A stretch of 63,982 nucleotides of DNA, filler included, from Guillardia theta CCMP2712 (taxonomy: Eukaryota; Protista; Cryptophyta), in assembly GCF_000315625.1 (NCBI RefSeq). It is 6 parts of 6 records of this genome, joined end to end, with 100 filler letters (N's around TTAATTAATTAA, not from the genome) between each part and the next. Parts side by side here need not be neighbours in the genome. Positions count along the whole stretch, not along the records: positions 1 to 21,001 come from NW_005434445.1; 5 more parts are not named here. One strand, 5' to 3'. The notes beneath the pieces are model-generated. The model ran no database searches, had not been told where the DNA came from, and saw only the letters and a list, made by a program, of their open reading frames with translations. Position 1 is the first letter of the stretch, and each line of letters begins with the position of its first letter. Below are positions 1 to 63,982 of the stretch, piece by piece. The translations under genes were made by a program, and so were the position numbers.

Positions 1-894
1 ACTCAGCAGGAACGAAGGGGGTAGGGTCATTACAAAGTGGGGGTGGGGGTAGCATGTCAAGCTGGGGTAGGGTGATACTTTGCGGAAACGTTTGGTGCTA
101 AACGTCACAATCAGGCGTACTGGGGGGTACTGGGGGTGTGCATGTGGATTATGGTACATCAAGGGGGGGTGGGGTATAGAAGCAGGTGGAGAGTTTAGAA
201 GGGAGGGGTAGGTAGGAGGGGAAAGGGGGGATGAGGGCTAGCTCAGGGATTTCTCCGAGGCGAACTCGGCAGAAAAGATTTAAGTGAAATGATCGGGCAT
301 GCCAGCTCACTGGGGAAGAGGAGAGGCGGGCTCGGATGTGCGAGTTGAGTGAAATTGAAGATCTAGAACCATCTCAACATGAGGCCGCGCATGCGAAATG
401 CTAGTGGCGGGGAGGTGGCGGGGGAGAGAGAGCAGGGAGGGAGGGAGGGAGGGAAGAGAGATGATGAGGAGAGGAACGAAGAAGGAGAGAGGGTTTGAGA
501 TGTAGGATGACTGATTGTTGGATCACCTGCTTGAGCTCGCATGATGAAGCAACTGCTCATTTTGTCGCAGTTTGCGATGCTTATGATGTTTTATCGCGAT
601 AACGACGAACTTTTGTGCAAAGAAGGGTCGATTTTACAGTATTCTGAATGTTTGAAGTGATCGTACGAGGCAACTGAAGAATAGGGGAGGGACAGAGATT
701 CTCCTAAGATATGCTTCCCAAGGCGTAGATTTAAAGGCAGGGTAGAGGAAGGAGGTAGATAATAGTTGCTGTTAGGTTGTGAGCGTGGCAATGACATCAT
801 ATGAGACGAAGAAGCAAACAGTATGAGATGTTTCCTAGAAAGACTTGGTTGCTGTTTCCTGACCCTGTTGTCACTGCAATGCAGGGCTTTAGCA

Positions 895-2821
895 ATGTGG
901 ACATCCACGAATTGTCGGTGGCTGTGGAAGGCGGCGATGCTGTCGCTGCTGTGCCTGCTGTTGGACCTGGAGGGTGCGAGCGCAAAGAAGAAGAAGGACT
1001 ACTACACCATGCTTGGGGTGAAGAAGAATGCCGACGAAGCGACTTTGAAGAAGGCCTATAGAAAGTTGGCCCTCAAGATGCACCCCGATCGTAACCCGCC
1101 CGAGAAGAAGGAGCAGGCCGAGAAGGATTTCCGTGAGATGTCCGAGGCATATCACGTCCTCTCCGACCCCGAGAAGAGGAAGATCTACGATCAGTTCGGA
1201 GAAGAAGGACTGAAGGCGGCCGAGTCTGGTGGATCTCCCGATGGGGGTGGAGGATTCCCAGGTGATGATGTCATCATAAGCTCCCTCCATCTCTCCCTCC
1301 ATCCCTTCCATCTCCCTGCCCTGTAACTTCCTATGCAGGTGGTGGATTCGGAAACTTTCACTTCTCGAGCAGAGGAGGAGGAGGAGGAGGAGGATTCCAA
1401 GGATTTGACGCCTTCAAGATGTTCGAAGAGTTCTTCTCAGGAGCTGGAGGAGGAGGCTTCCAGTTCACCATGGAGGACGACATGCCCTTCGGAGGTCGTG
1501 GCGGAGGCAAGAGAGGGAGAGGCAGAGGAGGAGGAGGAGGAGGAGGAAATCCGTTCGGAGCGGGTGGAAATCCGTTCGGAGCGGGTGGAAATCCGTTCGG
1601 AGCAGGAGGTGGCGGTCCATTCGGAGGAGCAGGAGGGAATCCATTTGGGTTTGGAGGCGGAGGCATGCCGTTTGGTGGTTTCGATTTTGGAGATGGAGGA
1701 GGAATGCCTGGTGATGCTGGTGGGCAGCGAGGAGGACGAGGGCAGCAGAGTCAGGCCCTGTATGACAGTAACTCGCCGTAAGATGTGGAAGCGATGGTGG
1801 GCAGAAGCTGACATGACATGCAGGGTCAAAAGCCTCAACGCCAAGAAGTTTCCAGGCAAGGATGCGAAGCACACGTGGATCGTGGAGTTCTACGCGCCGT
1901 AAGGGCACCGGGCGAGCGTTTGTGTGAGAGTGACTTGTGATAAGGTGGTGTGGACACTGCCAGAAGCTCAAGAGCAGCTGGGAGAAGCTTCCGAACGCCT
2001 TGAAGGGAGTCGTCAAAGTTGGCGCCGTGAACTGTGATGACGACAAGAACAAGCCACTCTGCAACAGCGAGGGTGTGGACTCCTTTCCTACCATCAAGTT
2101 GTACAAGGTGCGCACACGCTGTGCAAGTTGTCAAGTTGAAAGTTGTTTTGCAGTCTGGAGGCAGAGGAAGTGTTCCCTACGAGGGCGCGCAGACTGTCAA
2201 GGCGCTTCACGATTTTGCCCTCGAAAATCTTCCCTCGGAGGTTGTGAATCTAAGTGAGTCAGCACTGCCAGATGCATTCCCACCTTCTCCAGCTCATGCT
2301 GACTTTGCCTGTAGGAACTTCTCCGCAACTCAAGGCGTTCAGGGAGGAGACTTTGAGCAAAGCGTAAGCTCTCCCTTGCTCGGCTCATCATGTCAGTAAC
2401 GCTCGCTCGTCAGAAAATCTGGATGTGGAGCCATCCTCTTCACTGACAAGTATGAGACTTCACCCCTATACAAATCAATCTCAACGCAATTCCACCCAAC
2501 GTTCGTCTTCGGAGAATCCAGGTCAGGAAATCTACAGTATCTCCGCTACTTTCTCCTGCTCACTGTCCTCACCGCTTTCGCTTTGCTGAGCCTTGGTATC
2601 CTTGCAGGGCGAGCAACCAGAAGCTGGCTGATGAGCTGGGAGTGACCGCATTCCCAACACTTGTCTTCATGTGCGGAGCTGGAGGAACAGAGGTTCTTGA
2701 TATCCTTGCAAGCTCAGTCTGCCTGAATCATTTTGTGCTGCAGGTGGAATTCTATAAGGGCGAATTGAAGTCTGAGCCTCTCGACAAATTCTTCACAGGC
2801 AAGAAAAAGAACAAGAGATGA
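895..2821 (+). CDS. Secreted/ER DnaJ protein with Gly/Phe-rich linker and thioredoxin domain(s), ERdj3A/TMS1-like; multi-exon
   Basis: Signal peptide ([16 protein letters not shown]). J-domain DYYTMLGV...[15 protein letters not shown]...[29 protein letters not shown] repeats. Thioredoxin WIVEFYAP|WCGHC is joined across the intron starting ~1899, then VGAVNCD...GVDSFPTIK. Last exon [25 protein letters not shown] ends at 2821. Confidence 0.9.
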
Positions 2822-2876
2822 GTTTCATCCAGACCAGACGATCAACCATAATTATGTTTTCCGTGGGTTCGAAGGC

Positions 2877-5800
2877 CTAGAATCTCCAAACACTCCTGCA
2901 GTCATGTAAATCTTGTCTTCTACCTTTAGTCCCTGTCCACACGTGTCTGCGTGCACAAGGGTAGTGATTAGTCAAATTCAAAGTGAACCAAAAACAACTT
3001 TACCCCGAAGTCTGCTTCCTTTTGACTCCATTGCTACGATCATTTGGCTCGTCGAAAACTTGAAACGATGTAGGACTTTGATCGTTGAAAACGTCATCAA
3101 AGTGTTCATCATTTACACCTTCACAAGTATCAAACGAGAATCTCATCAGATTTTCGTGCAATCCAGGATCTGTACGCGAATTGTTACGACAGAATTTCTT
3201 CCAAAACATCACCTTCAATGTCGGAAAGGCTGTATGGTATACGAGAGAATTGAATTTCATCATGAGGTGACCCCGACACCGCACGACATGCCTGTGACCA
3301 GTCTGTCCCGTGCTGGGGCAATTTTCTGTCACTGCCTCCTACGTTGACTTCTTGAAATTGAATTTGATTTAAGTCCTGATCTCTTGTGCAACCACTGTCA
3401 ATGAGCTTCCACTCTCTTTGTACAAAGGAATTAGTTGAAAAGAAAAAGTCGAGTGGTCTTTGCGGCAAGATTTTCCCAAGAGCCGACCGAAATGTCGGAT
3501 CATAGGCCGTCTGAGCTAGAATATTTTCAATTCCTAGATCAAATTTCTCCATTGCATCCAGAATTTCATGAATCATGAAAGTGTTCAGGCTGGGGAATAG
3601 ATGAAGGGTTTCTATGTCTAGATCATCTCGTGGAATGCTCCCACACGCTGGTCTTGCTTGTAGATCATCTTTGTTGCAAAGGCATACCATCTGGTTGCTA
3701 GGGATCCACCCTGCCTGTTCTCCACACGTGCTCTCAATTGCGATGCGCACACTCAATGCGAGCTGACGCAAGTTAAACACCTTCGATTCAAGTTAGACTT
3801 GGAGCAACTCTTTCATCACTCACCTGACGCAAATGAATTTTCACTCCATAGCATTCGAAGATGCCAAACAACTTCATCCACTCTTCACCATCTACGCTTG
3901 AATCAGCAGCTTGACCAACTTGAGTCCGAATCAAGATCCAAATGTGATCGCAAGCGCTGCAGATGAGGAACTTCAAACTGTGCTACACAACCAAGACGTG
4001 AAGCCTCAAATCAACCTTGCCAGGTCTAATATTTGAAGGAGAAGAGAATTTACACCTTGAAAGCAGCATAAAATTATGGTTTCAGGAAATGTTCAGTATT
4101 TGTCTTTACCTGTCTCAATTTGATCTGTAATGCTTGTTTTTAGGTCTTCAAGATCCTTGATACTATCATCATTTCATAAGGAAGGCAAAATTAACCAAAA
4201 AGCAAGGATACAATACATTATGCAAGCATCCAGCCCAATCAGTATGTCACAGCGCAGATATGCATTTCCGAAAACATGAATATTTTCTTGTTCCATGCAC
4301 TTGATAAGTTCCTCACAACCCTGAATTTCTTGATTTACGTAAATCTCAATTTTAGTAGACCTTGGAAAGAAAGCATTACTTTACAGAAAGTCGAATCATT
4401 CACATTTATCAAGTATAACCGGTGCAAGATGAATCCACAAGCATCTTCTGGCAAGTCTCTCCACAGATGTTCTGCTTTTGTGACCACTTGCACTTGGTTG
4501 TCATAAGACTTTGCTCCAGACATGAGAAATCTGTCTTCGATAAAGGGCTCAACTGTTTCCAGGACAACAACATGATCGCAATAATCTTGGTTTAAGAGTA
4601 GTTTGACTCCAGAACTTGGCTGCTCAAAAAGAATGACAAGCCGAAAGTGAGGCATGTATTCTTGGCTCAACTGTAGAAATGCATGCTCTGTAAAAACAAG
4701 TACTTTGTTCGATCTTGATTCCAAAGAGTTTTTGCAATCTTTCACTCTCATTTTCACGTCGCGAGCACAGTAAAATTCAAGAACAATTGGCAATCCATAC
4801 AGTGCAGTTGAGATATCGTGGAAGAGAATGCTTGACTTTACCAGAATCAAAGTCGTTGGATCAATCAGTTTGCTTTCCTGCTAAATTTTAATATGTCAAA
4901 GTTTCAGTAAGAACACGTCAGAGGTGAATCTAAACCTGATTAGCAATAAGCGACCTTGTCACCTCAAACTTTGGATGTCGTTCATTTTGATCTTGCATTG
5001 AATTGAGTCTGTACAAAATCTTGAAATTTGCAAACCATGTAAGGAGATTGTTTGCTTAGTCAAGTTTCACCTCTGACTTAATGAGATCGGGCGCGATTGT
5101 ATCTATCACTTGTTTCCAATTTAGATCCTGTTATCAACGATTTTTCAATCTCTTTCAAAGCTTTCTGACAAAGCAAGGTGTTACCTCGAGTGCAGATGCA
5201 ATAAATAAGGCCGAGACGTGTGAGCCATAGTGCATCAGAAATTTTTGGCACTTATTCAAGAGATACACCAACATAAGGGTAGACCATGTTGAAATAGCTG
5301 TACATTTTTCGATCGAGTTCTTGGATTTGTGAATGTTTGAACGAGTTTTTTCAGCCATCGCAAGAATGTAGTTACAGTCACATGAAATGGAAAAAAAGTC
5401 GTGCCTTACTTCGTTGATCTCGGCTAGTTTTTCCAGTAATGCGATGATTATGCAACGCAAAATGTAGTTTGTCAATGCAAGCGCAGAGTTGCTTGAGACC
5501 TGCACTTTGATCTCATTCATACCATTCTCGAGTTGTTTTCCAGAGCCTTTCAACAAAGAGGTTTCATTGAATGATGTCAAGCCCTTGGCCGTCATGAACA
5601 TGTCCAGATCTTCTTCAAGACTAGTGTTAATATCGCCAATTTGGATATCATTTTCCACTTCAGATTTGAGGACGGCATCATTTGCATTTGCACATTGTTC
5701 GGGTTGGACCTCTTCGTCCTTGATTGTGTCCTTGAATTCTGGTACCTCCTCTTCAGGATGTTCAAGGTTTTGTCTGTTTATGTCTGGATCTAGCAGTGAA

Positions 5801-7113
5801 ACACCATGACTTTCTGTATCAAACTCAATCAAGTACTCATGAATCATTTGAAGAAATCCTGTTGTAGTAGGATGGTTTTTTCGAAGTTCACAAGTACATA
5901 GCGATTGAAGCAAGTGATCTTCAATGCCTTCTAGGAACAAGTCATGGGGATCATCGGTTTTTAGAAATGCTGCAATGAGTTCCGGAGGGCAGCTGGCATG
6001 ATCATAATCTTTTGATAGTTTCAATACGATTTCAAACTTGTTGCCATCACACATAGTTTTCTCATCCTTTGAATGTAAAATTGTTTCATAGTCTGTGAAT
6101 TTGTTCAAGGGCCTTGAAGTAAATATCTCCATTTCATTCAAGAATTGAGCTGATGTCCGAGGAGAAAACAATTCCTCGAGATCGATAAGAGGTGGAAAAA
6201 GCGAAGACAGGTCATTGTCAATCGATTGTTGTTTCTTGTCGTCAGTCGATGTATGATTACACATTGCTTCAAGGAGGAGATCTTTACCAGCTTGCTCAAC
6301 ACAGCCTTGACTTGAAAGATGTAGATGATTGTCACATTTTGTTATCATGTCAAATTCCATGGTAGCAGCCTCGACCTAAACAAAGAAATTTATTTTGATA
6401 AGTGGAAACTGGTTAAAAATTACCAAGATTAAGTCCATTGGTCTGTCTCGTGGATTGATGGTATCATTTCTATAAAATGTGCTAAGGGGTTCTGAAGGGT
6501 TGACAAAGAAGGTTTCCTTGACGATGGGAAGGACATTGATTGTATTGCAAAACCAAGCATGCAACGGCTGTGACTTCTCCTCCTTTGGCATCGCAAATTG
6601 TGCAAGGTAGTCTTCATTTGCAAAGTTCAAACGATTCCTTTCAAGGCAACATGCCGTTATCTCAAGATTACTGTCGAAAAGCACGGGACACAACATGAAT
6701 TTTTTAGATCTGAGTATTTTGGTGGAAGTTTCAATCAATCCTGTTTCTGCTCTCTGCACTGCAGGTGAGCCTGTTCCATTTTCTCCATCCATGACATGTT
6801 TCTGTGCTCCTCTGTACAGCACAGAAATGCAGCTATCATATGATAACTCTACTTCTCTTAAATCTTGCGCCTGTAATGATGCATCAATCGCCTCATTGCC
6901 TTGCGAGATGCCAATATCTGGTAAGGTCAATGTCAGGAATGCAGCTTTGAGTTCCTGCGGGTCCCCTTGAGATTCTTCCTGTATACAGCAGTTCGCAAGT
7001 TGTTGTTTCGAGTGCATTTGATATCCGTCAGCATGCAAGTCTTTCATTGCCTCCACCATCCCGCCATCATCCCATACTGGCGCTGCTCGCGGCAGCTTAC
7101 AAGCTGCAGCCAT
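2877..7113 (-). CDS. Large multi-exon protein, probably SHOC1/Zip2-like (XPF-like meiotic crossover factor)
   Basis: Long minus-strand exons (6376-7113, 5155-6360, 4335-4850, 3184-3780, 3000-3332) are separated by short introns. An exon near 4220-4325 reads EELIKCMEQENIHVFGNAYLRCDILIGLDACIMY, and a downstream exon reads IETLHLFPSLNTFMIHEIL. As I recall them, these resemble the SHOC1 'E.EG.QVVER....VD.I.S...C..WY' and 'FL..FPS.NP..AQ.IL' segments. Confidence 0.6.
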
Positions 7114-7631
7114 GGACCCAACCCACAAACTTGCGAAAGCCCGCCAAACATTCGACCCGGCGGAGGCCCCCGGTCGGAAGCGGCGGGCCGGGCCCGGGCG
7201 TGACTGGACTCGTAGTGCGCCGTCGGAGGGCGCTGGTCATAGTGCTCATAGTAATAACCGTCACATAACGGTCGGTCATCAGCTGAACGTGCCCAGTCTC
7301 TGTTCCTGCTCAGGCCCTACAGAGAAGGTCGTAAGGGGTGGGGTACTCGCAAACTGTAAAGTCTGTGGCATGGGTGGGGTACTTGACCATCTAACAGTAC
7401 TAGTCGAGATCCCTTGGTACCCCGTTCACCCCTCTAAGTTGCTCACCACCCTACCCTACTTTCCCCAAAGTCACTTTCCTTTAAACCTACTGGCTGGCGA
7501 AGATGGAAGAGGGTGGAGACAGAGGAGGAGCTACAGAGAGCTGAGATGAGCTAGAAGACTCAGGACAGGAAGCTAGCAAGAGCAAGAAGAAGCTCAGAGA
7601 AGGTTCGAGGAAACCCCCATTCGTGCGGAGG

Positions 7632-10600
7632 ATGCATCATATTCCTGATCATCGCAGATCAAACCAAGAAGTTGCTGCGCAAGTTTCTCCCCGTGGCCCG
7701 TATTTGTCACCTCTGCCACGAGTTCCTCAACATCCTCACGTTAAAAACGTCTCGGGGGAGCAAGTCTTGAGCCTGGCTCCTCCATCCCCGACTATTCGGA
7801 CGGGAAACCCGGGCGCTCTGAGGAGCTTGAGAGCAGAACTCTTTCATTTCTTCCTCTCTTACAGGGTCTCGACCGATGGAAGTTTGGTAGAAGGATTGTA
7901 CCAAGAGATATTGAGCATGTCCATGGACCAGCGTCCCCTGCCTTTCGGCGCGAGGGGAACATGGCCACGGTGTGCGGAGAGGCCTTTCCGTGAAGTTCAG
8001 AATGGAGTGAAGGGCTTTCTGGACAAATTCTGTCTGGTGGATGGTAAGGACTGGGAAGCAGGGTTCGTGCTGGGCCTTGTACACTCCTTGCTGTTTGTTC
8101 CGATGCTATCCTTCTACGAAGAACTCGACGAGACAACACAAGTGAAGCGCTTCACCGGATCCCTTGGTGGCCTGGTTGAGCTAGGTCACAGCGATCGAGT
8201 TGACAACGTGTTGCTGGAGTACATCATAGCGATCGAGCTCTGCCGCAAGGAGGGTACACATGTGCAATCTATCTTCCCCATCCTCCTCAGTCCCCGCAGA
8301 GACGACGGCACCTTCTCCGAGTTCTTGTGGTCGAGCTTGCAGTTGTTGCCAGAAAAGCCCTCGCACCTGACCAACGAGAGAGCAGCCATGATTCTTGCCA
8401 TGCTCGACGTGGAGGAGAAGCAGATTGCACAGATGAAGCAGAGAAGCATCAAGCAGACGGTCGAAATGATCCTCAAGCATCAGGCCTGCAAACTGTCGGA
8501 TATGAAGCAGGACGATCAGGTGTACGACTTCTGTGCCCGCAAGATACTCGATGTTGTCCTCAGAGACATCGAACGCCTGCAGCTGGACCCGAACGACTTC
8601 GCTTTCAAGACGCCAGGAGGCAGCGAGGTACTGCAGTGGCTCAAGGAGCGAGGTCTGCTGGGTCTGGCTCCCATGCTTGTCAAGCATCACGTAGACTCGC
8701 TGAACAAGGCGGCCAACCTCACCGACAGCGACATCCTCGACATTTTTCGATCCGAGCGGAGCAAGCAAGACGAAATGTCCTGCCCCAAGGGACAAGAGCT
8801 GTCTCTCCGTCTGGCTATCGCAGATCTCAGAAAGGACAAGCGGGCAAAGCCATACTCGCAGCGACTGTTGGACTTCCGGGACTCAGCGACGGCCATTGGA
8901 ACAGCTGTGTGGACCACAAACGCGATAGAGATCGTCTGCTCCAAGTGGCAGGGGCAGTACATGTTTGCTGTGCTGGCACTTGTATGCGCTCTCATCCCCT
9001 TCTTCACCCTGGGCGATAAACTTCTAACCACCTGGCAGTCGACAGACTACCATGTGGTGCTGTGGTTCAAGGTCGTCTACTACTTGCCTTTCTGGATCTC
9101 AACCTCCCTTGTTCTCGTGAAAAGTGTTTACGAGGCGAGGTATGTACGTCCGCACAAGGCCCGGGCCACCCTCAAGGCTCAAAGTTTCCGCTGGAACTTG
9201 TTGTTCTTGATAGGAGTTGTCGCCGAGATCGCTCAGATTCTCGCAGGCCAGCATGAGCCCGGCTGGACAGTGGCCGATACCTTGAGTGTCAACGGAATCG
9301 CCTTCGAGCTCATGTTGTTTCTGCCAGCATCTATGCTCGTGTACCTGACTTTCGAGTATCGAGAGGAGTACTGGGTGCCTAGTTGGCTGATGCTTGCGAT
9401 CGTGGTATCTGTCACGTACTCGTTCATTTGGAGAGCGTTCCTGTGGTACTTCATGACGACCGTCTTCGTCGCTGTCTTCACCTCCTCGCTCTTCACCTAC
9501 TTTGTTGTCATCCGGATCAAGACGATCGGGGAGGCTCGACGGAAGCTTGGTTTCAATGTGAAGCGGTACCTCGAGGAATGGAGTCACTGCCTTCAGGCAA
9601 CAAGCAGCGTCGACGCCCCTGACGTAGGACGCGACTTAAATCATAAGGGAGTCGGTCGGGTCCTGCACAGCCGTCGGCTGCACCCGGTCATGAGCGTTGA
9701 GCCGCAGGCCACTCGAGGAGCGCTAGAGGTCTTGTGGGAGATGACATCAGCCATAGAGCTACAGCTAGAGCAGCAGTATCGCTCCTGCCAAGCTCGCGTT
9801 CATCCCTGGACACGATTTTGGCAGGACAGGAACAAGGGCTTCGGGCGATTCAAGAGCAAGGAAGGCGAGAGGGGGTACGGCAAGATCAGGCAGCTGTCCT
9901 CAGACTTGGACCAGCTGTACCAGCAAGCAAGCACCATCAACTCAGCTGTCCACGACCTCATAGCTGATCTCCTCACCCCGCTGCAGCATCACAGCGGCAG
10001 CTCTCATCTTGTCAACAAGTATCCCATGCTCGTCTACGGCCCCGTCAAGCAACCTCAACGCGCCATCGAGAAGTGCGTGAGGTCGTACAGGCGCGACGTC
10101 GGATGCCTCACTGACTTGGTTCGCTGCACTATCGTGGCCGAAAGCATGGAGCAGCTGCTGCAGGTTCTTCATACGATCCGATTGCGATCGGTCATCGGCA
10201 TCGCGCCAGTCAATCGGGACGAGGACTGCAAGCTGTCTGTGGATGCAGCCAGTCAATCCGCTAGCGAGAGCCTTCCGGCACAAGCTGGGAACCAAAGTTT
10301 CCTCTCACGCGCACAGCAGCTTGTCCTCAGCAGTCTCAGCAGCAGGAGCAGGAGAGAATCAGAGGGAGAGAAGCAGCTGGAGCTGATGAGGGGTGAGGAG
10401 CAGGAGCAGGAGGAAGGGGGCAAGAGCGAGAGGTTCTTTCGGATAACGCAGGTTAAGAATCGGTTTCACTCGGACAGCCATCACTTCAATCCTATGACTG
10501 GCTACCGCGACCTCTCCCTCAACCTCGAAGTCGGATGGACTTTCAGCCGAAACTCAGTCATCTTTTTGCCTGTCGAGGAGTGGGAGCAGGGAGCGGTCGA

Positions 10601-10753
10601 TCGATACATCATCGAGGTTCAGGTAAGAGCCATGCTGGCCTTTGCTGCGATGACGGTACCTGCCAGATCCACTTCAAAGGTTTCTATGACATCATGAGCA
10701 AAGCAGGCTTCCATGACTTCTACTGCGAATGGAGAGATATCATGTCTCGCTAA
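7632..10753 (+). CDS. TIR + SAM + multi-pass transmembrane + RelA/SpoT-like nucleotidyltransferase fusion protein; one intron at 10623-10666
   Basis: 1024-aa ORF. TIR motifs: FHFFLSYRV, FLDKFCLVDGKDWEAGFVLGL, LFVPMLS, DNVLLE, IFPILL. SAM: EVLQWLKERGL...LTDSDI...GQELSLRLAIADL. About 6-7 hydrophobic helices at ~8960-9520. RSH-synthetase motifs: GPVK..RAIEK..RSY, LTDLVRCTI, VKNRF, TGYRDLSLN, IEVQ. A phase-0 GT-AG intron joins IEVQ to IHFKGFYDIMSKAGFHDFYCEWRDIMSR*. Confidence 0.85.
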
Positions 10754-11429
10754 ACCCTCTGCCTTGCTGCCTTGTTCCTGTTCCTCTTGGTCTTGTGAGC
10801 GAATGGAAGCCAGCAGTAATAAGTTTTGAGTGTCGACTGGCTTGTTTGGATGATAAAACATGTCAATTTCTTCGATTGATCATTGGTAGGATGCAAGTTT
10901 CAAGCATAATGCTTGCGTGCTCCTCCTGTACACCGTGTCTTCTCGATCGATAGAGGTTGAGATACGATCAATATGCTTGACTTAAGATGGTGATTTTCCT
11001 CCCTGATGATTGCTGGGGTTCATCTGACCTTGTTTCTTGGTTTGAAATGTTGTTGAGATACTTCCAGGATGTAAGTTTTGCACATTGCATGCAGTTCAGT
11101 AAGCGACCTGTCGAGTATGTGCCATGACAAGCTTCATGAATGCTTTGAGTGCTGATGTACGAACGAACACATCCTGTCTACAACTAGGACGCAGACATCG
11201 CAAGAAGCAGCCTGAAGAGAGAAAGGAAAAGCAAATAAAGGAAGGAAGGGAACAACAAGAGAAGACCAAGGAAGCAAAGCAGCATAAAGAACAGGAAGAG
11301 GAGGTTTGCAAACAGGAAGACGAGCATTTGATCACTGCGAGAGGAAGGGGGAAAGGAGGGAGCGGAAGGAGAGTTGTAATCTTATAGCTCCCGATCGTAC
11401 CAACATGTGTTGTTCTCAGCATTTTGATT

Positions 11430-12030
11430 GCTTTACCAAACGCATCGACGTAATAGTTCTTGTCGGTTTTTTTAGCACCTCAATCTGTGACAAGCGTCTC
11501 AATTACTTGTCCTCGTCCATATAATTTTTCTGCAGCTCTTCTCCAAGCCTCATGGTCTCCTGTATCTCGCTCTCACACAGATCTCCTGTATCTCGGTCTC
11601 GTAGAGCCATGTCGCTTCGCTGCTCAACATGTTGCTTGATCAGCCAGGACGTTCTCGTGTTGTTTGATCTCGGCTGCGAGCTCCATGAACCACCGCACAA
11701 GATGCCTGCCCCATGGAAGCCAATGACAAGACATGCAGGTTTAGGGCAGGCCCTGCCAGTCATGCAGCGAGCAAGATGAATACCAACGACACAAGGCGCA
11801 CCATCACAGCACTACAAGGTCGTGCCAAGCGCCGTTCGAGGAGAAAACAAGTCCTCGAGATGGATAAGAAGGGGAAAAAGGTTGTGACCCATTGCTTCAA
11901 GGAGGAGATCTTTACCAGCTTGCTCAACACAGCCCTGACTTGCAAGATGTAGATGATTGTCACATCTTAGTATCATGTCAAGAAGTTCACGTTTTGAGCT
12001 CCTGCGGGTCCGCTCGAGATTCTTCCTGCA
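11430..12030 (-). pseudogene. Degenerate, internally deleted copy of the 5' part of the SHOC1-like gene
   Basis: ~11840-11980 matches ~6160-6352 (e.g. cattgcttcaaggaggagatctttaccagcttgctcaacacagcc; peptide CDNHLHL.SQGCVEQAGKDLLLEAM). ~11993-12030 matches ~6945-6985. Further weak peptide similarity (CSAVMVRLVSLVFILL vs CTAISTWSTLMLVYLL) spans different frames and stops. Confidence 0.75.
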
Positions 12031-12416
12031 GGGCTGGACCCGGGACCTCGAGTCCGCCTCAGCACGAGTCTTAAAAATGAGCAGAGCTGACATTTTTAGG
12101 GCCGTGACGGTCACAGAGTCACGTTCAGTCACAAGCTTGCCATCCCTTCATCGCTATAAATGTACTAATAAGTGTTCACTGGTACTAATAAGTGTACCAT
12201 CACTTCATCATCACTCATCACTCCCTGTAGTAAATAAGAAGTGGAGGAAGATGTTGAGTAAACCTTTCTCGTACAACATGAGATGACTAATAATTATCAG
12301 ACGGTCGTAGGTGACCCCTCAGGCTAGGGGATCGTTTTTATAAAATTTAAAAGTCACTGACAGTCGTAGGACTGAAAACTTTCCTTTTCGATTTTCATTG
12401 CGACAAAGCATTCGCC

Positions 12417-13006
12417 ATGGCAACGCAGCATCCTGCCGCTACAGGGCCAACCGTCCTCGTCCAAGCTCGCCCCCGTGACTCCGAGCGCCGCGATCATGTT
12501 CGCCTCGACCTCGCAACAGTCTCTTCCCTCTATCACCTCAGGCAGATCGAAGCTGCTCAGTTCTTGGTAAGCCTTTGGTTTCCTCATAATGTTTGCGAGA
12601 TGATATGGGATTTGGGCTGACGGGGAGGCGGCAGGGCATCTCGCTGACGTCACTCAAGAGCGCATGCCGGAGACTAGGTGTAGAGCGATGGCCTTACCGG
12701 AGGGAGACAGCACAGGAAGCTGTAGAAGTTGTACCGGACAGAGACGATGGAGTAGGTCCAGCCTTCGAGGATGCTGGGGGGGTTGGACTGGAACCGCAGG
12801 AAGAAGGCGAAAATGGGGTGGAGGAAGGGAGCGAGATGGAAGGAGGATGGCTTGAGTGGTACATGTCTTTTCCCCTGGGAGGAACTGACGATGATAATGT
12901 TGAGAATAGCGGGCAGCAGATCTCTCTAGGAGCAAACCTGCACAGGAGCCAAGAAAGCCAGGGGGGAGAAGGGGAGGCATGTGTGATGGGAGCCATTCAT
13001 CTATAG
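12417..13006 (+). CDS. RWP-RK domain transcription factor (2 exons; intron 12567-12634)
   Basis: The spliced peptide LDLATVSSLYHLRQIEAAQFL|GISLTSLKSACRRLGVERWPYRR is a canonical RWP-RK domain. The intron is GT-AG and phase 0. The C-terminus is acidic. Confidence 0.88.
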
Positions 13007-13483
13007 GTAGCGATCTGCCAAAGAGGCAATGGTCTGATAATGATGAATACTTCTGTCTGTCTATACGGCTGTTATAAAGACGCGCAGTTGAGCACTTGTC
13101 CTGTTGACTTGATGTGTGATAGCTTGTCCGATTTGTGCGACCGGACTCGATCATGAGTTCGAATGCATTACAGTCCGTCTCAATCAAATTTTGTAGATGC
13201 TTCCTTCCTTGTTACAAGAGATCTGTGCAAGATCTGAGTTCTAGCGCGATGATGCAAACGCGCAATCCAAGGTTCTGTGCTGCTTCCGGGGCAAAACCTA
13301 ACAATTGTCATCGGCTGATCTGAAGCCGGTAAACCTGACAGTGTGATCGAAGTGAAGAATCTAAACAACGCAGTCAATGGGTAAAAATTCGTTGTTGCCT
13401 TTGGATGCAATTTAATAACATGTTACCGATCTAGTTTGAAAACTCGACTGCGTCTACCGTTTTGCGATGGATGCCCGGCCACG

Positions 13484-13626
13484 GTGTTGCCCCATTGCAG
13501 CTGAGGAACTTACTAGTTAGGATGGGGCCGGGCAGCTGCTGCAGTCTGTTACGTTGGAATCAACGGATGTGTTGCCCCATTGCAGCTGAGGAACGGAGTT
13601 AGGAAGGAGCAGCTGCCGCAGCTGCT
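13484..13626. repeat. Two-copy imperfect direct repeat, period ~85 nt
   Basis: gtgttgccccattgcagctgaggaac occurs at ~13484 and ~13569, each followed by agttagga...gcagctgc. Confidence 0.8.
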
Positions 13627-13849
13627 CATGTCCCTGACTGAAACACGCTCACGCTCCTCGAGCGACATCTCTCGCCCTGCCTCAAGGATATGAAAAGACT
13701 CATGTTCGTTGCTGGGGGAATGGCCCCCTTAATTTGCTTCTCTTTGCAGAGGCCCAAGTTGACCTCAGTGTCTCAGATAATTGCCGACTAGTCACTTTGC
13801 TGACAGTCATACCGTGACCTTCACACAGTGTGACAGGCTCCGAGAATAC

Positions 13850-14630
13850 CGTGACACTCGGATCCGGGACCTTCTCATCATGGCAGCCTGTGACCGGACT
13901 CGGTCCCGGCCGGCGGCCGGGCCGGGCCGGGCCCGGGGGCCCGGCCGCCCGGGCTGCCACTGACCGGCGTCGGACGGCCCGGTTGGACTCCGTGACTCGG
14001 GGGCCCGGGCGCGGCCCGGGGCGACCGTAACTTGGCTTTAATGGTCCGATCCCGAGTCCGATCGGCGAGTCGGACGACGGTGGACTCGACCCCGGCCCGG
14101 TCACGCCGCCGGGTCAGTCAGTGGGGCCACCCGCTGGTGGCCGAGCCTGTGACTGGCCCGGCGGCCCGTCACGGACCGGCCGCCGCCGGCCGCGGCCGCG
14201 CCGCCCGGGATCATGGCATATCATATCATAGCCCGGCTAGTAGTATGCCGCAGAAGGATTGCGACCCCGGGCCGGTACAACTGAGTAAGCCAGGCTCTGG
14301 TATCATGGTCATGTCACTGGCACGGGCCGCCGGGCCGGGCCCGGCCTCCGGGCCTGGCCGCGCCGGGCGCGCCGCCGGGGCTGGGCCAGCCTGATCGGAC
14401 GGTTCCGACCGTGACTGAGTCATCAGTGCCACCGTTGCACAGACGGCCGTGCCGGGCAGCCGGCTCCGCCCGGCCCGGCAGACTACGCCCGGTCTTATCC
14501 AACATTCGGGCGTTTCAACTTCAGTTGAAAGTGGCTCACAGCCCGGCCGGGCTAGCCTTTAGACTCAGACGGCGGAGACTGCCGGATACTGAGTTCCGAC
14601 TTGTGCAGTAACACAGGGATGGGCCGCGCT
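13850..14630. other. GC-rich non-coding island dense in CCGG/GGCC palindromes and TGAC/GACTC/GAGTC motifs
   Basis: Runs such as ccggcggccgggccgggccgggcccgggggccggcc are interspersed with gtgactcg, gtgactgagtca and ctgagt. Only low-complexity Arg/Pro/Gly/Ala ORFs overlap it. Confidence 0.7.
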
Positions 14631-14842
14631 TCTTCATCCGATTATAGTTGTATAAACACACAGGGACAGCAAACATCCCTACGCCCGTCCCGGCAGAGTC
14701 CCTTCGAAAGTTCCATCATAGTACCATTAACCAATCTAAGAGTCCGACCTCCTGGCGCTTGCAGGTTGTACAAAGCAACCTGAGCGCGCTCACACCATCT
14801 AACATCCTCACGTGACGCTGCACTTAGTCTTGCGGCTTTTGG

Positions 14843-15850
14843 CTACTTTCGTATAAAGTGATGGCCAACGAAGACTTTCCTCCCGAATGGAGTGTCACCT
14901 TGAAACAGGATTACATAGCTGCAAAATCTGACAATCTCACTCACCAGCTCCGCTGCCTTTGCCGGTGATTTCTGAAATCGGAATCCTGTATGCTCCCTCG
15001 AGAGACAGAGCCGGAAATCTTCCATGCTCAGTGGTGTTGCTAATCGCAGATTAAGAGAATGTCCTGCAAGAAGTAAGCTGCCTGTTTGACCTACTGACAC
15101 TCTCACCAGGAGGCAGGTCTTGTACAGAATCAACATCGGAAATGTCAAGCCTGAAAAACCGCCTATCCAAAATTCAGACAGCACTGCGAGATCATGTCGA
15201 GATTCAACCTCCCAGTCTCATGCAACTTGACTCCTTGCGGACCATAAGCCCCTGAATGGAACTCGATGGGGGCCAATCGGTAAAGTCTGTGTGCACTTGA
15301 GTCAGACACTCGAACAGGAAGCAAGGAAGAGTGGGTGCCTGTCTCTGAAGTCCATCCCAGTCTCCTCATACAGCTCTCGGGCAGCAGCAATCCTAAGTAA
15401 CGAGTCATGAGCTAAGGCAGCGAGCGATGCTTCATCTTGTGCGCTCGCTGAGTACAGGCTAACATGCAGCACTGAACATGATTGACAAGCACACTCCTCT
15501 GTTAGCCATGTGTCCAAACCAGAAGAGCCATGTCAAAGGCCCTGTGGCTCTACTAATGGCTTGAAGCATCCACCAGCAAGCAAGCAAGCAAGCAAGCACC
15601 ATCGTCACACCTGGATCCTTCATCGATGCCATACTGAGAAATTTCATGAGCATCCACATGACCCCCTGGCAGTTGGAAGTGTCGGCCTCCCTTACGCTTT
15701 TTGTTTGCCTCCAGTAGCAGGTAGCCATACTCGGAATGCTTTTGGGAAGTCAGAAGGAAGAAAAGCAACCCCATTACCAACCTTTGCAATGACAAATGCC
15801 CGGTATCCACTATCCCCCACCACCTTGATGAAATCGTGACCAACAACCTC
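14843..15850 (-). CDS. Nudix hydrolase (multi-exon; 5' end may extend toward ~16500)
   Basis: Exons give YRAFVIAK|HSEYGYLLLEANKKRKGGRHFQLPGGHVDAHE...|IAAARELYEETGMDF, a Nudix box with a lengthened spacer. C-terminal LCLSREHTGFRF. Confidence 0.8.
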
Positions 15851-17573
15851 TTAAGATCAAGACCTCACTCGGATCATCGCATCTGTTGACGGGGGTCTCT
15901 CGGGTGTTCCACTCTCATGCAACAAGCTTTCGTCCGTTTCGGACCTGTTTCGAGTGATCAACATTACAACCAACACGAAAATTCAATGGCATCGCTCACT
16001 TGTTTGCTTGAAAGCATTTGCAGCAGTTCCCCATTCCTGTCACGGTCAGTAAGTCTTAAAATGCTTCTTCTCCGCTTTTTACACTACCTTCCGACCAGCC
16101 TTGATGATTTGAACCCCGCAAGATCAATCAACCTTGGCAAAAGCTCTTGTTCTACAGGCAAATATCCTCAGCCTGGCTGGAATCATCAGTTAGAATCCTC
16201 GATTCTGATGTGCACCACTACTAGACTATTCAGCTGGGAGACTCAATCGAAGCCACGCAAGGCAGCTAGGATCACCAAGTTGAATTTAACTCACCCAATC
16301 CTAGCCCCATTTCCCCCCCCTCCCCCCCCTCCTGTTTCTTGTTGCCTCTTCCTTCGCATCTCAAATCGTTCTTTAACACTAAAACACCATGTCTCCTCTC
16401 TCCTCGCCAAGCGCTCCATCGATGCAATTATTTCATCTCTTCTCGATTTCCTTGCTCTCTCGCGCAGTCAAGCGCTTCCGATCCTTACCTCTCTCTCGCC
16501 CTGCTCTGCCCCTCCCTCTACTTCCAGCCTCCTCTGTCGACATCATGCAACCATTTCCCTCCTCCCCCCCCCTCCCCCCCCTCCCCCCCCCCCTCCCCCC
16601 CTCCCCCCCCAAAAATGTTCTCCCTTTCCTTCCCCTCCCTCTCTGCTTCTAGCGCATTTCCGCGGCCAAACTTTTCCCATTGCCTGTACGCTACCTACCC
16701 CCACCACCGTTCTCCACCTTTCGAATCCTGTTCATAACCCCTCATAAATGACCCCACCCTCAAAAAGCTTTTCAGTTTTGACCCCCCACCCCGTCTTTCT
16801 ATGCTGACCACCGTCTCAGACCAATATTCTGGTACTAGGGGTCCCCAAATTTTGGGAACAATTACCCACCCCATTCCCTATGGAAGTACCCCACACTTTT
16901 TTTTTTATACGCCTCCTTGACTACCCTCGTTCGTTCCACCCCTGCCCCCACCCTTTCGCCCCACCCCCCATCCCCACCCTTCTATCCCCAATCCAAAGAC
17001 CTACCCCACCCCTTGGTTTAAAGGGCGATGAGGGCTGAAGAAAGTACCCCTTACCTTCAGTACCCCTCATCGTTGCCTACCCCCACCCTCTTGAAGATAC
17101 CACCCTACCACCACAAATATCTCAATTGTACTAGTTTCACCTCCACACGAACCCTCTTCAGTCCACTACCGGGTCAACCCTCTACCCCACCCACCCTCAC
17201 GGACCCGTAAATAGCTTTGGAAATGGGGGTACAAGCTCTGGGGCAGGCCTGTTTATTCTGGAAGCGCCGCAACTTCGACTGCTGGCACTGCCGCTCCGGC
17301 GGCCCCGCGGGCGGGCCCGTCGCCGATGGTCCGGAACTTGACTCATTCAATGTGAAGGCCGCTCGCTGAGTCGGATCAGTGGCGGCGCACTGCGGCGCAC
17401 TGGCGAGTCATTCAACATCTGAAAGCCGGAAGGGGGGTGGGGGGTCGGCTCACGCTCAGCCCGCATGCTGGCCGCCGGCGACCCGGACTCTCGGACGTCA
17501 CTCACAGCGGCGGCTCGCCGGAGTCGGGACACGGCATCCGATCCGAGGCACCGTGTGAGGACTCCGGGCCGTA

Positions 17574-17842
17574 GCTCAAAGTCTCAAAGTCTCAAAGTCC
17601 CAAAGTCTCAAAGTCTCAAAGTCCCAAACGGTCTCAAAGTCTCAACGTCTCAAAGTCTCAAAGTCTCAACGTCTCAAAGTCTCAAAGTCTCAAAGTCCCA
17701 AAGTCTCAAAGTCTCAAAGTCTCAACGTCTCAAAGTCTCAAAGTCTCAACGTCTCAACGTCTCAAAGTCTCAAAGTCTCAAAGTCTCAAAGACGGTCTCA
17801 AAGTCTCAAAGTCTCAAAGTCTCAAAGTCTCAAAGTCTCAAG
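17574..17842. repeat. Octamer tandem satellite (GTCTCAAA)n with GTCCCAAA/GTCTCAAC variants
   Basis: Roughly 30+ units are directly visible. Confidence 0.95.
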
Positions 17843-18752
17843 TTTGGGGTATGCTCCCTTCTGGAAGGGATCAAAAAATCTTTCCTCCCCCTCCACCCCA
17901 CCCCCCTTTATCTGTTTCAATCAAGGTCGATTGAGGGGGTACACTGTTCTCCAAGTTCCCACTGAGAAATATCCGGTAGAGGTTGCCATGGTATCGTCAG
18001 CATCCACATTTTATATTGACGAAATGTCTCCGCAATAAAATTTCAATAAATATCAAAGGATTCCTCATTAAAATATTGCCTTTTGCAAAGAGCCTTGCTG
18101 TAAACTTCGGTTTAGTTTACTCCATTTTGTGAAAAGTGTGCAGGGCGGTGACCCCCTTCGGGAAATGCAACTGATGAGATACAAGGAGCGATCCCCCACT
18201 CTAGGACGAGGGGAGGTAGTGAAGGAGCAAACAAGTGCGAACAGAGCAGAGAGAAGAGGAACAGAGAGAAGAGGAACAGAGAGAAGAGGAACAGAGGAGC
18301 AGAGAGGTCAAGAGCAGAGAGAGGAGGAGCAGAGAGGAGGAGAGCAGGGAGCGCACTGAGAGCAGATAATTTAGAGAATGATCAGATTCAAGTTAAGAAA
18401 AGTACCGCATTGAGGTACATATCCGATGAGAATCAGAACAATTCCACTTCTGTCTCAAGAAGCTCCAAATGAACCTGTATGAGGATGACAAGACACCCTA
18501 GGAAGTAAAATGTAACGGAAAAGGCACTTTTGCTGAAGTTGTCAAGGAGAATGACAATCATCTCCCATGTGGAGCGGCGAAAGTTGAACTCATGTCATCA
18601 GTGGCTTGTTTGCGATGAGAAAGAAATGTCTGTTTTGTGCTCGAGGGTTTGCAGGAGGAAGGGCAAGTTGTGTTAGAAATGAAACAGGGTAGGAGAGTAA
18701 CAGGGAAGGCAAAGGAGCGTTGTGGTTGAAGTTGACAACTTTCTTCCCTCAG

Positions 18753-20793
18753 ATGGTCCTCGAAGACAGGTCCTACTCCACGCGTGCTGAAGACATCATC
18801 AATGCCGTCCAGGCTGTTGATGATGACCTGTCGAAGCTGGCTCTCGACGAGCTCCCAGACGACCAGGATGAGGAGGTGGAGGAGACTGAGACTGAGACTG
18901 AGACTGAAGTTGGAGGGAAGAAGCAACGAAGCTGGCTCGGGAGAGTGGGGAAAGGGATCTACAGGAGGAGTGTGAACCTCGGGAAAGCGGCGGGGATTTA
19001 TCGGACAAGAGGCAGACGAGGAGGTGAAGGAGCTACAGGCGATGATCCAGTCATGCCGCTCGCCGCTGGCGTANNNNNNNNNNNNNNNNNNNNNNNNNNN
19101 NNNNNNNNNNNNNNNNNNNNNNNNNNNNNNNNNNNNNNNNNNNNNNNNNNNNNNNNNNNNNNNNNNNNNNNNNNNNNNNNNNNNNNNNNNNNNNNNNNNN
19201 NNNNNNNNNNNNNNNNNNNNNNNNNNNNNNNNNNNNNNNNNNNNNNNNNNNNNNNNNNNNNNNNNNNNNNNNNNNNNNNNNNNNNNNNNNNNNNNNNNNN
19301 NNNNNNNNNNNNNNNNNNNNNNNNNNNNNNNNNNNNNNNNNNNNNNNNNNNNNNNNNNNNNNNNNNNNNNNNNNNNNNNNNNNNNNNNNNNNNNNNNNNN
19401 NNNNNNNNNNNNNNNNNNNNNNNNNNNNNNNNNNNNNNNNNNNNNNNNNNNNNNNNNNNNNNNNNNNNNNNNNNNNNNNNNNNNNNNNNNNNNNNNNNNN
19501 NNNNNNNNNNNNNNNNNNNNNNNNNNNNNNNNNNNNNNNNNNNNNNNNNNNNNNNNNNNNNNNNNNNNNNNNNNNNNNNNNNNNNNNNNNNNNNNNNNNN
19601 NNNNNNNNNNNNNNNNNNNNNNNNNNNNNNNNNNNNNNNNNNNNNNNNNNNNNNNNNNNNNNNNNNNNNNNNNNNNNNNNNNNNNNNNNNNNNNNNNNNN
19701 NNNNNNNNNNNNNNNNNNNNNNNNNNNNNNNNNNNNNNNNNNNNNNNNNNNNNNNNNNNNNNNNNNNNNNNNNNNNNNNNNNNNNNNNNNNNNNNNNNNN
19801 NNNNNNNNNNNNNNNNNNNNNNNNNNNNNNNNNNNNNNNNNNNNNNNNNNNNNNNNNNNNNNNNNNNNNNNNNNNNNNNNNNNNNNNNNNNNNNNNNNNN
19901 NNNNNNNNNNNNNNNNNNNNNNNNNNNNNNNNNNNNNNNNNNNNNNNNNNNNNNNNNNNNNNNNNNGGGAGGGGAGGGGAGGGGAGGGGAGGGGAGGGGA
20001 GGGGAAGGGGAAGGGGAGGATGAGGGGAGGGGAGGGGAGAGGGATCTAGGAAGCAAGTGGTTGAGGACGGTGGAATGCTGGCTCCTGACGTTGCTTCTGC
20101 TAGAATGAACCTTCCCAGCCATGGTTTGCGGGAGGTCTCGTTCAAGGACGGGACGACGATCGAGATCGGATTTCCTGACAACCGCATCAACAATCTCTTC
20201 TGGGGGGACATGCACCATGAAGTTCTTGGCTCTCAGCTCTTCGTCGATGCTCGCAACGGCCTGCGGGCGAGGTTGCAGTTCAGCCCGCCGGGGAGGAAGG
20301 GACTCCCCTCGGACTACTTCGAGGGCGTCATCGAGCGGTTCGACCCGGCCAAGCCCCGAGGAGGAGGGGCAGGTGGTGTCGACGATCGAGGGGTCGTGGG
20401 TTGGCTTCTGCGACTTTGACAAGGTGAGAGGAGTGGGTGTGAGGAGGAGAGGGGGGGAGGGGGCGGGGGGGGGAGGAGGGAGGATGGATGGCGAGGGGTT
20501 GGGGGGGATGGGGGACTAGGAGGGGAGAGGAGCAGAAGCGGAGGGGCGGGGAGAGGAAGGGAAGTGTGATGGAGAGAGGGCAGTAACGTGAGGAGCAGGT
20601 GAGGTATTGGGACTTCCGTACCTTCAGCAAGGCTACTTCCTCCTCACCTCCTGCTCTCCTCCCGTCGGACTCTCGGCTCCGCCCTGACCGCAATGCGCTC
20701 GTGGAGAAGAATATCAAGCTGGCGCAGGCCGAGAAGCTCCGGCTGGAGGAGGAGCAGCGGCAGCAGAGGAAGCTGCGTGAGCAGAAGAAGTGA
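18753..20793 (+). CDS. Oxysterol-binding protein-related (ORP) protein; middle lost in gap 19074-19966
   Basis: INNLFWGDMHHEVLG, SDYFEGVI, VSTIEGSWVG, and the OSBP C-terminal signature LPSDSRLRPDRNAL...AQAEKLRLEEEQR...R ending at 20793. Joining to the acidic exon at 18753 is assumed. Confidence 0.8.
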
Positions 20794-21101
20794 AGTAGTC
20801 GGAGGAGGAGGAACCAAACTTGTGTGATAATATTATATGTTCGCTCGCTGTAGAATGTCTCTATAGAGTCTCATGCTCTCGCTAGCCTGCAAACGAACTT
20901 GCCGCAAGGACGCACGGGCGGCCTCGAGCGGGGAGGCGGAGGAGGAGGAGACGTCGTGGTAGCAACCGGGGAAGGAGGTAGACTCGTCGATCTGTAGCGA
21001 GNNNNNNNNNNNNNNNNNNNNNNNNNNNNNNNNNNNNNNNNNNNNTTAATTAATTAANNNNNNNNNNNNNNNNNNNNNNNNNNNNNNNNNNNNNNNNNNN
21101 N

Positions 21102-21120
21102 TCTCCTGCTCCTGCTCCTA

Positions 21121-21155
<35 letters not shown>

Positions 21156-21291
21156 ACTCCTCCTGCTCCTACTCCTACTCCTGCTCCTACTCCTGCTCCT
21201 GCTCCTGCTCCTACTCCTACTCCTGCTCCTACTCCTGCTCCTGCTCCTGCTCCTGCTCCTACTCCTACTCCTGCTCCTACTCCTACTCCTA

Positions 21292-21324
<33 letters not shown>
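21102..21324. repeat. (CTCCTG/CTCCTA)n hexamer microsatellite
   Basis: Directly visible beside an assembly gap. Confidence 0.9.
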
Positions 21325-21325
<1 letters not shown>

Positions 21326-21501
21326 GTCTTCTTCATCCTCATCCTTTTTCTTCTCCCCCCTCTCCTTCTCTCTTTATCCGCCTTTTCGCCTCTTTCTTTC
21401 CCCTGTACTCTTTGTCTGTCTGCTATCCACCCCTTTTCCACATACTGTCTCCTCCTCCTTCTCTCCTCTCCTCCTCCTCCCTCTTCTCATCTTCTGCGCC
21501 A

Positions 21502-22192
21502 GAACTCGCCGAAAGACGAGATCTTCAACGACGTTCAGCTTCACAACTCCATTATGAAGTCATTGCAGGTCTGTTCCTCCCTCAAACCCCACACTACACC
21601 ACACCACACCCTAACAATCTACACAATGATACTTTCTCCTGCCTCCTGCCTCCTGCCTCCTGCCTCCTGCCTCCTCCGGTCTCCTACTTCTCCGCCTCTT
21701 GCCTCCTCCTCCTCGTCATCTTTACTCTCGTCTTGCTCTTGCGTGCGCTTGTTCTTGTCCCCTTGCTCTTCACTTATCTCTTGATGTTTGTAGGAGCTCA
21801 TGCGGCAACAAGAAGCGCTCAACAATGAAGTTCTGCTCCTCCGCTCCAAGGCAAGCACCTTGTCCTCCTCCCTCTCTTCTCTCCCTCCCCCCCTCCCTCT
21901 CTTCTCTTCCTCCTCTCCCTCGTCTCCCACCCTTGTCCCTCCCTCCACCTCTCCCCCCGCTGACGGTGCTGCAGTACGAAGACAAACAGAAGACGACTTA
22001 TCATACTGTCGAGCACAAGCGGGTGAGAAGAAGGGGAGGGAGGGAGGGAGGGAGGGAGGGAGGGGAGGCAGAGGAGGTGGTAGTAGTAGAGGAGGATAGA
22101 GGAGTGTTGACGGGAATGAGCAGGAGGAGCATATGGCAAGCGTGCAGCACGATGCGACTGAGTATGCGCGACAACTGAATGCAGAGATCAAG
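21502..22192 (+). CDS. Micro-exons of a coiled-coil hypothetical protein (fragment)
   Basis: Short coding-like segments ([22 protein letters not shown]; [19 protein letters not shown]; [15 protein letters not shown]; [22 protein letters not shown]) are separated by low-complexity introns. Confidence 0.4.
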
Positions 22193-22283
22193 GTGAGGAG
22201 AAGAAGGGAGGAGAGGAGGGAGAGGGGGGAGGGGGAGGGGGAGGAAGGTGGGAGAGGGGGGGGATCGGGAGGAGGTTTAATGG

Positions 22284-25200
22284 CTAACGGGGGTGGCAGG
22301 GACTGGAGAGGATGGGAATGGGAGAAGTAGTCGAATGCAGCGCAGCAGCGAGCTTTCCTTTCAGGCAAGCCCTCTTGTGCACATCCTTCTCCTTTCCNNN
22401 NNNNNNNNNNNNNNNNNNNNNNNNNNNNNNNNNNNNNNNNNNNNNNNNNNNNNNNNNNNNNNNNNNNNNNNNNNNNNNNNNNNNNNNNNNNNNNNNNNNN
22501 NNNNNNNNNNNNNNNNNNNNNNNNNNNNNNNNNNNNNNNNNNNNNNNNNNNNNNNNNNNNNNNNNNNNNNNNNNNNNNNNNNNNNNNNNNNNNNNNNNNN
22601 NNNNNNNNNNNNNNNNNNNNNNNNNNNNNNNNNNNNNNNNNNNNNNNNNNNNNNNNNNNNNNNNNNNNNNNNNNNNNNNNNNNNNNNNNNNNNNNNNNNN
22701 NNNNNNNNNNNNNNNNNNNNNNNNNNNNNNNNNNNNNNNNNNNNNNNNNNNNNNNNNNNNNNNNNNNNNNNNNNNNNNNNNNNNNNNNNNNNNNNNNNNN
22801 NNNNNNNNNNNNNNNNNNNNNNNNNNNNNNNNNNNNNNNNNNNNNNNNNNNNNNNNNNNNNNNNNNNNNNNNNNNNNNNNNNNNNNNNNNNNNNNNNNNN
22901 NNNNNNNNNNNNNNNNNNNNNNNNNNNNNNNNNNNNNNNNNNNNNNNNNNNNNNNNNNNNNNNNNNNNNNNNNNNNNNNNNNNNNNNNNNNNNNNNNNNN
23001 NNNNNNNNNNNNNNNNNNNNNNNNNNNNNNNNNNNNNNNNNNNNNNNNNNNNNNNNNNNNNNNNNNNNNNNNNNNNNNNNNNNNNNNNNNNNNNNNNNNN
23101 NNNNNNNNNNNNNNNNNNNNNNNNNNNNNNNNNNNNNNNNNNNNNNNNNNNNNNNNNNNNNNNNNNNNNNNNNNNNNNNNNNNNNNNNNNNNNNNNNNNN
23201 NNNNNNNNNNNNNNNNNNNNNNNNNNNNNNNNNNNNNNNNNNNNNGTCCATCCCCGCTGTTCTCTATGATCAAGTTCTCCTCGAACAGCCCTGAAAGCGA
23301 GCCCATTGTTAGCTCCTCCTCTCTTTCCTCCTCTCTCTCCTCCTCCTCCTCCCCCCAATTCTCCTCCTCCTCCTCCTTCTCCTCCTCCTCCTCCTCCTCC
23401 TCCTCGTCTCCCTCCCCTTCTCCTCACCTGTAGCCTTGTCCACGAATATCCCATGCCCGATATTTCCAGTGATCTGCGCTCAGCCCTTCATTTCTCTCCT
23501 CCCCCAGACTGTCTCCCTCACCTTGTTTCGCCGCACAACTGGATCTGCCCCAGTAGCAACAGAAATCCCAACTGACGCGTTTCCTGTATGGAGATGAGCG
23601 AGGGATGAGCGAGCAAGAGGATCAGGGACGGGAAGGGGAGAGGAGGGAGGAGGAGGAGGAGGAGGAGGAGGAGGAGGAGGAGGGAGGAGGGAGGAGGGAG
23701 GAGGGAGGAGGAGGAGGAGGTGGTGGTGGTGGAGGAGGAGGAGGAGGAGGAGGAGGAGGAAGCAGGGGAGAAGCTGGAGGGCGACCAGCAATGTCGTTGC
23801 CCTCTAGAATTCCTCGTCCTTTCTCGTGCACAAAAATTCCTTTACCCTGCGATGCGGGAAAGATCAGAAGAACAAAGGTCAGAGGAGAATAATGACAGGA
23901 AAAGCCACGGAGATGAAAATAACCAAGATGATCAAGATATCAAGGAGGAGAGAAGAGCAGCAGGAGAAGAAGATGCACGAGCAAGAGCAGGCGGAGGGGG
24001 AAAGAGAATGAGGACAAGGGATAAGGAGGAGGAGGAGTAGCACGAGAAAGAGTGAGGGAGAGAGGAGAGGGAGCAAGTAGGAGGAGGAGGGGAAGGAGGA
24101 GGAGGAGGAGGAGGAGAAGAAGCAGACCTTTCCATCTCGGATTATGTTCGACATGACCGAAGGATTTCCTCCGCTCTTGATCGTGACGCCTGTGACTCCC
24201 TTAGACACGAGCAAGCCACAAACTTGATAAAAATGAATGGAAGAGAGAGAGGGAGGAGGAGGAGGAGGAGGAGGAGGAGGAGGAGGAGGTGGAGGAGGAG
24301 GGCCGGAGGTCTGTTCACCGTCCATCTTGTTCTCGTAGATCTCGTTAGCCTCAAGCACTCCCTTGCCTGCAACACACTCAGAGAAAGAAACCAGCGACGA
24401 TGACGACGAAAGATGGAGAATGGAAGGAGGAGGAGGAGGTGGTGGTGGTGGTGGTGGTGATGGTGGTGGTGATGGAAGAAAAGGAGAGGGAGGAGGAGGA
24501 GTACCATTCATGTAGACATAAATTCCAATCACCTTGAGATNNNNNNNNNNNNNNNNNNNNNNNNNNNNNNNNNNNNNNNNNNNNNNNNNNNNNNNNNNNN
24601 NNNNNNNNNNNNNNNNNNNNNNNNNNNNNNNNNNNNNNNNGGAGGGAAGGAGGAGGAGGAGGAGGCGAAGGAAATTACCAGATGACTCATTCTCGTAGAT
24701 ATCATTTCCTTCCAACACTCCTTGCCTGATCGTCTTCATCAGTTGCAACCTCTACCTGATCCTCTTCCTCACCCTTCTTCAAACACGTACACTCCGTTGC
24801 CTGCAAAATCATCAAAATCGTTTCATCTCCTCGCCGATCCTCGCGGCGGCGCCGTCACGACCACCACGACCACCACGACCACCTCCTCCTCCTCCGTTAC
24901 CATTGTGTCCTCCTCCTCCTTCTCCTCCTCCTCCTCCGTTATCATTGTGTCCTCTTCCTCCTTCTTCCTCTTTCTTCCTCTTCCTCAATCTCCTTCCTCC
25001 TCAATCTCCTCCTCCTCTTCCTCCACGACATCTTTCTCACCTCGATTGTTGTGTATCTTGTTGTTCAGAACGATAGGATTCGCTCCCGTCTTGATAATCA
25101 GCCCGTCCATCGTGTTGTGACTGATGGTGTTCTCCTGCCGACGAATATAACCATCTCCTCCTCTTTCTCCTCCTCCTCCATCACCTCGAAATGTCCGCAC

Positions 25201-27480
25201 CCCCGATCGTACACATCGATCCCCTTGCCCATTCCCTGATGTCAAAAACATGTGAGAAAGTAGAATCATCATCTCTCCTCCTTCTCCTCCTTCTCCTCCT
25301 CGTCATCATCATCACTTTGACACCGTCATTGCCATCTCAACAAACAAAGACCTCAATGATCTTGTTGCGGAAGAATCGAGGGTTCCCACAGTCATGAACA
25401 ATCACTCCGGAGATTGCGTTGCATCGGATGTTGTTATCTTCAAAAGTCCCCTGCAAGTAGAGTATGAACGATTCCAGGTATTCGGATGGTATGAAATGAT
25501 TTTCAGTCCTCAAAACAAAGAAGAAAACTCATCAAACATTTGACCAGCTTCAACTAAATGCATCGTGGTATCCTGTGTTTCCTTCAAACTCAACTGCTTC
25601 TGACTGATTCAAACACTCTGATCCCACAGCCTCGCTCGTAACAATCCTCTAACCGATGCTGTTACACCCTGGCTCCCCTTCGAACATCGACTGGTCGCAC
25701 TCACCAGTCCTCCAGATCTCACGAGAACTCCCGTCGTCTTGCAGCCATGAATGTCGTTCCCTCTCACCGTCGGATTTCCTCCTTCCTTCACCACAAGACC
25801 ATCCAGCTGGGGGAGCAGAGTCAGCAGCAGCGGAGAGAAGACAAGTTTAAGTTTAAGGAGACAGGCAAGTTGCCAGCGACACGAGGAGGAGCAGCAAGAG
25901 CAGCAGCCATAGGGGGCGGGGACAGAGGGAGGAGGAGGAGGAGGAGAAGGAGGAGAGATACATGATGCCCATGGATGTCATTGCCGCTGATCACAGGACT
26001 CGCTCCTCCCTCAACCTGTCCGAGAACTTGAGCAAGAGCTGAGAGAAGGAGGCAGCAAGAAGAAGAGAAGGAAGAAGGGAGGAGAAAGACGAGACAAGGA
26101 AGAAAAGAAGGGGAGAAAGGAGGGAGGAAAAAGAGAAGAAAACAAGGGAGAGGAGAGGAGAGTAGGGGACAGGAAAGGAGGGAGGAGGACAAAGGGAGTC
26201 CTCAACCAGGAAGCCGGCGCCGGTGGAGTCGTGGATGACGGAGTTGAGAATAGAGGGAGAAGTGTGGGTGCCAGTGATGTGAAGGACCGAGTCGCTCTGA
26301 CCCGAGATGTCGCACCTGTCATGACGTTTGTGAGGCTAACTGTGCCGTTCCTACCCCCGATGCTCGAAGAAAGCAACATCGAGGAGAATAAATAAAGAGA
26401 AGCTGATAGAGCGGGAGGCAGCAGGAAGCGATGTTGGTGGAGGTAGAGGAGGAGGAGGACGAAGAAGGGTTCAGGATACTGTCTACCTGTCAATCACCAA
26501 ACTCCCCGTGGAGATCTCCACAGCACATTCGCATCCTCCTCCCACTTGTCTCAGCGTCAAGTTCCGCACCAGTCCCTTGATGGCCCTGGCACCCGGCACC
26601 TCACATGGAGACGAGACCGATCTCCTCCCCTCACCTGAACACGAGGACGGGCTTGCTGGTTGACTCCACGACAATCTTGTTGATGCTTCCGATGCCGATA
26701 ATGTCCACATCTGCTGCTGCTATGCATATGCTTTCTCTGCAGCCCAGCATGTCAAGTCGTCTCCTCTGACTCGTCGACACTGCAGGACCTGTAAACTCCT
26801 TCGCTGACCTCCACAACATCCCCGGACATGGCGGCAGACAGCGCGGCGGCGATGCTCCCATACCTGCAGCAGAAACTTCAGCCGACACCCACCAAGCCGC
26901 CGCGCCCTCTCACTCGTCCGAAGGGACTTTGAGGACACACGACTCCCTCTGACGCGAGAAATCCCGACGGAGCACGACGCTTTCGTGATCTGCCATTTCC
27001 CTCACAACCTCCTCTACACTTCGACGTAACCGACCGATCTCCTCCTCCGTCAGTCCACCGACAGGCTCCGGGCTACCCGCACGTGTGGAGACTTGATCTT
27101 TGTCTTCGCACGAGTTTTGAGCATCGGCAAAATCGTCCGATGTCAGAGCTTCAGACGCGTCGTCGAACTCATCTTTGCGCAATGACGCCTGCTAGACTCG
27201 TCACGATGTGAGCCAACCACCAACAGCTCCATCACTTTCTGAGATTGCGAGGAGAAGCTGCTTCTTGACTGACCATCATCCTTACTTGCATTCTGTCGAG
27301 GAGGTGTTATCCTCCGCCAGATCAGAAACAAAAGTCAGCACCTTGAGCTTCTCCTTCAAGGATGGCCCCTTGCTCCGCGGAGCCTCCTCCTCCTCCTCCT
27401 CCTCCTCGCGCCTGCCTGCCTGCTTGGCATTTTGTTGATGGATCAACAAACCGATGCTCTCAGGAGAAACCTGCATCAAA
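22284..27480 (-). CDS. Right-handed parallel beta-helix (PbH1 repeat) protein, FBXO11-like; many exons, spans gaps
   Basis: Repeated units: GGNPTVRGNDIHGCKTTGVLV, NTISHNTMDGLIIKTGANPIVLNNKIHNN, GVLEGNDIYEN, GVTIKSGGNPSVMSNIIRDGK, GISVATGADPVVRRNK. N-cap YGSIAAALSAAMSGDVVEVSEGVY and VRNLTLRQ. The ends are approximate. Confidence 0.8.
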
Positions 27481-29398
27481 ACCTCGTCACTTCCACCAAT
27501 CCTCGAGCCTTCCCCTTACTCTCTTATATCGCTTTCTTTCTCTCCGCCCTCAGAGCTCCTCCTTACCCTCCTCCTTGTCTCCTCCCCATCTCCTCATCAG
27601 CCTCATCCCCCTTCCCTCCTCTTTCATCGTCTCACTCACAGCGGCATATGCACATTTTCCTTGCGACTTAGAAGATTCGCGCTTGGAGTGGTAGGAGGGA
27701 GTGGGTGTCGGGTTCTGGTAGGAGAGATCAGATCAAGTGCAGCTTGCGCCAGCCGTTACCTCCTCTTTCTGCAACAACGACAGAGAAAGGTCCTGGCAGC
27801 TGCAGCAGTTTCCCATCTTGATCGCTCTCGAGGCTGCTCAGAAAGGATGGAGCTGCCTGGCTCGCGGACAACAAGACTAGTAGAGCTGTTCACGGCATCC
27901 TGATCATGGGCAGCAGATTCTGCACAGAGAAGCAAGAAGTCAAGTTCAGCTATGAGAACAACAATAGGAGCATAACACATCAATTCAAAGAAACCACGAG
28001 CATGGAATGCTAACAGCTGCTTAACAACACAAGAGCTACAAACATTCAATTACAACATGTCCTCAACTCTCATGGAACAATTTTCTTCCTCAACAAGCGC
28101 GTCATTATTTTGTTAGTCATCATCACCCTAAGTGAGACAGCGCCTATTGCCCGTCCCCATCCCACATAATAATGCTTCCACTTTCGGTACAACCAAATCA
28201 ACGTCATTGAACGCCAACATTGCGATCAATATGATAGACATCCACTGCAGTAATCTTTGGATAGCAAATATCTCCTGACTTTCACAGGCTTTGTTTCCTT
28301 CCCTCATTATCATTCCCCTGCATGCAATCACTGCTCCAGCTCCTCTTTCGGAAAAGGAACCTTTCAATCAACTTGAAAACATGATCGCGTCTATCTGCTT
28401 TCATGCTTAATCCATACCGACATCTCTTCGTCTCCTCCTACTTCCTTATGCATATCTCCTCTCCTCTCTTCTCCTCTCCTCTTCGCTCCCCTTCTCCTCT
28501 GGTCTCTTCCCCTCCCCGCCGCCGCCTCCCCGTATCTTGATCGGCATGTCGTGGCATTCCGGCATTTCAGATTGATTGACAATTGAAAACATTGCAGTTT
28601 AAGTTTGAAAATACAGTATAAAATTATGAGAATCGAAGAAAGTCCACACAATTTGGGATAATGTCCTCCCAATTTTGACACCCACCCTAGACAAAGTAAT
28701 ACAAATTGTACAACCCATACCACCCTCTGGCAAAACGGAGCGTACCCCTACCTATTTAAATCAGAAAAAGAATCTAAATGAAGGGGGTGATATGATATTA
28801 AATATCCACCCACCCTGGACCATCAAACATGGATCCCTACCCCACCCTTCGGGTAAGACTGAGGCCGAAAAGTCACAGCAAAAATGGTGAGTGAATAGCA
28901 CGCCCGGCAAGGAGAGGAGGAGAGGAAAGGAGCAGAGCAGCAGAGAGCAGATCAGCACAGAGAATAAGGGGATATGATACAAACAGATAGAACAAAGAAG
29001 CAGAATATACGTCACAGACGACTGATAGTTTCAGCTGTTCAGACGGGGAAAACGACTGTGGTTATCGGTGATGAGTGGCTGTATGACAATGCTCTGAGAG
29101 TGATTGGCTCCTTGGGAGAATGAATGTGAGGAAGATCAGGAGGACATGGAAGGTTCAATGCAGTGAGGCAACGTAATGAGATGGGGATAGTTCGCAACAT
29201 CTAGATCACCGATACATATTTGGTAGGTAAATAGCAAGGCGCAAATGGACAATATTTTGAAGGATCAGGAGGTACATTAGGATTAGACGTCATTGTGAGG
29301 TTTGAACATCAGCCGCTTGAAATGCTATGGGGCTGGAATGTTGTTGAGTGCGTTGAGTTGGGTCTTTCGTTCGACCTTGTTCGTTTGATCATATTCGT

Positions 29399-29901
29399 AT
29401 GTATGCTATCAGGTCAAGGTGTTGGATGCTGATTCCAGCAGCTTCTACGCTCATCACTGGTATGTATGTCACAAACGCATCGCTACAGCTCACATGGACT
29501 GACAGGATACAACCGCACAGCACGCCGTTCGTGCACGAGCAGGGATGGTTCCGCGACCACAAGGCTCCATCGTACAGCACGTTCTCGACAGCCAGGACGT
29601 CCTCTCTGCAGTACAGCCCGGACTCTTGGTGGACAAAGCTGCATTACGGCGGCGCAAAGTTCCGTATTGAAGAGCACGACAAGACTTGTATCCCTGGCTC
29701 TGTATGGGTGGCGGGAGAAAGCGTTTGAGACTGCTGCCGCATCATCCTCCTGCTGCGATGATTCCTCCTACCGTATGCCTGCGAGGGAGCAAATCAGTGT
29801 ATGGCAACCAGCCTGAGTCTGTCGGAGCAAGAGGAATCAAAGTCAGCGATGGCCAGGACATCGTTGCCGTCAAGGTTGATGATGATGACCGGGCCCTGTA
29901 A
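29399..29901 (+). CDS. Hypothetical small protein
   Basis: Coding-like ORFs 29399-29728 and 29686-29901 with plausible short introns. No recognised domain. Confidence 0.3.
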
Positions 29902-30359
29902 GTTTGTAGAGTAATGAAATGAGTGATCTGATGCCAGAATCATCGGACCCGCTCGGCACCGCCATCGTACCGGCACTACTACTCAGCGCCTCCTCGATTA
30001 TCCTGATTGTACTCAGCGATGCCAGAAACTATCCAACTGTCTTGAACGATTTCAACTTGAGTTGCCGATCTACAAGTTCTCAGCGGCCCGTGCACGGCAA
30101 GTTGAGCCTGAGCCGGGCCCGGGCCGGCGGCCGCGGCGGACCGGGCCCGGAGTCCGACCGTCTGCTTGGATCGCCGCTGGCCGGGCTTGGTCCTCCGCAG
30201 GGCCCCGGCTGCAGGCCTGACTCTTATTTTAAATCTCATTCTTCGCTCTGTGCAACCAAAGTTTGAAATGATGCAGCCAAAAGTTTGAAATATTTTCGGA
30301 ACATATCACTCAGCTATTCGGCTATTCCCCAAATCCTGAGACCTTTACCACACAGACTA

Positions 30360-31700
30360 AAATGATAAAACCGCAGCATCTGTAACGGATACACCACCCC
30401 CACTGAGATGAGCCACCCATAATAGAGGATTTTACATGACCCCACCATGTTTGCAAGATCACAAGCAGTTTGAATTGACTCCACCCCCATTCTAAAGCCT
30501 CCTCTGCAAATATTCTCCTTCTTCTCGATTCTTCTCTGTTCATCATATGAAGAAAATAACATCCAGTACAACGAGCATCTGGAGTGCTTGCCTTTGTCCA
30601 CCCCTACCCCCTAATTTGGTACCATACCAACGTTTTATGGACTTCTTGTTCTGTCCACCCACCCTTGGGATAAATTCTGCTGAACATAAAATTTGTTTTA
30701 AACAGCAAACAGTCTTCAACCGTTGTAAACAAACACTGTTTCGCTGACAATGAATCTTTACCACAAGCCCGGTCAGGTACTCCCCATCTTTTTAAATACC
30801 CCTTCTTTACCCACGCTCTACCCTCACTCTTTCCCGCAGGTACCATCAATGCTCCAAAGCTTCCAGAGGGTGGGTGGGCGGGGTTGGTGGTACGAACGTC
30901 CAGGGTAGTATCGACTAGAAGTTAAATGTGTGGGGGTGGGGTGGTAAATGAAAGCGATTGTTCCAGGGTAGGGTCCTTTTGCCTTTAGAAGGGTGGGTAG
31001 GGGGTATCACCGAGAAGGAAGGTGTATGGTCTACCCTGAAGTGAGCAGGCAACAGGGGTAGTAAGGGGGTGGTATCAAAGTTTTATTTCGAGGGTCCCTA
31101 TTTCGGCCTTTCGAACTGCCTTGACTACGGGGTTGGTAATTGGGGTGGGGTAGGTGACCCCTGGTTGGAGGATTGTGAACGCAGTGGGATCAAATAAGTT
31201 GATTTTTTCAAGAATGCTGATTTGATCACCAAAGACTGCACCAAATATAAAACTAACATCAATTGCTTCATCATTTATTCAAGTTTAAGAGGAATTTTAC
31301 GTTGATCTATGTGAAAAAGACGGATGCACTACCCTCATTGAATGTATGGTCACTCGGAGGAGTCGGACACAGATGAGCGGAGATGCTCCAGGGGGTAGGG
31401 GTGGGTGGTGAAGCCATCGGGGTCAGTTGGCCTAGAAGGAGCAAAGAAACGCCTGGTAGGGTACCACTGTGTCAGGGAACCCCAGGGGTCTCACGAAGGC
31501 GGGGAATCGGATGGGGTTGGGGTTCTGGTTGAAACGAATACGATGGGGTAGGGTAGTACAGCTGGAAATGTAGGGGAATTGGGGGTAGGGTGTGATATAG
31601 CAAAGAAGCGGAAGTAGATTTCGAGAGTGGGTGGGGGTGGTTCCTGACATTGTTTCAGGGTACTGGCGGGAGATCAGGGGGGTGGGGTGGGAAATCGGTC
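30360..31700. promoter_or_regulatory. Intergenic cluster of TACCC(C)/GGG(G)TA motifs with a strand-polarity switch near 30860
   Basis: The left part is C-rich (cccctacccc, tacccc, taccc) and the right part G-rich (gggtaggg, ggggtag, ggggtggggtgg). It lies upstream of the phosphatase gene. A regulatory role is inferred. Confidence 0.35.
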
Positions 31701-32246
31701 GGGGTTAGCGCAATGGAAAATTTGTACGCTGAATGCCTGAGAAGAAGGCGGGAAGTGTAAGCGAGGAGAGGAGAGGAAATGGCGAGTTAGCCGAGGTCTA
31801 GACAGTTCTAAAAGATTCCTGTTCTGTTACTTGCAGACACTGGATAGAAGAGAAGTAGAAGACACGGATAGCAGGATATGGATATATATCGGATCGGAAT
31901 ATAATTAGATGATGATTTTGGGATAAGTCTGAGGAAGAACGAAACGCTTGAGAGGTGTGAGGTGCTAAGAGATGATAAGTTTGGAACAATCTCAGTCCCT
32001 GCCTCGCATGAAACAAGACAGAGACAGCATAAATGTGTTGAGACTTGAAGTTTCAGCAAGGAGAAGCGGAATGTTTTTTAGTGTGGTTTCAGCAATGTGC
32101 GAGGGTTGATGTTCATGTAAAGTAGTGTTGTTGATCGGCATATTTTTTCAGGAAACAGAGCATTGATCTGTTTGCAATCCAGGATGGAGGCGAAATCAGC
32201 CCAAGCTTGAAGTCTACTTCCTGAATCCTTCAATTCTCTGAATACC

Positions 32247-35200
32247 ATGTCGTTAGAAGGACAGCTCAATCAGTTTGTGATGAACCATTTCTCCTCCATG
32301 CGCTTGTTGGATCCAGAATCGAGCTCGAAGGGTGCGGACGTTGAGATTCATCAGCGCTACATGAGTCCGAGGAAAAGCGAAGAAAATGCCCTCCACCCTA
32401 AAGGTGCAGGAGGCTGATTACTGACTGAGTTGTACTCACCCTCCTGTCCTCAGCATTGTTCCTCGAGACCAAAAAGGATCCCGACTTCTTCTTCACTCCT
32501 TCACCCCCCAACTCAACGAGCAAGGAGAGCCCCCGAGGATGGTCGGACGAGTACTTCAACATGACACTGTCGGAGGCTGTTACCCGAGGAGACTATGGAT
32601 ACGTTGAAAGGGTTGCTCTGCAGGTCGTGCATGTTGATGTTCAGTCGACGCATCTGATGCAATTCTAGATGTTGAGCATGGCAAGAACGAGAGATGCGGC
32701 AAAGCTGCAAGACCTCATCACCGCGCAGTTCGCTGGTCCCGCCCCCCTTTCTTCCAGTAGCACCATGAGTTCAGCGAGCACGATCCTCTCCTCATCAAGA
32801 TTTTCTGGTGCTGTGGTCCCTGGATTCCTCGACTTGTTTGACTTGACGACTCAGATATCTATCTACCTGGACACAGCAAACAAGTTTCATACTCACCTCA
32901 TATCCTCTCTGTACCGCAGCAGTTGACCTGGCGTGTTGTATTCATGACCATCATTTGCAGGTCAAGAAAGCTATTGGCTGCACTGACTTCTCATCGGAAC
33001 TCATCCCCAACAACCTCCCAGGAACTTTTCTCTACGACACTCCTGCGCGACAGGTCTTTGTCATGTCGTGCAGCAGTCAAGTCCTGACTGCCGTTACCAC
33101 CTCACAGGATGCTGGGCTTTTACTTTCATTGCTCGAACCTCTCATGGCATCTGCAAATTCTTTCTCAAATCACTGCTCTCCTCAGGTTCCGAACGTTCTG
33201 GCCCCTGTTGGATCGCCAATGTCTTACGCCTGCCGCAGACTTCACCACTTGTCAGACCGAGCACAGAAGGTCTTCGGTCGTCAATGCTGAAGGTAGCGGA
33301 CGAGGTTGATACATGAGAGAATGACGTGCTTGAAGGACGCCATCATCAATGTTGTGTATCATGCGAAGAACATCACTGCCAAGGAGAATCGTTTGCTCGA
33401 CATTCCGTCACCTTGCTATGGTGTTCTTTTCTCCAGCCTTGACTTCAGGCTCTAAAGTTTGTACAGTGTTGGGAGATGTTCATGGCAATTTGCACGACTT
33501 GAATTTCTTCATCAAGGTTCGCAAGTCTTTATTGACTCTCTCTTGCCTGCAATCTCAGTCCTTGTGCGCAGATGCTTTGGCCTGCCGGCCTTGCTGCTTC
33601 AGCAGGGAATTTCTTGTTCCTCGGCGACTTTGTGGTGAGTGGAAAGCTTTTCTGCCGTCGCTGCTTCGTCCTCCCTCACTTGTGTGTAGGATCGTGGGAT
33701 GGACTCGGTTGTGGTTGTCGCGTATGTGATGGCGATGAAGGTGACAAGACCTCCGTGTGCTCGCGAGTGCCTGACGCTTCCGATCAGATCCTCTTCCCGG
33801 CCAAGTGGTGGTTGATTCGCGGAAACCACGAGACCAGAGAAGGTGGCGGCATGCTCTCAAGCGAGCTCTTGGTGGCCTGACCTCTCCTTCAGTCAACGGC
33901 AACACGGATCACTACAGGGAAGGCTCCTTCCTGAAGCAGTGCATCAAGGTGACCGGCAAGCCGGGGCTGGAGGACGGGAGCTGACTTGCGTTCCTCCCCC
34001 CAAGATCTTCGGCGAGGTCGATGGGCACTTGGTGTGGGAATCTGTCAACAACTTCTTCGACACGCTGCCTCTCGCGGCCACCATCGACTCAAGGTGACCT
34101 CAGTCGCTCTCCTTCCTCCTCAGCGTCCTTTAGCGTGCTTCTCGCCCTCCCCCTTCCCCTGTCCTTCCTCCACAGCCCTGCTGATGCTCCCTCAGCATCT
34201 TCTGCGTGCATGGTGGCATACCCAAGTCCTTGTGCGAGGACGGGGCCACACTGGATATCATCAACGAGGTCGGCGCTCTCCTTCCCCTCCTTCCTTCCAT
34301 GACCAGCAGCAGGTTGAGTGCCCCCTGAGGGCTCCGCACGCCAATCAGATGGTGTACGACATGTTGTGGTAGGAGAAGCTCGATGCGAGGAGCTGCTGTG
34401 AAGAAAGATGCAGGTCGGATCCTTCCAGCCCTGATCAAGCTCTCCACGAGCTGGACGAGGGTAAGTTCCTATGAGGTCTTGACGACGCGTGTTGATCTCT
34501 TGCCAGCTGGGTTCGGCCAGTCGTCTCGGGGATGCGCGAGCTTTAGTGATCGCTCGATTGATATCTTTCTCTCCAAGTACGAGTGATTCCTTTTCTGGTT
34601 CCTCCTCCTCCTCTCCATCCTCCCTCCTCCGTTCCTCGCCTTCCTCCGTTTCACCACCACATCAATCTCACCTCAATTCTCGTGATCCTATATCAAGGTA
34701 CAACTTCCAGCACATCTTCCGGGGCCACGAAGCACAGAAATCGGGTCGATTATTATTGACCGTCTCACAGAGCATCTGACGCGTTCGCAGGTGTTGGAGT
34801 GAACAGAAATGCTCGGCTCACCACCATCTTCTCAACCTCCAAGGTGAGGAGACGACGAGGCTCTTGGTGGATGTCGCTAACATCCTGCTCAGGATCACTT
34901 CCAGGACAACTCTGCTACCTGCGGGTGAGACATGACGGACGGCTGATGTTCTCCTTCCCATGCTGATCGTCCTGCAGTTGTGTGCTGGTGGAGTCCGGTG
35001 TCATTCAGCCTGTGATCCGATCGAACAACGGTGAGAACTTTCTGTCTCCCTCTCTACCCCCTTCTTCCTCCTCCCTCCCTTCCCTCCTTCCGTCCTCCTC
35101 ACCCTCCCCGCCCCCCCCCCCCCCTCACCGCCCCACAGCTCGCTCCTTGTCATCTCCTCACCGCTACCTCAGAACATGATCTCCAACTGCTGCCCACGTA

Positions 35201-35386
35201 CTCAACGCAATCTGTGGAGGTACATACCATGACATGCGCCTGTCAACCCTCAGACCTTCTCACGTCCACTCAGATCACGGAGATGCACGTGTTTCGCGAC
35301 CCTCAACTCTCCCGCGCGCACAACCAGCCGCCGCCCACCATCTTGGCCCAGGTGACGCTGATGATGATGACGACGATGGTCTGTGA
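32247..35386 (+). CDS. PPP-family Ser/Thr protein phosphatase with N-terminal extension (many exons)
   Basis: Motifs appear in order across exons: LGDVHGNLHDL, FLFLGDFV|DRG, LIRGNHETRE, FFDTLPLAATID, IFCVHGGIP, YDMLW, IFRGHE, LTTIFSTSK. Confidence 0.88.
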
Positions 35387-35816
35387 CATGGAGGGCAGCC
35401 CATGTTGTATAAGTCGGTTCAAGAGCCTGTGCGATCTCAGCACATCGTATCTACCCCTGACGGGCGCTCCTGGCTGATTCGTCATGCTGCTTAACTTGTT
35501 GATCTTGCTAATTGGGAGATTCGCATGGTGCGCTGAGATTTATGTACACCCAAGTATGTTGCGAACTGTTGTGATAGATGTTATAAAGATGAATGTTGAA
35601 TGGAATGGAGTGGAGATAATCAAAGCAGGCGAGAGGAGGGACGCGTGGGTTGCGATGGCTGGTTTGATCACCCGAAAGGGATGACGAGAAAAGATCAGCG
35701 CGAAAGTGCCCAGACAAGAGAAAAGGTATGATTGAATAAGATGCATTGGGTACAGCATCATACGCGGCACAGCGCGCTGTTCTAAGAGCCTCAGGGCATC
35801 ACTTTAGCGGCAAAGC

Positions 35817-36211
35817 TTAAGGGGCAGGGGAGCTGCTGTCAGTGTGGGTGACGTGGCTCGAGATGGTCTCGGTGGAGCCAGCGACGCTGTGGTCAGTGAT
35901 GTCAGCTCCACGAATGTTGTCGAGGTTGGTGGTGTCCTCCCAGAAAGTGTTGATGGCGACGTAGTTGTTGTACGCGCCCTGGTTGGAGCCAGTCATGTCC
36001 ATGGAGGCAGCGCCATTGTCGGAGTCGCCGAGCCAGGACTCAGAGACGTAGGTGTTGTCAAAGGTAACTCCTCCTGCTCCTGTTGTCAGAAATGCGGGAC
36101 GCTACTGGCATCCGAGTTCATGCGTACCGAAGACGAGGGGGCGCCGACGCCGCAGGAGTTGCTGCCGACGCAGGAGGAGAGAGCCTGGAAGTGGACAATG
36201 TCTTGGAACAT
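35817..36211 (-). CDS. Small hypothetical protein (MFQDIVHFQAL... to ...HTDSSSPAP*)
   Basis: Both segments show strong C/G third-position codon bias, with a GT-AG intron at ~36080-36127. Joining them needs a one-base adjustment in a C-run near 36138. Confidence 0.4.
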
Positions 36212-36608
36212 CTGCGAGATTAAAGGCGTCACAGAGGTTGAGCAAGAGCAAGGCGAGACAAGAGGATGCCGTCCGAAGGAGGGAGGGACAGTATCAGCAA
36301 TAGTTCCCAGTACACATACATCACTAGAACGTTCTTTGACAGTAAAAGACAGCAGCAGAACATTGAATGGTGACATCAAAAGCTCTGGTCAGTGTCAACT
36401 CAACCGGATCAAAGGAGCATCTTCGCGCTTGCATTCAACAAACAAGAAAGCGAACGACGAACACCGCTCAGAACAACAAGGAAGTCATGATGATGAGGGG
36501 AAACTAGTATGTGGCGGCACGTGGTTTTGGGGAGGCGCTGTTTTGAAAGAGGAGAGACTTGTTGATAAAGTACATCTGTTGTACAGGACGGTGATAGTAG
36601 GTATCTCA

Positions 36609-36639
<31 letters not shown>

Positions 36640-37295
36640 GGGCCAGCACTGGTCTGGCAGTCAGACAAGGCGAATGAAAACTCTGAATGAGTGAGAGTCT
36701 CTGCTGGTTGAGGAGGAGGAGGAGGAGGAGGAGGAAGGAGGAACAGAAGTGAAGCAGCAGCAGCAACAGCAACAGCATTGTGAACCTGGTGACGACCTTG
36801 GTTTCAGCACAGGGGGTAGGGGTTATATTGACAGTGATATTTGACAGGGGTGGGTAGTCTGTAGGAGAAGGTGGCCCAGTGGGGTGTTTAGTCACAACTT
36901 GAACAGCAGGGGCGGGAGGGGGGGTCGATAAACGGGTAAAATGAGGGGTGATGTTGGTGTTGGAGGGTTCACTGTTCATGGGGGTGATGTGGTAGTAGGG
37001 GGGGTGGAGGTACAAGAATGGCTATGTGGGGGTTCATTCAACAGTGATTTTTTTTTTGAGGGGTCTATTTCTGGGGGAGACTGAGAAGGTTCAAATGCTG
37101 AAAATAATTTCAAGTTTTGACTTATTAATTTCAAAATAACAGGAGCACTTAACTTGAGTAATATAAAGTTTGAAGCGACTAAAATTCCGAATTCTTGAGT
37201 CAATCCGATGATTATTCCGGCACTCTAGTCAAGTACCGATCTCGCCGCGCCCGGTGCCGGGGTGACAAGTAGAGTACGAGCAATTGTTCTCGACG

Positions 37296-37622
37296 GTCCT
37301 CTACCAGCACCTCTTCTCGTCCTCTACCAGCACCTCCTCTCGTCCTCTACCAGCACCTCCTCTCGTCCTCTACCAGCACCTCTTCTCGTCCTCTACCAGC
37401 ACCTCCTCTCGTCCTCTACCAGCACCTCCTCTCGTCCTCTACCAGCACCTCCTCTCGTCCTCTACCAGCACCTCCTCTCGTCCTCTACCAGCACCTCCTC
37501 TCGTCCTCTACCAGCACCTCCTCTCGTCCTCTACCAGCACCTCCTCTCGTCCTCTACCAGGACCTCCTCTCGTCCTCTACGAGCACCTCCACTCGTCCTC
37601 TAGCAGTACCTCCTCTCGTCCT
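37296..37622. repeat. 23-bp minisatellite (GTCCTCTACCAGCACCTCCTCTC)n, about 14 copies, degenerating to ~37740
   Basis: Head-to-tail units with no spacers are directly visible. Confidence 0.95.
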
Positions 37623-39003
37623 CGAGGACGGCAGCAGCCTCACATCTGACTGGCCTCCACCAGCTCTCTACCGGACCCCGAAGTCCTCTCGGCCTCTACC
37701 AGCACATCTGACTGGCCTCCACCAGCAGCTCCTCTCTACCTTGAAGAGCGCCTCCTCACTGTCCTATACAGGCAGCTCGTTAGGGCCGTCTAGGAGATCC
37801 TCATCTCGTCTCTACAAGGGCGGCCTCTGGTCCGCNNNNNNNNNNNNNNNNNNNNNNNNNNNNNNNNNNNNNNNNNNNNTTAATTAATTAANNNNNNNNN
37901 NNNNNNNNNNNNNNNNNNNNNNNNNNNNNNNNNNNCGATGATCGAAGACCCGACCATCCTCTCACCGTTGGCAAGCAAGACTGTTGCCTCCGACACACCC
38001 TGCGATTCCCACCTCAGCGCGTGGGCCCATGTTGCTCATTTCTTGTCCATCCTGCTCACGGCACAGGACAGAGGCAGGCTACTTACTTTGTCGTTTCTCG
38101 AGAGTTTCACCACCTCTCCGCACTTGCTTGTCTTCAAACTCTCCACCTTCGCCCCTACCCGCAGGGTCCCGGGTCGAGCCTGGAAGTAGCTCTGAATGCT
38201 CTTCTGCATGAATTTCTGTTCGTTTAGCTGCTGCTCTCCCCTTGTAGCTGCCAGTCCTTCTCCTCTCCCTCCTCTGCTCCGACGGCTCTTGTCCCGCTCT
38301 ACCGCTCCTCCTCCCTCCTCCCTCTTGGTTCCCGCGCCATTGCCCTTCCTCGTATCCTTTTTGGAGCTGCACAATTCTACCCCTACCCCATATGTAGACC
38401 CTTGTGAGAGGGGTAGTATTCCCCAAAGTGAGGCATCGCCTGGCAAGTCGGGCATCAAACAAGAACTGAAGATCCGATCGATGACGATGATGATGATGTT
38501 GTTGACGATGACGATGATGATGACGACGAAGATGATGACGATGACGATGATGATGATGATGAAAGGGTGACGGTAGATCATGATGACGATAGATCATGAT
38601 GCTGGAGATGGAGAGGATGATGAGGATGATGATGATGATGCAGATGAGTCATGCTTTCCGAGCGCTCAGGCTTGCATGATAGGATAAAGTTTGCTAGTTT
38701 TGCTGCGCTGCGAGGGTAGACCTGGAGCTTCCGCGCAGTGACAGCAGCAGCACAAGCCTCTTCCTTACAGTGACTGACACCTCAGCTGGAGGATCTGAAG
38801 GGGTTCGGAACGTGGACAGCAGGAGGGGTGATGGAGCGCTTCAAGAACGATCGAACAAGTCCATCTCCTCCGCACTCTCCTCTTCATCGTCATCCAACCC
38901 TGCTAGCGCCTCGAGCCTCCGCTTCACCTGCATCCCCGGCTAACATCAGCTCACAGAGCCAGCAACAGACTGCAGTCCCGTACCTTTGCGATCCTCTGCA
39001 GCT

Positions 39004-40178
39004 TCATCTGGGGAAGGCGCATTGGGGCTCGTGCGAACATGTATCTGCAGACGCGCTTAGTCTCGTCGTCAGGCAAGAGAACTGGAAGGAAGATAACCCG
39101 TAGCGCTGCCCCCGCAGCGTCGTCAACATCGATTCTTCCGAGCGATCTGCCTCGAACTCTCCACCCTTCTCCTGATCGAACATCGATCGATTCTCTTGTG
39201 CTCTTCTGTTCAGCTCCTCCGTTTCCTCCTCCTCCTCGACCTCCGATTCGCCGACGACTCCCTGCGACGGGTGGAAAGTCAGCTTGTTCGCCCATGCTAG
39301 AGCAGAGGAACCGGATCGCTGGTGCCCGTCACGAACCACCACTCATGGAGAAGTTTCAAGCACTGAGCGACCGGTATGACAGCCGTGTTTTCCGGAAGCT
39401 TGTGGAGCATCCTTGCATGCAAACATGCCAACCGACAACGCTTGACTGCCATGTCGGGCTGTTTGACAAGAGCCAGGAAGCTCTGACCCCTGGATGCCTC
39501 CGAGACGAGATGCCAGTCTTCATCACAGACTTGCGTCTCAGCGTCGACAGGCTTCTTGATCTGCTTCTGTCTCTGAGAATCCTCGCCCAGAGCTTTTTCT
39601 AAACTTGTGATGTCAATCGTATCTTGGAACAGGTACAGGACGCTCCACATGCTCACTTCTTGCTTGGCGGTTGCCTTGATGCCTCGCATCCAGTCTAGCT
39701 TCTCTCTCTCCGTGATTCTCCTTGTCCTCATCTGCGATCTCCGCCAATCGATGAACATGGCTTTGTTGAACAGAGAGTCGCTCGCGCCCTCGCTCACCGT
39801 TATCCTCGACCTCCTCATCGCTCTCTGGAAACTCAGCCTCGAGATCCTCATCTCTGCAGGCAATCAGGGAGACAAAATAAGGTCGTCAGCCCCGCCACTC
39901 AGACGCCTCCCTTCCGACTGACCTAGTTCGTAGTGCGGGTCGAAGAGCTCTCTAAAACACATAAGCATAGCCCACTGATCCTTTGAAATTCTCTCCACCT
40001 CCCCTACATCCATCCTCTCCTGCAGAGTCGGGAGCGTCTCCTTGAGCACGTGGTGGAACCCTTCCCACACGCCATGCACGTGCGCCCGCGCACTCCGAGT
40101 CAAGCGAGACCTTTCGGCCGCACTTGATGCCGCCATCATGGCGACCAGAGCCTGACAGGAGCCGTTGCCGCTCCTCAT
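39004..40178 (-). CDS. Hypothetical protein (2 or more exons)
   Basis: Consecutive coding-like ORFs 39864-40181, 39297-39863 and 39004-39342, with an intron at ~39857-39922. No recognised domain. Confidence 0.5.
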
Positions 40179-40662
40179 CACTATATAAGATTCGGTTTTG
40201 ACAGATGCGAACCATTTCGTAGGTTGTATAGTATTATGTTGCTGCCTTCCCTTTTTCCCTAGTTCCTCTCTGAGGCGAGTTGGATTTGGTCTGTGTACCC
40301 TACCCTTGAAAAGTGTACCCTACCCAATACGAATGAGCCTTCGGGATAAAGGACCATACCTTTGCCTCAAGAAAGGTCTAATCTAGACAGGGTAGTCTCT
40401 TGCAGGGGTGGGTGTACAAATATGATCCCAAGCCCTGTGGTAGGGTACTTCTTGGCAGAGGGAAAACATCGATGACGAGATAGGTGGGGTGGACACTAGA
40501 CACGGTGGGGGTGATGGTGTACGGGGTGCCCAGAGGCAAACTACCCTTAGTCTTACCCATACGGGTAGTACCCAGTCGTACAGCCAACACAACAAGACCC
40601 TGGTGGGGTACTTCGAGGCAGGGGTACTAAAAGGCGAGGAGCGGTGACCTTTCGGAATCGCC

Positions 40663-41245
40663 ATGTTCTTCCAGAAGGTGAGGCGATGGCAATATTGTCG
40701 GGAAATGGCATGAGGAATCGCTCGTGATTGATCAGCATCAGTGAATGATGCAGACGTGTGATGGCTTGCTGGATGTGCTGTCATTTTTCATGGTGGAGAT
40801 GCTGGCTAGATGTATGAAAAGCTGTGGGGTTTGGTATTTGGTGCCGACCTCCACTGGTGTTGCACGATGTCTAGAGAGTGGAGGTTGTCCAGAAGCCCTC
40901 CGTGCTTTGATATGGGATCGCTGCAGCATAGGAGAGGATGTGTTTTGTTTTGTGGTGTTGCTTGTTCTGGCTTGCTCACAAGGTGTGTCGTTCGACAGCC
41001 TTTCTTTATAGTGCCTGCCAGCTCGTCGATGGTGCGCTTTCTCTGAATGCCATCAAACACATCAAGAAGCCTATCGTATCTGCAAGCTGATACTGTGTGT
41101 ACAGCTTATGGGCGTGGAGGCCTTCTTGGCCCACCACCATGCTGGTGATGTCGGTCCCCCCCCTGCCTGGGGAGGCATTGCTGACGACGGTCCCGATGCC
41201 CCTTGCGCCGTTGCTGGTACAGGCACAGCTTGGGGGATGCATTGA
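40663..41245 (+). CDS. Small hypothetical protein, copy 1 (last exon LMGVEAFLAHHHAGDVGPPPAWGGIADDGPDAPCAVAGTGTAWGMH*)
   Basis: The start reads ATG TTC TTC CAG AAG|gtgagg. The final exon 41105-41245 follows tacag and stays open in both copies. Internal exons are uncertain. Confidence 0.4.
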
Positions 41246-41476
41246 GTCTTACTGCGGTTGCAGGCATGTTCGGATGCGCTCCGATGAACTCCACCTACGA
41301 TTACTGGAAGAACGGAGTCCCCTGGGAGGGCCCCCCTGTTGTGTTCCACTAAATTACGACACACTGTGTGTATCAAACAATGTGCTTGTGATTGATTCGC
41401 TCTTCGAGTAAACTATGCAAGAATCATCGACGCATGTGTTGTAAAGAATATGGCATCCTCTTGTAATGGCCCGGCT

Positions 41477-41600
41477 TCAGAGCTCGGAGGGCTTCTCCTT
41501 GTTCCGAAGTTCCACGATGCCTTGGTGGTCTTCTTTTGGTTCCACTCGTCGTGACTCCCAGTCCTCCACCTTGGAGTCGGGTTGCTCCATCAGGAAAACA
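41477..41600 (-). pseudogene. Duplicated, degenerate 3' end of the MESD gene
   Basis: FLMEQPD..VEDW matches FLMEQPEVEEFEW of the intact copy. It ends NKEKPSEL*. Confidence 0.6.
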
Positions 41601-42258
41601 ATCTGAAGAGGAGTGCTATGGTATGCTGACTCACTCAACTTGCCAACTGGCAACGCTGCCTGGTCCAACTTGATCAGAAGTTGGATACTATGATAATTGC
41701 GAGCGGTGTACTGAGTCGGGCCGGGCCGGCCCCCCGGCGGCCGAGTTTTTTCGTCGTCCGTCCCGAGTCCGGCCCAGTCCGCCTGGCTTCAATGGCTGCT
41801 ACTATTTCATAGTAAGGCATGTATTAGTGTTTTGCTGCCTTTCATTTTTTCCCTAGTTCCTCTCTGAGGCGACTTTGATACTCCGACTTCTTTTAAGTTA
41901 AGTGCTGCTTGACGCATTCTGATTTCAGGTCCGGATAAGGGGTGGTAGGGGTGTGGAAATTTGAGTACCCCACCTGTGACATTTGCCCCTCTACAACAGG
42001 AGGAGTGGTGGTACAAATATGATCCCAAGCCCTGTGGTAGGGTACTTCTTGGCAGAGGGAAAACATCGATGACGAGATAGGTGGGGTGGACACTAGACAC
42101 GGTGGGGTGATGGTGTACGGGGTGCCCAGAGGCAAACTACCCTTAGTCTTACCCATACGGGTAGTACCCAGTCGTACAGCCAACACAACAAGACCCTGGT
42201 GGGGTACTTCGAGGCAGGGGTACTAAAAGGCGAGGAGCGGTGACCTTTCGGAAGCGCC

Positions 42259-42841
42259 ATGTTCTTCCAGAAGGTGAGGCGATGGCAATATTGTCGGGAA
42301 ATGGCATGAGGAATCGCTCGTGATTGATCAGCATCAGTGAATGATGCAGACGTGTGATGGCTTGCTGGATGTGCTGTCATTTTTCATGGTGAAGATGCTG
42401 GCTGGATGTATGAAAAGCTGTGGGGTTTGGTATTTGGTGCAGACCTCCACTGGTGTTGCACGATGTCTAGAGAGTGGAGGTTGTCCAGAAGCCCTCCGTG
42501 CTTTGATATGGGATCGCTGCAGCTTATGAGAGGATGTGTTTTGTTTTGTGGTGTTGCTTGTTCTGGCTTGCTCACAAGGTGTGTCGTTCGACAGCCTTTC
42601 TTTATAGTGCCTGCCAGCTCGTCGATGGTGCGCTTTCTCTGAATGCCATCAAACACATCAAGAAGCCTATCGTATCTGCAAGCTGATACTGTGTGTACAG
42701 CTTATGGGCGTGGAGGCCTTCTTGGCCCACCACCATGCTGGTGATGTCGGTCCCCCCCCTGCCTGGGGAGGCATTGCTGACGACGGTCCCGATGCCCCTT
42801 GCGCCGTTGCTGGTACAGGCACAGCTTGGGGGATTCATTGA
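42259..42841 (+). CDS. Small hypothetical protein, copy 2
   Basis: Near-identical to 40663-41245; ends AWGIH*. Confidence 0.4.
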
Positions 42842-43116
42842 GTCTTACTGCGGTTGCAGGCATGTTCGGATGCGCTCCGATGAACTCCACCTACGATTAC
42901 TGGAAGAACGGAGTCCCCTGGGAGGGCCCCCCTGTTGTGTTCCACTAAATTACGACACACTGTGTGTATCAAACAATGTGCTGTGATGNNNNNNNNNNNN
43001 NNNNNNNNNNNNNNNNNNNNNNNNNNNNNNNNNNNNNNNNNNNNNNNNNNNNNNNNNNNNNNNNNNNNNNNNNNNNNNNNNNNNNNNNNNNNNNNNNNNN
43101 NNNNNNNNNNNNNNNN

Positions 43117-44098
43117 TTCTTTTGGTCCCACTCGAACTCCTCCACCTCGGGTTGCTCCATCAGGAACTTCTTCACTTCATACCCTTTGGAGCCATCCTGG
43201 CAGAAAAACCTGAGCTCGATGTGTTCTTGCATCATCTCTAACCTGTACTGTCCACAGGATCTTGTTTGGATCGATGACGTAAGGGGTAGCCTCCAGGTGC
43301 CCTGCAGTCGAGGTTTCCCATCAGGGCTCGATTCACGGTGTAGGCTCAAACGGACCTGATTGCATCAGGGATTTGTGGCGGAATGCAAGCTCCTCGGTTT
43401 CTGCCTGCAACCTGTTTCACAACGCCCAGCGCGAAACGTGTCATCAGCTCATACCTTATCTCTTTCCCTCCACTCCCCTGTCTTAGGATCCTAGAAAATC
43501 CACCTCTGTTCAGACCAGCACGGCAGCGGCAGCCTTGATCAGCTTGGAACCTTGATCTTATCCAACGTGGCGAACATCATGGCAGGTTTTCCCTTCTTGG
43601 ATGCCTGAACGCTCCTCATCAACGGGGCAACTCCCGAGAACCACGGCGCTGTTTGACCTGCATGTACTCCATCGGATTCTTGGGATCAAACTGAACTTTT
43701 GGTGGCTCGGGCGGTTTCCAGGGTTCGCCGGGACCCTTCGTGTCGTCAGATCGTGTGGCCGACCACGATGATCGAGCTCACCTCTGCCTCGCGCTCTAAT
43801 CTCTCCCAATCCTCCTTGGTCATCTTGTTCCATGGCTTCCGCTCCTTCTTCTCCTCTTCCTTCTTCTCCTCCGCCTTCTCTGCAGCCATTGCAGGTCGTC
43901 AGCGTTGCCCTTCGCAACATGGAGCGGGTACCCTTCTTGACTTTCTTCGCCTGCATATGGGGCGTCAGCATTCCTCCGCTGCCAACCGCCCGCCCTATCA
44001 CCAACCTTCTTCTTGGCTTCACATGGAAGTAGAGAGCATGCAATGACCAGCAGCAGCAGTGTCGTGCTGATCCACAACCTGACGCAAGTAAAGGTCAT
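43117..44098 (-). CDS. MESD: MESD/Boca-like ER chaperone (3' end in gap)
   Basis: Signal peptide MTFTCVRLWISTTLLLLVIACSLLPCEA. Spliced segments KPWNKMTKEDWERLE, PPKVQFDPKNPMEYMQ|ASKKGKPAMMFATLD, ETEELAFRHKSLMQS and DGSKGYEVKKFLMEQPEVEEFEWDQK parallel MESD KKGKTLMMFVTV / ETEEIT / DGSYAWEIKDFL. Confidence 0.8.
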
Positions 44099-45114
44099 GC
44101 TGGAAACTGACTGGTGATTTCCCTCATCATTCTGTTTCTGGCCATCTTTGACATGATTAGCATCTCCGACATTATTGACATCATTGACATCGTCGACAAC
44201 ATCGGAATGGGTCGTTCCTCTGCTTCTCGCTACTCTTGGATGCTGCAGACAACGATCCAGCACTGACCGAATGGTTATCCGGCACGGCAAGGATAGCCTT
44301 CCATTCTCAACATCCTATCAATGTCCTCGTAATTACTTTCGCGAATTTCGACACCATGGCCGAAACAAAGATACTGCAGGCCTCGACCATGTGTATACCC
44401 TCCCCCGTTTCATTCCCACATTCGATTGTACACCCCTTGTTCTCCTCCATCTCCCTGAGCTCAATCCTGTCTAAGAACAAGGATCGTTCGCCATACACTT
44501 TGCCTGCTTTGCCTCCATTTCCTCGTCCCCTCCTCCTTACCCTCCCGCTCATCCTCGTCCCTCCCACCATCACTTGCCTGGTCCTTGCCATGTCGATCTG
44601 ACCTGGGATCTAGATCGTTCTTTCACAAAACTGTACCACCCCATTATAATTATTTGTACCCCTGTCTTTCACTGATTATTTTGTGATATAGTACCCGGTA
44701 GAATAAGTGCCCCACCCATAACTGCCATGTCACCAACAAATCCAAAGTGCCAGAAAAATTTGTTCACGCTGAATTTCTTTGTAGATCGTTGAGGGATGAG
44801 AATAACGAAGAAACTCTGAGCAGCGAGCTACTGATCCTTTCCTTCGCTCCTTGAGCGGCTTACCTGTCCCCTTCTGTGCTTCTTCTTGTTTGTGATTTCT
44901 TCAGTTCTGCTTTTTCTTGGGATCAGTTCTATAACGTGACGTCCTCTGCGAAAGCAACTCAATATTGAACCAGGCAAGATGGGAAGACATGGGTGGACAT
45001 GGACAACGGAAAAANNNNNNNNNNNNNNNNNNNNNNNNNNNNNNNNNNNNNNNNNNNNTTAATTAATTAANNNNNNNNNNNNNNNNNNNNNNNNNNNNNN
45101 NNNNNNNNNNNNNN

Positions 45115-47009
45115 AAGCCTGCGACGATGCAGTGCTTGCTGCCAGACGTGACGTTCGAGATCAACGGCCAGGAATACACGCACGAAGATGCTTACTTCTC
45201 ATCGGTCGACCCCCCCCCCCTCCCACCCTGAACTTGTCGTGAACCCCCCTTTCCCCCTCCCTCCTTCCTCTTGCCGTGACCCCTCCACCACCACTACCAC
45301 CACCACTCCCTCCTCCCTCTTGTCGTGATCCTACCCCCCCTCCCTCCTCCCTCTTGTCGTGATCGTACCCCCCCTCCCTCCTCCCTCTTGCCGTGATTTT
45401 GCCCTCGCAGGTCGAAGAGTTCATGAAAGCCTGGCCCTTTCACAAGAGACACAAGTCGTCTGCTGCCTCGCTGCGGTGCTGAGGGTGTGACGGTTGAGCC
45501 GCAGGAGGGAGGGAGAGCTGCTGAAGCCTCGCCGACAAGACCCGTCGAGAGATTTCGTCAATGTTTGGCAGGTGGGCCGTTGGCTCCTCCTCCTCTCCCT
45601 CTCTCCTGCCCCTTGTGACTCGTTCGAGCAGGAGATCAGTCAGAGCAGAGTCTACGTTCCTCAGAAGCAGGATGTTGGCAGGATTCTTAAGCTTGAATGT
45701 ATTCCCATCAGTCAGAACGGCCTCTACACAGGCAATTGAACTTACCCTTTCCTCCGCCTCCTCCTCCCTCCTCGCTTCCTCCCTGCCCTCCTTCTTCTCG
45801 CTCCCCTTGTCTTTCTCCCCCTTGTTCCCAACCCTTCCTCCCGCCTTCCTCCTCACTTTCCTTTCGTCCTTCCTCCTCTCCTCCCTCCTTCCTCTCACAT
45901 GCCTTGCAGGCAAGTCCATGAGCATCGAGTCAGCGGAGGTAATGCAAGCGCCTCCTCTCGCTCCTGCTCGCAGCATGATGGAGGTACCGCAACCTCCCAA
46001 CAGCTTCGACCCGCGAGCTCCCAAGGCCACCTTCAAGGTCCTCACCTACAACTGCCTGGCCGACATCTACGCCAACCCCCAGGCCTACCCCTACACGCCC
46101 TCCTGGGCCCTCCCCTGGAACTTTCGCAAGAGGAACTTGCTGCGAGAGATCCTCGGGTACCAGGCAGACGTGCTGGCGCTGCAGGAGGTGCAGGCGGATC
46201 ACTGGAAGGAGTTCTTAGAGCCTCAGCTGGACGCGGCAGGGTACCAGGGGGTGTACAAGCAGAAGACGAGGGAGAGCATGGGGCAGGACGGGAAGATGGA
46301 CGGGTGTGCCATCCTCTTCCGCAAGTCTCGTTTCTCTCTGGTGGAGAAGCATGCTCTAGAGTTCAACCATGTCGCCATGTCGCGAGCGAGGGGCGTCGGA
46401 GGGAAGGGAGGGCTGAGCGAACGCGCCCTCCAGTGCCTCCTCAAGGATAACGTCGCCCTCGTCCTCGTCCTCGAGATGTCCATCAACGGCCAGCCCGCCG
46501 GCCCCTCCGGCCGCATCTGCGTAGCGACGACGCACATCTATCAGAACCAAGGCTTCCCCAACGTGAAGATGTGGCAAGTGATGACGCTGGTCCAGGAGCT
46601 GCAGAAGTTCACCGTCCCTCGCCAACTTCCTCTGATCCTCACGGGCGACTTCAACTCGCAGCAGGACAGCTCTGTGTACGAGTTCCTTCAGCGAGGGACC
46701 GTCAACCCCAACCACTCGGAGCTGCAGGACGATCCGCAGGGCATCCTAGAGCACGCTGACATCCGGCACAATTTACAGCTCAGGGACAGTTACAGCGCCC
46801 TGGGGAAGGACTTCTACTCCAACTTCACCGCCACCTTCACCGGCATCCTCGACTACATATGGCACACTGCCGATCGCCTCCGGGTCACGCGGGTGCTGGA
46901 GCAGATCGATCACATCACGCTCACGGCCTACACCGCGCTCCCCTCCCCCCAGTACTCCTCCGACCACATCGCCTTGATGGCCGAGCTTGAATTCTCGATT
47001 GTGCGATGA
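45115..47009 (+). CDS. CCR4: CCR4-type EEP deadenylase (plant CCR4a/b-like, no LRR seen); 5' end at or before the gap
   Basis: FKVLTYNCLADIYA, WALPWNFRKRNLLREI, ADVLALQEVQ, DGCAILF, VATTHI, ILTGDFNS, FTGILDYIW, PSPQYSSDHIALMAE. N-terminal VYVPQKQDVGRILKLEC. Confidence 0.9.
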
Positions 47010-47390
47010 TTGCGGGGGTAGGGCAAATGCGGAGAAAGAATGAAGGGGAACGGCAGGAGAGGAGGAGGAGGAGCGGACACAGCAGCAAGTGGAGATGCTG
47101 GTAGATGGACAGACAGGCTGAGGAGCTTTCAACGAGATCTCGTGTACATTTCATTTGAAGTTTTTATATTGAAGTTGAATAAACCAAAAACTCCTTGACA
47201 TNNNNNNNNNNNNNNNNNNNNNNNNNNNNNNNNNNNNNNNNNNNNNNNNNNNNNNNNNNNNNNNNNNNNNNNNNNNNNNNNNNNNNNNNNNNNNNNNNNN
47301 NTCCCCTCCCTCCTCCTCTCTTACTCCCTCTCCCTCCTCCTCTCCTCCCCTCCCTCCTCCTCTCTTACCTCTCCCTCCTCTTCGCCTCCC

Positions 47391-48440
47391 TCAAGTCTCC
47401 ACCAGCCGCAGCAGGTTCCCGTCAGGGTCCACCAAGAACAGCGACTTGGACGACGTGAACAGCCGCGACCCTCCGATCCCCCACTCCTCCCCCGCCAGCT
47501 CCTCCTCCGACATCACCTTCACCCCTCCTCCCTCCAGCCACTTCCTCGCTTCCTCCACCTTGTCCACCTCGAACCCCACAAACACGATCCCCGGAAGAAC
47601 CTTCCCCGCCCCCACCAGCGGGTTCCCCAGCGTCGCCTCCGTGTTGCAGTTGAGGATAAACTGCAAGCCCCGTCAGTCTCCTCCTCCTCCATAACCACCA
47701 CCTCTCCCTCTCTGCTCCTCCTCTACCCTCTCTGCTCCTCCTCCTCCTCCTCCTCCTCCTCCTCCTCCTCCTCCTCCTCTCACGTTGATGTCGCACTGCG
47801 AGCCCTCCAGCCTCGTGATCCAGGGCCTCTCGTTCTTCAGCGGGTCCTCGTCCAGCTCGTACGTCATCACCTGCTGCACGAAGCCCAGCTTCTCCGCGTA
47901 CCACATCACGTTGCCTTGCGGGTTTCGGATTCGGATCCCGACATGGTCGATGGGCCGCTGGTTTCCTATCATCTCCCCCGTCACCTCCACCTCCTCGTCT
48001 TCTCCCGAGTTCTTCTCAAACTCCATCGTCGTCCTGTCCGGGTCCCGGCAGAACACAGCTCGCAGCACTCCCCCCGGCCGTCGCTCCCCGGTGATCGTGA
48101 GCCCCTGCTTCTCCAGGTACGCCCGAGCCCCCTTGACCGAGGGGACGAGGAAGCTCGCGTGCGTGTGCCCGGGGTACTTGACGTCCTTGAAGTCCATCAG
48201 GATGTTCTGATTGTTCTCGTGCCCCGCGTCCGCCTTGAACAGATGCAGCTGCAGCCCTCCCGCGTTCTTCATCATCTTCCTCTCCTCCGTCGACCGCCCG
48301 TCCTCCACCTCCTTGAAGCCGAGCTTCCCGTAGAAGTCAAGAGCCGCCGGCATCTGCGACACGGCCACCCCGAGATGATGGTAGCCGATGAGCTTGAAGG
48401 GCGGGCGCACAGTCGTCAGGAGCTTGGGAGCTGACATCAT
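47391..48440 (-). CDS. Glyoxalase/VOC-superfamily protein with two VOC domains (one intron, ~47665-47783)
   Basis: HHLGVAVSQMPAALDFYGKLGF, HASFLVPSV, FCRDPDRTTMEF, IDHVGIRI, GFEVDKVEEA, LFLVDPDGNLLRL. Confidence 0.9.
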
Positions 48441-49081
48441 CTTGCACCTGCTCAGACAGCCGTGAGTATGCGCGAGCATAAAAGATGTTCATTGTTGTAT
48501 TTGAGGGTAAGTAGTCAGAGAAGGAGGACGGAGAATGATTTCCATGTCCTGTACGTGTTGATTTGAGGAAGAATTTTTTTTCGAGAAGCGAGCAGGGGAT
48601 AGAACAGTGGTCCATCGGACAAAACAATCAGGGGAATCAGCGGCAGGTGAAAGGGTTCATGGACAAGGATGGCTATCGTAAGAAGACGAAGAACGTTCCC
48701 CTCCTCGCTACTCTCCTCTCCTCCCCGCCTCCTCCATTCCCTCCTCCGACTCCTGGGTCCGTGCCGCAGGATGTCAGCAGCTGACTAAAACATTTTATAT
48801 TTGGTTATTTTAAAACTCTAAAACATGTTTACCATGCGTGATACAAAATTACCCCACCTCCTCCCCTTCCTTTTCTGCGAGAAAGGACCCCCCCCCCACA
48901 GGCTTTTTGCCTTGTTGGTCAGCAGGTATCCTACCCCGCCTCCCCCTCCTTTCACCACCCCCTTTTCTACCACATTTGGACCCCCTTCTTCCCCTTCTAA
49001 CCACCATTGCTCCACCACCCCCAGGACAAGCCGCAACACAGGACCCCCCTCCCCCCGCCCCTGGCCTTTACGCAGCTTGCC

Positions 49082-50356
49082 ATGTCCGCGGAGCTATGCT
49101 CGCCCGCCAGCTCGATCATTGTGGAACAGAAGCCGGAAGCGCCACACTTTGCTCCTCATGAAGATCTTGCACACTACCCGTCCCACGCTCCTCATCCTCC
49201 TCCCAACGATCATGGCGTTGAAGATGTAGAAGTCAAGTTGATGGACGGTGCAAACAGTGAAAGTTTTGCGCCTACATACACCGACAGCGAAATTCTCGAA
49301 TGCATTTGCGAGATGGAGAGTCAGATTCAGGACACAAGCTTACAGATGGCATGCTGCGAAAAGATTTCTGGTAGTAGTTTTGATCGCTGCTCGGTCCCCG
49401 ACCTCGAGCACAAAGGTATCACTGCAGTATTGGCCGGCCTGAAAGCACATTTGGGTGATGCGTCACTTCAGGCCGCGTACATTCGCGCCCTGGTATCACT
49501 ATCTGACGATGATGCTCTCAAGAAGTTCATGCACAACAACGGAGGAATCGATGCCTTGATGGCTGCCATGAGGCGACATGGCGACGACGCGAACCTGCAG
49601 GGAGTGTGTCTGAGTGCCATGGGTGTCTTCTCGTGCCTTGAGCTGAACGTCACGTCCATGATCGACGACGATGGAGCTGCGCTGCTTGTTCAGACCATGA
49701 AGAGGTTCGAGGGCAACGAAGACATCGTCAACGAGTCGCTCACCGCCCTCGCCAACCTCTCCACCACGGACAGCAGCAAGGCAGCCATCCGGCAGGCAGG
49801 AGGGATCGAAGCGATCCTCAAGGCCATCGTCGACTTCCCTACCAAGGCAAGGATCCAGCGCAATGGCTTCCGGGCCATCAGCAACCTGATGGGATCGATG
49901 GAGAACCAGGCTGCCTTCCATGAAGCTGGGGGGGTGCCGATCCTTCTGGACGGGCTAAGGTCCAACGAGAAGGATGCAGAGGTCCTGCGGGAGTGTTGCC
50001 GGGCGGTGGGGAGCCTGACGGCGACGGAGGAGATCATCGACGAGCTGATCGAGAAGGAAGCGAGAAGCACCATCGTTCACGCGCTTCAGAACCACCAGAA
50101 CGACTCGGGCCTTCAGGTCATCGGGAGCTGGACCCTAGCTCGGATCGGGTTCTCCAACAAAGTCAAAGTCAAGGATCGTACTGGGTTGGGGAATCGAATC
50201 CGAAGCTTTCGGGATCATGTAAAGGGTAAGGGAGAAGGGAGCTTTCGGGGTATCCAGGGCATCGAAGCTCCTGCTGCTGGTCCTGTGGAGCCTTCGACGA
50301 CTGCCGAGGAGTCGTCTCCCAGGGGCTCCTGCTCTTGTTTTGGTTCCAGGAGATAG
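49082..50356 (+). CDS. Armadillo-repeat protein, intronless
   Basis: Recurring ARM units: GGIDALMAAMRRH, ESLTALANLS, AGGIEAILKAI, GFRAISNL, AGGVPILL, ECCRAVGSL. Confidence 0.88.
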   Translation: MSAELCSPASSIIVEQKPEAPHFAPHEDLAHYPSHAPHPPPNDHGVEDVEVKLMDGANSESFAPTYTDSEILECICEMESQIQDTSLQMACCEKISGSSFDRCSVPDLEHKGITAVLAGLKAHLGDASLQAAYIRALVSLSDDDALKKFMHNNGGIDALMAAMRRHGDDANLQGVCLSAMGVFSCLELNVTSMIDDDGAALLVQTMKRFEGNEDIVNESLTALANLSTTDSSKAAIRQAGGIEAILKAIVDFPTKARIQRNGFRAISNLMGSMENQAAFHEAGGVPILLDGLRSNEKDAEVLRECCRAVGSLTATEEIIDELIEKEARSTIVHALQNHQNDSGLQVIGSWTLARIGFSNKVKVKDRTGLGNRIRSFRDHVKGKGEGSFRGIQGIEAPAAGPVEPSTTAEESSPRGSCSCFGSRR

Positions 50357-51111
50357 GATAAATGCAGCTGGAATGGTTGCGAAATTTTGAGGGTGACGAT
50401 GGAGCTGGTTTCAGGATTTTCAAGTTTTGATCAGGGGATTAAACTCGTTCTTGAAGGAGGTTGTGGCGCTATGGTGACTCATTCTGCACGACTTGTGAAG
50501 TGATTCCCATGCTCTGTATCGCTCATGTCCACTTCCTCCTCCTCCGCGACCAGTACCTCCTCCACCTCTTCCTCTTCCCCCAACCACCTCCTCTTCTTCT
50601 TGATCCTCCCCCCAACAGCCCTCTGCTCCTCTTCCTCTTCCTCCTCCCACCAACAGACCTTCCTCGTCGTTCCAATCTTCTCCTCCTCCTCCTCCTCCTC
50701 CTCCTCCTCCTCCTCCTCCTCCTGTTCCTCCTCGTTTCTCTACCGCTGTTCTCGACCTGGGCAACTTCTCTCCGACGACCGAACTCCTATCTGTACCCCT
50801 ACCCTCGTTCCGACAACACCCCACCCTTTTTAAATCCAAATTTGACTTGAAAAGTACCCCTGTTAATGCTACCCCACCCTACCAATTTGAGTCAGGCAAA
50901 CAATCAGATGGGCGTTCGAAAAATGCGGAGCTGCTAGACCAGCAGGGACAAAAGTTGAGGAGGAAGAGGAGGAGGAGGAGCAGGAGCAGGAGCAGGAGTT
51001 GGAAGAGGAAGATGAGGACGAGAACGAGGACAAGGACGAGGAGGACAAGGACAAGGACAGGACAAGGACGAGGACGAGGACGAGGACGAGGAGGACGAGA
51101 AGGAAGATGAT

Positions 51112-51147
<36 letters not shown>

Positions 51148-51479
51148 AAGGAAGATGATAAGGAAGACGAGGACGAGGAGGATAACGATGAAGAGGTGTC
51201 AAATCACAGATGTTAGAGGGAAGGATGTTGTTGTTGAGGACGGATGATGAAGATTGAGGCAGGGAGAGCTATTGGCTCAAGAGAACAAGTAAGTCTGACC
51301 GTGGTAGAAGAATCAGTATGAGAATTAGAAACTGAATCAGAATCGGAATCAAAATCAATAGAGTTAACAAGAAAGGAGTGATAGTAAACATTCCTCCTGC
51401 TCTATACCACTCCTCCTTCAACGGGAATCTCAACTCCGGAGAATTCGAGTCAGTTGATTCTTGTCTTATCCTTGCCTTT

Positions 51480-53141
51480 CAGGTCGTCGATGTTGACGAG
51501 CGAACATGTTGGACAATCTTCAGCATCGGCATCGCTTTCTTCTGCCATGACTCTCCGCTGACTTCTCCCGCCCTGCTCCTCATGGCGTTTCGACGCAGAC
51601 CCGCTGAGCAGGAGCTGTGCGTGTTTGGGCACTATGCTCCTGTCACAAGGCAGAGGACCTCCGAGTATTGCAGCAGCTTCCAGTGCAGCCCTGAGGAGGA
51701 GGAGGCGGGGAGAGGGAGGAGGATGTTGCTGGTGGCTGTGGCAGCCAAGCTGAGGATCAGGACGCGAACCGCGCTGAAGAGCATCTGCGTCAAGGTTTGG
51801 ACAAGGCACGTGAAGCTGTGCAAGAGGTGAAGGAGTCAGAGCTGATGCTACAAGTGAGGTCGAGCATGTGACGCTGTGGCAGGTCAAGACAGATGCTGGT
51901 GGACGTGTCGGCGAGGCTGCTGCGTCTGTCTTGTGCTGTTGTCGTCTACAACATTCAAGTCCGTCGGGAGCACCTCCAGCTGAAGTTTCTGGGCGTCAAG
52001 AAGTTGCGGCAGAAGAATGTCAGGCGAGCTTGTCTGCGAGGATGGGCGGCATACATACAGCTGCTGCGAGATGCCCTCGAGCTCAGTAGATCTTCAACCT
52101 TGCACCGGGTTGTTGAGGCGTGCAGGTGATGATGATGGAGAGGAGGAGGAGGAGGAGGAGGTTGATGATGATGATGATGATGATGAGGAGGAGGAGGAGG
52201 AGGAGGAGAAGGGTTCAGAAGGAAGCGATGGAGATAATGACGGTAGCCAAATGGAACATAGGGGTAAGGGGATGATGAAGGAAGGTGATAGAGGAGGAGG
52301 ACAAGGACGATAACTAGGGCAAGGAGGGGAGGAGGGGAGGAGGAACGTTTGTTTCCATCGCTCCTGAAGCTGTCTATCAGGTTTCTGAGGTCTTGCGCGA
52401 CCTCTCAGAGGCGGTTGAGATCCTTGAAGAGCGTCTCCCCTCTCAGCGTGAACTCCTTCCTGGGGGCTGCGACAAGCACTTTGAGGAGATGAAGCAAGCT
52501 CACCGAGACGTGCTGGTACGAGGAGGAGGAGGAAGTGGTGGTGGAGGAGGAGGAAGAGGAGGAGGAGGAGGAGGAGGATGGCAGGACTGACTGTCTGCTT
52601 GTGGATGTGCAGCAAACTGTGGTGGGAGAATGGGGGCGGTTGACGCGAGAGATAGTTCAAGGACGGCCGATCAAGAGGAGTTGGGAGAAGATGCTAAAGA
52701 GAAGCTGCTGGTACAAGATACAGGTGTATGCTGAGAGAACAAGAGCGGCGAAGATGATTGTGCTGGGGACTTTCGACGACGTCATCGCGCTGAACCACTT
52801 GGAGAGATGGAAATCGTCTTGCAGAGAGTCGATCGACAAGTCAGTGAATTTGTTGAGAGTTGCTGATATGCCCTGTGACTTGTTGTGATAACTTTTCTAT
52901 GCGTGTATTTCTACTGGCTTGATGCAATCGTTACATGTCCTATCTGATGAGATCGTTGGATCCTGTGTGCTGTTCCACCTCCTGCTCTCCTGTACTCTCT
53001 TTCCACATCGCTGATGTCCTCATCTGTCAGAATGACCTGTCACCTGGAGAAAATACGGAAGAAGAGATTTTTCAACAGCTGGTGGAACAAGCTGGAAGTA
53101 AAGATGCGAGTGAGAGATTTCATCGACTTCTTCTTCGTCCA
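51480..53141 (+). CDS. Hypothetical basic helical protein (multi-exon, truncated by gap)
   Basis: Arg/Lys-rich helical segments with spaced Trp (KVWTRHV, RGWAAY, GEWGRL, ERWK) between introns; loosely Sfi1-like. Confidence 0.4.
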
Positions 53142-53347
53142 NNNNNNNNNNNNNNNNNNNNNNNNNNNNNNNNNNNNNNNNNNNNTTAATTAATTAANNN
53201 NNNNNNNNNNNNNNNNNNNNNNNNNNNNNNNNNNNNNNNNNAAGGAAAAGCATCCTCCTCCTCCTCCTCCTCCTCCTCTCCTCTCCTTATCTCTTGTTCT
53301 CTCACCCCCCCAACCCTGCCTGCTCCTCCACCACCACCACCACCGAC

Positions 53348-54473
53348 CTGAAGGAGAAGTGTACTCCTCCCGGCATCCCTCCGGCTGCTCCGGCCGCCTC
53401 CGCCCCTTCTCCATTCATCTGCTGCTTCAGCACCTGCTCCCCATACTTGTCGTAGATTTCCTGTGGGTATGACAGGTGCGGGAGGTGGCAGGTGAGTTGA
53501 GAAACAGAAACAGGAGAAGAGAAGGCAGGGAAGTGGAAGTGAAGAGAGAAGGATCAAGGCGAGGAGTTGAGCGAGCAGTAGGAGAATCATGAGACCAAGG
53601 AAGAGGCTGAGGAGAGGTGGAGGAGGCAGAGAAGGAGAAGCTGAGGAGGAGAAGCTGAGGAGGAGAACGCTGAGGAGGAGGAGGAGGAGGAGGAGGGGTC
53701 GGAAAAACGAGGTAGGAGGGCCCTACCTTGCTCTGCTTGTTGGACAAGACTTCATAAGCTTCGGACACCTGAGGACGAAAATGAGACTTGAGGCAGTGAC
53801 ATGGACAGAAAAGATGAGAAAAGGAATGTGAAGCAGAAAAGCTCGACATGAAGAGAAAGAAAAGCGGAGTTACACGATGAGAAGATATAGAAAATTGTGA
53901 AGGACAAAACAGAAGAGAGGTTGGGAGGGAGCGAGGAAGCGAGGGAGCGAAGGAAAGAGAGAGTGAGAGCTTCTCTATAAAACTCGACCTCTTTGAACTT
54001 CTTGTCTGCCATGGCCTTGTTGTTTGGGTTTCGGTCCGGATGCCATTTCAGCGCCATCTTCTTGTACGCCTTCTTGATCGTCTTCGTGCACAAGTCAGAA
54101 AAGGGTGAGGACAGCCAGGGAGGGAGGAGAGAGAAGGAAAAAGTCAAGAGGAGGGAAACAAGCGCGGTACGTTTTCATCATCTTCTCCCTGCTCCAGCCC
54201 AAGAATGTCGTAGTATCGCCTGTTGTCCACCCCTCCTCCCCGCAACCTGAGCACGACCTCCCTGACGCCTCCTCCTCCACGCATGCTCGCAGCTGGTTGC
54301 TGCCAGGGCCTCGAAGAGGTCTGCGATCGATGCCGATAGTCCATCACGGCAACTTCGAACGATTCTTCCATGCACATGAGGGAGAAGCAGAGAGCCAGTA
54401 AGGTCAGCCTGACGCTAGGCTGCAACGACACCGTCCAACTCTGCTCCTTCACTGTATGCTTGCTCGCTATCAT
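53348..54473 (-). CDS. DnaJ protein with N-terminal targeting extension ending in LRLRGG; 3' part lost in gap
   Basis: [13 protein letters not shown] hydrophobic leader, then VVLRLRGGG, then RRYYDILGL|[18 protein letters not shown]...KFKE|VSEAYEVLS|IYDKYGE, followed by Gly-rich [11 protein letters not shown]. Confidence 0.88.
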
Positions 54474-54712
54474 GGCTGTCTCCCCCACCCCCCGCCACCT
54501 CCTCTTCCCTCACACCCTTGCAAGTCAGTACAATCTCTGTCCCAACGGCGAACTCGTCAAGCTCACTGAGAAACCTTTCCGAGCTTCACGGGATAGTCTG
54601 TATTCCAACTCTCACTCCAGTGCTGCTGCATGAAGAAAGGAAGCACGCGAAATCTGCTAAGAAGTGAAGAATAATCAGACGCCGGAGATAATCATCGTTC
54701 AAGTAGATTTCT

Positions 54713-54713
<1 letters not shown>

Positions 54714-54770
<57 letters not shown>

Positions 54771-54784
54771 TTGCTCCTGCTCCT
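54714..54784. repeat. (CCTGCT)n microsatellite
   Basis: Directly visible. Confidence 0.9.
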
Positions 54785-55629
54785 TGCATCAGGAGTGCCA
54801 TTTGATTAACTTTCACATGGAGCTAATCTAATATAAATGCTGACTTCAGGGGAACAAGAAGCAGGAGCGCATCAGGTTGTGCCCAGGGGCCTAGGAGACT
54901 CAGAAAACTCTCACAGACAGAGGGAGGAGGAGGAGCTACGGCACCGGAAGAGTGCAAGAGAGTATCAGTAAACTACGATCATGGCAGAAACAAACGGTCG
55001 CAATGGCGAGGAAGTTCGTAGTGGACAGAAACTACGATGGGGGTAGAGCAAGGAGGAGGGGGGTATAGCTCCGAGACATGCAAGACAGGAGAAGAGGACG
55101 TCCTGTCAAGTATGTGTTCTGCTGGAAGGAAGATCGGCAAATGCAGGAGATGGGGCGAAGTTTGGAGGATTTTGGTCCATCTTGGAAGGGAAAGGAGGGC
55201 AAGGAGGGGGGAGAGAGTCCTGGCTCACGATGGAGACTGGAAGGAGGAGGAACTAGTGGTGGACATGGGGAAGGAGGAGGAGGAGAGGGCGAGGAGGAGG
55301 AGGAGGAGGAGGAGGGGCAGGGGAGGATACGCAAGAAACTGAGCGTGGCCATGAGGATCTGGAAAATCCATGAGGTGGGTAGGGAACAATTTCAGGGGGT
55401 AGGGGTTATCAAAAAGGGGGGTAGAGATATGGAAGGTCTCTTGGGTAGGGGATGAATTAAGACGAAGATCCAGGGAGTAAGAAATTACAATATGGCAATA
55501 CATATAAAATTCGAATACATACGGGTATGAAATTGATTATTGAAATCGATCACAGTTCTATTTGCTCCTGTGGTTTGCGGAGGGGTGGTATGTACATGTT
55601 TGGGGTCCGGTGTGTGCCGTCCGTACCCA

Positions 55630-56020
55630 ACCAGTTTCCGGGTGACTGAGCCTGCCCCGGAAACTCAGTGACTCGGCGCCCGGGCCGGCCGGGATCCCCG
55701 GGGCCGGGCCCGGCCAGATCTCCGGGAGTCATCATCGGGGCCGGCGGGGCGGCGTTGCGCCGGGCGCGCGCCGGTTGACAGTGATCTTTGAGTGAACTTC
55801 AATCTACTATGACTCGGTTTGGGCCGGCTACCCCCCCGGGACGGCGCCCCCCCGGCCCCGGCGCCGGACAGCCTGAGCCGGGCAGGCCTCAGTACTGGCA
55901 CTGAGCTGAGAGGGGCCGCCCCGCCGGAGCGCGGGCCGGCTGGGGTACGGTGGCGGGGTCCGAGGTCGGGCCGGCAGGCCTCACTGAGTCACAGTGAGCG
56001 GGCAGCCTTGGCAAGTTGAT
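55630..56020. other. GC-rich CCGG/TGACT island of the same class as 13850-14630
   Basis: cgggccggccgggatccccggggccgggcccggcc, with gtgactgag, tcagtgactc and cactgagtcacagtg. Confidence 0.7.
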
Positions 56021-56095
56021 AGCTTTTGACATTGTTTTTCACTGAATTTCCACTCCGCCAGAAATAGAGCGCTTCGACTCCCCTGAGTCCCCGCG

Positions 56096-57765
56096 ATGGC
56101 GGCGAAGTAAGAGACTGACTGGCACGAGCAACTCTCAAAACATGTTGAAACGGTCTGAAGCCAAAACCAACGCCTCCTCCTCCTCCTCCTCTTCCTCCTC
56201 CTCCTTCTCTTTCTCCTCGCTACTCCCCTCTTCTTCTGTCTCTTTCGTTTCGTTCTGCCTAGTCTCGGGTGCTGCCGTCCTGCTTGTCATTGCGAGCTGC
56301 TGGAGCGGACATGAGGGTCTGCTGGGACGGCGCGAACTGGCAGCGAACGACCATCGCTTTCCTACTCACACGACCTCTAGCGCGTACGTCTTCTCCTATC
56401 CTTTCGTCAGGAAGCATACCCCATCCAGCGCGCAAGTCGTCAATGTCTACACCACTTTTGAGGCCCCGGCAAGCGTTCCAGCAGACGAGACGTCGACACC
56501 GGAGGGCGAGGAGCCGACAGCGACTGAGGTCACGCCCAGCTCCACCTCTAGCTCTCCCCCAGCTGTAGCCACGGAGCAGGTGAGCGAGACAGCACTGATT
56601 ATCATTCTTGGTGAGAATGCGATACAGGACGGGGTGTATCAAGTGCCTTGGACTGCGATTCGTGCGTACCGGACCGTTCCGCTCGCCCAAGAAGCTGCTC
56701 ATCAGGCTGTAAAGTTTCTGTCCCATAGCCCCAGGTGGGTCGACGCTCAATGTTATTGTTCTGAATATTGTTGTGGTTCTGCATTTGTTGCTCAGTGAAC
56801 ACATGTCGGCAGTGCGGTTGTGCAGAGTGAAGGGCCGAAGAAAAGCTGGTGGCAGCGATGGCAGGACACGACGCCACGGCCATTGCAGAACCCGAAATGG
56901 GCGGCAAACATGGCGTTGCGAGTCGCGCATCGTGCCAAGTCCTCGGTATGTCATGCTGCTTGTGATCGAAACAGTAATGCTCGCTTCTCCCTCGCAGTAC
57001 TTGTCGCCGCCTGTCACAAACTCAACTGCATCTGTGGCAAAGAAGATCCCAGAGAATTCGAAGCCTCAGTCAGAGATCGTCATCAACATTCGGCCTTCAA
57101 CTCCTGCCCAGCACAAGGTCCAAGTGTTCAAGCCACTTGCCCCTCCCGATCGCGTCCAGCCCCCCCCTGCGGTTCCAGACTTCGTTGCTGTCCCGTCGGC
57201 TGCTCCGTTCAGGAGCCCTTGGGATGCCAGGGCTTTCCAGAAGCAGGAAAGTTTGATGAGGCTGATGAAGAAGAAGTATGTGATGGAAGCTGTACCCCCT
57301 GGCTACAGGCTTGTGATGCCGAAGGAAGCTGGAGAGAGTTACCTTCAGGTTCCTCAACAAGGAGCAGTCGTTGCGATGCCTCAAGAGGGAAGGGAGAGCT
57401 TCATCGAGATCCCTCAGGGGAGCCCAGGAATCATCGAGGAAGCCCCTGCACAAGGAGCAACTTTCATGCAGAGCCCTCGAAACACTTTCGCAAATTTTCA
57501 GCCCTTCCCTCAACAAGGGACCTTCCTACAGATCCCAGCAGATCGACTGGTGCAAGAAAGGTCCTGGGAAGCTCTACAGGACCAGGATGCTTCTAGGCGT
57601 GCTGGGTTCTACGGGGAGCGACGAGGCGTGTGGAAGAGTATCGTGCCAGGGGTCAGGCCCATTTGGAGCACAGAGAGGAGGATGGAAGGAGCGGGAGGTT
57701 TTGTACGTGGTGCATCACAGGCGGCGGTGCTGGCCGACCTTCTGAATCGAGCAGTAGGTAGATGA
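56096..57765 (+). CDS. Hypothetical membrane-anchored Pro/Thr/Gln-rich protein
   Basis: Overlapping ORFs 56142-56798 (TM segment, PTS-rich) and 56773-57765 (internal 'YLQVPQQG/FIEIPQG/FLQIP' repeats). The exon structure is uncertain. Confidence 0.5.
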
Positions 57766-57848
57766 TGATGTTATTGTTTTGTTGGAAAGTTCAAACGACA
57801 GGGTGATCCGACTGTTGGCTGCGTCGCCGCCATCATAGTACATTCTCA

Positions 57849-59668
57849 TCATTCAGCAGCCTCAACGGGTCTCTCCTCCGGTGCCCGCCTGTCTTCGACT
57901 CCACGGTCGCGATCATCCCGTGGCCTGTCGCGATCTCTGCGCAGCTCCTCTTCGCGTCCTCTTCCTCGACGATCACGGTCTCGCTCTCTCGATCTCTCCT
58001 TCTCGAGCGTCCGACGGTCCAGGCGCTCTCTATCTCGCTCTCTGTCTCTGTCTCGAATCCTGCACACTCATCAGTTCAATCCTCACATACATGTCAACAC
58101 ACCTGTCGCGATCGCGCTCCCTCTCTCGGTCCCTCTCTCTCTCCCTCTCCCTGTCTCGTTCACGGTCCCTCTCCCGCTCTCGATCCCGATCCCTATCGCG
58201 GTCACGAAAGCGATCATCCTCCTTCCTCCTCTTGAGCTCCTCCTCTCTTCCACGTGCATCATCATCTCTTCCCCGCTTGCGGTCACGATCTCCTCTGTCT
58301 CGGTCTCTCCCTCCATCTCCTGGCCCTCCCCAAGGCCCGGGCCCTCTACCTCCTCCCGGGGGCATCATGCTGGGCGGGCCGGGGAAACCTGGCGGCCTCA
58401 TCCCCCCTCCTGCCATCATCTGCATCATCATCTCAGGAGGCATGGCTCCACCCGGCATGCCCCCGGCCATCACCATCCGCTGAAACACTTCGGGAGGAGG
58501 CATCTGACCCCGGGCCATCATCTCCTTGATTACCTCGGGAGGAGGCATTCCAAGCTGAGGCATGTCCGGCCCTCGGCTCTGCTGCGCTTGCCCTCCTTCC
58601 TTGCTTCCTCCGTCCTTCCCTTCGCCATCCTTTCCTGCCGCACTCTCTTGCACCGAGCCGCCTCCCTCGCCGCGACCTCCTTGCATTGCATCTGCGGGGC
58701 CGCGCATACCGGGCGGGGACATGAACGGGGGAGCCATTCCTCCCATCCAAGGAGGGTTCGGCATCTGACCGGGCATGGCGCCAGGGCTGTTGAAGGGTTG
58801 GCTCGGCTTGTTCTGGTTGCTGCTGGCGCTGCGGTCGGACTCAACGACTTGGATGCTCGCCTGCATGGCGTTCATCCTCCGCAGCTGGACCTGCTTCTGG
58901 CCGTAGGCCTGCCAGGTCTCCTCGTTGAAGCCGTAGTTGAACCAGTCGCTGAGATCAGCTCCTGGCTTCCTCCATGGCTTGTCCTCCATCGACGAGATAT
59001 CGAACTCATACGGGTTGACGAGGGGCCCTCCGAGCTTGGGGTCCACTGCAGCTTCCTCTCCCTCCTTAGGGGCTGTCTGCTCTCCGATCTTGACTTCAAC
59101 GCCCTTCCTGACATACTTGCGATTCGGCTGCAGCAAGCAAATCAGCAAGTCGACAAGATTTGACACATGAACGAGCGACGTTCGAGTATATGACATATCC
59201 ACTACCATCTTGTCAACAAAACTCATGTGGGCCAATACACTCTGCCCTCAGATAAAAGGATAATCATCTTCTCTCATAATCCCACCCATCTCTCTTCATT
59301 TGTTTTCTTCTTCCCTTCAACTCTTCTCTCTTCTCCCCCTCCCCTCTTCGATATCGTCCCCCCCCCCCTCTCCTCCCGCTCCCACCCTCTCCCTCTCCCA
59401 CCCTCTCTTCCCTCTCTTATCTTGCCCCAGTATCGCATCCAATCCATCAACAACTCACCATCGGCGTCCCTCCCCAGGCACCCTTAGAGGCGGATCCAAC
59501 ATCGTCCTGATCGATGATGACGTCCACGCCATCGTCGTCGTCGTCGTCCTGCCCTTCACCTCTCTCCTCCTCTCCGTCGTACGTCTCCTCGTGGTGAGCC
59601 CCTCCGTCTCCCATGCCGAGCGCTTCCTCCTCTCCCATCCCCTCCTCTTCTCCCATCGCCTCGTGCAT
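57849..59668 (-). CDS. FIP1: Pre-mRNA 3'-end processing factor Fip1
   Basis: Acidic N-terminus ([12 protein letters not shown]). Fip1 motif [33 protein letters not shown]. Pro/Met-rich middle and RD/RE-repeat C-terminus. Confidence 0.93.
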
Positions 59669-59994
59669 CGTCGCCGCCGCCGCTGTTCTCTGTTCCTTTG
59701 ACAGTTACGGGACGTTATGAGACAGGGTATACCTGGCTGTAACGGTCGTGTGTTATATTAGTCCTAACGATTTACGGTTGATTTGTAACGGTTGCTTACG
59801 ACTAAGCAAGTCAGCTAAGCCATATAAAGGAGGGCAGGAGTGAGAGTGAGAGAAGGAGAGGGGAAGAGCAGGTCGAGAATCCAAGTCAAGTGAAGGCAAG
59901 AAACCAGAGGACCAGGACACAGTAAGCGGAAGGAGGAGAGGAAATCAAATCTGAACGAGAAAGAACAAAGAGCAGACTACGACTTTCAAGGACA

Positions 59995-61371
59995 ATGGCT
60001 GAAGCAATCCGAACACGCCCTTCAATCGCTCCCTCTGATGGTAGAAGGGCATGCCTGCTCGCCGTCCTCCTACTTGGTCAAGCAGCATCGTCCTGTTGTT
60101 GGATGACTCTTCCAGTCCTCCGAGCTCGGGATGAATGTGCGATTCAACTGGGACAGTGGAGCCATGGCGCTCTGGGGGCTCAATGCTTGAAGCCATCGCC
60201 ATGCTCACATGCTACGAAGGAACGAACGTCGAGCATGCTCGCAGGCACAACCATGGTTGACGGAGCTGTGGGTGCAATGCCGAGGAGGACAATAATTCTT
60301 TCAGCAGTGGGACTTTCAGTCCTGCTGGGCTACTCGCCTCCTGCATCTGCCGTATCTTACTCAACCAAGGTACAATGGAGCAAGAGCGGAGCGGAGCAGA
60401 GCTCTGATACAGTGTCAGGGCTTGGTGAACACGATCAGGCTGAAGGAGGGAGTACGCTACTTGCTCCTCTACAGCTTGACAGGGAAGGAGGTCGACAGGT
60501 GCTCTGTTGCTCCTGTTTTCTCCATCCCCCCCCTGACCCTGCGCACCAACAGCTTTCAGCAGGAAGTCAAGTTTCTGTTCAGAGATACGGTACCCCGCAT
60601 TTGAGCCTGTGCTGGTCGTTGATTGAGCTGTAGAATCCTTCAAGGAACCTGGAGGCCGCGGTCGCTGCACAGCAGGCTGTGCGCCAAGTTTTGACAAGTG
60701 CCATGCAGTGTAGCGCCCTGATCGACGACTCGGAGGAGCCGCCCAGACTCACGCCCAACGCGGTGCAAGCTCAGCTGTCAGCTGGGAAGATCGTGGAGTT
60801 CCTGTCCAAGGTGAGTGGAGGCTCCGAGGTCGATGGGGACGTGACTGGAGTTTGACAAGCTGGTTGAGTACGACGGTTGGGACAAACTTGACAAGGAAGA
60901 CATCAACCCAAAGTTTCAGCGCATGACCGAGCAGGTGTACATCTGTGGCGGAAGGCGGGAGAGAGGGAGCAAGCGGAGAGGAGGAAGCGGAGACAAGGAA
61001 GAGGAGAGGAGGAAGAGAGCGAGGGAGAGGAGGGAGAGAAGGAGAACGTGGGGAGAGGAAGAGGCGAGAACAAGGGGACGACATGGTCGAAGACAGTGAC
61101 TGAACGTTTTCTCCTTGTTCCTTTGTCTCTAGAAAATCAAGTTTGCTACGCGCGGGCTGAACGCCATCATAGAAGAGGTCAAGTTCCTCTACAGCAAGTT
61201 CGTTACTGATCCCAGGAATGCTCCAGATTGATCATTTCCTCGCTCTGTTTCCGGCCGATCAAGTCCGGGAGGCGCAGGAGGTCGGAACTCTCCTGGGTCG
61301 TCAGCTGGGGTCCTTGACAAGTTTCTGGCCAGGTGTACAACGAGGTGTTCGCTCCCAAGTACGAGAGCTGA
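59995..61371 (+). CDS. Plastid-targeted, probable thylakoid-lumen protein (multi-exon)
   Basis: Signal peptide (CLLAVLLLGQAASSC), then a transit-like region and a twin-arginine signal PRRTIILSAVGLSVLLGYSPPASA. Later exons: LVEYDGWDKLD, KIKFATRGLNAIIEE, IDHFLALFPADQVREAQE, VYNEVFAPKYES*. Confidence 0.65.
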
Positions 61372-61657
61372 GAACTCGAGGCAGACGGAGGCGATCTTTC
61401 AGACCTCTCACGCCGTTAGCTGGGGATGAGTTGGGACTTCGAGCTACGAAGTGCGATGGATTCATGTCATCATTCCGTCGCATCCCATGCTTTTCCAGAC
61501 CTGTTGCGCTAGTCAACAACAAGTGAAGGGGAGAAAGGAAAACGTCAACGTCGAGAGTCCGATTGCTGGCCTGTTCAGAGATCCTCCCTGACACCTGCAG
61601 GCAGTCGCATCAGCTGGGAAATAGCTGGGGGGCTGCCTTACGATTCCTCTCTTGACT

Positions 61658-63982
61658 TTAATGGAAGGCATTCCGTGATGAGTCGTCTTGGGCCAGCAGC
61701 TCCCGCTCTGAGATGTTACAGTAAAGATACGAAGCCCTGGAGAGGAGAGGAGAGGAGGAGGAGGAGGAGGAGGAGGAGGAGGAGGANNNNNNNNNNNNNN
61801 NNNNNNNNNNNNNNNNNNNNNNNNNNNNNNTTAATTAATTAANNNNNNNNNNNNNNNNNNNNNNNNNNNNNNNNNNNNNNNNNNNNCGTCAGGTGAAGCT
61901 CCGTGTCCCCCTCAAGAATAGTCATCTCCTTCATACCCGTATCACAGAGGGCATCTCTTATCATTTTCCATAAGTAGCAATCAAGGAATCGAGGTTCATC
62001 AGTGGGCCCTCCTCCAAATCCCTTTTCTTCCCCCCAACGAAAGTGGAGCATTCCAGATTCACATCCTTGCATAGGACGGAAATAGCGATGGGCAGAGCGT
62101 GTCGACGAGCTCTTTCAATAGCTTTTAACGAGGTCACCCCAGTGTCCTAGGGAGAGGGAGAGGGAGAGGGAGAGGGAGGGAGGGAGGGAGAGGAGAGGAG
62201 AGGACAGGAGAGGGAGGGAGAGGACAGTAGAGGGAGGGAGAGGAGAGGAGAGGAGAGGGAGAGGAGAGGGAGGGAGGGAGGATGACGCGGAAGGGAGGGG
62301 ATATGGATGGACGAGAGTGGAAGGAGGTCAAAGGGAGAACCATGAGCAAAGCGTGAACTCCTCCTGCCTCCGTCAGGTCCTTGGCGAGCTAGAGGACGAG
62401 AGATAGTTAGAAAAAAGAGGAGGAGGAGGGGGAGGCATATATGCTATACCATCGGAGAGTTTCGGACGAGGTTGCCCAGGGCTCCGGCAGCATTCGATCT
62501 TGTCTTCTCCGTGGTCTCTTGCACGCACCTGGAGGAAACGGTGAGAAGCGAAGGAGAGGGAGGAGGAGGGAGAAGTGAAAGGGGTCGAGGAGCAGGGCGA
62601 GGGGCGGGGGGGCGGAGGAGGGGGATGAGGGAGAGGAGGAGGAGTAGACTGCTGTAGTTTCGCTTACTCGATGAGTAGAGGGATGGCGAGCTTGAGCCGA
62701 GGATAGAGCAAGGCGCTGCACGTAAATGAGTGAGAGAGCCGAGAGGAGAAGGGGAGGAGGAGGAGGGAGGAAGGGAGGGGAAGGAGGGAGGGGAAGGAGG
62801 GAGGGGAAGGAGAGAGAGAGGTAGGGAGGGTAAGAACGGAGGGAGGAGAGGGAGGAAAGGACGAGGCGACGGGAGCAGGGCACCTGTGAAATGCAGCATT
62901 GCCGAGCGCGAAACAAGCAAACTTGCGGGTATTCGAATCCTCGTCTCCTGCGCACTTGATGATCTCGTCCAGCAGGCCAGTCTCATCCAGAGCCTTGTAG
63001 AAGTAGTCCGAGTACCTTCCTCCTCGTCAGTCCCTCCTTCCTCCTCCTTCCTCCTGCTCTTCTACCTCCTGCTCTCCTGCCCCCTGCCTCCTGCCCCACT
63101 GTCCCCTGCCCACTACTCCTACTCATCTCACCTACAGATATTCCCCACGAAGTTGCACACACGGGCGCGGATGGCGCCATCGGAGTGCTGGCGGAGGAGG
63201 AGGATGAGGAGAGGAAGCGGCTGCGCAAGAGCGATGGCGGGGTAGTAGTCGCGCGACAACCTTGCAAGCATCGACAAACTGCCGAACATGCTCGTCAATG
63301 TGCAACAATCTTCATCCTCCTCCTCCTCCTCTCTCCTCTCCTCCCCTCCCTCCTCCTTCTTGGCCCCTCCCCTCCCTCCTCCCCTCCCTCTTCCCTCCTC
63401 CTTCTTGGCCCCTCCCCTCCCTCCTCCCTCCCTCCTCTCTTGGCTCCTCCTCTGCCTCCTCTCTCTCTTCCTCTCATACTCCCTACATTATCAGTGCGTC
63501 CACCACAAGTCCAGGTCTGTTCGTCGGATCAAGCATCATGCTTATGAGCTCCTAAAGCAAAAGGACCTCAGCACGTGCCCTCCCTCCCCTCCCCTCCCTC
63601 CCGCTGCTTCCCTTGCCCTCCCTCCCTCCCCTCCTTCCCCTGCCGGCCTCCTCTCCTCCTGCCTCGCACCGGTCTGAGGCCGCCACTCTCCACGAACTGC
63701 AGCGCGAACTGTCCTGCTGACACGAGTGACCGAGGGGAGGAGGAGGAGGAGGAGGATGGAAGCACCGCCGGGCAGCATGATGAGGCGGGAGAGGAGGACG
63801 ATCGATCTCTCCATGGCCGGTCGGTTGACATGCAGGAGCGCTCTCACGAGAGCATGTACGACTCCTCCTGACAGCAGCTGGCTCTGCAGTTTGACCAGAT
63901 CGCTTCCCTGTTGTGTGAAGAGCAAAGACAAAGATTGCGGTAGCGATGATGATCATGGAGAGGAGGAGGAGGAGGAGGAGGA
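61658..63982 (-). CDS. C-terminal ARM/HEAT region of a Fused/STK36 (TIO)-like kinase; the 5' part lies beyond the window
   Basis: RARVCNFVGNIC, DEDSNTRKFACFALGNAAFH and EKTRSNAAGALGNLVRNS match the Fused/TIO C-terminus as I recall it. The kinase domain is not in this window. Confidence 0.75.

Follow-up and report, generated by a model that had tools for sequence, protein, structure and literature searches.

A cryptophyte family of predicted membrane receptors with a Tas1-like RelA/SpoT-type synthetase and an exchangeable TIR domain

The GUITHDRAFT_121453 locus

The window analysed here is a stretch of 63,982 nucleotides from Guillardia theta CCMP2712 (GCF_000315625.1) composed of six joined parts, and the part derived from NW_005434445.1 (positions 1-21,001) carries the gene GUITHDRAFT_121453 (public model P0164; Table 1). 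The original prediction of one open reading frame for all modules holds for the long first exon, but a short intron precedes the last 28 codons. Splicing of this intron is visible in one RNA run (X3); contigs of two other runs (X1 and X2) retain it. Retention, if regulated, might serve to switch the protein off through loss of the last catalytic helix. The reading frames of five fetched paralog loci are also broken right after the E-x-Q motif, and the public model, which joins 900 residues of exon 1 to the same 28, uses the identical splice. In the motif encoded by exon 2, the Arg is present in 45/45 and the His in 39/46 aligned relatives. The public model begins at 7923 (Met98) and thus leaves out strand bA of the TIR domain, and a start near 7632 agrees with the aligned first Met of a paralog.

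Raw RNA reads at the gene number 45, and expression looks low. An assembly error as the origin of the upstream stop was rejected, given that an X1 RNA contig starting at 7498 is identical to the genome. A merger of two genes was likewise dismissed on the grounds of the single frame and of full-length relatives in MMETSP and EukProt, and a prokaryotic contaminant on those of a genome and a paralog that are both G. theta and of the presence of spliceosomal introns. Of the neighbours, those identified are a DnaJ-thioredoxin gene and an RWP-RK gene; for the long gene next to it, Pfam gives no match. Comparison with a paralog yielded dN/dS values of 0.13 for the TIR domain, 0.10 for the SAM domain, 0.11 for the membrane helices, 0.10-0.12 for the synthetase halves, and 0.71 for the insertion within the synthetase. 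The gene is under purifying selection, at about 0.1 in each domain.

Table 1. Features of the GUITHDRAFT_121453 locus, in window coordinates
Feature	Position	Strand	Basis
Upstream in-frame uORF, 13 codons, ending in TGA	7503..7544	+	frame reading
Second uORF, 2 codons	starts 7546	+	frame reading
Exon 1, 997 aa, open from ATG 7632	7632..10622	+	frame reading
Extended SARM1-like TIR domain, aa 68-317	7833..8582	+	AF2 model, profile
Predicted TIR catalytic Glu196	8217..8219	+	SARM1 register, family alignment
SAM domain, aa 327-403	8610..8840	+	fold, profile, UniRef name
Six TM helices, aa 441-458, 478-499, 519-535, 556-573, 583-597, 607-628	8952..9515	+	hydropathy, Lys/Arg
Juxtamembrane and pre-synthetase helices, conserved K-x-R-Q	9516..9902	+	family alignment
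RelA/SpoT-type synthetase core	9903..10622	+	profile, paralog fold, family alignment
Poorly conserved insertion in synthetase	about 10197-10427	+	alignment; disordered in paralog model
Intron, 44 nt, GT-AG, directly after Syn4 E-x-Q	10623..10666	+	X3 splice, paralog frame breaks
Exon 2, 28 codons, last synthetase helix, conserved H-x-x-Y-x-x-x-R	10667..10753	+	frame, family alignment

Domain architecture and predicted active sites

The order TIR-SAM-6TM-RelA/SpoT-type synthetase was confirmed for the four modules that had been proposed, the three soluble domains by family profiles and predicted folds and the membrane block by hydropathy. Matches to TIR_2, SAM and RelA_SpoT, which had been expected, were not obtained with the window protein alone in Pfam or PDB sequences, but they were found among its relatives (TIR_2 in 15/83, best 4e-10; SAM_2 in 11/83; RelA_SpoT in 6/58), with family profiles, and with AlphaFold models; both enzyme folds were matched in this way, the one to the SARM1 TIR and the other to RelP, RelQ and Tas1. 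PADLOC and NCBIfam gave weak single matches at most. ARM and NACHT/NB-ARC domains are absent from the protein according to Pfam, and the corresponding segments are taken up by other domains. The predicted lack of a transit peptide was borne out by a maximal hydropathy of 0.8 over the first 60 residues, with no signal peptide either, and that of an HD domain by PF13328 matches restricted in this genome to two separate canonical HD-plus-synthetase genes located elsewhere (C47 and C24).

The TIR domain, which had been placed from about 7840, extends slightly further upstream. Its AF2 model (pLDDT 94) aligns by VIA-align with SARM1 (9hq0; Z 13.8, rmsd 2.5, 140 residues aligned) and with TIRAP (Z 13.5), and Foldseek relates it to RUN1, L6 and SARM1 with a probability of 1.0. 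SARM1 is also the best profile match in the PDB (E 3.6e-4); this alignment stops at DW(V) just before the catalytic residue, and the register of Glu196 with SARM1 E642 comes from ungapped extension beyond it. In this register, F74, S76, Y77, R78, D131 and E196 correspond to F565, S567, Y568, R569, D594 and E642 of SARM1. The codon assigned to the catalytic Glu in the original prediction is correct, and the position is a Glu in 75/80 aligned relatives. The features of catalytic TIR domains, namely the Glu in helix aC, S-Y-R in bA and an Asp in bB, are thus present and conserved in the family, and the domain is predicted to be of the NAD-cutting type. The likeness to SARM1 extends to a TIR domain that adjoins a SAM domain, but SARM1 is organized as ARM-SAM-SAM-TIR, whereas the window protein has the reverse order TIR-SAM with one SAM domain and no ARM sensor, and it has in addition six membrane helices, a synthetase, and a TIR of about 250 residues with insertions. 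Another G. theta TIR protein, L1IYH1, makes cADPR and depletes NAD+, and its Glu1141 has been tabulated (bioRxiv 10.64898/2026.04.20.719644). Comparison of printed output by eye places Glu196 at the same motif position, within a shared D-x-V-L-x-E, and both domains are of the long-TIR type; L1IYH1 is nevertheless a different protein of 1337 residues with its TIR at the C-terminus.

The anticipated SAM domain is supported by both fold and profile: its model matches the SAM domains of EphA2 (Z 8.8, rmsd 2.0, 62 residues aligned) and CASKIN2 (also Z 8.8), its profile matches Eph SAM domains (best E 7e-4), and the UniRef name of the protein is 'SAM domain-containing'. By analogy with SAM biology, it may oligomerize head to tail. 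The membrane block is real, with a count of six helices rather than six to seven, as judged from family-averaged hydropathy and Lys/Arg peaks, from which we infer an N-in/C-in topology. An Atlas search with this block returned no match. With six helices, the TIR and the synthetase end up facing the same side, which is probably the cytosol. The outer loops of the window protein are short and display no evident ligand site.

The synthetase is confirmed as a RelA/SpoT-type nucleotidyltransferase, but its core starts earlier than the proposed position of about 10030. The fold was modelled on the public paralog P0001, which is 82-85% identical to the window protein over the catalytic halves. In VIA-align, the top 11 matches of this model are all RSH synthetases (Z 13.1-7.7), including B. 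subtilis SAS2 (13.1), RelP (12.6), Tas1 (10.6) and CapRel (9.8), other nucleotidyltransferases score at most 6.4, and the FaRel2 complex scores 5.5; the domain is thus predicted to adopt the small-alarmone-synthetase fold of the RSH superfamily. The residues of interest are K806, R810, K814 and R817 in Syn1, D828 and R831 in Syn2, Y959 and R960 in Syn3/G-loop, and E995 and Q997 in Syn4. None of them varies among the aligned family members apart from position 959 (Tyr or Phe in 54/55), although conservation is inflated in these alignments, whose members were gathered by similarity to the query. The donor-ATP site of FaRel2 comprises K66, K74, R77, D90, E145, Q147 and Y128 (PMC11782079); mapped by motif spacing, the counterparts are invariant, with Tyr or Phe for Y128. 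The catalytic residues of both predicted enzymes are intact, judging from the family alignment and the SARM1 register.

A family with a constant core

About 21 genes of the G. theta genome encode SAM-6TM-synthetase proteins, and two synthetase domains occur together in at least 20 genes or loci, a class of which part of one locus (L030) was read and whose loci give no TIR match. Altogether, more than 40 genes have a Tas1-like synthetase domain, and Pfam RelA_SpoT misses them in this genome. The inspected genes encode membrane proteins with an intact catalytic core. Syn1 and Syn2 are kept in every inspected copy, while the TIR Glu is lost in 11 copies and four have another N-terminus, from which it follows that the synthetase probably provides the core output, with the TIR as an optional module. 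Eleven independent TIR losses were rejected, since those degenerate copies that were placed on a quick tree form one clade (SH-aLRT 100). Three relatives carry an insert of about 300 residues between TM1 and TM2, which in P0026 contains an F5/8 type C domain; no homology was detected between the F5/8C insert and the outer domain of two-synthetase proteins. Modules are thus exchanged within the family, with HEPN_DZIP3-kinase in P0061, F5/8C in P0026 and a second synthetase in at least 20 loci, as is typical of genes for conflict or defence.

As for distribution, full-length relatives were found in Hanusia phi, among MMETSP transcripts and in many contigs of environmental origin, and dozens of independent ones have the same domain order. 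Scans with patterns of poorly conserved peptides returned no close relative from viruses or prokaryotes. The receptor family is large, expanded in cryptophytes, built on a constant SAM-6TM-synthetase core, and apparently undescribed; no description of the architecture was found in the literature searched, which has most subscription journals outside it.

The family is new in that it belongs to none of the known systems with which it was compared; its function is a prediction. The plastid RSH1-4 proteins of plants and algae share the synthetase fold, but the window protein has no HD domain, no targeting signal, and motifs of the Apk type. Non-plastid eukaryotic RSH synthetase domains proposed as immune effectors also occur in fungal NLRs, which have RelA_SpoT at the N-terminus (PMC4986451), and as the divRel SAS described from fungi, Dictyostelium and diatoms (PMC3153485). 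The fungal NLRs combine theirs with NACHT/NB-ARC and repeats and are recognized by Pfam RelA_SpoT, whereas the G. theta family is built around a membrane block, lacks an NTPase, and escapes that Pfam model in this genome. The closest likeness is to Tas1/Apk1, a P. aeruginosa T6SS effector that synthesizes (p)ppApp (PDB 6OX6), and to Apk2 of MuF phage toxins, which share the Syn1, Syn2 and Syn4 signatures; Tas1 is the sole significant match of the synthetase profile among PDB sequences (E 4e-7). Unlike these toxins, the window protein carries neither a PAAR nor a MuF delivery domain, and no immunity gene was seen beside it; it is a eukaryotic protein embedded in a membrane, its synthetase is joined to SAM and TIR domains, and its Syn3 lacks G-x-N.

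Acceptor nucleotide, proposed mechanism and implications

Apk enzymes are reported to be marked by R-x-T (R-Y-T-like) in Syn2, by a Syn4 His (x-H), and by a Syn3 without S-x-H, and (p)ppGpp synthetases by S-x-H in Syn3, A-V-R in Syn2, and I-R in Syn4 (PMC12226406). The window protein has D-x-S in Syn3, R-C-T in Syn2 and I-H in Syn4, so that all three (p)ppGpp-type signatures are absent and Apk-like Syn2 and Syn4 are present. The Syn4 His occurs in just 18/51 relatives, and the Apk G-x-N of Syn3 is replaced by Y-R-D-L-S-L-N, with an Asn two residues further on. The Pro at the position of FaRel2 R64, the Arg at that of S70, and the Syn2 D-x-x-R-x-T all agree with Tas1 in a printed alignment. With respect to the three products originally considered, (p)ppGpp, (p)ppApp or modified tRNA, the signatures are of the adenine-acceptor Tas1/Apk type rather than the (p)ppGpp type. 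Because swapping these motifs left the specificity of Apk2 unchanged (PMC12226406), the acceptor itself is not readable from sequence.

The best explanation, to which we assign a probability of roughly 0.55, is a polytopic membrane sensor with a SAM-6TM-synthetase core, a Tas1-like synthetase, and an exchangeable TIR. The resting protein would sit in the membrane with both enzymes facing the cytosol, and a cue acting on the outer loops or within the membrane, perhaps sensed by the F5/8C domain in some relatives, would trigger SAM-driven clustering. The Tas1-like domain would then use ATP to pyrophosphorylate the 3'-OH of an adenosine acceptor; the product would most likely be (p)ppApp, and tRNA-CCA is the other acceptor envisaged. 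In copies of the present kind, the same clustering would also assemble the TIR domains, which would cleave NAD+ to cADPR or ADPR. The outcome might be a defence or stress response, through messenger signalling or through depletion of ATP and NAD and arrest. The earlier idea of a sensor coupling NAD cleavage with alarmone synthesis is weakened, as far as obligatory coupling goes, by the Glu-less copies and those with other N-termini.

Membrane adenylyl cyclases and receptor guanylyl cyclases also join a membrane block to one or more cytosolic nucleotide-messenger enzymes. The design is alike, and the two-synthetase class recalls their two-catalytic-domain layout, by analogy only, but the catalytic fold and the product are unrelated. 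More tentatively, cryptophytes might possess a cytosolic messenger system based on (p)ppApp or a related 3'-pyrophosphorylated nucleotide, with dozens of Tas1-like membrane receptors, some coupled to TIR-made cADPR in one polypeptide, which would form a eukaryotic receptor class parallel to the nucleotide cyclases. If the messenger were reversible, an HD hydrolase might be expected; a search of the G. theta genome with PF13328 found none that stands alone.

It is unlikely that the same receptor makes cytosolic (p)ppGpp or a not-yet-described nucleotide, although by fold alone the (p)ppGpp synthetases RelP and RelQ outscore Tas1, Syn3 differs from both known signatures with an invariant Arg, and toxSAS-like synthetases include promiscuous and G-specific enzymes (PMC12691689). 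Chain length and the C-terminal helices account for part of the fold scores, the guanine-recognizing S-x-H is missing, and Syn1 and Syn2 follow Tas1. Somewhat less probable still is a translation-blocking effector that would pyrophosphorylate tRNA CCA ends upon infection sensing, as FaRel2 and CapRel do: the adenine-type signatures are compatible with a CCA end, CapRel reaches Z 9.8, and conserved basic helices precede the synthetase core, but the canonical Arg64/Ser70 pattern of FaRel2 Syn1 (PMC11782079) is missing in the family, the FaRel2 complex scores low, and the sequence profile matches Tas1 alone. That the TIR is the main output, as in a SARM1-like NADase receptor whose synthetase would just bind nucleotides or regulate it, is improbable; the conserved Glu and the SAM neighbour recall SARM1, but most G. 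theta copies have a degenerate or replaced TIR and invariant synthetase residues, and the two-synthetase loci have no TIR match. A decaying gene or chance fusion, to which low RNA depth, intron-retaining contigs and the upstream in-frame stop might point, is already largely refuted by the dN/dS values in all four domains, the close Hanusia relatives, and the dozens of independent full-length relatives.

A membrane sensor with a Tas1-like synthetase and an exchangeable TIR would join two ancient immune chemistries in one receptor, TIR NAD cleavage and toxSAS pyrophosphate transfer, and the family supplies candidate proteins for the defence of protists against viruses or bacteria. As of a 2022 review, (p)ppApp was unreported from plants and algae (PMC10107265); another review, from 2021, mentions ppGpp in cell lines of eukaryotes for which the cognate synthetase had yet to be identified (PMC8118318). 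The family may thus point to a nucleotide alarm signal so far unreported in algae or plants, and with a sequenced, cultured alga and a soluble domain of about 300 residues, eukaryotic cytosolic alarmone signalling becomes directly testable in E. coli.

The receptor gene and its surroundings

The window protein, whose public model is GUITHDRAFT_121453 (Guillardia theta CCMP2712; sole name "SAM domain-containing"), is encoded by two exons. The public model has an identical splice but starts at Met98, so that the first TIR strand is missing. Transcript support for the predicted gene is mixed: the spliced exon joint is present in run X3, but contigs of runs X1 and X2 retain the intron, and a raw RNA run yielded only 45 reads for the gene, some probably paralog-derived. 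The X1 and X2 contigs span the gene and not the intergenic gap, a coverage that suggests an RNA origin. The intron lies just 3' of the catalytic E-x-Q, as in several paralogs; its retention would remove the last conserved synthetase helix and, judged from its position, might be a control point of the receptor.

The divergent upstream neighbor, for which the pieces tested had no match in Pfam or PDB, resembles by eye a SHOC1/Zip2-type meiotic protein. Pieces of it recur downstream, rearranged and with 85-94% identity, and the receptor gene is thus flanked by direct repeats of its neighbor.

Features of the window and related loci on other G. theta contigs (C-numbers)
Feature	Position	Strand	Remark
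DnaJ plus thioredoxin gene	823-2900	+	
Long multi-exon gene	~3000-7128	-	divergent from receptor gene
Neighbor pieces, downstream	11834-12028		vs 6155-6353 and 6930-6981
Two short uORFs	ATG 7503 and 7546	+	upstream of receptor start
Receptor exon 1	7632-10622	+	997 aa
Receptor intron	10623-10666	+	GT-AG, 44 nt
Receptor exon 2	10667-10753	+	contributes 28 aa
RWP-RK domain gene	12593-13006	+	
Tandem array	17573-17840		8-nt unit GTCTCAAA plus variants, ~30 copies
Gene broken by run of N	18720-20700		by eye resembles oxysterol-binding protein
Class-2 loci, examples	C86:20818-23487, C12, C56, C5, C30 (x3), C206 (x2), C1 (x2)		two synthetase domains
Class-2 loci, further examples	C62, C40, C50, C103, C226, C48 (L030), C64, C18, C11		two synthetase domains
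Long TIRs	C63:189353-190003, C33:44217-44774		1300-1400-aa frames

Domains, acceptor and topology

Used alone as a query, with exons 1 and 2 searched separately rather than joined, the window protein had no relevant match in Pfam or PDB sequences. A search of 1.8 billion representatives gathered 536 relatives, and the Pfam matches originally expected were recovered in part: in the TIR-SAM family alignment TIR_2 matched 15 and SAM_2 11 of 83 members, but Pfam RelA_SpoT missed all family and class-2 genes of G. theta, matching only two HD-bearing RSH genes. In a TIR-SAM model (pLDDT 94), the best structural match of the TIR was that of SARM1 (Z 13.8, rmsd 2.5 Å, 23% identity), also top-ranked by a TIR-only profile (E 3.6e-4), and those of the second part were the SAM domains of EphA2 and CASKIN2 (Z 8.8). 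The profile alignment stops at SARM1 D-W-V; its ungapped extension pairs D-N-V-L-L-E with D-W-V-H-K-E, and Glu196 therefore corresponds to SARM1 E642 (numbering from chain offsets). This position is Glu in 75 of 80 aligned relatives. In E. coli, another G. theta TIR, L1IYH1, which by eye has the same motif, produces cADPR and lowers NAD+ to depletion (bioRxiv 10.64898/2026.04.20.719644). It may be encoded by one of the related long-TIR genes of C63 or C33, in which no synthetase was matched.

The predicted RelA/SpoT-type synthetase was likewise recovered. The only significant PDB sequence match of the C-terminal profile was Tas1, a Pseudomonas (p)ppApp synthetase (E 4e-7), and the fold of a paralog's domain, used in place of the window protein's own, matched small alarmone synthetases (Z 13.1-12.4), Rel (11.1), Tas1 (10.6) and CapRel (9.8), with other nucleotidyltransferases scoring far lower (Z <=6.4). 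The donor-ATP and Mg binding residues of FaRel2 (PMC11782079) map by motif spacing to K806, K814, R817, D828, E995 and Q997, invariant among 52-58 aligned sequences, and a further donor-site counterpart, Y959, is Tyr or Phe in 54 of 55. The window protein resembles Tas1/Apk in Syn1, with Pro and Arg at the positions of FaRel2 Arg64 and Ser70, and in its Syn2 R-C-T and Syn4 I-H; it lacks both the guanine-reading Syn3 S-x-H of (p)ppGpp synthetases and the Syn3 G-x-N of Apk (signatures from PMC12226406). As such motifs by themselves do not determine specificity (PMC12226406), adenosine would be the likely rather than the established acceptor.

The membrane block stands, its predicted 6-7 hydrophobic helices being six by family-averaged hydropathy. 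Lys/Arg peaks precede TM1, occupy loops 2-3 and 4-5 and follow TM6, and in three relatives TM1 and TM2 are separated by an insert of ~300 aa, which in P0026 includes an F5/8 type C domain, a kind usually found outside the cell. Together, peaks and insert would place both terminal enzymes on the cytosolic side. The protein has no signal or transit peptide, as predicted, in keeping with its separation from plastid RSH.

A cryptophyte family

The G. theta assembly (669 contigs, 87.1 Mb) has ~21 loci with the SAM-membrane-synthetase core. Among those read, the TIR has an intact site in four, an otherwise altered site keeping the Glu in one, and has lost the Glu in 11; four have an unrelated N-terminus. 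In copies L038-L041 (on C424, C100 and C8), an uncharacterised ~420-aa region with no relevant Pfam match replaces the TIR, and in an environmental relative HEPN_DZIP3 and a kinase do so. Those degenerate TIRs that were placed on the tree form one clade, a pattern compatible with one loss and subsequent expansion. All copies in which the Syn1/Syn2 core was readable retain its K-R-K-R-Y-D-D; Syn3 and Syn4 vary more or fall in later exons, which the alignment covered in part. Family members form near-identical local pairs, with an inverted arrangement on C100, C49, C4 and C117 and a tandem one on C37, which suggests recent local duplication. Compared with the C71 paralog, the TIR, SAM, membrane block and both synthetase halves have dN/dS values of 0.10-0.13 and the synthetase insertion one of 0.71, rough figures at dS of 1-2.

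At least 20 class-2 loci carry two synthetase domains ~2.1 kb apart in a single 1000-1500-aa frame, a layout reminiscent of two-catalytic-domain adenylyl cyclases. In L030, the only one read, in part, a membrane block and a soluble stretch separate the synthetases; the soluble stretch is interposed between helices, the last of which are shared with the receptor family (E 6e-6 vs 0.1 for the best shuffle), and Syn1-Syn2 is nearer still to Tas1.

The search for the architecture elsewhere succeeded: Hanusia phi, MMETSP transcripts and numerous environmental contigs have full-length relatives, and Proteomonas a fragment that bears the synthetase; named full-length relatives are cryptophytes without exception. 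Uncharacterised synthetase-only look-alikes in foraminifera, diatoms and ciliates, one cluster with a TPR-repeat fusion, are leads only.

Predicted mechanism and role

By superfamily, the domains are TIR, SAM and RSH synthetase. The window protein lacks a defining feature of each of SARM1, plastid RSH, the Apk1/Apk2 toxins and fungal RelA_SpoT-NLRs, and thus falls outside them; the nearest eukaryotic precedents are fungal NLRs with RelA_SpoT effector domains (PMC4986451) and unplaced divRel synthetases (PMC3153485). Its architecture is real and apparently undescribed, no account of it or of the family appearing in the literature searched, whose coverage excluded most subscription papers and supplements.

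The window protein most likely acts as a membrane sensor. Its defining output would be to move pyrophosphate from ATP onto an adenosine acceptor, probably yielding (p)ppApp, with the TIR, clustered through SAM, contributing NAD+ cleavage in the window copy; we hold this mechanism as a whole to be slightly better than even (about 0.55). The originally proposed coupling of NAD cleavage with alarmone synthesis remains plausible here, where both predicted sites are intact; as an obligatory trait it is weakened by the 11 Glu-lacking copies and the four with an unrelated N-terminus. The products might act as messengers, or the effect might come from draining ATP and NAD+. No stand-alone HD hydrolase was found in the G. 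theta genome, and this tilts the balance toward a terminal effector or degradation by a different enzyme. Expansion, module swapping and the partner domains TIR, HEPN and F5/8C suggest that the family may serve in defence or non-self sensing.
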